A DNA stretch of 64,000 nt from Oceanispirochaeta sp. (GCA_963663385.2 CAXXXD010000002.1:1792001-1856000); one strand, 5' to 3'; counted from the first letter of the stretch, positions 1 through 64,000 are shown. Made by a program: numbers and translations. Notes: generated by a model not told the origin, from the sequence alone.

Positions 1-37
1 CGTTGAGTGAACAAATTGCCAAGGAGACATTATAATT

Positions 38-1423
38 ATGGCTAAAGAAAAGAAAGCAAATCAGGTTGCCAACGAGTTTGGTGCATCCATGGAAAAAATT
101 GTATCTCTGGCAAAACGCCGTGGATTTGTATACCCCTCCAGTGAAATATACGGCGGACTGTCCGCTACCTGGGATTACGGTCCCCTCGGTGTAGAACTGA
201 AAAAAAATATACAGGAGATCTGGTGGCGTGAAATGACCCGTCTGCAGGACAACATCGTAGGTCTGGATGCGGCTATTATGATGCACCCCCGGACATGGGA
301 AGCTTCCGGTCATGTGGAAAACTTTTCCGATCCCCTGGTTGATTGTAAACAGTGCAAAACCCGTTTTCGGGAGGATAAACTGGCTCCCGAAGTAATCGAA
401 AGCAAAATATGCCCCGAATGCGGAGGGGAATTGACCGAACCCCGTCAGTTCAACCTGATGTTCAGCACCCACCTCGGTCCTGTCGCCGATTCGGGTTCCA
501 TTGTTTACCTGCGGCCCGAAACCGCTCAGGGTATCTTTGTAAACTTCAAGAATGTTGTAGATACCAGCCGGGTCCAGATTCCCTTCGGAATTGCCCAGGT
601 CGGTAAGGCGTTCAGAAATGAGATAACAACCAAGAACTTCATATTCAGGACCTGTGAGTTTGAACAGATGGAGATGCAGTTCTTTGTAAAACCCGGTACC
701 GATGATAAATGGTTCGAATACTGGAAAGAACAGAGGATGAACTACTATACGGAACAGCTAGGTATCCTGCCTCGGAACCTGCATTTCCATCAGCACGGCG
801 ATGGCGAACTGGCCCACTATGCCAAAGATGCCTATGATGTGGAATACAAGTACCCATTCGGCTGGGAAGAGCAGGAAGGTATTCATAACAGAACGGATTT
901 CGACCTGGGCCGTCACGGTGAATACTGCGGCAAGGAGATCAACTACCTCGATCCCCAGACCAATGAACGCTATGTTCCCTATGTCATTGAAACGTCTGCC
1001 GGTCTGACCCGGAGTGTGCTTGTCTGTCTTATGGATGCCTATCACGAGGAAACTATCGGCGAAGATAAAAATGGCAATCCCGATGTGCGGACCGTTCTTC
1101 ACCTTCACCCCAATGTGGCTCCCGTCAAGGCGGCGGTTCTTCCCCTGGTTAAGAAAGACGGTCTGGCCGAACTGGCAAAAGACATTCAGAAAGACCTTTC
1201 TGCCGATTTTAATACCTTCTTTGACCAGTCCGGCGCCATCGGACGCCGTTACAGAAGGCAGGACGAGATTGGGACTCCCTTCTGTATTACTGTGGATTAC
1301 GATACAAAAGAAGACAATACGGTTACCCTTCGGTTCAGGGATTCCATGGAGCAGATCCGTGTGCCCCGCTCCGAGCTTGCCAGCCGTCTGAGAGAAGAGA
1401 TCCGGAATTACAAAAGGGCCTGA
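38..1423 (+). CDS. glyQS: Glycine--tRNA ligase (alpha2/eukaryote-like class II)
   Basis: Motifs LAKRRGF..SSEIYGG, LRPETAQGIF, GKAFRNEI..FIFRTCEFEQME, C-terminal anticodon domain IGRRYRRQDEIGTPFC; AAGGAG RBS upstream. Confidence 0.97.
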   Translation: MAKEKKANQVANEFGASMEKIVSLAKRRGFVYPSSEIYGGLSATWDYGPLGVELKKNIQEIWWREMTRLQDNIVGLDAAIMMHPRTWEASGHVENFSDPLVDCKQCKTRFREDKLAPEVIESKICPECGGELTEPRQFNLMFSTHLGPVADSGSIVYLRPETAQGIFVNFKNVVDTSRVQIPFGIAQVGKAFRNEITTKNFIFRTCEFEQMEMQFFVKPGTDDKWFEYWKEQRMNYYTEQLGILPRNLHFHQHGDGELAHYAKDAYDVEYKYPFGWEEQEGIHNRTDFDLGRHGEYCGKEINYLDPQTNERYVPYVIETSAGLTRSVLVCLMDAYHEETIGEDKNGNPDVRTVLHLHPNVAPVKAAVLPLVKKDGLAELAKDIQKDLSADFNTFFDQSGAIGRRYRRQDEIGTPFCITVDYDTKEDNTVTLRFRDSMEQIRVPRSELASRLREEIRNYKRA

Positions 1424-1446
1424 TTCTTTTATTCTATGATCCTGAT

Positions 1447-1476
1447 AACCGGAGATTTAATATCTCCGGTTTTTTT
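1447..1476 (+). terminator. Rho-independent terminator after glyQS
   Basis: AACCGGAGAT-TTAAT-ATCTCCGGTT followed by T-tract. Confidence 0.85.
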
Positions 1477-1480
1477 GGGC

Positions 1481-1611
1481 CTCAATCCCTCTCACTCTCC
1501 CCTGGTTGCATGGGCGAGCAGTATACTTGTTTACGACCAGCCCCTCAAGGGGAGAAATCATATTGTTCTTCCCCTCCTTGTGGAGGGGCCCGGGGAGGTT
1601 CGGATCAGGGG
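1481..1611. repeat. REP-like GC-rich multi-hairpin intergenic repeat (copy A) with nested 37-nt insert
   Basis: CCCCTCC-TTGT-GGAGGGG-CCCGGGGAGG module shared with 51860-51955 and 54249-54340. Confidence 0.6.
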
Positions 1612-3399
1612 TTATTTAAGAAGGACTTCCACCACATCCGCATCGGGGTAATCCGAACTTAAACCGATGTGGTAGCGGCCGGTCATATCCGTTACGTATT
1701 CTGTAAAATAGAATATTCCTGCCGGTATATTACTTATTTCTTTTTCCTGGGCAGTTGTATAGACATAAGGTTCTGTATAAACCGATCCGGTGGAATCCGT
1801 ATAACTGTACGCGAAGAAATTGAGTGAGTTCAGTTTATAAGGATGACCGTTTAAGGTATACTTAAACCAGCCATCAATGTTAAAACGCATATATTCTTCT
1901 ACATCAGTCCGTTGTGAGAGCAGAACAGCTGCATTGAGGAGCGGTATGGTTATTTCCGCTTTGGCTACACTATTATTTCCAAAACTGAGAGCTGCCGGTA
2001 GATCAGTTGCTCCTGTAGCTTCATGTTGAAGGTTCTGCAGAACTTCCGGTCCCCCGAAATTGCGCATAAGATAAGCGCCATATACATACATAAGAGAATA
2101 ACTAAACAGAGCATAATCCCCGCTGGCCCAGAAATTGAATGGAAAATCAGGCCAGTATATGTATAGGGGGATCCTTCCAGTAGTAATATTGCTGCCGGTG
2201 TTTAAACTTTTTCCATCGATGCCTGTAAAGCCTTTAGGGCCATCTGTATTAAGTTTATCAGGATCCGATAGCAGATCTTCTGTTGCCATGGACAGCAGTT
2301 CGTTAAGCCACGTTTCAGGTTCGTTGCCTCTTATCACAGAAGCCTGATAAAAGTTGATCATATGCTGAAATTCATGGGCCAGGGTGGAGAGGGTATCTTT
2401 AGCATAATAACCTTGATTACTCCATGTATCTCCCGCTTCTGTATAAGCCAGGTAGTTTGCTTCTATATAGAAAACAATCCTTTGGTTTGAAATATCTGTT
2501 TCACTGACAGTCTCATCTGTTTCACTAGTAATTTTGCAATTATCCTTTGCCCAAAAGTAACCAACTACTCCATCTTCCATATCATCATTCATAATATCTG
2601 CAAAAACAATATTAATCTCATCGTAATCACCGATCAGATCATCCGTGTAATTGTGAACTCCCCATTCTTCTCCATAAATATTTGTCACCCAATCGTATAT
2701 ATCATTAAAAGTGCCTTCTGTTAGAAAATTCTCACCAATAAAATCAATCATTTCAGGTGTTATTAAATAATTTTCATTTCCATTTATATGCCAACATGTA
2801 TCTTCAACCCATATTTTTAACGTTTTATCACCAACAGTTGTGATTTTTTGCAGTGTTGATTCATAATCATATCTTTTAATTGAATCTATGTAGCCATCTC
2901 TATTACTATCTACTAATTCTCCATCTTTAAATGTTATTTTTGTTCCTTCAACTTCTGACGAATAAGGGTTTTCTATTGTCTGAGTTCGATTCCAGGATTT
3001 TTCAGTATTGATAACTCTATTTGCAAGTCGGGAATTATTATCCTGTATCCTTTCTATTCTGGAACTGATTTCTGTTTGGTCTGGGAGAAATTTTCTGCTG
3101 TCGAATTCACTCACCTCGATTTCCGGATTTGTTATTGAAGTTGTACCTGAGTTGTAGACCCCAACATAAAGATCTTTGGCATCCGACTGGACTTCGGCAA
3201 ATATATCGTATTCCTTTTCGGCATTGTCCACTATCAGGACGCCGTAGGGAGTTGACTCATCTGTATAGACATATTTTTCAGGAGATTCATCCCATTTCAG
3301 ACCGGATCCGGATGACCCTTCCTTGCAGGAGAGCAGGGTAAGAGCCGTAAGCAGCAGGATTGTGATGAATCTTCCTGTAATGATTCTTTTTTTATTCAT
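1612..3399 (-). CDS. Lipoprotein zinc metallopeptidase, M30 (hyicolysin)-like
   Basis: Signal MNKKRII..LLSC (lipobox); GVVGYFW, TLAHEFQHMINF and WLNELLSMATE zincin motifs; ATG at 3399 preferred over 3444. Confidence 0.75.
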   Translation of the reverse strand: MNKKRIITGRFITILLLTALTLLSCKEGSSGSGLKWDESPEKYVYTDESTPYGVLIVDNAEKEYDIFAEVQSDAKDLYVGVYNSGTTSITNPEIEVSEFDSRKFLPDQTEISSRIERIQDNNSRLANRVINTEKSWNRTQTIENPYSSEVEGTKITFKDGELVDSNRDGYIDSIKRYDYESTLQKITTVGDKTLKIWVEDTCWHINGNENYLITPEMIDFIGENFLTEGTFNDIYDWVTNIYGEEWGVHNYTDDLIGDYDEINIVFADIMNDDMEDGVVGYFWAKDNCKITSETDETVSETDISNQRIVFYIEANYLAYTEAGDTWSNQGYYAKDTLSTLAHEFQHMINFYQASVIRGNEPETWLNELLSMATEDLLSDPDKLNTDGPKGFTGIDGKSLNTGSNITTGRIPLYIYWPDFPFNFWASGDYALFSYSLMYVYGAYLMRNFGGPEVLQNLQHEATGATDLPAALSFGNNSVAKAEITIPLLNAAVLLSQRTDVEEYMRFNIDGWFKYTLNGHPYKLNSLNFFAYSYTDSTGSVYTEPYVYTTAQEKEISNIPAGIFYFTEYVTDMTGRYHIGLSSDYPDADVVEVLLK

Positions 3400-3474
3400 T
3401 GTATATATCCTAATGATCAGTGTAGATGTATTCAATCTTATCACTAGGTTTACTGAATAAACACCCTTATTGCA

Positions 3475-4167
3475 TCAAAACTGGAGGGATAATACCCTCC
3501 GTCTGTTATTGGTAAACACCCCGTCCACTCCCATTTCCTGCATGGCAGCAAGTTCTTCGGGCAGGTTAACCGTATAAACGAGAACCTTCAGCCCTCTTGA
3601 ATGGGCATCCTCCACTATCTCCCGGCTGATATTCTCCCTGTTCATGTTAAGAGACCAGGCTCCCATGCCATCCGTCAGGGAGGCCAGTCCCAGAGGCAGG
3701 CTGCCGATAATGGGCGAAACCCGTACTTCAGGTCGCAATTCTTTAAAACGCATCAGTTCAAAGTGATCAAAGGAAGAAACCAGAAAATTCTCCCAACTGC
3801 GTCCTTTGCGGTTAATTTCCTCATCTAGGATATGGGAGACTTTAAGGGCTGATCCGTTTCCTTTAATTTCAATATTCAGGGGGCAGCGGCTGTCAATCAG
3901 ATCAATGATTTCCTGCAGGGTCGGAACCTGTTCTCCTTCGCCTGCATCCAGTGCCCTGATTTCCTTAAAAGTCAGGTTCCTTATGAAACCGCTGCCGTTC
4001 GTCGTGGTATCGACTTTATCATCATGCATGACTACGACTTCACCGGTTTTGCAGATAGCCACATCAATCTCTATCATATCAACGGAATCCTTCAGAGCCT
4101 GTCTGATGGATTTCAGTGTATTCTCAGGAGCCAGCTCCGAGGCGCCCCTGTGTCCGATTATCAGCAT
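3475..4167 (-). CDS. Glycerophosphodiester phosphodiesterase (GDPD family)
   Basis: IGHRGAS..PENT, IEIDV, HD, LNIEIK, VYTVN..GVDGVFTN. Confidence 0.93.
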   Translation of the reverse strand: MLIIGHRGASELAPENTLKSIRQALKDSVDMIEIDVAICKTGEVVVMHDDKVDTTTNGSGFIRNLTFKEIRALDAGEGEQVPTLQEIIDLIDSRCPLNIEIKGNGSALKVSHILDEEINRKGRSWENFLVSSFDHFELMRFKELRPEVRVSPIIGSLPLGLASLTDGMGAWSLNMNRENISREIVEDAHSRGLKVLVYTVNLPEELAAMQEMGVDGVFTNNRRRVLSLQF

Positions 4168-4226
4168 TAATATCTCCTATAAAAAGTCAATCATAAGCCT
4201 ATTAACAAGCTTACAATTGAACCGGA

Positions 4227-5339
4227 TTACCCAGTTTTTACGGCATTGAATGCAGCCGCCTGCATCTTCAAGTACTTATCATCCGGAACCATCTTCAACG
4301 GATCAAAGGGTTCACGGGTTTTCAATATGGAGTACACTACCGTACTCATCTTTCTTGCAGAGGCGATAATACTCGTGCCGCTGCCCTTGTTCTTCTTCAT
4401 CGCTCTGTACTTCGTCATGATACGGTAATTGCCAGTCGTTTTCCGAGTTCTAACCATTCCCATAACACACTGAACAAATGCCGTTCTCAGTTCTACAGCC
4501 CCTCTCTTTGTTATATGCCCATGATGAATCGTCTCATTGGAGTTCTGCACCCATGGTACAAGACCGGCATAAGCCGAATACTTCTTGGCACTGGCGTACC
4601 GCTTGATATCATCCGTATAGGCCCTAATAGTCGATGCCGTTATCAATCCGACTCCCGGGATCGTCTGCAATAACTGTACATCCTCATCTTCCTTTACAAG
4701 TTCCAGCAGGACTTTCTCTAACTGCTTGACCTGGTTCGAAACCTGATCTATCGTAGAAAGCAGCGGTTCTATCGCTTTGGCAGCGCTTCCGAAACTCCTA
4801 TGGTCCACGAGACCGATGAGGATGCGCTGCCTTTCTTTTTTACTCTGCAGCGCAGCTCTTTTTGTTTCAATTCCATACCCTAGAAGCAGTCCGTGAACCT
4901 GATTCTTCAAAGATACGACTGATTTAACAAGGATAGTTCTGGATTTAAGAACTCTACGGATATCCTCACTCTCCTGAGAACAAAGCTGTGATTCGGGAAG
5001 CATATCTTTTTCCAAGAACTCTGCTAGAGTTCTGGCATCATGCTTATCCGTCTTTTTCACTGATTCATTTACAACTTTGAATTTCAGTGTATTCACAACC
5101 ACCACCTCAATCCCTGCTAGCAATAGCTTGTTACGGAAGAACCGGGCATTTCCTGTTGATTCCACTGCAGCCCTAACATCAAGGCCCTCTTCTGTATAGG
5201 ACACTGCTTTCTCAAGAAATGCTCTGTAACCGTCCTCAGAGGTCGGATACATTCCTGATTCACAAATGCTTCTATCATCACTCAGGAAACAGACTGTTAA
5301 CTGGGATTTGTGCAGATCCACTCCGATACTCATCTTCAT
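4227..5339 (-). CDS. IS110-family DEDD recombinase/transposase
   Basis: IGVDLHK, AVESTG, KTDKHDA (DEDD); LQTIPGVG..A, AYAGLVP..QNS and HGHITKRG in the Tnp domain; AGGAG RBS 7 nt before the ATG at 5339. Confidence 0.95.
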   Translation of the reverse strand: MKMSIGVDLHKSQLTVCFLSDDRSICESGMYPTSEDGYRAFLEKAVSYTEEGLDVRAAVESTGNARFFRNKLLLAGIEVVVVNTLKFKVVNESVKKTDKHDARTLAEFLEKDMLPESQLCSQESEDIRRVLKSRTILVKSVVSLKNQVHGLLLGYGIETKRAALQSKKERQRILIGLVDHRSFGSAAKAIEPLLSTIDQVSNQVKQLEKVLLELVKEDEDVQLLQTIPGVGLITASTIRAYTDDIKRYASAKKYSAYAGLVPWVQNSNETIHHGHITKRGAVELRTAFVQCVMGMVRTRKTTGNYRIMTKYRAMKKNKGSGTSIIASARKMSTVVYSILKTREPFDPLKMVPDDKYLKMQAAAFNAVKTG

Positions 5340-5344
5340 ACCTT

Positions 5345-5513
5345 CGCTCCTATTGCCTAAAACAGCGCCTGTACGGTGAATTGATTCCATTCTCCTATCC
5401 GGTCTCGAAGACCATTGAATGTTTCGGTCACGGCTCTTCATTCTCCTGTACGGTCTCGGAGACCAGTAAAAATGGCGAACAGTAACCTGGCTGTTCTAAA
5501 CGATGTTTAGAAC
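5345..5513 (-). ncRNA. Candidate IS110 bridge RNA
   Basis: Non-coding left end downstream of a TACAAT -10; 5' hairpin plus two homologous hairpins; boundaries approximate. Confidence 0.55.
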
Positions 5514-5562
5514 ATTGTATCAATCCACAAGCCTATGAAGACTTTTTATCATTCCTCCTGTG

Positions 5563-6567
5563 CTAAGTTGTTTCACGTATTTTTAAATCTGTTGGCATAA
5601 TCATCTCTACGGGGGGAGAATCGGGATCATCCAGAAGCTGAAGCAGTCTAATGGCAGCCAGCTCTCCCATTTTATCAATATGAATATGAGTCGTTGTCAG
5701 GGGGAGGTAGGACATGGATGCCCAGGGAATATCGTCAAATCCGGCAATCCCCAGCGTGGAAGGTACTTTTATCCCCTCCTGTCTGGCACGATTCAATAAT
5801 CCGATTGCCATGGCATCGTTTACGGCAAATACGGCGGTTCCTTCTGCTATCTCATCTTTTATTTCGTCAAAAATCATTTCGCCTGTCTGAAGGGTTGTAT
5901 CTTCCTTATTTAATATAAACGGGGTAAGCCCCGCTTTTTCCATGGACTCTTTATATCCCTGAATGCGCTCCCTGTTGTTGTACCATTCAACAGGCCCTGT
6001 TATATGGATTATTTTCCTGTAGTTCCGGTTTATCAGATGCTCGGTAATGTTGAAAGCGCCAATACGGTCATCACAGATTACCGTATTGGCACGGGTTTCG
6101 GGCAGTTTGTTTTCAAGGAGTACTACCGGTTTTCCCAGTGCCATGATCTCCATAATAAAGCGCGGGCTGAGGCTCTGCCCGCGCAGGATGAATGCATCGC
6201 AGCTGTCGGACTGAATGGCAGGGATCTTTGACGGGTTATTAAAATCTTCCAGTTCTACCGGGATAACCAGACTCTGGTAGCCTCTTTTGCGGAAGGTTTC
6301 ATCAAAAGCCAGGGTGGAATGATGGAAATAGACGGAATCATACTGTCCCATTCTCTGACGGCCGATTATACCGATAAATCTGCCGGTAGACGGCATGGCT
6401 GTCTGAATGATCGGCGAGAAATCATCTTTATGCTGTTTCAATTCGTTCAGTACAAGATCTCTGGTCTTCTGGCTGATACCGGGTTTATCGTTTAATACCC
6501 TTGAAACTGTGGAAAGGGATATTCCCAGTTTATCTGCAATACTTTTAAGTCTGACTCGCTTATCCAT
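5563..6567 (-). CDS. LacI-family transcriptional regulator
   Basis: N-terminal HTH LKSIADKLGISLSTVSRVLN; C-terminal AVNDAMAIG, IAGFDD..LTT. Confidence 0.95.
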   Translation of the reverse strand: MDKRVRLKSIADKLGISLSTVSRVLNDKPGISQKTRDLVLNELKQHKDDFSPIIQTAMPSTGRFIGIIGRQRMGQYDSVYFHHSTLAFDETFRKRGYQSLVIPVELEDFNNPSKIPAIQSDSCDAFILRGQSLSPRFIMEIMALGKPVVLLENKLPETRANTVICDDRIGAFNITEHLINRNYRKIIHITGPVEWYNNRERIQGYKESMEKAGLTPFILNKEDTTLQTGEMIFDEIKDEIAEGTAVFAVNDAMAIGLLNRARQEGIKVPSTLGIAGFDDIPWASMSYLPLTTTHIHIDKMGELAAIRLLQLLDDPDSPPVEMIMPTDLKIRETT

Positions 6568-6576
6568 ATTTATACC

Positions 6577-6656
6577 TTGACATTTCTCAAATCTAATGTA
6601 AAGTAATCATATACCCAATGCAAATGTATTGCAATAAGTTTCGAACGATTTGCGAA
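6577..6656 (+). promoter_or_regulatory. Sugar ABC promoter with LacI-type operator
   Basis: TTGACA at 6577 with TAAAGT 16 nt later; palindrome TGCAA-ATGTA-TTGCA at 6619-6633. Confidence 0.55.
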
Positions 6657-6670
6657 AAAAGGAGAAATGT

Positions 6671-8056
6671 ATGAAAAAAATCATTGCAACTCTATTGTTG
6701 GCATTATTGACGCTTCCGATTATGGCGTCCGGATCACAGGAAAACGCCGGCGGACCGGAGACTGTCAAACTGTCAGTCTGGACAAGAGAAGGCGGAATTA
6801 ATCATTGGAGAGCAGATTTGGCTGCAGAGGCAGCCAGGGAACTGAATGCCCAGCTTAAGGCGGAAGGAAGCGAGATTACAGTTGAAGTGGATCCCTATCT
6901 GGATGAGGGAGACTGGGGGAACTTTAAAAAGAAATATTCCCTGGCTGCCGATGCCGGTGAAGCTCCTGCCATTATCTGTTCAGGACATGAGGATATTCCC
7001 GTCTGGAGCCGGGCCGGTTATATTGTTCCGCTGGCAGACTCTGTCAGTGATATGAAAGCGCTGGCTCCCCAGTTTGACGATGTTATCGAAAGTCTGTGGA
7101 ACTCTTCCACCTGGCAGAATAAAGTCTGGGGTGTTCCTCAGGATACGGAAGCCAGACCCATGTATTTCAGTAAAACAAACCTGAAGAAACTGGGATGGGA
7201 TGATGCGCGCATTGCCTCTCTGCCTGCTGATATGGCAGAAGGACGTTTTACCCTTGACGATGTAATTGCCACGGCAAAAGAAGCTGTAGAGAAGGGTGTT
7301 GTTGAACCCGGATACGGTTACTGGCACAGACCCCGCAAGGGCGGAGATTTTGTACAGTTCTATAAAGCATACGGCGGTGACCTTTATGATGCGGCTCAGG
7401 ATAAACTGATTATCGACAGGGATGCTCTTGTCAAATTCTATGATTTCCAGAGACGGACCGTTACCGAAGGAGTTACTCCAGCCAAATACATCGGTACGGA
7501 ATGGAAAATCTGGCACGATGTTGTTTCCAACAATAAAGCCCTTTTCTGGAACGGCGGAACATGGATGTGGGCTGACTGGGCCAAGAATTATGCGGTTGGC
7601 GGAGAGGATACACTCTGGGCGAATGTCGGTTTTGGCTATGAACCCTCCGGGATCAGGGGAGAAAAGGGTGTAACCCTCTCTCATCCTCTTGTCTATCTGG
7701 TATCCAGTAAAGACGCTTCCGGAAACAAGCATCAGGATCTTGCTATTCGTCTGATTGCCCTGATGTCTGAAACAGAGCGGAATACCCGTCATGCTGTTGA
7801 AAGCGGACACCTGGGAATCCTGAAATCCCAGAATGATTTTGCAGACTATAAAGAGAGCAAATTCCTGGCCGATGTCACGTATCTGCTGGATAATAATTTC
7901 TATCAGCCCAACCATGTAATGTACGGACTGTGGTTTGATGCTTTCTGGGATGGAATGGTAGCGGCGGAACAGGGAGATAAAACACCTGAAGAAGCAGCAG
8001 ATGATACTATAAAGGTTATGAAAGTGGAAATTGATGATCAACTGATCATCCGCTGA
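6671..8056 (+). CDS. Carbohydrate ABC transporter substrate-binding protein
   Basis: Signal peptide MKKIIATLLLALL..MASGSQE; SBP motif VWGVPQDTEARPMYF; AGGAG RBS before the ATG at 6671. Confidence 0.92.
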   Translation: MKKIIATLLLALLTLPIMASGSQENAGGPETVKLSVWTREGGINHWRADLAAEAARELNAQLKAEGSEITVEVDPYLDEGDWGNFKKKYSLAADAGEAPAIICSGHEDIPVWSRAGYIVPLADSVSDMKALAPQFDDVIESLWNSSTWQNKVWGVPQDTEARPMYFSKTNLKKLGWDDARIASLPADMAEGRFTLDDVIATAKEAVEKGVVEPGYGYWHRPRKGGDFVQFYKAYGGDLYDAAQDKLIIDRDALVKFYDFQRRTVTEGVTPAKYIGTEWKIWHDVVSNNKALFWNGGTWMWADWAKNYAVGGEDTLWANVGFGYEPSGIRGEKGVTLSHPLVYLVSSKDASGNKHQDLAIRLIALMSETERNTRHAVESGHLGILKSQNDFADYKESKFLADVTYLLDNNFYQPNHVMYGLWFDAFWDGMVAAEQGDKTPEEAADDTIKVMKVEIDDQLIIR

Positions 8057-8078
8057 ATTATCACTGATTAAACATCTT

Positions 8079-8112
8079 AACCCTCCTGATTCAAACGGAT
8101 CGGGAGGGTTTT
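8079..8112 (+). terminator. Intra-operon stem-loop after the SBP gene
   Basis: AACCCTCCTGAT...ATCGGGAGGGTT-TT. Confidence 0.65.
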
Positions 8113-8171
8113 CCCCTGCCTGATTTCACTCAGGTTCGAGTATAAAAAAATATAATACAAAGGAGGTCTGA

Positions 8172-9086
8172 ATGGAAAAGGAAAAGCGAAACTTAACAGG
8201 TATCTGGTTTATGCTTCCCGCTATAGTGCTGGTCATTGTGTTTTTCTTTATACCCGTTATCATGACCATTGGAATTTCTACAACGGACATGAGCTCCGTA
8301 ACAGGCTTTTCCGCCTGGAAGTGGATCGGTCTGAAAAACTATCAGAAAATTGCCCAGCACCCCGATACACTTACCAACTTCATTGCTACTTTGAAGTATG
8401 TGTCTCTTACCCTGATCTTTTTTAATGTGGGATTGGGGCTGCTTATTGCCATTATTACAAATCATCTCAAAAAAACAGTGGGCGGGTTTTTCAGAGCGGC
8501 CTGGCTGCTTCCCCGTATTACTCCTCCGGTTGTATACGTTCTCATGTGGTCCATGCTGGCGGCTGATGCCCCCTATGGTGTCATTAATCAGCTTTTCAGA
8601 ATCCCCTTCGGACTATCTACGACAAACTGGGTTCCCGAGTATGCCTTTCTGTTTATCATTCTGGTAAACGGTTATATCGGGGCTTCATTCGGTATGATTA
8701 TTTTTTCCTCGGCAATTGAAGCGATTCCCCGGGATATCATGGTGTCCTCCCTTGTGGACGGGGCATCCTACATGCAGAGGATCAAACATATTATTATTCC
8801 CCAGCTGCGATGGCCTCTGCTTTTTGTAGTTACCTACCAGACACTCTCTCTTCTTACATCGTTTGAATACATCATGATCCTGACTGACGGGAATTTCAGC
8901 ACGGAAGTCTGGTCCCTCTGGTCCTATCATAAGGCCCTGAACAATTACTGGGGGAATTTCCAGTATGGATTCGGCGCTGCCCTGGCAGCTGTTCTGGTTC
9001 TGGTAGGTACTGTTATGGGTGTTATCTATATGAAATATTTTAAATTCGACGCGCTTGTTCAAGAGCCGAAAATCGACGAATTGTAA
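8172..9086 (+). CDS. Carbohydrate ABC permease (MalF-like)
   Basis: Multiple TM segments; EAA-like loop IMVSSLVDGAS. Confidence 0.93.
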   Translation: MEKEKRNLTGIWFMLPAIVLVIVFFFIPVIMTIGISTTDMSSVTGFSAWKWIGLKNYQKIAQHPDTLTNFIATLKYVSLTLIFFNVGLGLLIAIITNHLKKTVGGFFRAAWLLPRITPPVVYVLMWSMLAADAPYGVINQLFRIPFGLSTTNWVPEYAFLFIILVNGYIGASFGMIIFSSAIEAIPRDIMVSSLVDGASYMQRIKHIIIPQLRWPLLFVVTYQTLSLLTSFEYIMILTDGNFSTEVWSLWSYHKALNNYWGNFQYGFGAALAAVLVLVGTVMGVIYMKYFKFDALVQEPKIDEL

Positions 9087-9096
9087 GGAAGGTGAG

Positions 9097-9966
9097 ATGA
9101 AAGTAAAAAGAGATAATTTTACATGGCTCTCCATTGTGATCCTTATTGTAGTAACAGCGCCGATAATTTTAGGTTATCTGTGGCTGTTTATTTCTACCTT
9201 CTCGGAACGGACTTACGGGCTGAAACCGGTGGATATAGATGGTAATCTGGGCGGGTTAACCCTGAAAAACTGGGCATTCCTGGCGGAGCCGGATATCTGG
9301 TTGATAACCATGAATACCTTTCTGCTGGCTTCATTTCTGACTCTGGGGGTTCTGCTGATTTCATCCCTGGCCGGTTATGCTTTGTCCCGTGTGAATTTCA
9401 GAGGAAGAAAGACATTTCTGTCCATGACGCTCATTCTGCATGCTTTTCCCAGCGTCACCCTTCTGATAGCTATCTATTTTGTGCTTCGTTTTATATCGGG
9501 CGTTCCCCTTCTCGGTTTTTTGTTCGGGTATAACACAATCGGAGGAGTCGTACTGGTCAGTATCGCCCTGCAGCTTCCCCTCGGGATCTGGCTGATGAAA
9601 GGATTCTTTGACGGTGTTTCATGGGATCTGGAAAGAGCGGCCCTGATTGACGGCTGTTCCCGCTGGAGATGCTGGTGGCAGATCATGATGCCCCAGATCA
9701 AACCCGGTTTGGCAGCGCTGTCCATTTTTTCGTTTATGACGGGATGGAGCTCGTTTCTGATTCCTTATACTTTTCTTACAAAAGGGAATAAAGCGGTACT
9801 GTCTACCTATCTGAATGCCATGATGAGCAGCGATACCGTATCTATTCAGTATGGGGTCCTGGCGGCGATCGGCCTCTTTCAGTTGATTCCCATACTGCTT
9901 TTCTACTCATTTACTCAAAAATATCTAATGAAAATTTTCAGCGGCGGCAGCCATGGCGGCGTTTAA
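9097..9966 (+). CDS. Carbohydrate ABC permease (MalG-like)
   Basis: LERAALIDGCS EAA motif; ATG at 9097 after AAGGAAGG. Confidence 0.93.
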   Translation: MKVKRDNFTWLSIVILIVVTAPIILGYLWLFISTFSERTYGLKPVDIDGNLGGLTLKNWAFLAEPDIWLITMNTFLLASFLTLGVLLISSLAGYALSRVNFRGRKTFLSMTLILHAFPSVTLLIAIYFVLRFISGVPLLGFLFGYNTIGGVVLVSIALQLPLGIWLMKGFFDGVSWDLERAALIDGCSRWRCWWQIMMPQIKPGLAALSIFSFMTGWSSFLIPYTFLTKGNKAVLSTYLNAMMSSDTVSIQYGVLAAIGLFQLIPILLFYSFTQKYLMKIFSGGSHGGV

Positions 9967-9978
9967 GGAGCGACAGAA

Positions 9979-11055
9979 ATGGATGTAAAACTTAAAAATC
10001 TGACAAAAAAATTCGGCAATGATACAGCCGTTGATAAGATGAATCTTGATATAAAAGATGGTGAGTTTGTCGCTTTCCTGGGGCCTTCCGGCTGCGGTAA
10101 AACAACAACTCTTTTAATGACAGCCGGTATTTATAGACCCGACGGCGGTGAAATCTACTTTGGTGACCGTCTGGTAAATAAACTCCAGCCCAAGGACAGG
10201 AATATTGGAATGGTTTTTCAGAGTTATGCACTTTATCCCCATATGTCCGTTTTTGATAACATCGTTTTTTCAATGAAACTACAGAAAAAGCCTAAAAAAG
10301 AGATGATTCAGGAGGCGGATCGTGTGGCCGGTCTCCTGGGAATCGGTCATCTGCTTAAAAGGAAACCCGGGCAGCTATCGGGGGGGCAGCAGCAGCGTGT
10401 TGCTCTGGGACGCGCCCTGATAAAAAAGCCGGAACTCCTTCTTTTTGATGAACCCCTGTCGAATCTGGATGCCCGTTTGAGAATCACCATGCGGAGTGAA
10501 ATCAAACGCCTGCAGAGGGATCTCGGGATTACCAGTATTTATGTGACCCATGATCAGGTGGAAGCCATGACGATGGCAGACCGGGTTGCTGTTATGAAAG
10601 ACGGCAGGCTGCAGGCTTTTATGCCCCCACTGGAACTTCATGAAAGACCGAGAACCCGATTTATAGCCCAGTTTGTGGGTAACCCGCCTATGAACTTCTT
10701 TAATATCGAACTAAAAGGGGAAGGTGACAGTCTGAAAGCCGTTCATCCCGGTTTTTCAATTGATGTGGATGCCGGACGTAAGCCGGAAAAGGGCGGCAGA
10801 TCTGTTCTACTGGGGATACGTCCGGAAGATATAACAATTAACCCGGCCTCGGAAATAAAGGCGGAAATCCTTATTGTTGAGCCTCTGGGCAGGGATGACC
10901 TTCTGCAGTGTCGTATCGGCGATATGGATATTTCCATTCTGGCTGATCCGAAAGAAAAACACAGAAGCGGTGATATTATCGGTCTGGATCTGGATAATAA
11001 AGCTTTTCAGTTTTTTGATCCTGAAACAGATAAGTCCCTTTTATGGTTCGATTAA
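9979..11055 (+). CDS. Sugar ABC ATPase (MalK/UgpC-like)
   Basis: GPSGCGKTT, LSGGQQQR, DEPLSNLDA, VTHDQVEA, C-terminal TOBE region. Confidence 0.96.
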   Translation: MDVKLKNLTKKFGNDTAVDKMNLDIKDGEFVAFLGPSGCGKTTTLLMTAGIYRPDGGEIYFGDRLVNKLQPKDRNIGMVFQSYALYPHMSVFDNIVFSMKLQKKPKKEMIQEADRVAGLLGIGHLLKRKPGQLSGGQQQRVALGRALIKKPELLLFDEPLSNLDARLRITMRSEIKRLQRDLGITSIYVTHDQVEAMTMADRVAVMKDGRLQAFMPPLELHERPRTRFIAQFVGNPPMNFFNIELKGEGDSLKAVHPGFSIDVDAGRKPEKGGRSVLLGIRPEDITINPASEIKAEILIVEPLGRDDLLQCRIGDMDISILADPKEKHRSGDIIGLDLDNKAFQFFDPETDKSLLWFD

Positions 11056-11076
11056 GTCAGGCTGTTCAATTCTGAT

Positions 11077-11133
11077 AAATCCCCTGTTTTCCTGTTGCAG
11101 GCCTGTGGAGGTCTAGGATAGCGGGGGATTTTT
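11077..11133. terminator. Bidirectional terminator-like stem between convergent genes
   Basis: AAATCCCCTGTT...AGCGGGGGATTTTT. Confidence 0.55.
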
Positions 11134-11137
11134 CTGC

Positions 11138-12919
11138 CTATATTTCCTTGTACTGATTATATACTTCTCTTATCTCATCCATGGAAGAATCAAGGCATTC
11201 CAACACAGCAGGGTCAAAGTGCCCTTCCATCTCATCATTCATAATTCTCAGTGTTTCTTCAATGGAATAGGCTTCCTTGTAGGGGCGTTTGGAACTGAGG
11301 GCATCAAAAACATCTGCGGCAGCCACAATCCGGCCTGCCAGGGGAATCTCCTCTCCTTTCAGGCTGCCCGGATATCCTGTCCCGTTAAATTTTTCATGGT
11401 GTCCTGTGATGATTTCGATAGCTGTCTTCATGACAGGTTCGGAAAAATAGGATGAAAGATTCCGGTTTATATCCTGGATTACGTTTACACCAATCAGAAC
11501 ATGTTCCTGCATTTTTGCCATTTCCTGATCAGTAAGATTACGGGGCTTCATAAGGATACTGTCGGGGATGCCTATCTTTCCGATATCGTGGAGAGGTGAG
11601 TACCAGAGGATTTCCCGTACATAACGCGGTGTAATTTCCTTATGGAGCCTGGCGTAGTTTTTGGCAATAATGCTGGAATAAAGGGACATCCTTTTTATAT
11701 GGCTGGAAGTCTCGTTATCCTTTTCATTCATCAGAGTGACGAATGAATGGGCTATCTCGGCAATTATATCCTGAATTGTGTATTCCAGATACAGTTTGTT
11801 TTTAACCTGAGAAAAGATCCTTTTGGCATAAAGAGCCGACGTTTCATCGTAGGCATTTTTATTTTTGCAGGATATGAAAAGGAATCCCACACAGCGATGG
11901 TTGATATAGAAAGGTATGGTCAGGCTGGATTTAATTCCCTCCCTGAGAATCTTCAATGTGGATTTTGAAGCTTCCTGACGGGAGTGGTTTTTTTTACAGC
12001 TGGTGTACTTTTCCAGATCCGCAATAATCCGTACATCCTTGGATTTGGCAAGTTCTTCGAGGCTTGTACTAGTAATCGGTTCCGAGTAACCCGGTTCCAG
12101 CTGAAGATTATTGTATTCTGTGTAGGCGGTTTCGGCAGTTATCTCTCCATTGTCGCCAATAAAGGCAAGAGCAACCCTGTCGCAGCAGATTTTTCTGTTT
12201 AATATATAATACAGATCTTTCAGAACCCCATCCAGGTTACCGTATACATCGATATCCTGCAGGCTTCTGTCAAAACTGATATCCTCAACAATTTTACCGA
12301 CATCCAGTAAAAACTGCCTGGATTCGATTACAGAGGCATCTTCCGGAGAAATCAGGTAGATATCGTTGAATTTAAGAATATTATCAACAGAGTCAACCCC
12401 GCTCTTTATTTCCTTTAAAAACTGGTTTTGTTTCTTTTTCCAGTAGAGAAGGTTGATCAGGGCTATAATCGTAATAAGAAGGATTATTACTACAATTATA
12501 CGGATGGTATTTCCTGTACTATTTTGAATATCCGCTCTATTCCTCCTGATCTGAGAGGCAAAATCCCGAATCTTTGTAATATAAAACTGATACAGGAATT
12601 CTCTGTCTGAAGTTTCTGACGGTTCTTCAACCATCAAATCAATATTTTTGATAAGTTTTGGGTTCAAGCGGGAGAATTCCTCTATCAGTTCTCTGTATAG
12701 AATTCGTATTTCTTTATAATCTTTTATGTCCCTGGTATTATTCAGGGCTAAGGCAATACTGTTTATATGTGAAACGGTTTTATTGAATTCCATTTCTGAA
12801 TTGTTATTGGAATACAATCGAAGGAATATAAACAAAGTAAAACCGCTGATTAATATTATATTGAAAAGCAACAGGTAAAAATGCCTGTTGGTTATTTTTT
12901 TTATACTATCTTTTTTCAT
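11138..12919 (-). CDS. Membrane-anchored GAF + HD-GYP c-di-GMP phosphodiesterase
   Basis: Two TM helices; GAF-like SSLTIPF..VGFLFI; LHDIGKIG, HHEKFNGTGYP, ADVFDAL..RPYK. Confidence 0.92.
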   Translation of the reverse strand: MKKDSIKKITNRHFYLLLFNIILISGFTLFIFLRLYSNNNSEMEFNKTVSHINSIALALNNTRDIKDYKEIRILYRELIEEFSRLNPKLIKNIDLMVEEPSETSDREFLYQFYITKIRDFASQIRRNRADIQNSTGNTIRIIVVIILLITIIALINLLYWKKKQNQFLKEIKSGVDSVDNILKFNDIYLISPEDASVIESRQFLLDVGKIVEDISFDRSLQDIDVYGNLDGVLKDLYYILNRKICCDRVALAFIGDNGEITAETAYTEYNNLQLEPGYSEPITSTSLEELAKSKDVRIIADLEKYTSCKKNHSRQEASKSTLKILREGIKSSLTIPFYINHRCVGFLFISCKNKNAYDETSALYAKRIFSQVKNKLYLEYTIQDIIAEIAHSFVTLMNEKDNETSSHIKRMSLYSSIIAKNYARLHKEITPRYVREILWYSPLHDIGKIGIPDSILMKPRNLTDQEMAKMQEHVLIGVNVIQDINRNLSSYFSEPVMKTAIEIITGHHEKFNGTGYPGSLKGEEIPLAGRIVAAADVFDALSSKRPYKEAYSIEETLRIMNDEMEGHFDPAVLECLDSSMDEIREVYNQYKEI

Positions 12920-13131
12920 AATTATGTAAAATTTTTATAGTTAGAAATACATTGTTTGTCAAACCCTTTTGTTAATATACATATATAATACATAAATAAT
13001 CAGCAATAAATATAAAAATCACCAGTAGAGAGGACCTGCCTAAAGGAGTAAAAAAATGGTAGACGGCTTGGATATAAGGTGTATCCGGAGTATAAATATA
13101 GCCAGTTTTTACATCAGGGAGAGTCTTTTTT

Positions 13132-13854
13132 ATGCACGAAGTTGATTTGCACAGTCACAGTTTTTTCAGTCGATGCGGAGTTCACTCTGTAATAGAACTG
13201 CTGGAGGCTGCCAGGAGAAAAGGACTGAAAGCTCAGGCTGTTACAGACCATGGTCCCGCCAAGGTTGATCGTATTAATACAACATTTTTCACGCGACTGC
13301 AGGATCCCGTGGAGGGGATACATCTGCTTAAAGGGATGGAGTGTAATCTTACAGACAAAGCAGGTCATCTTGATATGGATCCGGAGATGATACCCCATTG
13401 TGATGTACTGCTGGCCGGTCTTCATGACAATATCCGGGACGAGTGGAGTGATGAAGAAGCTACCGAAGCTCTTATCGCCGCCATGAGAGGGAATCCCTGG
13501 CTGGATGTTATCACCCATCCTCTTTGCGGCGAGTATAAAATAGATCTGCGAAAGTGTGCACGTGTTGCGAAAGAGACGGGGAAGGCCCTGGAATTCAATA
13601 ATTCAAAAATACGCCTGGGGTCAATATCGCCGGAACAGCAGAAGCACTTTATCCGTATCTGCCGGGAAGAGGGCTGTCTGGTTGCGGTTAATACGGATGC
13701 CCATACGGTAAACGAACTGGGAGATACCAGAGCAATGGATGCCCTTCTGAAGGAAGAGGGATTTCCCGCAGACAGGATTGTCAATAGAACCTATGAGGGG
13801 TTGATGAAATGGCTGGAGGAACGGCGGAATTTTAAAAAGGAATTACCGGTTTAA
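13132..13854 (+). CDS. PHP-domain phosphatase (YcdX-like)
   Basis: DLHSHS, TDHGP, ITHP, LEFNN, NTDAH. Confidence 0.88.
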   Translation: MHEVDLHSHSFFSRCGVHSVIELLEAARRKGLKAQAVTDHGPAKVDRINTTFFTRLQDPVEGIHLLKGMECNLTDKAGHLDMDPEMIPHCDVLLAGLHDNIRDEWSDEEATEALIAAMRGNPWLDVITHPLCGEYKIDLRKCARVAKETGKALEFNNSKIRLGSISPEQQKHFIRICREEGCLVAVNTDAHTVNELGDTRAMDALLKEEGFPADRIVNRTYEGLMKWLEERRNFKKELPV

Positions 13855-14717
13855 GTGGATACATAACCGTATTCGGATAGTTTTCCCATTTCCAGTCCCA
13901 TTTCGTACCCGGCCATAAGCCTGGTTTTATCTTTGGTCGTACGTCCCACATCAAACCCTTCCGAAGGAGCTATGACTCTGATTTTGCAGTCTGCCGGCGG
14001 GTTTTCTATAAAGTCTATGGATTTGTTGTATAGGGATGCCCGATTGCTCATACAGGATCGAAGGGCCGGGTAGGACCTAAGCATATAATTCATAAGGGGA
14101 GAGTTGTTTTTCTCCTTTTTACGGTATCCTCGGGGACGGGACAGAATCACTGTTATATCCCGGGCTCCCATTTTGTAGGCTTCTATTACGGGGATTGAAT
14201 CGGCCACTCCTCCGTCAGACATGGGTACCCCGTTATATTCCGGGTAGCCTCTGTAGAATACGGGCAGGGCACTGGAAGCTTTCAGAAGCTGCTCCAGTCC
14301 TTCTGGTTCCGCTTTGATATACTCTGCTTTACCGCACAGAGCATTGGTTGTAACTACGTAAAGGGTTGTCTTCTGCTTTCTGAACTGTTCAAGATCCAGT
14401 CTGATCTCTTTAATTGTAATATCCCACAGCCAATCCAGATCCAGTGCATGGCCGCCTTTCAGAAATTTCCTGAAGGAGATGAATTGGGGACGGCAGGAGT
14501 AATCCATATAGACTTTCAGGTTTCTTTCTTTCTGTCTGCAAAGCCAGGCTGCCAGATTGGTTGCACCGGCGGAAACACCAATGCAGAAATCGAAGGGATT
14601 GTAGTTTTCAGATAAAAATCTGTCCAGTACGCCTGTGGCGAATACGCCTCTCATAGCGCCGCCTTCTACAACTAAAGCTTTTTTTAATTCCATGTTCTGA
14701 TCTGCTGTTTCCGGCAT
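13851..14717 (-). CDS. Patatin-like phospholipase (YjjU-like)
   Basis: EGGAMRG, GVSAGA nucleophile, SDGG; start uncertain (14717 or 14693). Confidence 0.9.
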   Translation of the reverse strand: MPETADQNMELKKALVVEGGAMRGVFATGVLDRFLSENYNPFDFCIGVSAGATNLAAWLCRQKERNLKVYMDYSCRPQFISFRKFLKGGHALDLDWLWDITIKEIRLDLEQFRKQKTTLYVVTTNALCGKAEYIKAEPEGLEQLLKASSALPVFYRGYPEYNGVPMSDGGVADSIPVIEAYKMGARDITVILSRPRGYRKKEKNNSPLMNYMLRSYPALRSCMSNRASLYNKSIDFIENPPADCKIRVIAPSEGFDVGRTTKDKTRLMAGYEMGLEMGKLSEYGYVST

Positions 14718-14812
14718 AAAAAATCCCACTCCTTATGCTCTATTTTATAGAAAAAAGGAATGGGCAGCTATAGTTCACAAAGGCTTAATAAGTGTAAATA
14801 CGTATAATCAAA

Positions 14813-14971
14813 CTATCTGAGGTTGCTTAAAAGAGCTGTCAGTATAATTCCCACACTGATCCATAAACTAATTTTGGCAGCCGCTTTTCCGCTGATATGG
14901 AATGATGTGGTTATATCAAAGCCAGCTTGATTTCTACTGTCTTCGGGGGTAATCAGATACGGTAATTTCAT
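14813..14971 (-). CDS. Unannotated 52-aa small membrane protein
   Basis: MKLPYLITPEDSRNQAGFDITTSFHISGKAAAKISLWISVGIILTALLSNLR; GGAGGAG RBS; hydrophobic C-terminus. Confidence 0.6.
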   Translation of the reverse strand: MKLPYLITPEDSRNQAGFDITTSFHISGKAAAKISLWISVGIILTALLSNLR

Positions 14972-15072
14972 ATTAATCTCTCCTCCGGCGTATTAATATT
15001 CTAATTGTATTATAGAATTGTCTATAGTATAAGTATAGTTATATTAAATTGATTATAGGTTAAGTTATACTT

Positions 15073-16023
15073 ATGTTGCAGAATCTGGACCGTTTGAAAA
15101 CCTTTTATTATGTCTTTTCCCGTCAGAGCATTGTGGCTGCTGCTAATACCCTTCATGTGAGTCAGTCGGCTGTCAGTCAGTCCCTGCAGAAGCTGGAACA
15201 GGAGATAAAATCCCCCTTGTTTACAAGGCTCCATAAAAAACTGATTCCCACAGCCGCCGGGATTGAGCTGTTCCGTATAGTGGAAGTATTTATGTCCGAG
15301 CTGGATGCCTATTTGAATGAACTGAACCTGTCGAAGGATACACCCATTGGCGAGCTTAGGATCGGAGCGCCATAGGAGTTCGGAAAGGTTTACCTCTCTA
15401 TTGTTGTAGCCGAGTTCCGGGAGATGTATCCGGATGTCAGGTTCTTTCTGGAATTCGGTCACCCGGACAAACTGCTCCCTATGCTGAGGGAGGGGCGGAT
15501 AGATTTTATCCTGCTGGATGAGTTTCTCGCCAAAAGTCCCTACAGCGGCAGTCTTGAAGAATTCCTCTTTGAACCTGTTGTTGAAGAGGAAGTGATTCTG
15601 GCCTGCTCCCGGGAGTACTATCAGACGCATATTAAAGGTGAGATTTCCTACTCATCTCTGTCAAGGCAGAACTTTATAAGCTACACCATGGACAGGCAAT
15701 TTTTGAATGAGTGGTGCAAGGCTCACTTTTCGCGGTCATTTACTAATGTAAACAGTGTTATGACTGTGGATAACCACGAAGCAGTGGTTTCGGCCATTAT
15801 GCATAATATCGGGATGGGTATTGTAACGACTCACAGGGTCATGGAGGAACTGGATTCGGGGGTCATGATAAAAATCGAGACTTCCCGGCCGGATATTATC
15901 AATACCATCTCCCTTGTTCAGATTCTGAATAAAACTCCCACCCTTGCAGAAAAGCTTTTTTCCAAGTTTCTGATTGAAAGGATCCAATCACTGACCGCTC
16001 AAAGCGGTCAGGATTCCCCTTGA
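15073..16023 (+). pseudogene. LysR-family regulator interrupted by a single in-frame TAG (15373-15375)
   Basis: HTH AANTLHVSQSAVSQSLQKLE..LFTR; reading through TAG gives LRIGAP*EFGKVYL..FREMYPDVRF in frame with the substrate-binding domain. Confidence 0.85.
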
Positions 16024-16115
16024 GCATTGATCTTCCATAATTTCAGAAAGGATTCCTCCGGAACGGTGGGGGAACTGTATGCCAGGGGTGAGCCGTCAAA
16101 CCGTTCTTAGTCTTC

Positions 16116-16144
16116 TTGTATATAACCCCTCAATCCGTTACAAT
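16116..16144 (+). promoter_or_regulatory. Sigma70-type promoter of tyrS
   Basis: TTGTAT-17 nt-TACAAT. Confidence 0.6.
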
Positions 16145-16180
16145 CCTCTAACAAAATATTAAATATGGAGGTATACGTAT

Positions 16181-17425
16181 ATGAACGCGGCATTGGCCAC
16201 CCTGAAAGAACGGGGATTTTTCAAACAGTGTACAGATGAAGATTTACTGAACAAAAAACTAGATGAAGGACCCGTACGGATTTATGTAGGCGTAGATCCC
16301 ACAGGACCTTCCATGCATGTCGGGCATATGGTTCCTCTTTTTGCTATGCATCATCTGCAGCAGGCAGGACACCTGCCAATCGTTCTGGTCGGCGGTGGTA
16401 CCGCACGGATCGGCGACCCATCCGGTAAAACGGATATGCGGAAGATGCTGACCATAGATCAGATTAAATCCAATGCTGAAAATCTGAAAAAGCAGATTGC
16501 CAATTTTATTGAATTTGACGGAGACAAGGCCAAGCTGGTGGATAACGCTGATTGGCTGGCGGACCTGAACTATATTGATTTTCTGAGAGACATCGGACGG
16601 CACTTTTCCGTTAACAGAATGCTGACCTTCGAAGCCTATAAAAAACGTCTGGAGAAGGGACTCTCCTTTATCGAGTTCAACTACCAGCTGCTGCAGTCCT
16701 ACGACTTTCTGGAGCTGTACAGACGGGAAAACTGTATTCTCCAGATCGGCGGTGACGATCAGTGGGGAAATATTGTAGCCGGTATGGAGCTGATACGCCG
16801 GATGGAAGGGGGCGAGGCAATCGGTCTGACCTTTCCTCTGGTAACACGGTCTGACGGTAAAAAGATGGGGAAAACCGAAAAGGGCGCCATCTTTCTGGAT
16901 CCGGAACTGACCAGTATCTACGACTTTTTTCAGTACTGGAGAAATGTGGCCGATGCGGATGTGGAAAAATTCCTGCTCCTCTATACGTTCCTTCCCGCCG
17001 ATGAGTGCAGAAGACTGGGAGCCCTGAAGGATCAGGAAATTAACAAAGCCAAGGAAGTTCTGGCTTATGAGCTTACCAAGATTATTCATGGGGAAGCGGA
17101 AGCCAATAAAGCCATGGAAGGCGCCAGAGCGGCTTTCAAAGCCGGAGGAACCCAGGATAAATCCGGTATGCCTTCAGCCGGGATGACCGTATCCGAGTTG
17201 GAAGCGGGTATCAATGTTATGGATCTCTTTGTTCAGTCCGGACTCTGCTCTTCCAAAAGTGATGCCCGACGTCTTGTAAGCCAGAACGGAGCTTCCATCA
17301 ATGGTGAAAAATACTCGGATGTGGATGCCATAATCGGTGTCGAGGCTATTAACGAAGAGGGCGGAGAAAAAGAGATCGTTCTGAAAGCAGGTAAGAAACG
17401 GTTCTTCCGATTTATTGTAAAATAG
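16181..17425 (+). CDS. tyrS: Tyrosine--tRNA ligase
   Basis: YVGVDPT..HVGH (HIGH), QIGGDDQWGNI, KMGKT (KMSKS), C-terminal S4 domain. Confidence 0.97.
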   Translation: MNAALATLKERGFFKQCTDEDLLNKKLDEGPVRIYVGVDPTGPSMHVGHMVPLFAMHHLQQAGHLPIVLVGGGTARIGDPSGKTDMRKMLTIDQIKSNAENLKKQIANFIEFDGDKAKLVDNADWLADLNYIDFLRDIGRHFSVNRMLTFEAYKKRLEKGLSFIEFNYQLLQSYDFLELYRRENCILQIGGDDQWGNIVAGMELIRRMEGGEAIGLTFPLVTRSDGKKMGKTEKGAIFLDPELTSIYDFFQYWRNVADADVEKFLLLYTFLPADECRRLGALKDQEINKAKEVLAYELTKIIHGEAEANKAMEGARAAFKAGGTQDKSGMPSAGMTVSELEAGINVMDLFVQSGLCSSKSDARRLVSQNGASINGEKYSDVDAIIGVEAINEEGGEKEIVLKAGKKRFFRFIVK

Positions 17426-17470
17426 GACTCTATACCGTCTTTGCCATACAAAGGAATTAAGGTTAAAAAA

Positions 17471-17504
17471 AGACCCGCGAGATTTATCCGCGGGTCTGTT
17501 TTTT
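17471..17504 (+). terminator. Terminator after tyrS
   Basis: AGACCCGCG...CGCGGGTCT then GTTTTTT; A-tract upstream. Confidence 0.85.
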
Positions 17505-17895
17505 AAATAGAATTTTTTATTGCCGACTTTTTTCTTATCTTTTATGTTTCTACAAATTCTTTAACTGACAGGATTTTTCTTCCTGAATACAGTCTGACTA
17601 TAAATCCATATCTATTTCGGCGTCAACAATCAGGACTGTATCCAGGCTTTTCTCTACACAGACTCTACATTCTACACAATGTGTTTATATAATCTCCATC
17701 CAGTTAATAATTGTTTAATCCGCAAGTTACTTAATAACTATTTAGTAAAAAAATATCAATAACAGACGAAAATGATTTTTTTTGAATGAAATTTGACTGA
17801 TGCAAGTGTGTAACATTAAAATTTACAAAGAAAAATAAACCAATGAGGTAAGAGTTAACAAAAAAAAGCTTTAGTAGATAAAAAGGGAGGCATTA

Positions 17896-18432
17896 ATGGA
17901 ATTGAAATCGAATAAAATCCCGGAGGAATTCAGGACCGTGATACCAAGAGGTCTGCGACTGGTACACAGGAATGAGCAGGACTTTTTACTGGTCGAGTCA
18001 ATCTTTTGTCCCCGCGGGCATAATCTCCTGGTAGACAGTGTTCATATACACGGAGAACCGTCTATCAAACTGGAGCTTGAAATAAACGGACGAAAAGGAC
18101 TTGCCTTTATTGATGCGTTCTGGGGCAGTCATGCCAAACTTTTCAGTTTTCTGCCGGAGTGCGGAGAAGGGACCATGCTTGAGGGGTTCTGTCCCTACTG
18201 CCATGCTCCCCTGATAGAGGAGTATCACTGCCATGAAGAAGGCTGCGGTTCCCATACGGGACTGGCCCTGCATCTGCCCAACGGAGCCGGACGAGTTATG
18301 GTCTGTGCCAGCCTGGGCTGTCCGGGTCATCTGCTTGATGTCAATTCCCTGTCTCATGAGTTGAGCGAGTCTCTGAGCGGAATTAATTTCTTTGGCGAGG
18401 GAACAGAAGATCTGTTCGGAGGTCTGGGATGA
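17896..18432 (+). CDS. Cys/His-rich hypothetical protein (putative metal-binding), first gene of the oxidoreductase operon
   Basis: CPRGH, CPYC, CHEEGC, CASLGCPGH; GGGAGG RBS; ATGA overlap with next gene. Confidence 0.75.
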   Translation: MELKSNKIPEEFRTVIPRGLRLVHRNEQDFLLVESIFCPRGHNLLVDSVHIHGEPSIKLELEINGRKGLAFIDAFWGSHAKLFSFLPECGEGTMLEGFCPYCHAPLIEEYHCHEEGCGSHTGLALHLPNGAGRVMVCASLGCPGHLLDVNSLSHELSESLSGINFFGEGTEDLFGGLG

Positions 18433-18650
18433 ATCGATCTGTAATCACTCCCGATCTGTGCAAGGGATGCCGGGTCTGTGTTAATTCCTGTCCTAATCAT
18501 TGTTTATCCATAGGATCCGAAATAAATAAGCTGGGATATCAGTTTGCCGTTTCCAAATCCAAGGGCTGTACCGCCTGCGGTATCTGCTTCTATGTCTGCC
18601 CCGAGCCGGGGGCGATTACTGTATATAAAGGGGAGGCGCCGGATGTCTGA
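18429..18650 (+). CDS. 2x[4Fe-4S] ferredoxin subunit of 2-oxoacid:ferredoxin oxidoreductase
   Basis: CKGCRVCVNSCP and CTACGICFYVCP. Confidence 0.93.
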   Translation: MNRSVITPDLCKGCRVCVNSCPNHCLSIGSEINKLGYQFAVSKSKGCTACGICFYVCPEPGAITVYKGEAPDV

Positions 18651-19710
18651 GAAAACCAAAAGATTAATGAAGGGAAACGAAGCTGTTATCCATGGAGCCC
18701 TTATGGGCGGAGCTACCCATTTCTTTGGTTACCCCATTACGCCCGCCAGTGAGATTGCCCATGCGGCAGCCCTGTATTTTACGACTACCGGCAGGCATTT
18801 CCTTCAGGCCGAATCGGAAGTGTCTGTGGTAAATATGCTTTATGGGGCCGCCGGAGCGGGAGCCCGGGTTATGACCGCATCTTCCGGTCCGGGAATGTCC
18901 CTGATGGCCGAAGGGCTTTCCTATATTGCCGGTGCGGAACTGCCCTGTGTTGTGGTTGATGTGCAGCGGGCCGGCCCGGGACTGGGGAATATCTGGCCGG
19001 AGCAGAGTGACTACAATATTACAGTCAAAGGGGGAGGTCACGGGAATTACCGGAATCTTGTACTGGCACCGAACTCTGTTCAGGAGATGTGTGATTTAAC
19101 CTATATGGCTTTTGACCTGGCGGATAAATACAGGACGGCTGTTATCGTACTGGCAGATGCCTATATAGGACAGATGATGGAACCTGTTGAACTCCCCGAT
19201 GAGATTCACCATGGGGAACGGAAAGACTGGGCCTTATACGGAGATAAGGAGAGCCGCGGGAATCTTGTTACTTCCATATTGATGGATCCGGTACTGCAGA
19301 GTGATCATAACTGGAAGCTCCAGAAAAAATATGAACGTATGGCAGAGGAGTGCTGTCTGTGGGAGGAGATTGACTGCGATGATGCGGAAGTTGTAATAAC
19401 TGCCTATGGTATTACGGCCAGAGTCTGTCTGTCTGCGGTTCAGATGCTCCGGCAGAAGGGTGTCAAAGCCGGACTGTTCAGACCAAAGACCCTTTTTCCT
19501 TTTCCCGAAACGCGTCTGAAGGAACTGGCGGGAAAAACCCGGATGATAGTATCGGCTGAGCTTGCTAATGGTCAGCTGTCGGATGATGTGGAAAGGCTTG
19601 CTGCCGGAAAGGTTCCTGTATTGCGCTATCTATGGCTGGGAGGAATTATCCCGTCTGTTCAGGAAGTGACCGAAAAGGTTCTGAAGGATCTGGAAGGAGG
19701 CCGGCAGTGA
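18643..19710 (+). CDS. 2-oxoacid:ferredoxin oxidoreductase alpha subunit (VorB/branched-chain type)
   Basis: MKGNEA, GYPITPASE, QAESE, SSGPG, QRAGPGLG; ATG at 18643 after GGGAGG. Confidence 0.92.
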   Translation: MSEKTKRLMKGNEAVIHGALMGGATHFFGYPITPASEIAHAAALYFTTTGRHFLQAESEVSVVNMLYGAAGAGARVMTASSGPGMSLMAEGLSYIAGAELPCVVVDVQRAGPGLGNIWPEQSDYNITVKGGGHGNYRNLVLAPNSVQEMCDLTYMAFDLADKYRTAVIVLADAYIGQMMEPVELPDEIHHGERKDWALYGDKESRGNLVTSILMDPVLQSDHNWKLQKKYERMAEECCLWEEIDCDDAEVVITAYGITARVCLSAVQMLRQKGVKAGLFRPKTLFPFPETRLKELAGKTRMIVSAELANGQLSDDVERLAAGKVPVLRYLWLGGIIPSVQEVTEKVLKDLEGGRQ

Positions 19711-21128
19711 TTGTTCACGAAAAACCAAAAGCATTCTATGATACATTTGAGCGGAAAGGAGCAGGGCAGCAGGTAACCCATTACTGTCCCGGCTGCGGTC
19801 ATGGCACAGCCCACAAACTGATTGCCGAACTTCTGGTGGATATGGGGATTCAGGATCGCACCATCTTCCTGTCTCCTGTAGGCTGTTCCGTATTTGCCTA
19901 TTACTATATGGATACGGGAAATATACAGTGCGCTCATGGCAGGGCCCCAGCTGTGGGAACCGGTATCCGACGGACTCATAAGGAAGCCATCCTTATCTCT
20001 TACCAGGGAGACGGGGATCTGGCAGCCATCGGCACGGCTGAAATCATTCATGCCGCCAACCGCGGTGAAAATCTGACTGTTTTTTTCATTAACAATGCAA
20101 TTTATGGTATGACAGGAGGGCAGATGGCCCCCACAACCCTGGAAGGCCAGAAAACCCTGACCACACCCCTTGGGCGTTCCGGCGGCAGGGACGGGCACCC
20201 CATCGGAATGGCCGAGGTTATGTCGGCTCTGAAAACTCCGGTTTTTATCGAACGTGTAAGCCTTTCCACACCGGGCAAGGTTCTGAAAGCCCGCAAGGTA
20301 TTCCGCAAAGCCATTCAGAATCAGATTGACAAAAAAGGATTCTCCTTTGTGGAAGTCCTTTCTCCCTGTCCCATTAACTGGAAGATGGATCCTGTACAGG
20401 CCCGTAAGTGGATGCAGGATTATCTGGAACCCCTTTATCCTGTAAAGAACTTCAGGGATGACAGTGAAAAACCGGCGCCTCCTGACGACTCCCTTCCCTG
20501 GCTGGATGATAATGAACTGAAAAAAACACTGCAGCAGGGCGGTTCCCTTCCCAATGTTCACAGGGATACGTATTTTGAAGAGCAGAGGGTTAAAATTGCC
20601 GGATTCGGTGGTCAGGGGGTTCTGTCTGCGGGTACACTCCTGGCGAATATTGCCATTGCAGAAGGACTTAATGCCACATGGCTGCCCTCCTATGGGCCTG
20701 AGATGAGGGGCGGAAAGGCTAATGCCAGCGTTATTGTATCCCGTGATGTGATCGGTTCTCCAGTTGTGGACTATCCCAATGTTCTTATTGCCCTGAACAC
20801 GCCGTCACTTCTTTCTTTTGAAAAAAATGTGATGCCGGGAGGGCTGATTCTGGTTAATTCATCTCTTGTAAATCACAAGGTTGAAAGAGACGATGTACGG
20901 ACTTTTTACATCCCCGCATCTGATATGGCCAAGGAGAGCGGAATTCTGGCCACAGCCAATATCATTCTTCTTACCATTTATCTGAAAATTACAGGTGTAG
21001 CTGATCATGAGGTTCTGAAAAAAGTCCTTCCGGGAAGTGTGAAAAGGAAAGATACGGTTCAACTGAATCTTAAAATGGTGGAAAAGGCATTGGAATACTT
21101 TGAGAAGGAAATTAAAGGGAATGTCTGA
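19707..21128 (+). CDS. 2-oxoacid:ferredoxin oxidoreductase fused beta-gamma subunit
   Basis: YCPGCGHG, GDGDLA..NNAIYGMTGGQ (TPP) fused to AGFGGQG..SYGPEMRGG (gamma); GTG start at 19707. Confidence 0.92.
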   Translation: MIVHEKPKAFYDTFERKGAGQQVTHYCPGCGHGTAHKLIAELLVDMGIQDRTIFLSPVGCSVFAYYYMDTGNIQCAHGRAPAVGTGIRRTHKEAILISYQGDGDLAAIGTAEIIHAANRGENLTVFFINNAIYGMTGGQMAPTTLEGQKTLTTPLGRSGGRDGHPIGMAEVMSALKTPVFIERVSLSTPGKVLKARKVFRKAIQNQIDKKGFSFVEVLSPCPINWKMDPVQARKWMQDYLEPLYPVKNFRDDSEKPAPPDDSLPWLDDNELKKTLQQGGSLPNVHRDTYFEEQRVKIAGFGGQGVLSAGTLLANIAIAEGLNATWLPSYGPEMRGGKANASVIVSRDVIGSPVVDYPNVLIALNTPSLLSFEKNVMPGGLILVNSSLVNHKVERDDVRTFYIPASDMAKESGILATANIILLTIYLKITGVADHEVLKKVLPGSVKRKDTVQLNLKMVEKALEYFEKEIKGNV

Positions 21129-22215
21129 GACATATAGAATTCTGGCTATTAATCCCGGGTCAACTTCGACCAAGCTGGCCCTGTTTGAGGATGAAAATGA
21201 GATCCATTCCCTGAATATTACCCATCTGGACGATGAACTGGATCTGTTTCCCCTGGTGTCGGATCAGGAAGAGTATCGTTTTAACCTTATCCGTACCATG
21301 ATGGATAAAACGAATGATAAAGGTTTTGACCGGCTGGACGCCGTAATCGGCAGAGGAGGGCTGCTGCATCCCATGGAAGGGGGTGTCTACCATGTTAACG
21401 AAGCTATGCTGGAGGATTTAAGGGAGGCCCGCTATGGTGAACATGCCTGTAATCTGGGGGCTGTGCTTGCCCGGAGAATCGGGGACGAACAGAAGGCTAA
21501 AGGGAATGTCTGTGAAGTGCTTATTGCCGATCCCGTAGTAGTTGATGAACTCTGCCCGGAAGCCCGCTGTTCCGGCCTGCCCGGTCTGGAACGAAAAAGT
21601 GTTTTTCATGCGCTGAATCAGAAATCAGTTGCCCGAAATGTGGCGGGACAATTGGGTAAACCCTATGAAGAGCTGAACCTGATTGTCGCCCATATGGGGG
21701 GGGGCATCTCGGTGGGAGCTCATAAAAAGGGGAGGGTTGTCGATGTGAATAATGCTCTGGATGGAGACGGTCCCTTCTCTCCCGAGCGGAGCGGCGGACT
21801 TCCGGCGGGGCAGCTGGTAAAACTCGCTCTGTCCGGGCAGTACAGTCTGGAAGAGCTGAAAAAGATGATTACAGGGCAGGGCGGAGTAATTGCCTATTGC
21901 GGAACGAAAGACATGAGGATGATTGAGGAGCGGATCAGGGCAGGAGATACAAGCGCCCGGTTGGTTTTTAATGCCATGTCCTACCAGATATCCCAGGAAA
22001 TTGCCCGACACGGGGCTACCCTGGAAGGAGATGTAGACGGAATCATTCTGACGGGAGGTCAGGCAAGAAGCGAGGATCTGGTAGAGGCAATAAAAAAACG
22101 TGTATCCTTTCTGGCACCGATCTATGTCATTCCGGGAGAACGGGAGATGGCTTCTCTGTCCGGTAATGCTCTGGATGCCCTCAGGGGTCTTCAACCTGTT
22201 AAGGAGTACGAATGA
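21121..22215 (+). CDS. buk: Butyrate/branched-chain fatty acid kinase
   Basis: INPGSTSTK, GRGGLL, HACNLG, FHALNQK, HMGGGIS. Confidence 0.95.
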   Translation: MSETYRILAINPGSTSTKLALFEDENEIHSLNITHLDDELDLFPLVSDQEEYRFNLIRTMMDKTNDKGFDRLDAVIGRGGLLHPMEGGVYHVNEAMLEDLREARYGEHACNLGAVLARRIGDEQKAKGNVCEVLIADPVVVDELCPEARCSGLPGLERKSVFHALNQKSVARNVAGQLGKPYEELNLIVAHMGGGISVGAHKKGRVVDVNNALDGDGPFSPERSGGLPAGQLVKLALSGQYSLEELKKMITGQGGVIAYCGTKDMRMIEERIRAGDTSARLVFNAMSYQISQEIARHGATLEGDVDGIILTGGQARSEDLVEAIKKRVSFLAPIYVIPGEREMASLSGNALDALRGLQPVKEYE

Positions 22216-23096
22216 AAAATCTTGATGAGATGCTGAGAAGCGATAAAACCGGCCGTGTAGCAATTGTTCAGGCGGATCATGAAGACTCTCTCCGGGCGAT
22301 GGCAGATGCCCTGCAGAAAAGGATGGCGGATTTCATCCTCATAGGGGATTCCGAACGAATACGCCTCAAGGCGGACGAACTTGAAATATCACTGGACGGG
22401 GTGGAAATAAGGGAAGCGGAGAGCGATGAAGAGGCTTCGAACCTGGCTGCTTCTCTGGCCGAAAAAGGTGAAATCGATGTGGTTATGAAAGGTCTGGTTC
22501 ATACCTCGGTTTTCACAAGGGCTCTTTTGAATAAAGAGAGAAAGCTGATTTCTCCCGGCGGATTGATCAGTCATACGGGTTTGTTTGATCTTCCGGGATT
22601 CCCTCATCCTTTTCTTTTAAGCGATGCCGCCATAAATATTCTACCGGACTTCAAACAGAAGGTGGAGATATTAAAAAATGCTATCGGAATCAGCAGGACT
22701 CTGGGAGTTAATGCGCCAAAAACGGCCTGTATTGCTCCTGTTGAAAAGATCAACCCCAAGATTCTCAGTACCGTAGATGCGGATGCCCTGAGGCAGATGG
22801 ACTTCGGGCATGCAATTGTTGATGGTCCCATGGCGCTTGATGTGGCGCTCTCCGCTGAAGCAGCCCGGATTAAAGGGATAGAAAGTCCTGTCGCCGGGGA
22901 TCCGGATATCCTGCTCTTCCCCGAACTCAATTCGGCCAACGGTGTATATAAAGCCCTGTCCTTTATCCCCGGGTGCAGGCATGCGGGGATTCTGGCTGGT
23001 TTGAAGGTTCCCGTTGTGCTTACTTCCCGCTCCGATTCGGAGGAGACCCGGATGCTGTCCTTAAGGATGGCTTTGAGAAGCAGTACGGGAGAATAG
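22212..23096 (+). CDS. ptb: Phosphate butyryltransferase
   Basis: MKGLVHT, DAAINI, VDGPMALD, LTSRSD. Confidence 0.92.
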   Translation: MKNLDEMLRSDKTGRVAIVQADHEDSLRAMADALQKRMADFILIGDSERIRLKADELEISLDGVEIREAESDEEASNLAASLAEKGEIDVVMKGLVHTSVFTRALLNKERKLISPGGLISHTGLFDLPGFPHPFLLSDAAINILPDFKQKVEILKNAIGISRTLGVNAPKTACIAPVEKINPKILSTVDADALRQMDFGHAIVDGPMALDVALSAEAARIKGIESPVAGDPDILLFPELNSANGVYKALSFIPGCRHAGILAGLKVPVVLTSRSDSEETRMLSLRMALRSSTGE

Positions 23097-23167
23097 AACG
23101 GATTTCTTTATATTTCATAAAATTTATGGAATTGGCGTCAATTGGGGAAAAAGATATAATTAATACT

Positions 23168-24703
23168 ATGAATACAAAATATCAAAACAAATTTAATTAT
23201 CAGATCCTGTTCTTCCTGATTTCGGTAGTGATCATATTCACCTCATTATTAATTACCATTGATCGACGTTATATCAATGAGATGATTCTACAGGATTTCA
23301 ACCACGAACTTGAAAAAACTGCCAGCTCAATAAATTACGACATCAAGTTAAAATCTGAGCATGTAAAAGCAATGTCAAGTCGGACAATGATTCGACAGGA
23401 ATTGAATAGATGGTATAACAGGGATATCTCGTTAGAGGCTGTTCAGAACTTTACAAGGGATAAATACCGGGATGGTGCGGTAGTTTACGATGATATTATA
23501 TATGCAGTTCGTTACGATCTTACAGGACAGTATATTAGTAGTTTTTCAATAGCAGACTCAACGGAAATAAAACCTGTAACAGAACAAGCTTTGGATATTC
23601 AAAAAAATGGAAATGATTTCCTTTTGTATCTGGAAAATGAAATTGTACATAGTGGGGTTCATATCGGATACGATTGCGCTGCTTTTAAAATACCTTTAAA
23701 TACTTTTGATAGTACTTTTCTTAAAAATGTAAATTTTATAAAAAATCCTGTTCCTCAAGAGTATGAAAAGATCAGTATGATTGAAATCGGATGCACAGGT
23801 TTTTTTCTCACAGCGGAGATCGATGACACAATCAAAACCGGTAGAATCAACCAGCATTATTTTATGATATTGAAATGGATGATTCTTTTTTTTGTTTTAC
23901 TACTGATTGTTTCGCATATTACCATTTTTCATTTCAGCAGAGAACTCATTTCTGTTATTGAAAAACTGCATAATCGGGATGTTCGAAATGAACGGTATTC
24001 TGCTATCGCCCAGGTAGGTGCCGGTTTAGCTCATGATCTGAATAACAAGTTTAATATTATTATAGGGTACACAGAAATATTATTGAAAGGGGATATCTCG
24101 GAAGAAATTCAGAAACCTCTTGAAATTATCCATAAAACCAGCTGGGAAGCTACATCAGTAATAAATAAACTGCATCATTTTACTAGCGGCAGATTCAGTG
24201 ATATGAGTGATGTCAATGCTGTTAAGTTTTTTAATAGTATCAATAATAAAATCAATTCGGATTTTGATTTAAAACTGAATACGGACTACCGTATTTCCCA
24301 TGAACTTGTCCTGCATATTGATACCGATCAGCTGGAAGGTGCAATCCATACCCTTGTACAGAACTCATCCGAAGCCAGTGCTTCTATTGTGAATGTCACT
24401 CTGGTTCAGAAACGTATAGAAGATGATTCAACCTGTATGATCTGCAATAGGCTGATGAAAGGGGATTGGCTGTGTATCAGGATTGAGGATAACGGGGATG
24501 GGTTTTGTGAAGATATTGATAACCACCGACTACTGGAGCCTTTCTATACAACAAAAGGAGTCCGGCATGCCGGTTTGGGGCTCTCTCTGGTATATGGTGT
24601 CGTTCATCAGCATAAGGGGCATATTGTTATAAACCGGGTCGTTCCCGCAGGACTGGCTATTGAATTGTTTCTGCCTTTGGGTGGAATGGGTGTAGAAAAG
24701 TAG
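23168..24703 (+). CDS. Orphan membrane sensor histidine kinase
   Basis: Two TM helices; AHDLNN H-box, LVQNS, EDNGDG, EPFYTTK, GLGL; start placed at MNTKYQ (ORF track extends into ptb). Confidence 0.88.
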   Translation: MNTKYQNKFNYQILFFLISVVIIFTSLLITIDRRYINEMILQDFNHELEKTASSINYDIKLKSEHVKAMSSRTMIRQELNRWYNRDISLEAVQNFTRDKYRDGAVVYDDIIYAVRYDLTGQYISSFSIADSTEIKPVTEQALDIQKNGNDFLLYLENEIVHSGVHIGYDCAAFKIPLNTFDSTFLKNVNFIKNPVPQEYEKISMIEIGCTGFFLTAEIDDTIKTGRINQHYFMILKWMILFFVLLLIVSHITIFHFSRELISVIEKLHNRDVRNERYSAIAQVGAGLAHDLNNKFNIIIGYTEILLKGDISEEIQKPLEIIHKTSWEATSVINKLHHFTSGRFSDMSDVNAVKFFNSINNKINSDFDLKLNTDYRISHELVLHIDTDQLEGAIHTLVQNSSEASASIVNVTLVQKRIEDDSTCMICNRLMKGDWLCIRIEDNGDGFCEDIDNHRLLEPFYTTKGVRHAGLGLSLVYGVVHQHKGHIVINRVVPAGLAIELFLPLGGMGVEK

Positions 24704-24866
24704 ATATATTCGGATATGCATTTTGTTTTTAAAAGAAGATCGGGATGTAGATTTCCTTCTATTGTCTCAATATGCGCGTTTTATCAAAAAATCAATACAT
24801 GCATAATCAGTCTTAAAGCATTATGTATCAAGACTGATTAGTATTTGTTATTAAGGAAATTGTGAA

Positions 24867-25292
24867 TTATATAATTGATGATAGTTTTTCTATTCTATAA
24901 TAGAAAACTCTGAAGCTAATTCTTTTAAAAGCATCTGTTACGGTCCAGTAAAATGAAATGCTTTTGTTTCCTGAAAAATCAAAAAAATCAATAATGTAAC
25001 CTCGCTTTTTTTCATTTTCGGTCCACTCAAATAGAATAGGGATACATTTTGGCAGATTTTTTATATGCCCATGTCCCTTCGAATATTTCTGCTTCTCTTT
25101 TAATAAGCAAAGTTCCATCTTCTTTAAATGTAATGAGCTTCCTGCTGAATCGTTAATACCTACCAGTTCTTTATTCTGTATCATGTCAAAATCGATCAGG
25201 TTTGAATTCGACTTTGTACTCATACAACCGGTTAAAAAGAGGCAGTAAAATCAGTGATAAAAATAATTTCCTGTATGACTTTTTTTCTCCTT
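24867..25292 (-). pseudogene. Decayed lipoprotein gene
   Basis: LFLTGC lipobox in frame with the 118-aa ORF, hydrophobic signal core in another frame, AAGGAG RBS but no intact start. Confidence 0.45.
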
Positions 25293-25789
25293 GCCTGTTG
25301 ATACAAGGATATTTTTAAGACTGCTTTAAATAATTTTTAATTTTAACTTCAGGTAGATAATGGAAATTATCGCTTACGGTTCCGGGAAGTTTTCTTCATG
25401 GATATTCATAATGTTTGAAAAATATGGGGTTTTAAAAGAAAATTTAAGATCTTTCTAAAGCATATACCTAAAGAAAAAAGCTTCAGGGTATTTACTGTTG
25501 AGGTCCTGTAATATTTGGTTTGCATCATCAGTATTACCGAAACGCTTCTTAATTATTTAAAACCAGAAGAATCTACTCATTTATATTTCGTATGTCTGTT
25601 CTGTGTCCGGAATAATTCGTCAATTCGGGAAAAATACTGTTTTGAATTAATATTCTGGTAAGAAAACTATAACTTTTCCTTTTCTTCTCTATTTTTTTAA
25701 TGAAGCCATACATTTGAGTCTATATCACCCATGATTTTGAACTGGTTATTCCGGGTAATTAGTTTTGCAATATTACGATTATGGAAATG

Positions 25790-26740
25790 TTATTCTGCGT
25801 TTCTAACTAGGCGGATTCCTGTAGAAAAAATATTCATTGGTCTATAAGTTCCCCTTATAGAGGTTTCAATAGGACCTCCATACCATGATCCACCTCTTAT
25901 TACTTTAAAATCATGACCGTATCTTGATTTCTGTTTTACATCTTCAGCATGATCAATTGATGGATTTTCTATTGGTAGCCATTCAAACATTATTTCATCA
26001 TACCAATCCCAGCACCACTCACTTGCATTTCCACCCATATCATAAATATCTAATTCATTAGGTATATACTCTCCTACAGGATAAGAGCTTTTAAACTCTT
26101 TACCGAAACGTGCAATTTCATTGGGATCATCACTGCCAGGATATTTAAATCCTTTAGATTGGCGTCCACCTCGTGCTGCATATTCCCATTCGGCATCGGT
26201 AGGTAATCTATAACCATTTGCGGTTTTGTCCCATTTGACAGATATTTCGGTAAATTCTTCATCAGGTAGCTCAGTGATTATATAAGCTGGATTAAATCCA
26301 TCCTTTAAGCTTGCCCAATTGCAAAAAATTATGGCATAGTACCAATTCAATCCTTGAGCTGGACAGTCATCAGTTGGAATAGTTTCATAAAAAGGCCCAT
26401 ATCCATCTATATTCCAATCCCATGTAAATTTAAGCTTTACATCATTTAAAAAAAGTTTCCATTCATCAACAGTAACCATATAGGAAGACATAAAAAATGA
26501 AGAAAGATCTACTCTATGGGGCTGATTGGTTTTTATATCAGGATTTCCCATAATAAATTCGCCGCCATCAACGAGTACCATTTCAGGTTGATAATACCCT
26601 TCTGAAATATTAAAAAGAGGTGTAGTTGTAGTTTCAGATTCGATCACAGGTTCAGGCTCTTTTTTTTTATCTTCACTCTTTTGGCAAGAAAATGTACAAA
26701 TAAATAACAGTACTATAAATACATTCTTAAATATTTTCAT
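25790..26740 (-). CDS. FGE-sulfatase/C-type-lectin-fold lipoprotein (non-catalytic), candidate immunity protein
   Basis: MKIFKNVFIVLLFICTFSC lipobox; MVLVDGGEFIMG, YRLPTDAEWEYAARGG, YDMGGNASEWCWD, RGGSW..GIRLVR; starts 10 bp after the giant gene stop. Confidence 0.85.
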   Translation of the reverse strand: MKIFKNVFIVLLFICTFSCQKSEDKKKEPEPVIESETTTTPLFNISEGYYQPEMVLVDGGEFIMGNPDIKTNQPHRVDLSSFFMSSYMVTVDEWKLFLNDVKLKFTWDWNIDGYGPFYETIPTDDCPAQGLNWYYAIIFCNWASLKDGFNPAYIITELPDEEFTEISVKWDKTANGYRLPTDAEWEYAARGGRQSKGFKYPGSDDPNEIARFGKEFKSSYPVGEYIPNELDIYDMGGNASEWCWDWYDEIMFEWLPIENPSIDHAEDVKQKSRYGHDFKVIRGGSWYGGPIETSIRGTYRPMNIFSTGIRLVRNAE

Positions 26741-26750
26741 TTTGATTCCC

Positions 26751-29700
26751 TCAGAATTTAGGTTTAAAACTATAATAATTCGAGTTAAATGCAGCAGCAT
26801 TTTCCCACCACTTATATTCTTGATATGTTGTATATGGATCATCATAGACACCATTAGACCAACTTGCAAAATGAGTATGTTCAGAATCATTCACATCAAT
26901 ATACTTCTCCATATATGAATTAATATCCGCGTTTTGAAGTGCTTCATAGCTTTCATACGTTGTTTCAAATAAAGGATAATTATCAATGCCAAGCTTATCA
27001 CCAATCATAGCATTCAGACCGTTATAGGAAAGAACTTCACTATCATTATTAAACATTTCTCCCTGAGCATTTCGAAGTACATCTATCAGCTCATCAGGCC
27101 CTAGACTTACACCATATTTTTCCTGAAAGTAATTATTCGCATATTCAGCAGAAGCTGTAATTGCACAAGCACTGTGTTCATCCAGGCCTAATGCTTCTTC
27201 TACCATTTCCTGAGAGATATCTGTTTCGCTGTTCCGACCGAGATTATCCAGATAACTGTAGTTTCCGTTTCTTATGGCTAGATAGATCGGATCATATCCA
27301 GAACCATGATATTTTGCAATTTCTGTCTCAGAATACCAACCGCCTTTATCTTTATTATAATCAAGTCCAGACTTCATCATGATACTGTTGATATCCGATT
27401 TTGATTGCTTGTCATTACCAGTCTGAAAACCAGCGGTAATCGCCGCAATCTGACCTGACAGCGATCCATTAGCTCTTCTAATAGTCTGGGTTTCACCATT
27501 TTCATCCACAAAGATTAAGGTTTGCTTATCTCCATCATCAAGGACTTGCTGAACTTTTCCGTTTTCATCCAGTACAACACGCCAGTAGTCGGCACTTGAA
27601 TCATAAGCCCCATCCACATAGTTATTCCCGCCGGTTTTATAGGATACATAATCTTTCAGAAGCTCATCATTTCCATTAAAAATAGCGCTCCCATAATCAC
27701 CCATCAGCTTATCCAGAGTTGTGATATGCCCCTTCACAGCCTGCCGGGTTTCCATTTTCTGAGAATAATCACTGCTGATGTCTCCATCTCTGTGCGCTTC
27801 GTGGTTTAAAGTAACAAGCGTATCTACAACACTGGCCATATCATTCATATTAACGCCATTATTCAAAAATACAACCCTGTTCCCGTTTTCCAGTACGGTT
27901 TCTGCCTTTCCATCCACATCCTGATCAAATCTCAGCTCCGTATCCAGATGCATCATACTGGCAGCCTGTCTCTTGGCGGCAATATTGCCGTAGGCCCTCT
28001 GCATACGGTTCAATCTGGCCATATCTTCTGCAGTCTGTTTATCCGCAGCATATTTGTTCACGTTATCCGTAAAGGCTTCCACATTTTTCTGAATGCTTCG
28101 CTCGGAACCCAATACATACATTCCCTCCACAAAAGAGGCAAAGGTAGAGTAATCGGCTTTGATACCGCCGCTCCCTATTCTGGATGATAGCCCGTTATTT
28201 CCCAGATTGAGCTCCAAAAGTCCGCCATGATAAGCCGCATTATCAGAGTTTTTCAATCCGAACATGGAAAAGTCCAGAACATTGACAGTGGTATTCCCCG
28301 TCATGGCGTATTCGGTCAGCCCTCTGGTTACGGAACCGGCCATATTGCCGATGGCTCCCACATTGTAGGCCATACTCCCCCAGCCGCTGTCTTTTAGTGC
28401 TGTCTGATTTTTCATGGTGAAAGCATTACCTAATACTCCTGTCTGAAAGCTGGTTCTTGCGAAGTGTTCTGCCGTTCCAGCAATAACACCAGTCCAGGCA
28501 TCGGTTCCCTCAAAGCTTTTGCAGAAACCCTTCTGATTGAAATCCAGACCATTATCCCACTCAATGGCATTTATCCCGTTTGAAACAGCCATATTTGCTG
28601 TCAATTCAACGGCTTTCAGCCCTGTTGAGGCAAAAACTGAATTCTGGATAAACGGGTTATTCTGAAGCCCCTTGAACTCACCTCCGAAACCGGTATTAAA
28701 CGAGCTTCCAATGACCGAAGTCGCCAGGCTTGTTGCGCCTTTCCTGGCAAAACCGCTCCAGGCATCTCCAGCTTCCATCTGTCCGTTCTGTACATCAAGA
28801 GCCGTAAACAGCGCATCATCCACCATATTGGCCGCTGTGGACATCAACGCTGCAGCCAGAACATTCCCGGCCCCGGGAGCCATAGCCGTAAAGGCAATAT
28901 TTAACGCTATATCCGTCAAACTTCTGATAGTCGGAGCTGCCAGAAGGCTGTCGGAACTCCCGTCATTATCCGCATCATCATCCCATATTTTCTGGCTGTA
29001 GGCGGGCAGGTCCACCGTGGCAAATCCCCTCTGCATCCGGGCCTGCTGAATCAGGTAGTCTTTATAGATACGGCCCATCTCGCCGTAACCTTCGGTCTCC
29101 ACATCTTCCGGATCATCTTCTTCCATCTCCGGAGCATAACCCACATGGAAGTAAAACAGACCGGAAGTTGTTGTATGCTTTCCTGTCTCCTGCCAAATAT
29201 CATTCTCATCATAATACCCTGTATTGTATTGGGCAGAGTTTTCAAAAGCTTCTTGCTGCGCTTCCAGATGAGCCAGAAACTCATTGTCCAGGCCGTCGGT
29301 TTCCGCTTCATCCTGGCCGAAGACCAGACCAATATAATTTTCCAGATTTTCCTGAGCCTTTTTCACCTTCACATTGATCAATGTGCTGTTCAGTTTTTCC
29401 AGGCTTGCCTGGGACAGATCCACGCCGTGGTCAAAATCGGGGGCGATAAAGTCGTTGTAGACCCCTACCTCCTGGGTTTCCGACTCCGGGCCTCCCATCA
29501 GGGACGAATCGATAATGGTCCGTCTGGTATAGGTGTCGCCGTACCGGACGTAACCGGCATTATTCATGGTATTGGTCACGCTGTCGTCCACGCCCTTGTT
29601 GGCATCGTCAATGCTGTCGTCGATACCTTCTTCCATCTCGTCAATCAGCTCCGCCATCTGGAGGGCCTGAGCCGTAGCGAGGGCCTTCTGCAGGTCCTCT

Positions 29701-32700
29701 TTCAAATCCGCCTGTTTTTCCCGAAGATTGGCAATGTCGCTGGTTTTATCCGGGATGTGGGGGAGGGCGGCGGCCAGGATCATATCGTGTCCGCCGGACC
29801 GGGAGGTAAGGCTTTTCACACTGTCCATCATCTGTTTCAGGGTGGTGCCTTCCAGGGCGTCGGACACGATCTCCTGTACCGAACCCGCTTCCGTGGTCAT
29901 ATCCGGAATCAGGGCGAAATTGACCTGGCCGATCAGCCTGTCCGCTTCAAACCCCATATCACAGGCTAGGGATTCGGCCCCGGTGGATACGGCCGCTCTT
30001 GAACTCCTGTCCACCCATTCGTTCTTGTTGTATACCAGCTGCTGGTACCGGGCCTGCCAGAGAATCTCCTTTTTTTCGTACTCCCTCTGAAAGTCTCCCC
30101 GCCATTTCTCCCTTTTGCCTATCAGGCGTTCCATGGAGTTCTGCCACTGGGTTGTTCCCTCGGCTATCAGCTCGTCGGTCCGGTTCCGCCAGTAACTCTC
30201 CTGCCGGGAAATCTCCAGCAGACTGTTGTTAAGCTGATCGTAGCGCTCTTTTTTAACCACTTCCATCCGGCTGCTGAAGGCAGCCAGAAGGCTCTGGGCG
30301 TAATAGTTCAGATTATGGGCCTTCCCCTGAGCGGAGTAGGAGGCTGTTCCCGTATAGGCGTCCATCAGGCGGGAACTGTAATCTTCTGACGTGTACGCCG
30401 GGTTCTTATAGAGCTTTTCCGCCAGGGCTTTGTAAGCCGCCGCATCAAACTCGTCCGCATTCAAGCTGACCAGAAGTTTGTCGTAATCCGCAGCTCTGTC
30501 AGTCTCCAGATTTGCCTCGCGCACTGTGACAGTCTGTTCATTTGCGGCATTCAGGTTCCGCAGGTGGAGGAGCAGGCCGTCCAGAATCGTTGCATTACTG
30601 CCCTTAAAATTGCCGGCCATTGTATTGTAACTGCTGGTTAACAGGCTCTGTTCCGCCGTGTTCAGGGGGCGGCCGATCAGTTTTCCTATCAGATCGCCTG
30701 TGGTTGCCCCTGACAGGTTTCCGGAGCCGAGGTTTTCATTCAACTCGCTTTTGATCTGATCAATCTCTTTTTTCAGACTGTCCACTTCTATCAGGGCCAG
30801 AAGCTCTTCCGTAATATAAACGCCTCCCACATAGCCCTCTGCCGTTTCTTTCAGATTATGCCGCTCCTCTTTTATATACTTTCCTGTGGGAGTGTAGTTT
30901 CCGAAAATATCTTTATGCCTATTCTGCTCTTTTTTGGCAGCCTTGTTAAACTCTTCCCAGGCCAGATAGGAGAGATCCATGGACAGGGTTGTTTTAAAGT
31001 GACTATTCAATACTCCCGCCTGCATCATAAACTTGTAAAAATCATACATCTTTTTCTTTTGGGCATCTGATACAATGGCATTATAGTCGGCGGCTGTTTC
31101 CTCTTTCAGCCACTCTTCAGGAGTCAGAAGAACCTTTTTGATCGTGCCATTACTGTTGTAAAGTACTTCGACTTTTTCCGTATAGCCACCAGCCAGGTAT
31201 TTATCAATATCCCCCTTATACCCGATATGGCAGCTTCTAAAGAAATCCCCTTGCTTATCCAGCAGGTGAATATGCTGCCTATTCTCAAAAAGGGCGACCG
31301 TGTACCGGGAATCCCGGCTTTCGGGGGATAAATACTGAAAGGCCTCATGGTAGAGGGCGAAGGAGAAACTTTTCAGCAGTTCTGCCGTATTACCTCCGTA
31401 ACTCTGAAGGCTCTGTGCCCAGAGTATCATATCCCGGGAGCAAATCTCTTCAGAATTCTCCTGTGAGAAATAGTTGTTAATTTGAGTGTTCTGCTCCTCT
31501 TCTGTCATAGCGCGGAAATTGCTTATACCGGAAAAATCACTCATCCCCTGATTCACAAAGCTGTCATCCCAGGTCAGTTTGTTTCCAATCCTGGACAGAT
31601 CGAAAATAGTATTAAGCTGATCCTCCATCTCATCGGTGGATTTGCTGATCAAACCTTCCTGCCTGTCCAGCAGCCTTTGCAGCTCCGTCTGGGCGCTGAT
31701 TACCATATTCTGCAGGTTCCTGTGCTTTGCAGAGGCATTGACCGCGTTCTGCCAGGCTGTATCACGCTGGGATTCTGTGGCGCCTGTTGCCTTTATATTT
31801 TCCAGAACCTCAAGGGCTTTTGTCACATTGTCATAGGCCTCTTTTCTTTCGTCCCGGATACTGTATATATCCAGGGTTTCAGGTCTGTAGGCGCACTGGG
31901 CGTAGTCCAGAATCTCTTTTGCTGTCTGCAGCTTGTTCTGTTTATCCTTATACAGGGCAAAAGAGGTGTCCAGGTTGTTCTGGGCCGTTCTGTAGGCATT
32001 TACTACCGTATTAAAAGCGCCCAGGGCATTCCGGTAAGCTGTATTTTCATGTTCAAATACCTCAATGGCCGCATTGAGCAGATCCCTGTCCCGGTCTACT
32101 GTATCCTCTTTGTATTTGCGAAACCCGAGTTTCAGGTTCTCCTTGTCTGCCTCATATTTGGCCTTATTGTTATAGTTGCTTATATAGGTAATTGTTCCGT
32201 TATAAATCTTTCCATACAGTTCTTCCGGGGTCTCCTCCGGAGCAGAGGGATCTTCTGCTGCCAATAGCAGGGAGAAGGCGGTCCTGATTTGAGATGTCGT
32301 ATAGGCCAGTTCTTCCGCCTTATCAACATAGTTCTCCGGAAGTTCAGAATAGGTTGCCAGAAGAAACCTGTTCTTTTTTTCTGTTCGGAGAGCCATCAGG
32401 GTTTCCCTATGGCGATTCCCCAGGGACATTCCTGCTTCCAGTAAAAGGTTCCCATGGCCCTTGTAGAGGGCTTTGATATAGGCCCTCTCCATAAAATCCG
32501 CATCCGGAGAGAGGCGGCTGATAAACTCATCCAGAGTCTCCTCCGTATAGCTGCTGTAGGAGGCCAGATAGCTGTAGTCCGCAGGAGTATAAATATACTG
32601 TTCCAGATCGCTTATTACGGATATCTCGTCCATTGAGAAGAGGGGCTCAACCGGGTTCCCTTCCTCATCCGTTTCTGATGTAGATACCAGAAGGAACTCC

Positions 32701-35700
32701 TGCCAGATCTCCTCTTCCGTTTTCATAACCGGATTATCATCCTCATCAAGCAGAGGATTTCCCTCTTCATCCAGTCTGGGTTCATCCTCCGCCTCCATAC
32801 GGAAATCCTCCCATTTTATACGAATATCCGGGAGCCTTTCATACAGGTCCATTTCCGCCAGTTCATCCGTGTAGCCAGCGTCAGACAGAATAGACATAGA
32901 GTTATTTGAAAGGGGATTTATATCCAGAAAACCCTGATCTCTCTCCCATGCTTCAAGCCGGGCGGCCATTTCAAGCCGGTTTGCTTCATCCCCCTGGATA
33001 GAGGAGGAAAATCTCAGGCGGATGTACCGGTCCAGCAGAAGCTGCAGGGATGAAGAGAGGGGCGACCAGTCCGGACGGGATGAGAGCCAGTCCGTCAGAT
33101 CATCCAGGTTATCGATCGTCAGGATCGCGGTATCGGGGCTGTTTGACTGCAGGTAGATCTTATCCTGGGCCGGAGAGAAGCGGCTGTAGACAGCCCAGGC
33201 CGTTTCTTTCTGCCTGGCCGATTCCAAACTGTCGATCTCATGGCTCAGAAAGAGGTCCGCAGCTTCAAACAGGGGAAGGGAGGAGGTATCCTCTCCGCTG
33301 ATCAGACGGAGCCAGTAAAGGGTTTCGCTGTCATCCTTAACGGTGTTCCACAGATCGATCCTGTCCCGGCCGCCTCCTGTCAGAGTCGTGAGCCCGGATA
33401 TCAGATTATCCAGCCCTGCCAATGATGTAGGGGTGGGAACGCTGTATCCTGTATTCAGCAGATACGCCGCATATTCACTGTAGGGGTGGGGTTCCTCTCC
33501 CTCCGCCGGTTCCGGCAGGCTGCCTGTTTTTATCAGATCCAGAACGTCCCGGATAAACCCGGCCCTGGCCAGATCGTAACGGTTACGGGCGGTCCGGGTC
33601 TCTTCCTTCAGCTGCTCTCTCAGAGCCCCGGAGTTTTCACCCGGTTCAAAGGTGCTTTTTTCAAGCCAGAGGCAGGATGACTGATTGTAATCGATTTTGC
33701 TTTGCCAGGTCTGTTCAAGCCGAAAGAGGGCCAGCTTCAGTTTAAGAACTTCCGACCCGTCGGTTGCATCCTCGCCTTCCTCCGTTTGTTTAAAGCAGTC
33801 CCTGTACAGCTGTGTCAGTGAGGCATAGGTCTCTTCTATCCATTTTCTGTTATCCGGATCAGTATCTTCCGATTCTTCCACATAACCGGCGGTAATCAGC
33901 TGTGTTTCCCAGTCTGTCATGTCCTCCGTTGCCAGGTTAGGCTGAAGAGCCGTTACCGCATCCCGCTTCTCCTGAAGCTCGGTCAGATCCGCCTCATTAT
34001 CAAACTCCGTAATGGTCTCTTCTCCCCGCAGGTCCCGCAGCAGTTTCTCCCGCTCTTCCCGGGCTCCCGTACGCCTCTCCCATTCGGCGGCGGCCAGGTA
34101 GTTCTCATAAAGGCTGTCCCGGTCGCCTGCTGTTCCGTTTGCTCCCAGCCAGGATTGTATTTCAACGGCCAGGTTTGCAATGGCATTATCCAGAATCTCC
34201 GTATCCTTGCCGTTGTAAATGGCTGTGGAGGTATCGTAGTTCTCCTGGGCGGTGGCCATGGCTTCCCGGGCTGCCGCCAGAGCATCCCGGTCTTTATTGA
34301 GTATCTGCTGCTGATCCTTCAGGGCTTCCCGGGCTTCTTCCAGGGCCTGAATCGCTGTATTATATTCTGTTTCGGCATTGCTTAATTCCTGATCGGCTTC
34401 GTTGTAAATCTTCTCTGATTCTGCTTCGGTGGGCCGCTCGGAAGTGTCGGTTTCCGCGTAGGTTATGACAGCTTCCGATATCCGCCACTGCAGGTAGAGG
34501 TTGTTGGACAGTACCTTTAAACGGTCAATTTCATTTTGGAGGGACCCCGCGGAAACGCTGCTGTCATAGTTCATGGCTTCGCTTTTCAGAGAAAGGAGCA
34601 TGGTCTGGGCTGCATCCATCTGTTCCTGAAAGGACTCCTTCAAAGACAGCCAGCCGGGGAGTTCCAGTTTATAGGGGGATTGCAGGTTTGTCAGTCTGTC
34701 ATGCTCTGCCTGTATTTCAGCTTTTGTTGCCACAAGAGTCTCTTTCTGGGCTATTAGCACTGTCAACTGATCGCTCAATTCCTTAAAATCTTCGAGATAG
34801 ACCAGAATTTCAAGAGAATCCAGAGGTGACATAATTTCCCTTAATTCTTCCATTTCCAGCTGCGTATTGGCTATTTCGGTATTTTTACTGTTAATCAGGG
34901 CGTTGTAATTTGCCAGGGATGATCGGAGAGGGATCAGATCATCCTCATAAAAAGCAACTTTATCTGTGTAGAAGGTAATATTGTCCTCTGCCGATTCCAG
35001 CATGGCTGCGCTTTCATTAAATATGGTTAGAATGCTCTGAACCTGGTTGGAAAATTTTATCTCCTGTTCCTGGGCCGCCTTTTCCAGATCCCGGCTCAAC
35101 AGGGCGTACTGTTCCTTGAAATTCTCCTTTTTACCGGCCCACAGGGTCTTGCCTTTTTCCAGTTCCAGGCTGATCTCCCTGATCCATTCCTTCCTCCTCC
35201 GGGAGAAGGTTTCAAAAGCCTGGTCCCAGGACTGTTCCGCCGCCAGATATCTGGTTTCAAGCCGGAGCTCCCAGTCTATCCGTTCGGCCATCAGGGCCTT
35301 TTCCGCCCGATCCCACTTTTCCAGTCCCGACTCGAACTCCCGGCGAAAACTCTCGTCCCATTCCTCAATGGAAAAAACAGCCTCTTCCACCGAAGCTTTC
35401 TGCCAATCCTCCATATCCTTTTTCAGGGCGTCTTCGGTGGATTCAAGTTCATCCCGGGTTTCCTTCAGCAGGTTCTCCGTAATAGCCATGGCCGTATCAT
35501 CTTCGCTCTTTTTCCTGAGAGAATAGTTATCCTTTTCTCTCATATATTGGAATTGGCTGAGACTGAAACAGATCAGCTGGTCCATTTCTCTTTCTATGGT
35601 ATTCCTGTAATCTTTCAGATAGACAGCAGCCTTCTGTTGTATGGACTCCAGGGAAGAGAGGGATACTTCATTTTTTAGGGATGTCAGCATCATTTCTGCA

Positions 35701-36071
35701 GAAAAAGTCCATTTGGCAAGTATCTCATCTTTGCAGCTGTCGGCCTTTTGCTTAAGTGCTTCCCTGTCTGATTGAATCTCCGCAGAATTTCCGGATTGTA
35801 TTATTGGATCTCCCGCGTTATCGAAGAGTATCCTGTCATCCTGGATCAAATAGGTATACTCTTCTTCCCATTTATTGAGAGACTGGATAAGAACCGACAG
35901 ATCTGCCTGTTCCATATTTATGTGCAGGTAGTGATTAATACTGCTCTCCGTCAGTTCCGGATGACTGTCCCCGGACAGGGAATCCACAGGGGTCAGGTCA
36001 TCCTGTCCGCTCCATAAAAGGAAAGGGAGAAGCAGTAGAATAAAAACAGCCGGGATGATCCGTTTCTGCAT
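26751..36071 (-). CDS. Giant (~3,100 aa) secreted coiled-coil protein with C-terminal papain-like domain; putative polymorphic toxin
   Basis: Uninterrupted 9.3-kb ORF; Sec signal MQKRIIPAVFILLLLPFLLWS; alternative GTG start at 36104 with AAGGAG; function inferred. Confidence 0.8.
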   Translation of the reverse strand: MQKRIIPAVFILLLLPFLLWSGQDDLTPVDSLSGDSHPELTESSINHYLHINMEQADLSVLIQSLNKWEEEYTYLIQDDRILFDNAGDPIIQSGNSAEIQSDREALKQKADSCKDEILAKWTFSAEMMLTSLKNEVSLSSLESIQQKAAVYLKDYRNTIEREMDQLICFSLSQFQYMREKDNYSLRKKSEDDTAMAITENLLKETRDELESTEDALKKDMEDWQKASVEEAVFSIEEWDESFRREFESGLEKWDRAEKALMAERIDWELRLETRYLAAEQSWDQAFETFSRRRKEWIREISLELEKGKTLWAGKKENFKEQYALLSRDLEKAAQEQEIKFSNQVQSILTIFNESAAMLESAEDNITFYTDKVAFYEDDLIPLRSSLANYNALINSKNTEIANTQLEMEELREIMSPLDSLEILVYLEDFKELSDQLTVLIAQKETLVATKAEIQAEHDRLTNLQSPYKLELPGWLSLKESFQEQMDAAQTMLLSLKSEAMNYDSSVSAGSLQNEIDRLKVLSNNLYLQWRISEAVITYAETDTSERPTEAESEKIYNEADQELSNAETEYNTAIQALEEAREALKDQQQILNKDRDALAAAREAMATAQENYDTSTAIYNGKDTEILDNAIANLAVEIQSWLGANGTAGDRDSLYENYLAAAEWERRTGAREEREKLLRDLRGEETITEFDNEADLTELQEKRDAVTALQPNLATEDMTDWETQLITAGYVEESEDTDPDNRKWIEETYASLTQLYRDCFKQTEEGEDATDGSEVLKLKLALFRLEQTWQSKIDYNQSSCLWLEKSTFEPGENSGALREQLKEETRTARNRYDLARAGFIRDVLDLIKTGSLPEPAEGEEPHPYSEYAAYLLNTGYSVPTPTSLAGLDNLISGLTTLTGGGRDRIDLWNTVKDDSETLYWLRLISGEDTSSLPLFEAADLFLSHEIDSLESARQKETAWAVYSRFSPAQDKIYLQSNSPDTAILTIDNLDDLTDWLSSRPDWSPLSSSLQLLLDRYIRLRFSSSIQGDEANRLEMAARLEAWERDQGFLDINPLSNNSMSILSDAGYTDELAEMDLYERLPDIRIKWEDFRMEAEDEPRLDEEGNPLLDEDDNPVMKTEEEIWQEFLLVSTSETDEEGNPVEPLFSMDEISVISDLEQYIYTPADYSYLASYSSYTEETLDEFISRLSPDADFMERAYIKALYKGHGNLLLEAGMSLGNRHRETLMALRTEKKNRFLLATYSELPENYVDKAEELAYTTSQIRTAFSLLLAAEDPSAPEETPEELYGKIYNGTITYISNYNNKAKYEADKENLKLGFRKYKEDTVDRDRDLLNAAIEVFEHENTAYRNALGAFNTVVNAYRTAQNNLDTSFALYKDKQNKLQTAKEILDYAQCAYRPETLDIYSIRDERKEAYDNVTKALEVLENIKATGATESQRDTAWQNAVNASAKHRNLQNMVISAQTELQRLLDRQEGLISKSTDEMEDQLNTIFDLSRIGNKLTWDDSFVNQGMSDFSGISNFRAMTEEEQNTQINNYFSQENSEEICSRDMILWAQSLQSYGGNTAELLKSFSFALYHEAFQYLSPESRDSRYTVALFENRQHIHLLDKQGDFFRSCHIGYKGDIDKYLAGGYTEKVEVLYNSNGTIKKVLLTPEEWLKEETAADYNAIVSDAQKKKMYDFYKFMMQAGVLNSHFKTTLSMDLSYLAWEEFNKAAKKEQNRHKDIFGNYTPTGKYIKEERHNLKETAEGYVGGVYITEELLALIEVDSLKKEIDQIKSELNENLGSGNLSGATTGDLIGKLIGRPLNTAEQSLLTSSYNTMAGNFKGSNATILDGLLLHLRNLNAANEQTVTVREANLETDRAADYDKLLVSLNADEFDAAAYKALAEKLYKNPAYTSEDYSSRLMDAYTGTASYSAQGKAHNLNYYAQSLLAAFSSRMEVVKKERYDQLNNSLLEISRQESYWRNRTDELIAEGTTQWQNSMERLIGKREKWRGDFQREYEKKEILWQARYQQLVYNKNEWVDRSSRAAVSTGAESLACDMGFEADRLIGQVNFALIPDMTTEAGSVQEIVSDALEGTTLKQMMDSVKSLTSRSGGHDMILAAALPHIPDKTSDIANLREKQADLKEDLQKALATAQALQMAELIDEMEEGIDDSIDDANKGVDDSVTNTMNNAGYVRYGDTYTRRTIIDSSLMGGPESETQEVGVYNDFIAPDFDHGVDLSQASLEKLNSTLINVKVKKAQENLENYIGLVFGQDEAETDGLDNEFLAHLEAQQEAFENSAQYNTGYYDENDIWQETGKHTTTSGLFYFHVGYAPEMEEDDPEDVETEGYGEMGRIYKDYLIQQARMQRGFATVDLPAYSQKIWDDDADNDGSSDSLLAAPTIRSLTDIALNIAFTAMAPGAGNVLAAALMSTAANMVDDALFTALDVQNGQMEAGDAWSGFARKGATSLATSVIGSSFNTGFGGEFKGLQNNPFIQNSVFASTGLKAVELTANMAVSNGINAIEWDNGLDFNQKGFCKSFEGTDAWTGVIAGTAEHFARTSFQTGVLGNAFTMKNQTALKDSGWGSMAYNVGAIGNMAGSVTRGLTEYAMTGNTTVNVLDFSMFGLKNSDNAAYHGGLLELNLGNNGLSSRIGSGGIKADYSTFASFVEGMYVLGSERSIQKNVEAFTDNVNKYAADKQTAEDMARLNRMQRAYGNIAAKRQAASMMHLDTELRFDQDVDGKAETVLENGNRVVFLNNGVNMNDMASVVDTLVTLNHEAHRDGDISSDYSQKMETRQAVKGHITTLDKLMGDYGSAIFNGNDELLKDYVSYKTGGNNYVDGAYDSSADYWRVVLDENGKVQQVLDDGDKQTLIFVDENGETQTIRRANGSLSGQIAAITAGFQTGNDKQSKSDINSIMMKSGLDYNKDKGGWYSETEIAKYHGSGYDPIYLAIRNGNYSYLDNLGRNSETDISQEMVEEALGLDEHSACAITASAEYANNYFQEKYGVSLGPDELIDVLRNAQGEMFNNDSEVLSYNGLNAMIGDKLGIDNYPLFETTYESYEALQNADINSYMEKYIDVNDSEHTHFASWSNGVYDDPYTTYQEYKWWENAAAFNSNYYSFKPKF

Positions 36072-36198
36072 GGCAGGCCTCTTTATGTAAAAAGTTTTTA
36101 CCACTTCTACTCCTTAAAAAGGAACGGAAATTCAAAACTATGGAAAAAATCTATTTTTTTTTTTGAAGCAGAAAGATAAAAATCATTCTGTATGAGGT

Positions 36199-36861
36199 AT
36201 GAATAGTCGCTTACAAATATTCTGTATAATTATCCTTCTGATTTCTACGGTTTCCTGTGAAAGGGATGAAACAGTTTCGCTGTCAGAAAAAATGGTATTG
36301 AAGTATATGACGGCTCAATCCCTTTATTACGGGGGGGACACGGAACCGGCTATTGGTATTCTCAAATCAGTTTATGATGAGAATCCCGGTTTTACCAGAA
36401 ATACCAGTCTCTACGCCAGGGCTCTCTATTATTCGGGTGATACGGAGAAAGCCGTTTCATTATGGGAGTCCATATGCTGTAAAGAGGCTTATCAGATTGA
36501 TGCGGTAAAACACCTATCCCGCTTTTATCTGGGAGAGGGAAGAACCGTGGAAGCAGAAGCGTTACTTTTACAGGCCCTGTCCTACTCCTCGGAAGATCCC
36601 GGGCTTCTCTATCTCCTGGCCGAAACCCGGATAGCGGCAGGGGCGTTAAGTGATGGTCTGACGCTTCTGGAGAAGGCCGCCGTTCTGTCTGAACGGGAGT
36701 GTGAAATCTATCTAAGACAGGCTTCGCTCTACCAGGAGTTCGGGTATTACGACAGGGCTGTTGAGGCTGTAGAAAAAAGCGCCTCTCTCCTCAATAAGGA
36801 TCACCCCCTTTTTCCTTCTCTAACAGCCCTTCGGGCAAAGCTCACAGCAGAAATCCCCTGA
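36199..36861 (+). CDS. TPR-repeat lipoprotein
   Basis: IIILLISTVSC lipobox; TPR-like helices (YARALYYSGDTEKA, LYLLAETRIAAG, YQEFGYYDRA). Confidence 0.8.
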   Translation: MNSRLQIFCIIILLISTVSCERDETVSLSEKMVLKYMTAQSLYYGGDTEPAIGILKSVYDENPGFTRNTSLYARALYYSGDTEKAVSLWESICCKEAYQIDAVKHLSRFYLGEGRTVEAEALLLQALSYSSEDPGLLYLLAETRIAAGALSDGLTLLEKAAVLSERECEIYLRQASLYQEFGYYDRAVEAVEKSASLLNKDHPLFPSLTALRAKLTAEIP

Positions 36862-36962
36862 GTTTTAAGAAATTCAAATTTACTGATCCTGTTTTTGTGT
36901 TTATTATTAGTGATAAAGATTCCTGCGGGGAAGAAATTATCGGGAAGGCGGTTTGCTGTAGA

Positions 36963-38042
36963 ATGACAAATTCACTGATTATCGTTCATATTCTTATTCT
37001 GCTTCTGGTTATAACCATATTTTCTTTTCTGATTATCAGGAATTCAAGGAGCTGTAAAAGCTGCCGGAAACTGAAAGAGGAATTCAGGATACTGGAACGT
37101 AAAAACCTGGAGCTTAATAACCTTTCCATGACAGACACTCTTACTGGATTGATGAACCGGCGGGCAATCGAGCCTATAATTCACAATGAGATAAATAGAA
37201 CAAACCGATATAACTCCCCCGTCAGTCTCCTGATTCTGGATCTGGATCATTTTAAACAGGTTAATGACAATTACGGACATGATTTCGGTGATAAAGTACT
37301 GACACATGTAGCACAAACGATAAAAGGAATCTGTCGTAAAACCGACAGTATTTCCCGATGGGGCGGGGAGGAGTTCCTCGTCCTTGCCCCTGATACCACA
37401 GCAGCCAATGCATTTTACCTCTCTGAAAAAATACGACGGCAGATTGAAAGTTCCCATGTGGATACCCTTGATGATCTGACGGTGAGTATAGGTGCCAGTT
37501 CCCATCATAAAGGAGAGAGTTTTCAGGACTGGTTTAACAGAACCGATACGGCTCTGTATTATGCCAAGGATGAAGGGCGAAACCGGGTTATCATACACCC
37601 CGATGACAATGTGGTAGAGAAGAGCAGGGGGATGATCCAGAGTATTCTGCGTCTGGAGTGGAAGAACCGCTACTCTTCCGGTATCGATCTGATTGATGAA
37701 CAGCATCAGGAGATGTTCCATTATGCCAATCTATTAATCGATACGGTACTGAATAATGCCGGGAATGAAGCTGTACTGGAATCGCTTATGGTGATGCTGG
37801 CTGTTATTAAGGAACATTTCAAAAACGAAGAAGCCACCCTTCTGGAATACAGCTTTCCCCAATTGAAGGATCATGCGCAGGGGCACAGGAAACTGATTCT
37901 CCGTATGAATGATCTTATTCTGCTCTTTCAGGAAGGGGATGTCGACTCAATCGAACTACTGCATTTTATAGCCCAGGAACTGATATTTTCGCATCTGCTA
38001 AATGAGGATAAGGGCTATTTTTTCATAAATAAAAGGAAATAA
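36963..38042 (+). CDS. Membrane-anchored diguanylate cyclase with C-terminal bacteriohemerythrin
   Basis: DTLTGLMNRR, DLDHFKQVND, RKTD I-site, RWGGEEF; hemerythrin IDEQH..HFKNEE..HAQGH..HLLNED. Confidence 0.92.
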   Translation: MTNSLIIVHILILLLVITIFSFLIIRNSRSCKSCRKLKEEFRILERKNLELNNLSMTDTLTGLMNRRAIEPIIHNEINRTNRYNSPVSLLILDLDHFKQVNDNYGHDFGDKVLTHVAQTIKGICRKTDSISRWGGEEFLVLAPDTTAANAFYLSEKIRRQIESSHVDTLDDLTVSIGASSHHKGESFQDWFNRTDTALYYAKDEGRNRVIIHPDDNVVEKSRGMIQSILRLEWKNRYSSGIDLIDEQHQEMFHYANLLIDTVLNNAGNEAVLESLMVMLAVIKEHFKNEEATLLEYSFPQLKDHAQGHRKLILRMNDLILLFQEGDVDSIELLHFIAQELIFSHLLNEDKGYFFINKRK

Positions 38043-38057
38043 TTTCTGTACAATTTT

Positions 38058-38174
38058 TCATCTGCTATATAAACGGAACCTGTCTCCCGGTGAGAATGTC
38101 CCTTCCTGAATCATACAGCTGATCTGCCCAATCACATAATCGGCCGGATCCAGCTGTTCTGAAATTGATGGCAT
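38058..38174 (-). pseudogene. Truncated GntR/FadR-type HTH N-terminus (38 aa)
   Basis: MPSISEQLDPADYVIGQISCMIQEGTFSPGDRFRLYSR*; matches the GntR 'I..G.f.PGD(r)L' start; AAGGA RBS. Confidence 0.5.
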
Positions 38175-38267
38175 CAAAAAAAATCCTTAATATATGGCTA
38201 ATTTAAGGATTATATTTTAACCTGAAAGAGGGAAAATATATAGATACGTTTTTAGGAGCATAAGAAA

Positions 38268-39167
38268 GTGAACCCCTGGCCGGAACTCGAACAGTACTCA
38301 TCCCGCATTTTTCTGGAAAAATCCGGTCTGAATGTTTTCTGTTTTGATACGGGAGGACCCGATCGGAATTCTCCTGTCTGCATTCTCCTTCACGGGTTGG
38401 GTGACGAAGCTGATACCTGGCGTCATATCATTGCGCCCTTATCCCGCCGGTACAGGATTATTGCTCCGGATCTGCCCGGTTTCGGGCGGAGCGATAAACC
38501 GCGAAGGTCCTATTCAATTCCTTTTTTATGTGAATGTATCATCGAATTGATGGATATGAAAAAAAAGGAGCATTACCTGCTTATTGGAAGCTCTCTGGGG
38601 GGGATGATCAGTCAGTATATTGCCCTGCAGGTTCCGGATAGGGTAAACGGGCTGATTCTGGCAGACGGAGTGCTTCTGAGTCAACCGGAAAAAGCGGATC
38701 TTTTTACCCGTCTGTTCTTTACACCCCTCCTGGGGGAAATACTCTATTCCTCCCTTGCGTTACAGCCTGAAAAAGCCTTTCGATCCCTTCGTCCCTACTA
38801 TGCCGACCTGGACGGTCTGCCCGAAGCAGACAAAAACTTTTTATATGAAAGAGTGAACAGACGAGTAACCGACAGGAGGCAGAGACATGCTTATTTCTCA
38901 CTGCTTCGCAGTCTGGAAAAATGGCTGAGCAGCAGACAGGACGAATTCCGTACACAACTGAAAGCCTGTGAGGTTCCCACCTTGCTGATCTGGGGAGAGA
39001 ATGATCATATCAGCCCCCGAAAGAACGGGGAGGAGCAGTTGAAGCTTCAGCCCTTTTCCTGCATGAAAACAATAGAAAAGGCGGGGCACCTGCCCCATCA
39101 GGAACAGCCGGAAACTTTTCTTAATCTTGTGGAAGATTGGCTGGAAGAAAAAGATGATACATTCTGA
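38268..39167 (+). CDS. Alpha/beta hydrolase
   Basis: LLHGLG, PDLPGFGRS, GSSLGG, WGEND, AGHLP. Confidence 0.92.
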   Translation: MNPWPELEQYSSRIFLEKSGLNVFCFDTGGPDRNSPVCILLHGLGDEADTWRHIIAPLSRRYRIIAPDLPGFGRSDKPRRSYSIPFLCECIIELMDMKKKEHYLLIGSSLGGMISQYIALQVPDRVNGLILADGVLLSQPEKADLFTRLFFTPLLGEILYSSLALQPEKAFRSLRPYYADLDGLPEADKNFLYERVNRRVTDRRQRHAYFSLLRSLEKWLSSRQDEFRTQLKACEVPTLLIWGENDHISPRKNGEEQLKLQPFSCMKTIEKAGHLPHQEQPETFLNLVEDWLEEKDDTF

Positions 39168-39223
39168 TGTTTTTTGAATGGTGAATTACGTTTTAGGGAA
39201 TAATAGAAATTATTTTATGAAAA

Positions 39224-39241
39224 TAACTGAACAAACAGTTA
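39224..39241. promoter_or_regulatory. Inverted repeat upstream of eda (possible operator)
   Basis: TAACTG-AACAAA-CAGTTA. Confidence 0.35.
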
Positions 39242-39272
39242 AAATATTCAGATTCCCGTATTAAAAATAATA

Positions 39273-39965
39273 ATGGAGAATAATGTGGAAAACTATCAAA
39301 GCAAATGCGCTCGTATCGCAGACGCCCTCGGGACAGTAAAGGTTGTGCCTGTACTGGCCATAGATAAAGTGGAAGATGGTATCAGAATGTGCGAAATCCT
39401 CAACAGTTGCGGATTAAAGGCTGCTGAAATCACTTTCAGAACAAAGGCCGCCGAAGGAATTATAAAAGAAGCGGCCAGGCAGTTTCCGGAACTCCTGCTG
39501 GGTGCCGGGACTGTATTGAATCGGGAGGATCTTCACAGGGCTTTTAATGCCGGGGCTTCTTTTGCGGTAGCTCCCGGATTCAACCCGGCTGTGGCAGGAG
39601 AGGCGGTCATGTCGGGATATCCTTTTTTCCCCGGCTTCTGTACTCCCTCCGAGCTGGAGCAGATTGTTCAATTCGGTATAAATATGCTGAAGTTCTTCCC
39701 CGCCGAGGCAATGGGCGGGACCAGAATGCTGAAAAACATCATTGCACCCTATAAACATCTGGGAATCCGTATTATGCCGACAGGCGGCGTGAATCCCGAT
39801 AATCTGATCGACTACCTTTCCCTTCCGCAAATTCCCTGTGCCGGCGGAACCTGGCTCGGAAAAGCCGAAGATATAAACGCAGGAAACTGGGAAAAAATAA
39901 CCTGTCTGGTTAAAGATGCGGTAAAGCTGGCAGCGAGCTGTCAGGAGAGGACTCCGAATGTCTGA
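39273..39965 (+). CDS. eda: KDPG/KHG aldolase
   Basis: AEITFRT, GAGTV, KFFPAE, MPTGGV. Confidence 0.94.
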   Translation: MENNVENYQSKCARIADALGTVKVVPVLAIDKVEDGIRMCEILNSCGLKAAEITFRTKAAEGIIKEAARQFPELLLGAGTVLNREDLHRAFNAGASFAVAPGFNPAVAGEAVMSGYPFFPGFCTPSELEQIVQFGINMLKFFPAEAMGGTRMLKNIIAPYKHLGIRIMPTGGVNPDNLIDYLSLPQIPCAGGTWLGKAEDINAGNWEKITCLVKDAVKLAASCQERTPNV

Positions 39966-41055
39966 ACTGAAAATTAAACAGGAAGAGGAATGCCTTTTCG
40001 ATATACTTTCACTGGGTGAAATTATGCTTCGTCTGGATCCGGGAGAAGGACGGATTCATACAGCGCGTCAGTTCCGTGTCTGGGAGGGCGGCGGAGAGTA
40101 CAATGTCGCCCGTGGCCTAAGGCGCTGTTTTGGTATGAGAGCCGCTGCCGTAACCGCCCTGGCGGATAATCCGGTGGGCCGTCTGGTCGAAGATCTGATT
40201 CTGCAGGGCGGTGTGGATCCCTCTTATATCAGATGGATGAAATACGACGGGTGCGGACGGGAAACCAGAAACGGCCTCAATTTTACAGAGAGGGGATTTG
40301 GAATACGCGGAGCCGTCGGCTGTTCAGACCGGGGGCATACGGCAGTATCCCAGCTGAAGGAAGGGGATATTGACTGGGAAGGCATTTTTTCCCGGGGGAT
40401 AAGGTGGTTTCATACGGGAGGAATCTTTGCCGCCCTCTCCGAAACTACTCCCGGCGTTGTAATCGAAGCCATGAAAGCGGCAAGGAAGCATGGAACCGTT
40501 ATTTCCTACGATCTGAATTACAGACCCTCCCTCTGGAAAGCCATAGGAGGCGAGGCAAAAGCTCAGGAAGTCAACCGGGAAATCGCCCGGTATGTTGATG
40601 TTATGATCGGGAATGAAGAGGATTTTACAGCCTGTCTGGGGTTGAGGGTTGAAGGAACAGATGAGAATCTGACAGATCTGGACAGCGAGAAATTTAAAAA
40701 CATGATAAATAAGGCTGTTGTCGAATTTCCCAATTTCAAAGCAGCCGCTACAACTCTCCGGGGAGTGAAAACAGCTACTGTAAATGACTGGGGCGCTATC
40801 GCCTGGTATAACGGGAACATTGCTGAAGCTGTAAACAGACCTGACCTTGAAATACTGGATAGAGTCGGAGGGGGGGATAGCTTTGCTTCCGGTCTGATTT
40901 ACGGATTTATGAAATTCAACGATGCAGAGAGGGCCGTCAACTACGGGGCGGCTCATGGCGCACTGGCAATGACGACACCCGGGGATACAACTATGGCAAC
41001 TCTGGCAGAAGTGGAGAAAATCATAGGCGGCGGAGGAGCTCGGGTGGACCGTTAA
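39958..41055 (+). CDS. kdgK: 2-keto-3-deoxygluconate kinase (PfkB family)
   Basis: GEIMLRL, GGGEYNVA, DLNYRPSLW, DRVGGGDSFASG; overlaps eda. Confidence 0.9.
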   Translation: MSELKIKQEEECLFDILSLGEIMLRLDPGEGRIHTARQFRVWEGGGEYNVARGLRRCFGMRAAAVTALADNPVGRLVEDLILQGGVDPSYIRWMKYDGCGRETRNGLNFTERGFGIRGAVGCSDRGHTAVSQLKEGDIDWEGIFSRGIRWFHTGGIFAALSETTPGVVIEAMKAARKHGTVISYDLNYRPSLWKAIGGEAKAQEVNREIARYVDVMIGNEEDFTACLGLRVEGTDENLTDLDSEKFKNMINKAVVEFPNFKAAATTLRGVKTATVNDWGAIAWYNGNIAEAVNRPDLEILDRVGGGDSFASGLIYGFMKFNDAERAVNYGAAHGALAMTTPGDTTMATLAEVEKIIGGGGARVDR

Positions 41056-41083
41056 ATCAGAATGATGAAGAGGACAAATTTTA

Positions 41084-42199
41084 ATGAATAGCGAAAAAAG
41101 ACGTAAGATCCTTTTTATCCGGTATGGGATCTATATAATGACTCCCATATCCCTGTTTTTCCTCTTTTATGAACTGTTATCAGGAAGTGGTCTTTATTCA
41201 CTGGTAAGATTATTCGCACCTGTTGCCCTGACTTTAATATATATTTTATTAATCAGAACAAATTGGGATAAAAGTATTTTCAGGATTTATCTGTCAATTA
41301 TAACGGTAATGATAATTGTATCTCTGTTAAAAAAGCCTGTAGTTGGAGTTTTCTGGGTATTCATGATACCGCTCCTCTATACTTTTTTTCTGGGATTCAG
41401 GGAAGGAGCCATATGGTTCTCCTTTTTATCTCTGGCAACCGGATTAATAATTTTCAATATTACAGGGAATTTCCAGTCACCCTTTATTGGGGATTTCAGA
41501 ATCGTTTTTTATATGAGTTACCTTGTTTCCGGATTTATCATACTGGGATTTGAAGCATCAAGGGCTCAGGTTCTGAAATCATTGAAAGAATCGGAAGATT
41601 TAAGAAAAGACCTGTTTGAATTGGCGGGAGATTCCATTATGGTTATTGATCTTGCCACAAACACGATTATTGATTGTAATATCAATGCATACAAGCGACT
41701 GGGATATACAAAAGACGAGTTTTTAAAGCTTTCCATTACGGATTTTGATGATTCCCTGCCTATGATCAGGAATAAAATGGATAAGCTCCTGATGCAAAGT
41801 GATATAGTCTATCAGGAATCTGTACATAAAAGAAAAGACGGCAGCTTTCTACCCGTCGAAACAGGTGCAAAAATCCTGTACAGGGAAGGAAAATCGATTC
41901 TTTTGGCATTTGTCAGGGATATTTCCGAACGTAAGAAAATTGAAGACGAAAAAGAGGAATATGTCGAGAAGCTGCAGAAAGCCTTTGATGAGATTAAGGT
42001 TCTGCAGGGTATAATTCCAATCTGTTCCTACTGCAAAAAAATCAGGGACGATAACGGGTACTGGAATCAGGTGGAGCAGTATATTTCAGAGCATACTGAT
42101 GTAATGTTTACCCATGGTATCTGCCCGGATTGTCGCAAAAAACATTTCCCCGAGATGGAAGTGGCTGACAAATCTTTTTCCCCTGTTAAAAAAGGTTAA
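41084..42199 (+). CDS. Multi-TM + PAS sensor ending in a CxxC...CxxC domain
   Basis: Hydrophobic N-terminus; PAS (LFELAGDSI..HKRKDGS..VRDISERK); IPICSYCKKIRDD..YW..FTHGICPDC. Confidence 0.85.
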   Translation: MNSEKRRKILFIRYGIYIMTPISLFFLFYELLSGSGLYSLVRLFAPVALTLIYILLIRTNWDKSIFRIYLSIITVMIIVSLLKKPVVGVFWVFMIPLLYTFFLGFREGAIWFSFLSLATGLIIFNITGNFQSPFIGDFRIVFYMSYLVSGFIILGFEASRAQVLKSLKESEDLRKDLFELAGDSIMVIDLATNTIIDCNINAYKRLGYTKDEFLKLSITDFDDSLPMIRNKMDKLLMQSDIVYQESVHKRKDGSFLPVETGAKILYREGKSILLAFVRDISERKKIEDEKEEYVEKLQKAFDEIKVLQGIIPICSYCKKIRDDNGYWNQVEQYISEHTDVMFTHGICPDCRKKHFPEMEVADKSFSPVKKG

Positions 42200-42225
42200 A
42201 ACCCGGGAACTGTTGATATAGGTTT

Positions 42226-42268
42226 GTCCCCCCCCCTCCATGCGAATTTGTTCCGGGATGGGGGAGAC
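42226..42268. terminator. GC-rich stem between convergent genes
   Basis: GTCCCCCCCCCTCC...GGGATGGGGGAGAC imperfect inverted repeat. Confidence 0.4.
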
Positions 42269-42280
42269 TAAGGAACTATA

Positions 42281-44401
42281 TCAGAGATTAAACAGCAGGT
42301 CTTCATAGGACGGGTAAGGCCAGCACTGTTTATCCGTCAGTTTTTCCAGCATATCCGCACAGATCCTCAGTTCCTGCATGGCAGGAATAACTTTTTCCTT
42401 GTAGGATTCAGCCTGGGCGGGCAGGTTTTCTTCCAGGGCCAGGCTGTTCTGAATTTCCCGTTCAAGCAGGGTGGCTGCCTTAGCCAGTCCTTCCATGTCG
42501 CTATAGAGGGCTTTAAGCAGTTTTTCCTGTTCCATCATTGTTTCATCACCCGCAAAATGACGGGCTTCTTTCAGAAAGCTCTGCAGTTCAGAGGCATAAC
42601 GGAAAACAGAAGGATAGATAAGGCGGCGGGCCATTTCCACAGCAACACCTGCTTCAATATTAATCTCTTTGCTGTAGTTTTCCAGATAAATGGCATAACG
42701 GGATTCCAGTTCGTTCCGGTTAAAGACTTTATGTTTCTCAAACAGGGCGATATTTTCTTCCTTGATCAGTTCTTTCAGAGCCTCAACGGTTGACTTCAGG
42801 TTGGGCAGACCTCTTTTTCCCGCTTCCTTTACCCATTCAGCAGAATACCCGTTTCCATTGAAGATAACCCTTTTGTGATTTGTATAGAACTCCCGGATGA
42901 TCCGGCCGATCTCTTTATCCACATCATTTGATTTTTCAAGTCTCTCTCCGATTTCAGTAAGAACTTCGGCTACTGCCGTATTAATAACAACATTGGGACC
43001 GGCAATAGACTGAGATGAGCCTACCATGCGGAATTCAAACTTGTTCTCTGTAAAGGCAAAAGGGGAGGTGCGGTTTCTATCCGCCACATCCAGGGGCAGT
43101 TTCGGCAGTGTCGTGACCCCTATTTCCAGCCTGCCGCCTTCCCGTGCTTTTACTTCCTGATTATTGGAAAGCCTATCCAGTATTTCTGTTATCTGTTCCC
43201 CCAGATACATGGAAATAATGGCGGGAGGGGCTTCATTTGCTCCCAGGCGGTGATCATTTCCGGTATTGGCTGCAGACATTCTGATAAGGGGCGCATAACA
43301 GTCGACCGCCTTGATAACTGCCGAAAGGAAAAGCAGAAAGCGGGCGTTTTCATGAGGTGTTTCTCCCGGTTTTAAAAGGCTGCCTTTCCGGTTGTCTATG
43401 GACCAGTTATTATGCTTGCCGCTCCCGTTAACGCCGGCGAAGGGTTTCTCATGGAGGAGGCAGACCATGTTGTGACGGTCTGCCACTTTTTTCATCATCT
43501 CCATAACCAGCTGGTTCCGGTCTGTGGCCACATTGACCTCCGAATAGATGGTTGCCAGTTCAAACTGGTTGGGAGCAACTTCATTATGCTGGGTTTTCGC
43601 TGAGATCCCCAGACGCCATAATTCCGTATTCAGGTCTTTCATAAAGTGGGCGACCCGGTCCTTTATGGCGCCGAAGTAGTGGTCGTCCAGTTCCTGTCCC
43701 TTTGCGGACATGGTTCCGAAAATGGTCCGCCCGGTAAGCCGCAAATCCGGTCTCTTCTGATAGTACTCCTTGTCAATAAGGAAGTATTCCTGTTCAGGCC
43801 CGACCGAGACAGTTACTTTTTCATCTTCGCCGTCTCCCATCAGGTTAAGGACTTTTTCAGCGGCTCCTTTTACAGCTTGCATACTCCTGAGAAGGGGTGT
43901 TTTCTTATCCAGGGCTTCACCCGTATAGGAAACAAATGCTGTAGGAATAGTCAGGGTTAACCCGCTTCTATCCTGTTTCAGAAAAGCGGGAGATGTCGTA
44001 TCCCATGCGGTATACCCTCTGGCCTCAAAGGTGGAGCGGAGCCCGCCGCTGGGAAAGGAGGAGGCATCGGGTTCTCCCTTTATAAGCTCCTTCCCGGAAA
44101 ATTCCATCAGCACGGTCCCGTCAGGGGCAGGGGAGATAAAAGAGTCGTGTTTTTCGGCTGTCAGACCCGTTAGCGGCTGAAACCAGTGAGTATAATGGGT
44201 TGCCCCTTTTTCAATGGCCCAATCCTTCATTGCTCCGGCTATTACTTCCGCCACATCCCGTGAAAGTTCCTTTTCTCCGGCCTGGACATCTTTGAAATCG
44301 TTAAAGATCATTTTGGGGAGCCTCTGTTTCATCAGGGATTCGCTGAAACAGTATTCCCCGTAAATGTCTTCCAGTGCTATTTCTGAAAAATTGATACTCA
44401 T
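42281..44401 (-). CDS. Glutamine synthetase type III
   Basis: [73 protein letters not shown]. Confidence 0.96.
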
Positions 44402-44683
44402 AATACGCCTCTTTGTAATATTTGTGTAGTATATTTATACGTTTATATTGTATGTTTATACTGGTAAAATAAAAAGAGAAAAATAGAATTTTTAAATAAA
44501 AAAGAGAATTTCAAACGCTTTAGACCAGGATCTGATAATTCATGACAAGGAGTCTTGCCAGGCTGACTCCATTTGCATATACGGACTGATTCAGTCCGTT
44601 TTAATTTATATCATATATAGTTTTATTTTTTCTCCTATTGACATATTATTATTTCCCAACTCCTGTGAGATGTTTGAAATACG

Positions 44684-45466
44684 TTATAAAAGAGAACAGC
44701 TTAAGGAGCATTTTTTTTCAACGGTCTGCTGAATGTGCTTTTCAATTCTAATCCGATCATGCCCTTCGGGGAGTTCGTCTATCAATTGATTAAGATACCC
44801 CCGATCTTTAATTTTCCGGAGACTTTCTGTATAGTTAAGATCGAAAATCCATCCCAGCTGAAGAAGGATCAACTCCTCCCGGCTTCTTAGGTGCGTATTA
44901 TCCGATTGGATTCCCTTGAGCAGATTATCTACAAGAAGAGGTATATGAGGAGATCGCCCAATACTCTCCTTTTTTCCAAATCCATCGAAAGAAACATTGA
45001 ATTGAGTAACAACCCGATATATATCAATTTTATCGGCATCCCTTATAAGACGGCAGTGTTGCAGTTCTCTTCCAGTTAATCCTTCCGGAATCGATTTTTT
45101 ATTGTGAAAACGAATAGCCGAAAGAAGGATTCGACGGTCCTCCCCGATAAGCTGAGGGAGTGGATTAAGTTTTTCAAAAAGCTCTACACCCCAATCTCCA
45201 TGATCCCTGGAATCCCTGTCTTTAAAAGTCTGATACTGAGAGAACTGTTCAAAACGAGCCAGATCATGAAACCGGGCAATAAGACCGGCTAAACAAACGT
45301 CGTCTTCCGTCCATTTCAGAGCTCTTGCCAAAGAAATAGCTTCAAGAACGACATTTTCAGTATGCTCCTCCTTTAAATCAATATTCTTACTTATATAGGT
45401 ATTCTCTGTTTTAAACCCGTTAATATAATCTGCTGACCAGCTGGAAGCCTGACATAGAAGATCCAT
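44684..45466 (-). CDS. HD-domain protein
   Basis: KEEHT, FHDLARFEQF, DHG, HNK, IRDADKIDI. Confidence 0.88.
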   Translation of the reverse strand: MDLLCQASSWSADYINGFKTENTYISKNIDLKEEHTENVVLEAISLARALKWTEDDVCLAGLIARFHDLARFEQFSQYQTFKDRDSRDHGDWGVELFEKLNPLPQLIGEDRRILLSAIRFHNKKSIPEGLTGRELQHCRLIRDADKIDIYRVVTQFNVSFDGFGKKESIGRSPHIPLLVDNLLKGIQSDNTHLRSREELILLQLGWIFDLNYTESLRKIKDRGYLNQLIDELPEGHDRIRIEKHIQQTVEKKCSLSCSLL

Positions 45467-45665
45467 TTTTCTTCCTTATTATTAATTTTGTATCGTTATC
45501 TATTGTCTGATACCTCTATTATATACTGATAGCCGTTTTACAGAACATCCTCTAACTATTTTTCATGATGAATTCGTCTGGAAAAGGAAGGTTCATTAAA
45601 CAGGCAGCAACATCTTTAAGGATCAATCTTGCCATAAACGGGTACTATCGAGTATTCTTCGAATT

Positions 45666-46334
45666 ATGGAAATGCCTAAACGAAGGGTCATATCGACTAT
45701 AAAAGATCAGGTTTACGAAGTTATAAAAGAAAACATTCTTAATGAGCATTTTAAACCGGGCCAGCGTATTCAGGAGCTGGAAATAGCCAAACAGCTTCAG
45801 GTAAGCCGTTCTCCCGTTCGAAGCGCTATCAATGAGCTTATCGGAGAGGGGCTGCTGGAAAGCATACCGAATAAAAGCGTCAGGGTTCGAAAACTCAGTC
45901 AGAAAGAGATTGTGGATACCTTCGAGTTTCGGTTGATTATCGAAAAATATGCCGTAAAGAAAGTGGCAGCGATCATGAATGATGAACTTTCCGGAAAGCT
46001 GGCAGCATACAGGAAACGGTTTGAATCGTTTAAGGCCGGAGGTACTTTAAAGGAATATGTCGTGCTTGATTCGAAGTTCCATGAATTCCTTGTTTCGTCC
46101 GCAGATAACGCAGTCATTCTGGAATCCCTGCAGAAAGTAGCCATGCTGATAATGCCTTTCCGTATTATTTCCCTTAACAGCGACAACCGCTTCAAGGAAT
46201 CCATCGATGAGCATGAGAAAGTTATCGATGCTCTTATGGCCGGAGACGGCGATAAGGCCTGGGAAGTCTGCCGGACTCATCTGATTCTGGCAAAAGAGGA
46301 GATTGTCAAATCTCTCGAGGACATGGGTGAATAG
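45666..46334 (+). CDS. GntR-family regulator (FCD domain)
   Basis: PGQRI.E..IAKQLQVSRSPVRSA; FHEFL..N..EH. Confidence 0.95.
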   Translation: MEMPKRRVISTIKDQVYEVIKENILNEHFKPGQRIQELEIAKQLQVSRSPVRSAINELIGEGLLESIPNKSVRVRKLSQKEIVDTFEFRLIIEKYAVKKVAAIMNDELSGKLAAYRKRFESFKAGGTLKEYVVLDSKFHEFLVSSADNAVILESLQKVAMLIMPFRIISLNSDNRFKESIDEHEKVIDALMAGDGDKAWEVCRTHLILAKEEIVKSLEDMGE

Positions 46335-46353
46335 GGGATTCGAAAGAATTTCA

Positions 46354-46396
46354 TTGACAGCTTTTTTTTGCGGTTGTATCATGTATACATGATACA
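46354..46396 (+). promoter_or_regulatory. Sigma70 promoter with overlapping perfect 22-bp palindromic operator
   Basis: TTGACA(46354)-17-TATCAT(46377); TGTATCATGTATACATGATACA at 46375-46396. Confidence 0.8.
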
Positions 46397-46435
46397 TAAT
46401 ACATTATGCAGAGATAAAGCCGGGGAGACAGAATC

Positions 46436-47713
46436 GTGAAAACTCCCCTTTCCTTACCCTACGACAAGGGTGATATTGAAGTTGAAATTGATTCGGAGAT
46501 CCTGAGGGGGGTTCTGGCTCCCGGCGAATCCGGTATGGAAGTGGAGCCGGATCAGAAGAAAATTATTCTGGATGCTCTTGAGCATCCGGTCGGTTCGCTC
46601 CGTCTTTCCGAACTGGCGGAGGGAAAAGATAAAATTGTTCTTATAACGAGTGATCACACCCGGGCTGTTCCGTCAGCGCTGACTCTTCCTCTGCTTCTGG
46701 AAGAAATCCGGAAGGGGAATCCGCGGGCGGATATCACAATTGTAGTGGCGACCGGGCTCCACCGGGGTATGACTCCGGAAGAAATGGAAGGCAAATTCGG
46801 TGCTTCCGTAGTAGAGAATGAGAAGATCATAAACCATTATGCCTATGATCCGAAGCTGTTCACAAATCTGGGCGTTCTGCCTTCGGGCAGCAAATGCGAA
46901 ATAAATACAATCGCTGCAGAGGCGGATCTTCTTGTCTCGGAAGGATTTATCGAACCGCACTTTTTTGCCGGTTTTTCCGGGGGGAGAAAAAGTGTTCTTC
47001 CCGGAATCGCTTCCCAGGACTGCGTGAATATCAACCACAGTGCTCCCGCAATCGCCCATCCGAAAGCCGCTACAGGCGTTCTGGATGGAAATCCTGTTCA
47101 TGAGGATATGATCAGAGCGGCCCGACTGGCAAAACTGGCGTTTATTTTCAATGTGCTTCTGGATGAGGAAAAGCGGGTTATCGCTGCCTACTGCGGGGAT
47201 GCGGATAAGGCCCACAGGGCCGGATGCAAAAAACTGCTGAGTCTTTGCGGAGTCGATCCGGTTCCCGCCCCTATCGTCATTACTTCCAATGGGGGGTATC
47301 CGCTGGATCAGAATCTTTATCAGTGCCCTAAAGGGCTGGATGCTGCCCTGGCCTGTGTGGAAGAGGGGGGTGTTATCATCCTTGTCGCCGCCTGTGCGGA
47401 CGGGCTGGGAGGAGAGAATTTCGGACAAATGATGCTGGAGGGGACTCCACGGGAACTTATGGACAGAATTATGGCCATCGAACCGGAGCAGACTATATCC
47501 GAACAATGGTGCGTTCAGCGTTTTGCCGACGCCCTGCTTAAGTACAAAATCATCCTTGTTACCAGCGGTCTCAACCGGGAGCTGGTGGAAAAGATGAATT
47601 TTATATATGCGGATACACTGGAATCCGCTGTGAATCAGGCACGGTCTCTGAAAGGGGCCGATGCGGGTATTACGGTTATTCCAAACGGCGTATCAGTAAT
47701 TATAAGGAGATAA
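46436..47713 (+). CDS. LarA-superfamily nickel-pincer racemase/epimerase
   Basis: SDHTR, ATGLHR, IEPHFFAGFSGGRKS, GGYPLDQNLYQ. Confidence 0.92.
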   Translation: MKTPLSLPYDKGDIEVEIDSEILRGVLAPGESGMEVEPDQKKIILDALEHPVGSLRLSELAEGKDKIVLITSDHTRAVPSALTLPLLLEEIRKGNPRADITIVVATGLHRGMTPEEMEGKFGASVVENEKIINHYAYDPKLFTNLGVLPSGSKCEINTIAAEADLLVSEGFIEPHFFAGFSGGRKSVLPGIASQDCVNINHSAPAIAHPKAATGVLDGNPVHEDMIRAARLAKLAFIFNVLLDEEKRVIAAYCGDADKAHRAGCKKLLSLCGVDPVPAPIVITSNGGYPLDQNLYQCPKGLDAALACVEEGGVIILVAACADGLGGENFGQMMLEGTPRELMDRIMAIEPEQTISEQWCVQRFADALLKYKIILVTSGLNRELVEKMNFIYADTLESAVNQARSLKGADAGITVIPNGVSVIIRR

Positions 47714-47718
47714 AAGAG

Positions 47719-48033
47719 ATGGCGGAGAAAGTGAAGGCTATCAAAAACCATGACGATGATAATGTGGCTACCGTATTCGGCGATGTCGGAGAAGGGGTTA
47801 TCGTTTCAGTTCTGGACAAAAAGGGCTCCATTGAAGAGTACAAAGCCAACAGCGCGATTCCTTATGGGCATAAAATCGCCCTTGTGCCTATTGCTGTGGG
47901 TGAACAGGTAACAAAATATGGAGAGGAAATCGGTATTGCCTCAGAAGAAATCAAAACAGGTGATTATGTCCATGTCCATAATATCGAGAGTATCAGAGGA
48001 AGAGGCGATTGGGATAAGGGAGAAAAAGAGTGA
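47719..48033 (+). CDS. UxaA-family dehydratase/lyase small (SAF) subunit
   Basis: DNVA, IPYGHKIA, KYG..IG..GDYVHVHN. Confidence 0.92.
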   Translation: MAEKVKAIKNHDDDNVATVFGDVGEGVIVSVLDKKGSIEEYKANSAIPYGHKIALVPIAVGEQVTKYGEEIGIASEEIKTGDYVHVHNIESIRGRGDWDKGEKE

Positions 48034-49199
48034 GAGATTACAGTTATTTCGGATATGTAAGAAAGGACGGAAAAGTGGGAAGCCGTAACCATGTGGCGAT
48101 TATCCCATCAGTCGTGTGTGCCAATGAGGTAGTGGAAAGCATTGTTGCCAACACGGTAATGACCCAGGGCATCATCCATCATCAGGGCTGCTGCCAGACC
48201 CCTCCCGACCTGGAGAGGATCACCGATTGTTTAATTAAAATTGGTGAAAACCCGAATGTGGGGGCTTCTCTTATTGTCAGTCTCGGTTGCGAAGGGGTTG
48301 ATACAGACCGGCTTGAAGAAGCGCTTCGTGCGACAGGAAAGCCTGTGGAACGGATTAATATACAGGAACTGGGAGGAACCAGTGCTGCCATCCGGGAGGG
48401 AATTGACAAGGCTCAGAAACTTGTTATGGAGATTTCCGGACAGCAGAGACAGAAAGTGGACATGTCCACTTTTGTAATGGGAATCAAATGCGGCGCTTCT
48501 GACACAACTTCCGGTATCGCTTCCAACCCGGTTATTGGATATGTAGCCGATAAAGTGGTTGAACTGGGGGGTACGGTTATCTTCGGAGAAACCACAGAGT
48601 TCATCGGAGCCGAACATATTCTGCAGCGCCGGGCGAGAACTCCGCAAGTCGCTGCGGAAATCGGCCGGATTGTAACAGAGATGGAAAACAGAGCCAAGGC
48701 TATCGGTGTGGATATGAGAAAGGGCCAGCCCACTCCCGGCAATATCGCCGGGGGATTGAGTACAATCGAGGAAAAATCTCTGGGAGCCATTGTCAAATCC
48801 GGTACAAAGCCTATTGATGGCGTTATCGGTTATACCGAGGTCCCGGGGGGAAAGGGACTCTGGATAAAGGATTCTCCGGGCCGGGAAATTGAACTCCTGT
48901 CCGGTATGGCCGTGGGCGGCGCCCAGGTGATCTGTTTTTCAACCGGACGGGGTGCTCCACAGGGATTTCCCGTGGTTCCCGTAATCAAAATCTGTGGAAA
49001 TCCAATTACCTATGAAAGAATGAGTCATGATATGGACATTAACGCCGGACTCGTAACGACCGGGGAGAGGTCTATTGAGCAGGTAGGAGAGGAAACTTTT
49101 GAAATGCTTCTGCGGGTTGCCTCGGGAGAAACAAGCAAGGGAGAAGCCATAAAATATACGAAATCCATGGATTTTTATTGTCTCGGTCCTGTCATCTAG
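48030..49199 (+). CDS. UxaA-family dehydratase/lyase large subunit
   Basis: GYVRKDGKVGSRN, LGCE, KCGASD..SG, ETTEFIGAE, PTPGNIAGGLSTIEEKSLG. Confidence 0.93.
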   Translation: MRDYSYFGYVRKDGKVGSRNHVAIIPSVVCANEVVESIVANTVMTQGIIHHQGCCQTPPDLERITDCLIKIGENPNVGASLIVSLGCEGVDTDRLEEALRATGKPVERINIQELGGTSAAIREGIDKAQKLVMEISGQQRQKVDMSTFVMGIKCGASDTTSGIASNPVIGYVADKVVELGGTVIFGETTEFIGAEHILQRRARTPQVAAEIGRIVTEMENRAKAIGVDMRKGQPTPGNIAGGLSTIEEKSLGAIVKSGTKPIDGVIGYTEVPGGKGLWIKDSPGREIELLSGMAVGGAQVICFSTGRGAPQGFPVVPVIKICGNPITYERMSHDMDINAGLVTTGERSIEQVGEETFEMLLRVASGETSKGEAIKYTKSMDFYCLGPVI

Positions 49200-49262
49200 G
49201 AAAAAAAGGCAATATTCATCGATTTAAATAAGATACAAAAAGGTGTTAGGAGGTTTAGTGAA

Positions 49263-50642
49263 ATGACGGATGTTAATGTCATGAGAGTAGTCATCGGACT
49301 GGTCGTTGCTATAGGGTTCATTCTCTATATGGTGACACGAACAAAAATTCATGTTTTTCCGGCTATGATTCTTGGGGCAATCGTTGCCGGTCTGGTTGCC
49401 GGTCTTCCCTCTGTGGATGTGGTCAATACAGTTAAAGCGGGATTCGGAGGAACCATCGGCAGTATCGGAATCATAATCGGATTCGGTGTTATGATGGGAG
49501 CGATATTTGAATTGAGCGGGGCGGCCAGAAGAATGGCACTGACCTTCATTAAACTGCTGGGAAAAGGAAAGGAAGAGGTAGCCATGCTTATTACCGGCTT
49601 CATAGTCTCCATTCCTGTTTTCTGCGACTCTGCCTTTGTGGTTCTCTCTCCGTTGGCAAAATCTCTCGCCAGAAATACGGGGAAGAGTCTGATTACCATC
49701 AGCTGTGCGCTGGGCGCCGCTCTTCTGGTTACCCATTCTCTGGTTCCGCCGACTCCCGGTCCTCTGGCTATTACCAGTTATTTTCAGCTGGATATCGGTA
49801 TTTTCATGCTTTACAGTCTGATCGCTGCCATTCCTATCACTCTCGCCGGGCTTGCCTATGCCAAATGGGTGGGAAAGAAGTTATATAAACTGCCCGATCC
49901 CAAGGATTCCAGTGTTCTGATCGACAGACCCTATACGGAAGAGGAAATGGCCGAAACCATTCAGATCGACGGTAAGAACCTACCCGGTACGTTTATGTCT
50001 TTTGCACCAATCGTCATCCCGATAATTCTGATTCTTCTGAATACGGTATCGGCAGCACTGGAGCTGAACGGTACAGTCAAGAATATCATCGGTACTCTGG
50101 GTCATCCGGTTGTTGCTGTTGGTCTGGGACTTCTGATTGCCATCTACGGACTGGCCGGTAAAGTAGAACGGAAAGAGGTTGTGGAAACCCTGGACCATTC
50201 AATCAAGGATGCAGGAATCATTGTATTCGTAACCGGTGCGGGCGGTGCTCTGGGTGCGGTGCTTAAAGCGAGCGGTGCCGGAGCGGCTATTGCCGATTGT
50301 CTGGTTCAGCTTCATATCCCCGGTATCGTTCTGCCCTATATCATGGCTTTTGTGTTAAGAATTGTTACAGGGTCGGCCACGGTAGGTATGCTTACAGCCG
50401 GATCCATATCCGCACCTATACTGATGACGATGGCTGGAGTGAATCCCTACATGGCCGGTTTAGCTTGCTGTATCGGTTCTATCGGAATCACAAACCTGCA
50501 TGACAGCTATTTCTGGGTTGTAAACCGGACAACCGGTCTGACCGATGTGAAAGAGATGCTCTGGCACTGGTTTGGAGCCGTTCTTGCTCTTTCCGGCGCC
50601 GGCGCCGTCACACTTTTCGTTATGAATCTTATTGTTGGATAA
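49263..50642 (+). CDS. GntP-family organic acid permease
   Basis: IPVFCDSAFV, HSLVPPTPGP, GSATV, HDSYFWVV. Confidence 0.93.
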   Translation: MTDVNVMRVVIGLVVAIGFILYMVTRTKIHVFPAMILGAIVAGLVAGLPSVDVVNTVKAGFGGTIGSIGIIIGFGVMMGAIFELSGAARRMALTFIKLLGKGKEEVAMLITGFIVSIPVFCDSAFVVLSPLAKSLARNTGKSLITISCALGAALLVTHSLVPPTPGPLAITSYFQLDIGIFMLYSLIAAIPITLAGLAYAKWVGKKLYKLPDPKDSSVLIDRPYTEEEMAETIQIDGKNLPGTFMSFAPIVIPIILILLNTVSAALELNGTVKNIIGTLGHPVVAVGLGLLIAIYGLAGKVERKEVVETLDHSIKDAGIIVFVTGAGGALGAVLKASGAGAAIADCLVQLHIPGIVLPYIMAFVLRIVTGSATVGMLTAGSISAPILMTMAGVNPYMAGLACCIGSIGITNLHDSYFWVVNRTTGLTDVKEMLWHWFGAVLALSGAGAVTLFVMNLIVG

Positions 50643-50663
50643 GAAACCATTTTATTGATAATT

Positions 50664-50700
50664 AAAGGGGGCTGTTGCAAAATTGCAGCAGCCTTTCTTT
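50664..50700 (+). terminator. Terminator of the larA-uxaA-gntP operon
   Basis: GGCTGTTGCAA-AA-TTGCAGCAGCC-TTTCTTT. Confidence 0.75.
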
Positions 50701-50704
50701 ATTT

Positions 50705-50825
50705 CTCGACTGTGGTGTCACCATCATCCTGATGGTTCCCTCCCAGCCGACTTCGTTTCTAATTCGACGTCGTGTCGAATTGTGCTCCAGGTATTCGCGC
50801 CGTAACTCCGTTTCGAACCCCGTTT
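50705..50825. other. Structured non-coding element downstream of tRNA
   Basis: Hairpins ACCATC-ATCCT-GATGGT and AATTCGAC-GTCGT-GTCGAATT; TTCGAACCC echoes the tRNA T-arm. Confidence 0.4.
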
Positions 50826-50835
50826 ATTTATAAAT

Positions 50836-50870
50836 AAAAAAGCTCGAATATCAGAGATATCCAAGCTTTT
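50836..50870 (-). terminator. Terminator after tRNA-Arg
   Basis: Minus strand AAAAGCTTGGATATC-TCT-GATATTCGAGCTTTTTT. Confidence 0.8.
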
Positions 50871-50873
50871 AAT

Positions 50874-50947
50874 TGATCGACGCGGGATTCGAACCCACCA
50901 CCTCTTCCTCCGGAGGGAAGCGCTCTATCCAAATGAGCTAGTCGACC
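50874..50947 (-). tRNA. tRNA-Arg(CCG)
   Basis: GGTCGAC/GTCGATC acceptor stem, CTTCC-CTCCGGA-GGAAG anticodon arm, GGTTCGAATC T-loop; CCA not encoded. Confidence 0.96.
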
Positions 50948-50958
50948 AGCTGGAAAGT

Positions 50959-50987
50959 AGAATAATGAAAATAAGAAGCTCTGTCAA
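50959..50987 (-). promoter_or_regulatory. Sigma70 promoter of tRNA-Arg
   Basis: TTGACA-17-TATTCT on the minus strand. Confidence 0.7.
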
Positions 50988-51144
50988 GTTGCGGATAGGG
51001 AAAAAACAGGGAGGTTAGAGGTCTGACTTAATATGGAACACCTTTTTTCTTTTAATCTATACCGCTATGATCTATATTGAAAATATAACGACCAAAATTA
51101 CAATAGAATCAACAGCCGGGATTCTGTAAAAAAAGGAGTTTGAA

Positions 51145-51849
51145 ATGAGTATACACATTGGAGCATCCAAGGGAGATATTGCAGAAACTGTATTGATGCC
51201 GGGAGACCCTCTGCGGGCAAAATTCATTGCAGAGAATTTTCTGGAAGGAGCTAAGTGTTATACCGAAGTCCGTGGAATGTACGGCTTTACCGGTACCTAT
51301 AAGGGGAAACGGGTGTCTATCCAGGGAAGCGGCATGGGTGTTCCTTCTATCAGTATTTATGTAAATGAACTGATTAACGATTACGGTGTAAAAAGGATTA
51401 TGCGTATCGGATCCTGCGGGGCTCTGCATGAAAGTGTAAAGATACGGGACATAATACTGGGGATGAGCGCTTCCACCGACAGCTGCATGAACAATGTAAC
51501 ATTCAAGGGAATGCACTTTGCTCCCACAGCAAGCTACAGTCTGTTTTCCAAAGCCGTAGAGGCTGCCAGGGGACTGAATCTGCCCATTCATGCGGGAAAT
51601 ATCCTTTCTACGGATATTTTCTACAACAATGACCCTGAAGAGTGGAAGCTCTGGTCGCAGCACGGAGTTCTCGGTGTTGAAATGGAAGCCGCCGGACTGT
51701 ATACCATCGCTGCCAGAAAAGGCATTGAAGCTCTGACGATCCTCACCGTAAGCGACAGCCTGGTAACGGGAGAGGCCACCACATCCGAGGAAAGACAGAA
51801 CACCTTCACCCAGATGATGGAACTGGCCCTGGAAACCGCCATAGCCTGA
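51145..51849 (+). CDS. deoD: Purine nucleoside phosphorylase DeoD-type
   Basis: [34 protein letters not shown]. Confidence 0.96.
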
Positions 51850-51859
51850 TTAATAATAT

Positions 51860-51986
51860 AACCCGTCTCCCAGCCTCTCTTAAATCTCCCAAAGGGGAGA
51901 CATCAATTTGGTTTCCCTCCCTCGGAGGGATATAGGGAGGCCGGAGAGGGGTTTCTAATCGACTGAGCCCGAGCGTCGCCGAGGGG
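51860..51986. repeat. REP-like multi-hairpin repeat (copy B) plus CCCGAGCG..CGAGGG motif
   Basis: TCTCCC-AAAG-GGGAGA and TCCCTCC-CTC-GGAGGGA inner hairpins inside an outer stem; between convergent deoD and rpiB. Confidence 0.6.
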
Positions 51987-52430
51987 TCACTCCTCCAGCG
52001 CCATCATTTTGCTGACCCGTCTTTCGTGACGCCCGCCCTCGAAGGCGGCATCCACATATGCATCTACCATATCCGTTACTTTTTCGGGGTAATCGATCCT
52101 TCCTCCAAAGGCAAGAAAGTTTGAATCGTTATGCTTTCTGGTCATTTCTGCTGCAAAGCAGTTCTGAACCAGAGCGCAGCGGATGCCCTTTACCTTGTTG
52201 GCCGAGATAGAGATCCCTATCCCCGTCCCGCAGCATACTATTCCGAACTCATACCCCCCCTTGAGGTATTCCAGGCAGGCTTCCTCCGCCTTATCCGGAT
52301 AATCTGCCGCTTCTTCAGGGGCAACCCCCAGATCATTTACTTCATAGCCCCTGCTTTCCAGGTGCTTTTTTATTTCATCTTTTAACTCAACAGCGCCGTG
52401 ATCATTGGCTATTACAACTTTTTTGGACAC
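51987..52430 (-). CDS. rpiB: Ribose-5-phosphate isomerase B
   Basis: NDHGA, DYPD, CGTGIGISISANK, HND, FEGGRH. Confidence 0.95.
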   Translation of the reverse strand: MSKKVVIANDHGAVELKDEIKKHLESRGYEVNDLGVAPEEAADYPDKAEEACLEYLKGGYEFGIVCCGTGIGISISANKVKGIRCALVQNCFAAEMTRKHNDSNFLAFGGRIDYPEKVTDMVDAYVDAAFEGGRHERRVSKMMALEE

Positions 52431-52475
52431 AAAGATCTCCTTCGGTTTTCTTACGGTGTATAAGTACCTGTCATA

Positions 52476-53267
52476 CTAGGATAGAAGAGCCTCGTCATTC
52501 AAGAACTCTTCATGACGGATCTCATGGAATTTGCTGACCAGTTTCTGAACAGTCAGAACTTTTTTTTCGTCACCCTTTATATCCATGATGATTTCTCCTT
52601 TATCCATCATGATCAAACGGTTACCGTAATCAATGGCATGCTGCATATTATGGGTAATCATCATGGCTGTCAGGTCATATTCGGTAATAAACTTCAGTGT
52701 CAGCTCCATAACCTTGGCGGCATTACGGGGATCCAGAGCAGCCGTATGCTCATCCAGCAGAATCAGCTGCGGCTGTGACATAACCATCATCAGCAGGGTC
52801 AGCGCCTGTCTCTGACCTCCCGAAAGGAGGGCTACATTGTTTTTAAGACGGTTCTCCAGATCCATCTCAAGCTGAACAAGCAGAGCCTTAAACTCTTCCC
52901 GTATCTTTCTGTTCAGGCTGCGGCGGATCTTTTTAATTCCCTTATACCGCCCTATCACCATATTATCTTCGATGGACATATTACCGGCAGTACCCAGCAG
53001 TGGATCCTGAAAGATCCTGCCTATCATCTCAGCCCTTTTATATTCGGGCATTCTGGTAATATCCCTGTCATTCATCGTAACTGAACCCGCTGTAACGGGG
53101 TGATGTCCTGAAATGGCATTGTAGAGAGTAGTCTTGCCGGCACCGTTGGAGCCGACAATAGTTATAAAGTCTCCATGATCTACCTTCAGGCTAAGATTAC
53201 GCAGAACATGATTCCGGTTGGGAGTTCCTTCGCCGAAAACCATATCGATATTATTAAGCTGAATCAT
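52476..53267 (-). CDS. ABC transporter ATPase (putative aromatic amino-acid type)
   Basis: GSNGAGKTT, FQDPLLGT, LSGGQRQ, LDEHTAALDP. Confidence 0.92.
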   Translation of the reverse strand: MIQLNNIDMVFGEGTPNRNHVLRNLSLKVDHGDFITIVGSNGAGKTTLYNAISGHHPVTAGSVTMNDRDITRMPEYKRAEMIGRIFQDPLLGTAGNMSIEDNMVIGRYKGIKKIRRSLNRKIREEFKALLVQLEMDLENRLKNNVALLSGGQRQALTLLMMVMSQPQLILLDEHTAALDPRNAAKVMELTLKFITEYDLTAMMITHNMQHAIDYGNRLIMMDKGEIIMDIKGDEKKVLTVQKLVSKFHEIRHEEFLNDEALLS

Positions 53268-54181
53268 TTCTTCCTACCTCCCAGGGCATTCATAATCAGT
53301 TTACGTATTCCCTTATTACGGAATTTTGAAAGGTAGAGGGAGAGAATAATCAGTAAGCCCGTAATCAGTTTCAAGTCATTGGGTGTCAGGTGAATATAGT
53401 AACCGTAGTAACGGCCGTAATACATAATCGCTTTGAACAGGATAGCACCCAATAGAACACGGAAGGTCAGAACATGGATCTTGTTGGACGATAGAAGGAA
53501 CTCCCCCAGCATAACCATGGCCAGTCCCTGAACAACAATCCCCTGGCCCAGGTTAACGTCTGCAAACCCCTGGTACTGGGCGGCCAGGGCACCTGCAACG
53601 GCAACCAGTCCGTTAGACAATCCGACGCCTATAATCTTCATGATTTCCGGATTAACACCAAGGGTAATTATCATCTGTTCGTTATTCCCCATAGCCCCAA
53701 GGGACAAACCCATATCGGTTAGAAAAAACAGATCCAGCAGTACCTTGATCAGAAAGAATACAATCAGGAAGAAAAGAAACAGTGTGGCGGTGTAGGAGAG
53801 AATCCCATCGGTCAATCCAATCATATCGCTTACAATGGTTCTTGTTTTCATTAAGGGAAGGTTAGCCTTGTTTCCCAGAATCCTGATGTTGATGGAATAG
53901 AGCATGGTCATGGTCAGAATTCCCGCCAGAAGATTGGGGACTTTCAGTTTGTTATGAATAAGAGCTGTAACCGAACCGGCCATGCAGCCTCCGGCGAAGG
54001 CAATCAGCAGGGACAGAAGAGGGGAGATCCCGGCAGTCAGACAGCTGCCCGCAATAACGGCCCCCATGGGGAAACTCCCGTCAACAGTCAGATCCGGAAA
54101 ATCCAGTATCCGGAAGGTTATAAAAACGCCGAGAGCCATAATCCCGTAGATCAGCCCTTCAACCAGAATTCCTTCAATCAT
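53264..54181 (-). CDS. ABC transporter permease (putative aromatic amino-acid type)
   Basis: FRILDFPDLTVDGSF, LLAGIL, QYQGFADV. Confidence 0.92.
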   Translation of the reverse strand: MIEGILVEGLIYGIMALGVFITFRILDFPDLTVDGSFPMGAVIAGSCLTAGISPLLSLLIAFAGGCMAGSVTALIHNKLKVPNLLAGILTMTMLYSINIRILGNKANLPLMKTRTIVSDMIGLTDGILSYTATLFLFFLIVFFLIKVLLDLFFLTDMGLSLGAMGNNEQMIITLGVNPEIMKIIGVGLSNGLVAVAGALAAQYQGFADVNLGQGIVVQGLAMVMLGEFLLSSNKIHVLTFRVLLGAILFKAIMYYGRYYGYYIHLTPNDLKLITGLLIILSLYLSKFRNKGIRKLIMNALGGRKK

Positions 54182-54248
54182 ATTAACCTCTTTCAGTTTT
54201 CTATAATGGTATTTTACATAATAACAAATAAAATAGTTTCCTGCCGAA

Positions 54249-54340
54249 CCCCTGGTAATTTAACCGTCAGTTTTATAACCAGGGGGAGGCCGGAGAAGTC
54301 GCGTGAATACCCTCCTCCCTGAGGAGGGGCCGGGGAGGTC
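54249..54340. repeat. REP-like multi-hairpin repeat (copy C)
   Basis: CCCCTGGT...ACCAGGGG; CCCTCCT..AGGAGGG-GCCGGGGAGG; GGGAGGCCGGAGA identical to copy B. Confidence 0.55.
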
Positions 54341-54358
54341 CCTTAATGGAGACGTCTT

Positions 54359-55369
54359 TTATTTTGTAATCACTTCACCATTTTCAATTACTGTTGCCGC
54401 ATTGGCAATCAGATCTTCGGGGATCGTGATTCCAAGCCTGTCAGCATTGTCCAGATTCACCAGCAGATCTATATCTTCCACGCTGGTCATAAACATAGTG
54501 GGAATCTCACTGGTTGCCTTGCCCTGAAGGATTTCAACGGCCATACGTCCGGCGGCTCTACCCATTTTATAGTAGTTGAATCCCCAGGAGATCAGTACTT
54601 CGTTATCGATGGCGGAGGTGGGATCGGCAGATATGATAGGTTTACCGGCCCTGGCAGCTACATCGGAAACGGCAGCAAGGGCGGAAACAACCGTGTTGTC
54701 CGTACTGATATATATCCCGTCAATCTTATCGATAATGGTCTGGGTAGCCTGTTTTACCTCTGCCGAATTGGAAACAGTGGTACCGATGAAGTTTATTCCC
54801 AGCTTTTTACAGGCTTCCTCGGCCATTTCTGCCAGACGCACCGCATTGGCCTCACTGCTTGTATAGACATGGCCTATAGTCTTAATTTCCGTAAGTGAAG
54901 CCAGTAGCCTGATCTGGTCTTCTACAGGAGTCATATCGGATACTCCCGTAACATTGGCTCCTCCCTGATCGTAGCTGTCTACCAGACCGGCATCAACAGG
55001 ATCCGTAACGGCAGAATACAGGACGGGAGCGTCCTTTATTGTATTGGCCAGAGCCTGTGCGGTGGGAGTGGCTATCCCGATTGCAAGGTCAACTTTATCT
55101 GCTTTAAATTTCTGGGCGATAGAAGTTGCCGTCGACATTTCGCCATTGGCATTCTGCAGATCGAATACGGCATCGGGATAGGTTTCCTGAATGACTTCCA
55201 TGGCTCCCTGTTCCAGCGCATCAAGGGCGGGGTGGGCAACAATTTTTGTAATGCCGATTTTCAGGGGTTTATCGGCGGATTCCTCCTGGGCACCTGCTGC
55301 ACAGATATTGGATAGGGCAATCATAGCCATTGAAGCTATGAGGAGGGACTTTAACAATTTCTTTTTCAT
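54359..55369 (-). CDS. ABC transporter substrate-binding protein (putative Trp/Tyr type)
   Basis: IVAHPALD, QNANGE, IATPTAQ, AVTDPV, NVTGVSD, TDNTV. Confidence 0.92.
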   Translation of the reverse strand: MKKKLLKSLLIASMAMIALSNICAAGAQEESADKPLKIGITKIVAHPALDALEQGAMEVIQETYPDAVFDLQNANGEMSTATSIAQKFKADKVDLAIGIATPTAQALANTIKDAPVLYSAVTDPVDAGLVDSYDQGGANVTGVSDMTPVEDQIRLLASLTEIKTIGHVYTSSEANAVRLAEMAEEACKKLGINFIGTTVSNSAEVKQATQTIIDKIDGIYISTDNTVVSALAAVSDVAARAGKPIISADPTSAIDNEVLISWGFNYYKMGRAAGRMAVEILQGKATSEIPTMFMTSVEDIDLLVNLDNADRLGITIPEDLIANAATVIENGEVITK

Positions 55370-55412
55370 CAATTATCTCCTGGTGTTCCTATACATAGAA
55401 ACGATTGGTGTT

Positions 55413-55441
55413 ATTATCCATAGAAACACCACTGGTGTCAA
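55413..55441 (-). promoter_or_regulatory. Sigma70 promoter of the ABC operon
   Basis: TTGACA-17-GATAAT on the minus strand. Confidence 0.55.
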
Positions 55442-55570
55442 CAGAAAAAGATAAAACTTTCTGAAACCTCAATCTCCTTTGTTTTTTTTATGATTATTAG
55501 TATATTTGATGCAGTAGGAAGAAGTGTTTCTTCAGGGTCGCTTCTTTAATGCAAAACAGGAGTTTAAATT

Positions 55571-56272
55571 ATGAGTAACGTATTTACGGGCGCACAGTCT
55601 CAGACTGCCGTCCAGGAAAGAACCATACTGAAAAATGTTTATCTTTGGATGACGGCAGGTCTGTTCCTGACAGCTGTAGTTGCCAGAGGTTTTGTGGGAA
55701 CCGCCCTTTTTTATCAGCTGATTCGCAACCCGATTCTTATGTTCGGTCTGATTGCCGCGGAACTGGTTCTTGTTTTCAGAATGTCCGACAGAATTATGCA
55801 GATGTCCGTCCGTTCGGCTGTAATCAGCTTTGGTGCCTATGCTGCTCTTAACGGGATTAATCTGTCCAGTATTTTTCTGGTATACGGTCTGGGAACGGTA
55901 TACAATGCTTTTTTTGCAACGGCCACCCTTTTTGCTGCCATGAGCCTTTATGCGGTAAGCACCAAAAGGGACCTGTCCGGTCTCGGTCACTACCTGATTA
56001 TGGGGCTGATAGGTCTGATTGCAGCTTCCCTTATCAATTTTTTCCTGAGGAGTTCCGGGCTGGATTACCTGATTTCCTATGCAGGGGTTATCCTTTTTAC
56101 AGGGCTGACGGCCTATGATACTCAGATGATAAAGAATATGAGCCGTCAGATGAGCCGGCAGGCAGATGAAGCCACTTTTATGAAACTCTCTATAATCGGA
56201 GCCCTTAAGCTCTACCTCGATTTTATCAATATGTTCCTCTTTATCCTGCGGATTCTGGGAAGAAGGGACTGA
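55571..56272 (+). CDS. Bax inhibitor-1/YccA family membrane protein
   Basis: VYLWM..GL, TKRDLS, LTAYDTQ, ALKLYLDFINMF. Confidence 0.94.
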   Translation: MSNVFTGAQSQTAVQERTILKNVYLWMTAGLFLTAVVARGFVGTALFYQLIRNPILMFGLIAAELVLVFRMSDRIMQMSVRSAVISFGAYAALNGINLSSIFLVYGLGTVYNAFFATATLFAAMSLYAVSTKRDLSGLGHYLIMGLIGLIAASLINFFLRSSGLDYLISYAGVILFTGLTAYDTQMIKNMSRQMSRQADEATFMKLSIIGALKLYLDFINMFLFILRILGRRD

Positions 56273-56281
56273 TAAAACAGG

Positions 56282-57565
56282 ATGGATAGCGTATTAATAA
56301 ACGATCTTTTCTCTTTTCTGGATGCATCTCCCACTCCCTACCACGGGGTGGCTGAGGCTGCTGAAAGACTGAGAAACAAGGGCTGGGAAGAACTGAGCGA
56401 GAAGTCTTCCTGGGAGCTGAAAGAAAATGCCGGGTATTTTGTCATTCGAAACGGCAGCAGTCTGATAGCTTTTCATACGGGGATTCTGAATCCTGCCGAA
56501 AAGGGTTTCAGGATTATTACAGCCCATACGGATAGCCCTACCTTCCGTCTTAAAAGCGGTACTGTTAAGGATGTTAAGGGTGTGATGAAAACAGGAGTGG
56601 AAGTGCTGGGCGGTCCCATCCTTTCCACCTGGCTCGACAGGGATCTCTCCGTGGCGGGACGAATTATCGTTAAAACGGAAAACGGACTGGAATCCCGCCT
56701 GTACCGTAAAGCCGGCCCTTCTGTTATGATTCCTAATCCGGCTATCCATTTAAACAGGGACGCCAACAAGGGGTTTGAATATAATCCGCAGAAGCACCTT
56801 TCCCTGCTGATCGGAAACAGCTCTGACGATAAAACCTCCGTGTATGATCTGATTGCACGGGATACAGGGATAGAGAGTTCTTCCATCCTGGATGCCGATC
56901 TTGTTGTTTATGATACATCAAAGGCTGAGAAAACCGGTTGGAACCGCGAGTTTTTCAGTTCCGGAAGGATCGATAACCTGGCCATGTGTCATGCCTCTCT
57001 AGAAGCTGTTCTCTCTGTAGAAGGGCAGAAGGGGGTGACTCTCGCCGCTTTGTTCGACAACGAAGAAATTGGCAGCCGGACACCCCAGGGGGCCGATTCA
57101 GCCTTTCTGGAACATATCCTTGAGCGGATTGTTCTGGCATCCGGAGGAAGCCGTGATGAATACCTGCGCAGCTGCAGTAACTCTTTTCTGCTTTCGGCAG
57201 ACGGTGCCCATGCGGTGCATCCCAATTTTGCGGATCTTCATGATAATGCCTATGCGCCTGTTCTGAATGGGGGGCCTGTTTTGAAAATGAATGCCGGCTG
57301 GAACTACTCTTCCACTGGCGAAACCGCGGCTCTTTTCCGGAACTGGTGCCTGGAAGAGGGTGTTAACTGTCAGGTCTATCTTAACCGATCCGATGTGAAA
57401 GGCGGTCAGTCCCTCGGACCTATCGCTGCTGCAAAACTGGGTATTCCTTCAGTAGATGTAGGGAACCCTATGTGGAGTATGCACAGTGTAAGAGAAACCG
57501 CCGGGATTGAAGACCATAAGGATATGATCCGCATCATGAAAAGACATCTGATGCAGACTTCGTAA
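56282..57565 (+). CDS. M18 family aminopeptidase
   Basis: SPTPYH, AHTDSP, WLDRDL, RIDNL, DNEEIGS, SADGAH, SMHSVRE. Confidence 0.94.
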   Translation: MDSVLINDLFSFLDASPTPYHGVAEAAERLRNKGWEELSEKSSWELKENAGYFVIRNGSSLIAFHTGILNPAEKGFRIITAHTDSPTFRLKSGTVKDVKGVMKTGVEVLGGPILSTWLDRDLSVAGRIIVKTENGLESRLYRKAGPSVMIPNPAIHLNRDANKGFEYNPQKHLSLLIGNSSDDKTSVYDLIARDTGIESSSILDADLVVYDTSKAEKTGWNREFFSSGRIDNLAMCHASLEAVLSVEGQKGVTLAALFDNEEIGSRTPQGADSAFLEHILERIVLASGGSRDEYLRSCSNSFLLSADGAHAVHPNFADLHDNAYAPVLNGGPVLKMNAGWNYSSTGETAALFRNWCLEEGVNCQVYLNRSDVKGGQSLGPIAAAKLGIPSVDVGNPMWSMHSVRETAGIEDHKDMIRIMKRHLMQTS

Positions 57566-57567
57566 AA

Positions 57568-58776
57568 ATGAAAAAAATATTTATACTGTCACAGCTTTTT
57601 CTCCTCTCTCTTGTATGGTGTGATATTCCGGAAGGGATTACAGCCCGTTCGGCAGTTCTGATGGATTTTGACACGGGCCGGATCCTGGCCGAAAGGGAGG
57701 GGGACCTTCAGATTCCTCCGGCTTCCATGATGAAGGTTATGACCCTTTACCTGGCCTATGATGCCATTAAAGCGGGGGAGCTGGATAAGGACCAGCTTGT
57801 GACCATAGATGAGGCGGGTTCCTCCTTTTCCCGTCCGCCCCGATCTTCCCTGATGCTGCTGGAAGAGGGGCAGGTCGTGACGGTTCAGGGTCTGATGGAA
57901 GGACTGGCCATCGCTTCAGGTAATGACGCCGCCTACGCTCTGGCTGAACTCATCGGCCCCGGTACGGATGCCTTTGTTGAGAAAATGAACCGGAAAGCTG
58001 CGGAACTGGGGCTGGAACAGACCGTGTTTGTTGATCCCGACGGCTGGAGCGAGAATAATCTGGTTACCGCCGAAGAGTATGCTGTTCTGGCGCGGAGTTA
58101 TATCCGGGATTATCCGGAAGCTCTGACAGAGCTTCATTCTGTCCCTTTTCTGGTTTATCCGCTTCCCGTGAATATGCCGGAAGACAGGACTTTCCGGATT
58201 CAGGTTCCCCGCAAAAAGCAGAATACGAACAGACTCCTTGGTACCTATGAAGGTATAGACGGGTTGAAAACCGGTTATATCGATGAGTCAGGTTTTAATT
58301 TTTCCGCCACGGCTGTTCGTGAGGGAAACCGGCTGATTTCCGTAATTATGGGTGTTTTTACAGACTCCTATTTTCAGGGTATTGTAAGAAGGGCTGATGA
58401 ATCAGCCATGCTGCTGGACTATGGTTTTGCCAACTACCGGAACAGGGAACTGTCTGTTCCGGTGCTGCCGGAGATCCGGGTATGGATGGGCAGTGAGTCC
58501 TCACTTGTTCCTGCTGTTCAGGAGGGGGGAGAGGCTCTTCTGGGAGAAGATGAAATCAACGGGGTTTACTCTATGGTACATCTTGATAAAGAGATTACAG
58601 CCCCCCTTACAGCAGATAGGAAAATCGGAACCGTTTCCTTCTATCTGCAGGGCTGCCTTTTGGAAGAAGTGTCCATTACAGCCGGAAAAGACATTCCCCG
58701 GGGGAATATCATTCAGCAACTGCGGGACCATCTTATTCTGGCATGGCGGGATTTCCGGGTTAAATATCAGTTCTGA
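57568..58776 (+). CDS. D-Ala-D-Ala carboxypeptidase (S11)
   Basis: PASMMK (SxxK), SGNDA (SxN), GLKTG. Confidence 0.94.
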   Translation: MKKIFILSQLFLLSLVWCDIPEGITARSAVLMDFDTGRILAEREGDLQIPPASMMKVMTLYLAYDAIKAGELDKDQLVTIDEAGSSFSRPPRSSLMLLEEGQVVTVQGLMEGLAIASGNDAAYALAELIGPGTDAFVEKMNRKAAELGLEQTVFVDPDGWSENNLVTAEEYAVLARSYIRDYPEALTELHSVPFLVYPLPVNMPEDRTFRIQVPRKKQNTNRLLGTYEGIDGLKTGYIDESGFNFSATAVREGNRLISVIMGVFTDSYFQGIVRRADESAMLLDYGFANYRNRELSVPVLPEIRVWMGSESSLVPAVQEGGEALLGEDEINGVYSMVHLDKEITAPLTADRKIGTVSFYLQGCLLEEVSITAGKDIPRGNIIQQLRDHLILAWRDFRVKYQF

Positions 58777-60656
58777 TCCAGAGCCGCCAGCTCTTCCCAG
58801 CGGGCGTATTTATGTTCCAGCAATATCTTGTTCTCATTGTAGGCTTTGACGCTTTCGCCGCTGTCGGCAGCGTCGAAAGCTCCCGAGCTGAAGGATTTTT
58901 CCTGTTCTTCAATGGCTTCTTCCAGAGTCAGAATTTCACCCTCCAGGGATTCAAATTCCCTCTTCTCCTTGAAACTCAGTTTTCGGGGGGATTCGGTTTT
59001 TACTTTCTGACGGGTTTCGCTTTTCTTCTGTTTTTCCTGCCGCTTCTCGAAAACCTTTTCTTCATCATCCGCTGCCTTATAGTCGGAGTAGTTGCCGGCA
59101 TATCCGCTGATGTTTCCCTTTCCGTCAAAAACAAACTGAAAATCCGTTACCCTGTCCAGGAAATAGCGGTCATGGGATACCAGGATGACACAGCCGGGGA
59201 AATCCTGCAGGTAATCTTCAAGCATGGTCAGTGTCTGAAGGTCCAGATCGTTTGTCGGCTCATCAAAAAGGAGAAAATTGGGATTTGTCAGCAGAATCCG
59301 GATGAGGTAGAGCCGTCGTCTTTCACCGCCGGAAATATCCTTGACAGGTGTGTAATACAAAGATTTGGGAAAGAGGAAACGGTCCAGCAGCTGGGTAGGG
59401 GTCAGACGGGATCCGTCACTGAGGGTTATATTCTCGGCGTACTCCGTCAGATAGTCAATAACCTTCTGGTCCCCGTCCAGTACGGTTCCGGTCTGATCAA
59501 AATAACCGAAATGAGTATTGATACCCTTGTCGATGACTCCTTCGTCCGGATTCAGCCTTTCACTTATAAGATTAAGAAACGTTGTTTTTCCCGAGCCGTT
59601 GGGGCCGATCAGCCCAATCCGTTCTCCCCGGCGGAACTGGTAGGTAAAAGGGTTGATAATCCTGGAATCTCCGTAGGAAAATCCTATTTTCTTTAAATGG
59701 AGAATCTTCTTTCCCAGCCTCCTGTAGGATGAGGAAAACTCGGCGCTGGCTACCTGATCATTTACCTGCTGGTCCATCAGGTTGTAGAAGTTCGACGTTC
59801 GTTTTTTGTCCTTGCCGGCTCTTGCTCGTGGTCCCCTCATAATCCATTTCAATTCATTCCGTAAAATTGTTTCAATCCTGGCCTGCCGTCTCTCTTCAAT
59901 ATTCTGGCGGATGGCTTTCTGTTCAAGATATTTGCTGTAGTTTCCTCTGTACTGATAGATAGACTGGTCGTCAATCTCCAGAATTCTGGTACAGATATTT
60001 TCCAGAAAGTAGCGGTCATGAGTAACCAGGATGACCGCTTTGTCCTGTTTAACCAGAAAATCCTGAAGCCACTCAATGGTGGGGATATCCAGGTGGTTGG
60101 TGGGCTCATCCAGAATCAGCAGATTATAATCCTGGCTCAGGGCTCTTACGATGGCCGTCTTTTTTATCATTCCTCCGGAAAGACTCTGCATGGGGGCATC
60201 AAAATTATGCAGGTGAAGTTCGGACAGGAGGGATTTTATCCGGCCCTCCAGCTCCCAGGCGCTCATATTTTCCATCTGCTCCGTCAGATCATGGAATCGT
60301 TCCATCAGGGCGTCTCCGGCTTCTCCCGCCTCCATTTGAGAAGTGACGGATTCATACTCCCTGACAAGCTGCATCTGCGGTGTGGCGTCACGGAAAATAA
60401 AGTCCAGAATGGTTTCTCCTTCATTAAAAGAAGGATGCTGCTCCACTTGACTCAGGTAGAGGTTGTTATTACGGGAAACCGTTCCATCATCGGGATACTC
60501 CTGACCTGTCAGAACTTTGAGCAGGCTGGATTTTCCGGAACCGTTTGCGCCTATCAGGGCTATCCTGTCGCCCGTATCTATTCCAAAAGAGGCGTCCTCC
60601 ACCAGTGTCCGGCCGCCTTTGCTGATTTTCAGCTTTTCAACAGAGATCAAATTCAT
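58767..60656 (-). CDS. ABC-F family ATPase (Uup-like)
   Basis: Tandem ABC domains (GANGSGKS, GPNGSGKT), LDEPTNHLD, C-terminal KLSFKEKRE..LE..I. Confidence 0.94.
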   Translation of the reverse strand: MNLISVEKLKISKGGRTLVEDASFGIDTGDRIALIGANGSGKSSLLKVLTGQEYPDDGTVSRNNNLYLSQVEQHPSFNEGETILDFIFRDATPQMQLVREYESVTSQMEAGEAGDALMERFHDLTEQMENMSAWELEGRIKSLLSELHLHNFDAPMQSLSGGMIKKTAIVRALSQDYNLLILDEPTNHLDIPTIEWLQDFLVKQDKAVILVTHDRYFLENICTRILEIDDQSIYQYRGNYSKYLEQKAIRQNIEERRQARIETILRNELKWIMRGPRARAGKDKKRTSNFYNLMDQQVNDQVASAEFSSSYRRLGKKILHLKKIGFSYGDSRIINPFTYQFRRGERIGLIGPNGSGKTTFLNLISERLNPDEGVIDKGINTHFGYFDQTGTVLDGDQKVIDYLTEYAENITLSDGSRLTPTQLLDRFLFPKSLYYTPVKDISGGERRRLYLIRILLTNPNFLLFDEPTNDLDLQTLTMLEDYLQDFPGCVILVSHDRYFLDRVTDFQFVFDGKGNISGYAGNYSDYKAADDEEKVFEKRQEKQKKSETRQKVKTESPRKLSFKEKREFESLEGEILTLEEAIEEQEKSFSSGAFDAADSGESVKAYNENKILLEHKYARWEELAALDQN

Positions 60657-60761
60657 GAAGTGATCCTAGCACAACTCCCGATCCATTTCCATAGATCTGG
60701 ACAAATCGGTCAGTAAACAGTAGAGTAATGACAAATTCCATGTCAAGAAAAAGGTATAAAA

Positions 60762-61574
60762 ATGAATCAGGATCAGGTTAAAGAAAAACTGCTTCAGATC
60801 GATTCGGAAGTAGTGGATTTTTCCGTTATTTTTTCTGGAAAAAACAGTAAAAAAGTAGACGGCCTCTATCATCCCGAAAAGCAGGAAATCGTTATACATA
60901 ATAAAAATTTTGAAGATGACAACGCTCTGATATATACAGCAATCCATGAGTTTGCTCACCATGTTCAGTTTACTCAGCATGAAGGGCAGGTGACTTCCCG
61001 CTCCCATACGGTACTGTTCTGGGATATTTTTCATAAGCTCCTGAAAAAAGGGGAAGAGATGGGAATCTATCTTAATGTCTTCGAGGAGGATGCCCGTTTC
61101 AAGGAACTGACTGATGAGATCAAGAGTAAATTTCTTTCTGTAAACGGACAGGTAATGAAGGATTTCGGGAAACTCCTGATACAGGCGCTGGATCTGTGTC
61201 AGCAGAATCATGCCATATTCGAAGACTATGTAGATCGTGCTCTGGGGATGAACCGGAATTCCGCCAAATCGATTATGAAAGTATACGCCATGGATGTTGA
61301 TCCGGAAATCGGTTACGAAAACATGAAAATCGTAGCGGGTGTCAAGGAACCGGCCAAACGGAAGGAACTGGAGAATGCTTTCAAGGAAGGACATAGCCAG
61401 GACATGGTGAAACAGACTATCCGTCAGAGCAAACCCGAACCTGTTATGACCTTGAAGCGTCTGGAATCCCAGAAAAAACGTCTGGAAAAAAGTATCCAGT
61501 CCATGCAGATTAAGCTTGCTGATCTGGAAATGCAGATTGACGAAGAAAAAGCCAGGGAAACAGAAAGCGAATAA
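60762..61574 (+). CDS. Hypothetical protein with zincin HExxH motif and C-terminal coiled coil
   Basis: AIHEFAHH followed by SH..FW (SprT-like spacing). Confidence 0.7.
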   Translation: MNQDQVKEKLLQIDSEVVDFSVIFSGKNSKKVDGLYHPEKQEIVIHNKNFEDDNALIYTAIHEFAHHVQFTQHEGQVTSRSHTVLFWDIFHKLLKKGEEMGIYLNVFEEDARFKELTDEIKSKFLSVNGQVMKDFGKLLIQALDLCQQNHAIFEDYVDRALGMNRNSAKSIMKVYAMDVDPEIGYENMKIVAGVKEPAKRKELENAFKEGHSQDMVKQTIRQSKPEPVMTLKRLESQKKRLEKSIQSMQIKLADLEMQIDEEKARETESE

Positions 61575-61592
61575 ATCGAGGGGGAGTATTTT

Positions 61593-62231
61593 ATGGATGA
61601 TTCACCAGTACTGATAGGAATCACCGGAGGATCCGGATCCGGAAAAACAACGATTGTCAGGAAAATATCGGAAAGTATTTCGGATTTTGTCTTTATTCCC
61701 CAGGATAACTACTATCGATCAGCCGAGTTTATAACAAACAAGAATATTACGGACTTCAATTTTGACCATCCCAATGCATTCGACAAAGAGTTGATGTTTA
61801 GTCATCTGACCGATCTGAAGAACGGCAAAACCATCCATATGCCCCAGTATGATTTTGTTCATCACAGACGGATGGATGAAACCATCGAAGTGAAATCCAA
61901 AAAGGTTATTATATTCGAAGGTATAATGATTTTTGCCGAAAGAGCCATACGGGAGTTAATGGATCTGAAGATCTTTGTGGATACCCCCGATGATATCCGT
62001 TTTATCCGGCGTCTACAGAGGGATGTCAATGAGAGAGGGAGAACGCAGGAGTCCGTTATCAAACAGTATATGGACGTGGTTCGCCCAGGTCACTTTGAGT
62101 TTATCGAACCAACCAAACGCTTTGCAGATATTATCATCCCCGAAGGCGGCATGAATGCCAACGCCCTTCAGGTGTTGTCCACATTTGTAAAGGATATTGT
62201 CAGCGATAAAACACCCGATCTGACTGATTAG
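61593..62231 (+). CDS. udk: Uridine kinase
   Basis: [38 protein letters not shown]. Confidence 0.95.
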
Positions 62232-62236
62232 GGTTT

Positions 62237-62284
62237 GTAGAGCCGGATTTAGTAAAGACGGGTTTTAAACCCGTCTATACTAAA
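62237..62284. repeat. GTAG-type REP-like palindrome / bidirectional terminator
   Basis: TTTAGTAAAGACGGGTTTTAAACCCGTCTATACTAAA preceded by GTAGAGCCGG. Confidence 0.55.
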
Positions 62285-62290
62285 ACCTGT

Positions 62291-64000
62291 TTAGGGAAGC
62301 AGCACATCCAGTGCGGCGTCGTACTTGACCTCTACAGCTGTATCGTAGGCTGTCTCCCCCCTGTTGTTGCGGGCTTCAAGATCGGCTCCCTTGTCGATCA
62401 GCAGCTGCAGGATGCTGACAGGGGCTTTGATCCGGGCCGCAATATGCAGCGGTGTGTTTCCATTATTATCCATAAAGCCGATATTCCTGGGCGATATGAA
62501 CCAGTCCAGGGCTTCGTTTCCGCTCTTGATAATAAGTATCAGAGGGGAAACGTCCTGTTTATTCCTGGCGAAAATATCCGCATTCAGGTTGAACAGGTAC
62601 TGAACAGCCTGTCTGTTTTCTACAATAACTGCCACATGAAGGGGCGTATTACCCTGATCATCCCTCTTCTGGATGGAACAGCCCTGGCTGATCAGCAGTT
62701 CCATCAGGGATGTATTACCATTTATGATGGTATCGAACAGGGGTGTTTTTCCCGTGTTTTCCCGGGTATCTATATCAGCTCCCTTTTTAATAAGGTAGCT
62801 GGTCATCTCAAAGTCACCGCTCAGTACGGCTTCATAAAAGGGTGACCGCCCTTCCAGATTCTTCTTGTTGATATCCGCCCCGGAGGAGATCAGCAGTTCC
62901 GCCAGATCCAGAGAGTTCCAGTAGACAATCTCATGAAGGGGCGTGTTACCCTGATTGTCCGTACTGTCTATATCGGCGCCGGCACGGAGCAGAATCCCCG
63001 TGACCTCCAGAGAACCTGTCTTGACCGCTTCATGAAGGGGGGTTGATCCGATCAGGCTCTTTCCGTTCAGCTCGGCCCCTCTGTTAAGAAGGACTCTTAC
63101 AATGTCGGCCCGTTCCCAGAGGACGGCATGGAACAGAGGCGTATACATCAGAGCATCGGCTCTCTCCAGGGTCATATCGATCAGAAAGGAGTCGACAAAT
63201 TCGGCACCCTTATCGAAAGCAATGGTCAGGGGTGTTTCACCATTGTTGTTCTCCACATAGAAATCCCCGCCGTTTTTAAGAAAAATCCCCGTATAATCCA
63301 GGTTCTCCATCTCTGTAGCCAGATGAAGAGGAGTATCCCCCGACAGATTCCGGCTGTCTATTATGGCTCCGTTTTCAAGAAGATAACGGATAACATCAAG
63401 AGGCGCCTCCATGGCTACTGCCAGATGGAGAGGACTGTTGCCTTCATTGTCCTGACTGTTAATATTACTGCTGTCCAGAAACCAGGAAAGAACAGGAACA
63501 CCCCTGGAAATACTGAGGGAGAGGGGAGTCGTACCCTGTTTATTCCGGGCAAAAATATCCGAACCCCTTTGCAGAAGGAGCATGGCTATTTCGGAATTTT
63601 CCTTATCGACCGCTTCAAGGAGGGCCGTATTCCCCCTTTTGTTACGGCTTTCCAGCGAAGCCTTATACTGAAGCAGCAGTTCGGCGGATGCCCTGTCCTT
63701 ATTCAGGGTTACGGTTAACTGGAGAGGCGTGTTCCCGAAGCTGTTTTTTGCATTGACGTTGGCGCCGGCATTCAGGAGCATCTGAAGAATTTCCAGGTTA
63801 TTGTCCAGGGTTAAAGCCATATGGAGGGGGACATTGCTGTTATAGTCTGTGGCGTTAACATCAGAACCCGCTCCAAGGAGTATGGATACAATATTATCGT
63901 AGCCGCCGCGTACAGCGCTGTGAAGGGGAGTATTCCCCGGTTTATCCCGTGCTGTCAGGTCGGCTCCCTGTTCCAGCAGGAGCAGAACCATCCCTTCGTG
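62291..64000 (-). CDS. Ankyrin-repeat protein (5' end beyond the window)
   Basis: Many G.TPLH.A....L...GAD repeats; frame open to the window edge. Confidence 0.93.
   Translation of the reverse strand, partial: HEGMVLLLLEQGADLTARDKPGNTPLHSAVRGGYDNIVSILLGAGSDVNATDYNSNVPLHMALTLDNNLEILQMLLNAGANVNAKNSFGNTPLQLTVTLNKDRASAELLLQYKASLESRNKRGNTALLEAVDKENSEIAMLLLQRGSDIFARNKQGTTPLSLSISRGVPVLSWFLDSSNINSQDNEGNSPLHLAVAMEAPLDVIRYLLENGAIIDSRNLSGDTPLHLATEMENLDYTGIFLKNGGDFYVENNNGETPLTIAFDKGAEFVDSFLIDMTLERADALMYTPLFHAVLWERADIVRVLLNRGAELNGKSLIGSTPLHEAVKTGSLEVTGILLRAGADIDSTDNQGNTPLHEIVYWNSLDLAELLISSGADINKKNLEGRSPFYEAVLSGDFEMTSYLIKKGADIDTRENTGKTPLFDTIINGNTSLMELLISQGCSIQKRDDQGNTPLHVAVIVENRQAVQYLFNLNADIFARNKQDVSPLILIIKSGNEALDWFISPRNIGFMDNNGNTPLHIAARIKAPVSILQLLIDKGADLEARNNRGETAYDTAVEVKYDAALDVLLP

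Follow-up and report, generated by a model that had tools for sequence, protein, structure and literature searches.

A candidate bridge RNA in the left end of an IS110-superfamily element found in ribosome-binding sites of Oceanispirochaeta

The 64,000-nucleotide stretch of Oceanispirochaeta sp. DNA analysed here (the window) carries, on the minus strand and directly ahead of an IS110-type recombinase gene, two near-identical hairpin modules. Do these modules belong to a guide RNA and, if so, which DNA does each of them read? A preliminary description of the interval 5345-5514 had proposed a bridge RNA, and this proposal has held up: covariation, both between guides and DNA and within helices, makes it very likely. 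We consider it highly probable that a bridge (seek) RNA is encoded by the left non-coding end of an active IS110-superfamily element of 1,381 bp, and that the interval forms the central part of this RNA. Sequence comparison further supports a division of labour, in which binding of the target would fall to module 1 and binding of the donor to module 2.

The element, its ends and its insertion sites

Ten copies of the element, 100% identical (gene and flanks compared), are present in its own genome, and its ends were set by comparing their flanks. On the minus strand, the common sequence begins with the base that follows a left AGGAG (5559-5555) and finishes with a right AGGAG (4178-4174), giving 1,381 bp with one AGGAG counted. 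In three public DNA runs, 4174-5559 forms one collapsed contig with a depth 8-10 times that of its flanks. No circle junction or empty-site joint was seen in the contigs of four DNA runs, and none of the public runs holding the element is on record as RNA. Some records among the public contigs match the element to ~4706 or ~4757 and then continue into unrelated sequence; these loose ends may mean that those assemblies contain a further copy, partial or diverged, at another place.

The recombinase carries the two domains expected of the superfamily (PF01548, 8.7e-21; PF02371, 4.6e-19), and its C-terminal domain aligns with the IS621 and ISCro4 recombinases, whose structures have been solved, with an E value of about 1e-15. 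One of its serines stands opposite the SG-motif serine of IS621, and the KTD..DA of the RuvC-like domain aligns too. The motif reads GLVPWVQNS followed by N, not by the G of the IS1111 motif (GL-P----S(t)G). The non-coding ends differ in length: the right end is short (53 nt) and the left one long, with a leader of ~215-222 nt ahead of the recombinase ATG (215 nt corresponds to 5554-5340, from the first base past the left AGGAG). The features of the element, from left to right in its own orientation, are as follows.

5555..5561, minus strand: host ribosome-binding site ACAGGAG, left half of the target; the 10 copies have diverging flanks upstream of it
5550..5554, minus strand: GAATG, first five bases of the left end (putative right donor, left terminal extension), the same in all copies
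5540..5549, minus strand: left subterminal inverted repeat, 10 bp, perfect, 5 nt from the end
5548-5543, minus strand: -10-like TAAAAA with TGA before it, within the left subterminal inverted repeat
4227..5339, minus strand: recombinase gene, 370 aa, with DEDD RuvC-like and Tnp domains
4187..4220, minus strand: right-end hairpin resembling a terminator, overlapped in its 3' part by TTGACT
4190-4185, minus strand: -35-like TTGACT of the right end
4174..4188, minus strand: right subterminal inverted repeat (4188-4179), then the terminal AGGAG (4178-4174)
4180-4174, minus strand: ATAGGAG, putative left donor half and core; new ribosome-binding site of the downstream gene
4165..4173, minus strand: right target, consisting of 6 nt of spacer followed by the glycerophosphodiester phosphodiesterase ATG

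When the ends are joined computationally into a circle, the junction reads TTGACT, 17 nt, and then the left repeat with its TGA-TAAAAA; 10 bp separate the two repeats. Since AGGAG is common to target and donor, the exact crossover would lie somewhere inside it. We also observed how densely the right end is packed: its 47 nt (4220-4174, minus strand) accommodate the new ribosome-binding site, a consensus-like TTGACT and a hairpin that resembles a terminator and has a T-run. Transcription of the downstream gene must restart there or read through.

The window copy lies between a LacI-type regulator gene and the glycerophosphodiester phosphodiesterase gene. All 10 copies stand ahead of a gene and in the gene's orientation, with the right AGGAG 6-8 nt before the ATG, and their left flanks are ACAGGAG in eight cases, GCAGGAG in one and AAAGGAG in one. 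At the orthologous locus of two congeners the same two genes are adjacent, and the stop codon of the regulator is followed by a single CAGGAG, 6 nt and an ATG. Because these empty sites carry a single CAGGAG with spacer and ATG, the element has entered a Shine-Dalgarno sequence. The same preference is seen in all loci fetched (see below): an ATG follows the AGGAG at 3-10 nt in 66/69 right flanks, most often at 6 nt (33/69), against 945/1,224 in a background taken from the element's own genome, a figure too crude, and too variable between genomes, to bear a claim that the conserved CAT recognizes the start codon.

This genome contains 1,454 free ACAGGAG sites, only 140 of which have an ATG 5-8 nt downstream, and the restriction to translation starts is therefore far stronger than the 7-mer alone explains. 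At the two bases ahead of AGGAG (-7/-6), AC is found in 8/10 occupied sites; among the 1,427 AGGAG sites that have an ATG 5-8 nt further on, 140 carry it. Our literature searches on the topic found no paper linking bridge or seek RNAs to the targeting of ribosome-binding sites.

Fold of the leader

The leader folds better than its shuffles (z -2.7). We fetched 76 related loci, with 79-32% protein identity and records labelled Spirochaetia, Desulfobacterales, Treponema, Marispirochaeta, Lentisphaeria and others, and aligned 28 distinct leaders. Helices were derived from RNAalifold together with pair counts over these 28 homologues. Four helices are supported, namely a long-range helix (P0), the outer stem of module 1 and the two inner hairpins, each with 2-3 compensatory pairs. 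Within the four helices 93% of cells are paired (94-100% per helix), compared with 28-44% when the partners are slid. The elements of the fold, in 5' to 3' order, are listed here.

5524..5528 and 5376..5380, minus strand: 5' and 3' strands of P0, which closes the whole two-module RNA
5492..5514, minus strand: 5' hairpin, 10 bp, perfect, loop ATC; a hairpin stands here in 28/28 homologues, with differing sequences
5477..5487 with 5426..5436, minus strand: outer stem round module 1; 10 pairs, 3 compensatory, 96% of cells paired
5466..5474, minus strand: 5' strand of the putative target loop, CAT plus six variable T-rich bases; CAT in 27/28
5451..5465, minus strand: inner hairpin 1; 5 pairs, 2 compensatory, 97% paired
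5400..5414, minus strand: inner hairpin 2; 5 pairs, 3 compensatory, 100% paired
5355..5365, minus strand: mimic of the 5' arm of the 5' hairpin, able to pair with the 3' arm (5501-5491) over 11 bp as an alternative long-range helix

P0 shows compensatory changes in three of its five pairs, one of which is AU 11 times and GC 11 times. The closing pair of inner hairpin 1 is U-G in 27/28 homologues and thus strand-specific. With conserved U-G pairs in 27/28 and 28/28 homologues, the minus strand is the folded strand. On this strand a covariance model built for the core reaches 128 bits, on the opposite one 20.9. In the element's own genome this model matches only the 10 copies, and elsewhere it also finds six loci outside its training set, including a copy on a plasmid of Thiospirochaeta perfilievii (123 bits). 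It gave no match to the Lentisphaeria family or to ISLin1, the layouts of which were both read by eye, and an Rfam search of 4000-5800 (E up to 1) returned no family.

These results bear on the architecture first drawn for the interval. The 5' hairpin (5514-5492), module 1 (5474-5439) and module 2 (5421-5388), all on the minus strand, are correct in position and letters, and the two inner hairpins proposed within the modules are real, as judged by compensatory changes in the 28 homologues. The CATT/AATG stems said to close both modules fared worse. They can pair in the window copy, but none of their 9 pairs is compensatory across the 28 homologues; their inner positions are unpaired in 7, 19, 7 and 9 of the 28, and only the outer C-G and A-U are kept.

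The 3' arm of the 5' hairpin keeps two alternative partners in 28/28 homologues, the 5' arm and the mimic just ahead of the recombinase ribosome-binding site. The duplex of 5365-5355 with the 3' arm has a mean of -14.9 kcal/mol for cognate and -8.5 kcal/mol for non-cognate combinations (permutation p 2e-4, 28 homologues). This alternative helix excludes the 5' hairpin and crosses P0, so that it and P0 cannot both be simple nested stems; for these reasons it would act as a switch or form a pseudoknot. The two partners of the 3' arm could accordingly represent either a switch between guide and messenger or a pseudoknot.

Several of the loci fetched are decayed or truncated (L041, L043, L062, L065, L071), with part of the leader missing or replaced. 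One of them (L071) has lost module 1. Remnants in three of them (L041, L065 and L071) are still recognized by the model. Recombinases 58-76% identical (L026-L028, L030, L032, L034, L040, L059, L060) come from records labelled Desulfobacterales, Gracilibacteria, WWE3, Dehalococcoidales and Dysgonamonadaceae; such identity across such labels suggests either wide horizontal spread or errors in MAG binning.

Guide segments and alternative explanations

Three of the four guide segments expected of a bridge RNA are present, reading the target's bottom strand and both strands of the donor.

5443..5449, minus strand: candidate bottom-strand target guide ACAGGAG, 3' strand of module 1, in the sense of the left target
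5417..5421, minus strand: candidate top-strand donor guide CATTC, 5' strand of module 2, complementary to GAATG (5554-5550)
5392..5398, minus strand: candidate bottom-strand donor guide ATAGGAG, 3' strand of module 2, in the sense of the last 7 bases of the right end

The ACAGGAG strand has the same sense as the left target and could therefore pair with its bottom strand. More generally, the 3' strands of both modules share the sense of the DNA top strand because their partners would be bottom strands, that of the left target flank for one and that of the right end for the other. The difference between ACAGG and ATAGG in the bulges of the two modules, noticed at the outset, is real, and the C/T that distinguishes the two 3' strands falls exactly at the position separating the target ACAGGAG from the donor ATAGGAG.

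A guide that reads its target should change with it across homologues, and we compared the 3' strand of module 1 with the left flank at the 23 of the 28 aligned loci where the flank was usable, leaving out three truncated and two irregular loci. The module 1 bulge tracks the flank, as a covariation check on the homologues' non-coding ends had been suggested to reveal: guide and flank match at -7 in 19/23 loci and at -6 in 22/23, with permuted means of 9.05 and 13.8 and p about 1e-4, a value that overstates independence because the homologues are related. Positions -8 and -9 give no signal (7/23 and 6/23). The covariation involves few columns, as only two positions of the guide vary. When 225 RNA columns were scanned, without prior selection, for covariation with 26 target positions at 18 loci, the same positions stood out (-7, 14/18; -6, 18/18), along with two further isolated cells that we take as chance. 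The Marispirochaeta element has the guide TAAGGAG, which equals five of its six flanks at all seven positions and all six at -7/-6. A less favourable case is one Spirochaetia MAG, in which both variable guide positions are matched in only 4/15 left flanks.

On the donor side, the ATAGGAG guide is invariant in 28/28 homologues, and so is the right end wherever it is seen. The 5' strand of module 2 pairs with the first five bases of the left end perfectly in 23/28 homologues, with wobbles only in two and with one mismatch in three. Six homologues carry fully compensating variants (CGTGC/GCACG, CATGC/GCATG and CATAC/GTATG), and in the Lentisphaeria family, 33% identical, the left end ATGGT faces a 5' strand ACCGT with one wobble (by eye). 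The RNA partner assigned to this strand in the preliminary description does not follow the compensating changes, which argues for an RNA-DNA contact and not for an RNA stem. Left guides had been reported as missing altogether. For the target this stands, in that we too found none; for the donor it does not, CATTC (5421-5417) being an opposite-strand guide for 5554-5550.

The search for a top-strand target guide centred on the T-rich 5' strand of module 1. Compared with the right flank, this strand shows no covariation position by position (23 loci) and no whole-strand pairing in six registers (permutation p 0.29); compared with the left flank it shows no covariation either (23 loci), and the set of all RNA columns against 26 target positions at 18 loci gave no top-strand signal for the target. 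Occupied sites do pair better with the T-rich strand, with a mean of 6.2/10 positions paired against 4.97 for the 1,427 ribosome-binding-site-like sites and 4.70 for the 1,454 ACAGGAG sites. Foreign guides pair as well, however, and the better pairing is for that reason read as a general A-richness of the spacers. In the Marispirochaeta element, the guide of another element suits the right flanks better than the element's own does (4.25 vs 5.42). Pairing of the handshake type by the bases past each 3' guide gave, by eye, a pattern that is inconsistent between families.

The confinement of the element ahead of start codons could have several origins. It is possible that selection removes intragenic insertions, that the A/T-rich spacers are favoured as easily melted DNA, or that the conserved CAT recognizes the start codon.

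Some loci depart from the common pattern in other ways. The chromosome of the Spirochaetia MAG just mentioned holds 15 copies (L011-L024, L029), and nine of their 15 left flanks are TATAGGAG, the sequence of the element's own right end. The target guide there is TTTAGGAG, unlike these nine donor-like flanks. Either the donor unit also picks targets, through half-site use, or the motif is a common ribosome-binding site in that organism. Another locus (L039, ~2600-2690) has two right ends in tandem, with ~30 nt including TTGACT...ATAGGAG repeated, which could be the mark left when a second copy entered the ribosome-binding site that the first had rebuilt. A third (L064) has a 12-nt duplication within the target guide strand.

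We infer RNA production, recombinase binding, circle formation and the crossover position by analogy with IS621, ISEc11 and ISEc21, as parts of a life cycle in which the element would excise as a circle. Joining of the right end to the left end would create a promoter (TTGACT, 17 nt, TGA-TAAAAA) from which the leader and the recombinase gene would be transcribed. The leader would then fold so that P0 encloses the 5' hairpin, the stem-enclosed target loop of module 1 and the donor hairpin unit of module 2. The target would be read as NNAGGAG, in which only the two N vary, and the donor as ATAGGAG, and the DEDD/Ser recombinase would exchange strands inside AGGAG. Exchange at this place would bring the element between the Shine-Dalgarno sequence and the start codon, in the orientation of the gene, with the site restored by ATAGGAG.

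Could the leader be merely a 5' untranslated region that controls translation of the recombinase or stability of its mRNA, with the AGGAG strands serving as Shine-Dalgarno-like decoys or standby sites? The leader lies directly ahead of the ribosome-binding site of the recombinase (5351-5347) and holds two AGGAG strings, its conserved and mutually exclusive helices look switch-like, and any likeness to the insertion site would arise since that site is itself a ribosome-binding site. A translational decoy, however, has no reason to track the host flank at -7 and -6 as module 1 does, and the 5' strand of module 2 follows the element's own end, which its presumed RNA partner does not. Recombinases of the IS110 superfamily are, moreover, known to use such RNAs, as described in PMC11208160, PMC11208158 and PMC11187229. 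We thus regard a purely regulatory leader as quite improbable; a regulatory role in addition to guiding may exist.

We give the same low credence to a second alternative, in which the modules act as DNA, either as internal copies of the ends bound by the recombinase or as hairpins of single-stranded DNA. The 3' strands of the modules do repeat the sequences of both junctions, and the element also has subterminal inverted repeats that are presumably bound by protein. But the conserved U-G pairs would turn into A-C mismatches if the other strand folded, the covariance model strongly prefers one strand, and a double-stranded site needs no hairpin covariation. Judged by sequence alone, the modules may still act as single-stranded DNA of the minus strand.

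The pairing first proposed, in which the 3' bulges would contact CTTGT as donor and CTTAT as target with one G:T, is scarcely tenable: both strings exist near the ends (~5530 and ~4196), but the flanks of the 10 copies and the collapsed contig place them inside the element, as part of an extended imperfect repeat and neither at the donor junction nor in the target, and it is the sequences of the real junctions that the bulges reproduce, without a mismatch and in the same sense, for 7 nt.

Significance and comparison with known systems

Systems with bridge or seek RNAs have been known since 2024, and very probably the present element is one of them, with its layout as the unusual part. To our knowledge, no guides other than bridge and seek RNAs determine both of the DNAs that recombine. 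They are under development as tools for genome writing. The practical value of the present RNA is modest, because the programmable part of its target guide would amount to two bases. Its interest lies elsewhere. The family of this element mixes features by which the literature cited here separates two described families, namely the position of the RNA, the order of the guides and the end repeats, and therefore bears on the kinship of the IS110 and IS1111 families and on which of these features are tied to each other by mechanism. It may further illustrate how sparing of RNA-DNA pairing a natural system can be (seven bases, confined to a single target strand), and it offers a mobile element that would aim at ribosome-binding sites yet restore them, so that the host suffers less harm.

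A wider reading is possible, and we put it forward tentatively, as rather doubtful in its full form. It would make the element part of a deep-branching lineage related to ISLin1, with records labelled Spirochaetia, Desulfobacterales, Lentisphaeria and others, and with a third layout in which the RNA lies upstream, the guide order is of the IS1111 type and the subterminal repeats are long. Homing to Shine-Dalgarno sequences and rebuilding them would be lineage-wide, the target would be read through 7 nt of the bottom strand with two programmable bases and no top-strand guide, and the alternative helices would switch the transcript between guide and messenger. If this were true, landing before start codons would need a further determinant, such as recognition of the start codon or spacer, easily melted DNA or the context of translation initiation.

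In IS900, unlike here, the recombinase gene comes to lie antisense to the gene that is entered, and long end repeats are not known. The IS900 group, mycobacterial members of IS110, provides a precedent for aiming at translation initiation signals (Doran et al. 1997, as cited in PMC8141618). As to the RNA, 86 covariance models describing 32,190 bridge RNAs of varied structures are reported in bioRxiv 10.64898/2026.10.21.760802, and the class described here may be among them.

The element resembles IS621 and ISCro4 in having its RNA in the left end, upstream of a recombinase with DEDD and Tnp domains, and in the order of a 5' stem-loop, a target unit and a donor unit, each of the units being a hairpin with putative guide strands on both sides. 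The guides would likewise read opposite strands of two half-sites, joining of the ends in the circle would again create a promoter, and the region of the serine aligns. The differences concern the guides and the ends. In IS621, the bottom-strand (left) guide is on the 5' side of the hairpin and the top-strand (right) guide on its 3' side, according to PMC11208160 and PMC11208158, and ISEc21 is described with the same guide order (PMC11187229). Here the order is reversed, with the top-strand guide of the donor on the 5' side, its bottom-strand guide on the 3' side and the bottom-strand guide of the target also on the 3' side; a right-target guide like that of IS621 was not found. In the IS110 group, inverted repeats are given as 2-3 bp and the core as CT (PMC11208160), whereas the present element has perfect 10-bp subterminal repeats 5 nt from each end and shares the 5 nt AGGAG. 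Further, its donor unit stands in the multiloop closed by P0, unlike that of IS621, which has its own internal loop.

Several of these departures are shared with IS1111. In the seekRNAs of this family (ISEc11, ISPa11, ISKpn4, ISPst6), the top-strand match is described as lying 5' of the bottom-strand match (PMC11187229), as CATTC lies 5' of ATAGGAG in the donor unit here. The layout had first been judged unlike IS621 and possibly a distinct guide architecture; the first part is correct, and the second is the guide order already described for IS1111-type seekRNAs (PMC11187229). IS1111 elements are also reported to have subterminal inverted repeats, usually of 11-13 bp, with asymmetric terminal extensions of 7 and 3 bp (PMC11187229). 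Our element has subterminal repeats of 10 bp, longer if imperfect pairs are counted, with short terminal extensions, and the 10 bp between its repeats in the circle would add up to 7 + 3, although the shared AGGAG hides the split. A donor unit in a multiloop is a further likeness, since donor-binding bases are placed there in many IS1111 elements according to Durrant et al. (PMC11208160). Unlike in IS1111, the RNA here is upstream of the recombinase, which has 370 aa compared with 330-350. The non-coding region lies downstream in almost all IS1111 members covered by PMC11187229, with upstream cases such as ISMtsp17 as rare exceptions, the RNA of which goes without analysis in the part of Siddiquee et al. 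that describes them (PMC11187229).

The closest named element is ISLin1 of Leptospira interrogans, which is ~30% identical over 93% of the recombinase sequence. The source data of PMC11187229 place it in the IS110 family, with at most 24.7% identity to the ~200 ISfinder recombinases covered here. The copy that we read, on a Leptospira interrogans plasmid (L093; 380-680 and 1760-1870), lies in a tandem host repeat of ~40 nt; ISLin1 thus inserts into a host repeat, unlike the present element with its ribosome-binding sites. In an inverted-repeat search of this locus, the short terminal repeat of ISLin1 does not figure among the 25 longest pairs listed; by eye a subterminal inverted repeat of 10/11 can be recognized. 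ISLin1 shares with our element the non-coding region upstream of the recombinase. Its strand 3' of the hairpin has, by eye, the sense of the left flank in 9/10 bases, and a second strand, ATAGGAG, matches its own right end. The leader strand TTCATAGA matches the left flank, and the layout of ISLin1 looks the same as that found in Oceanispirochaeta.
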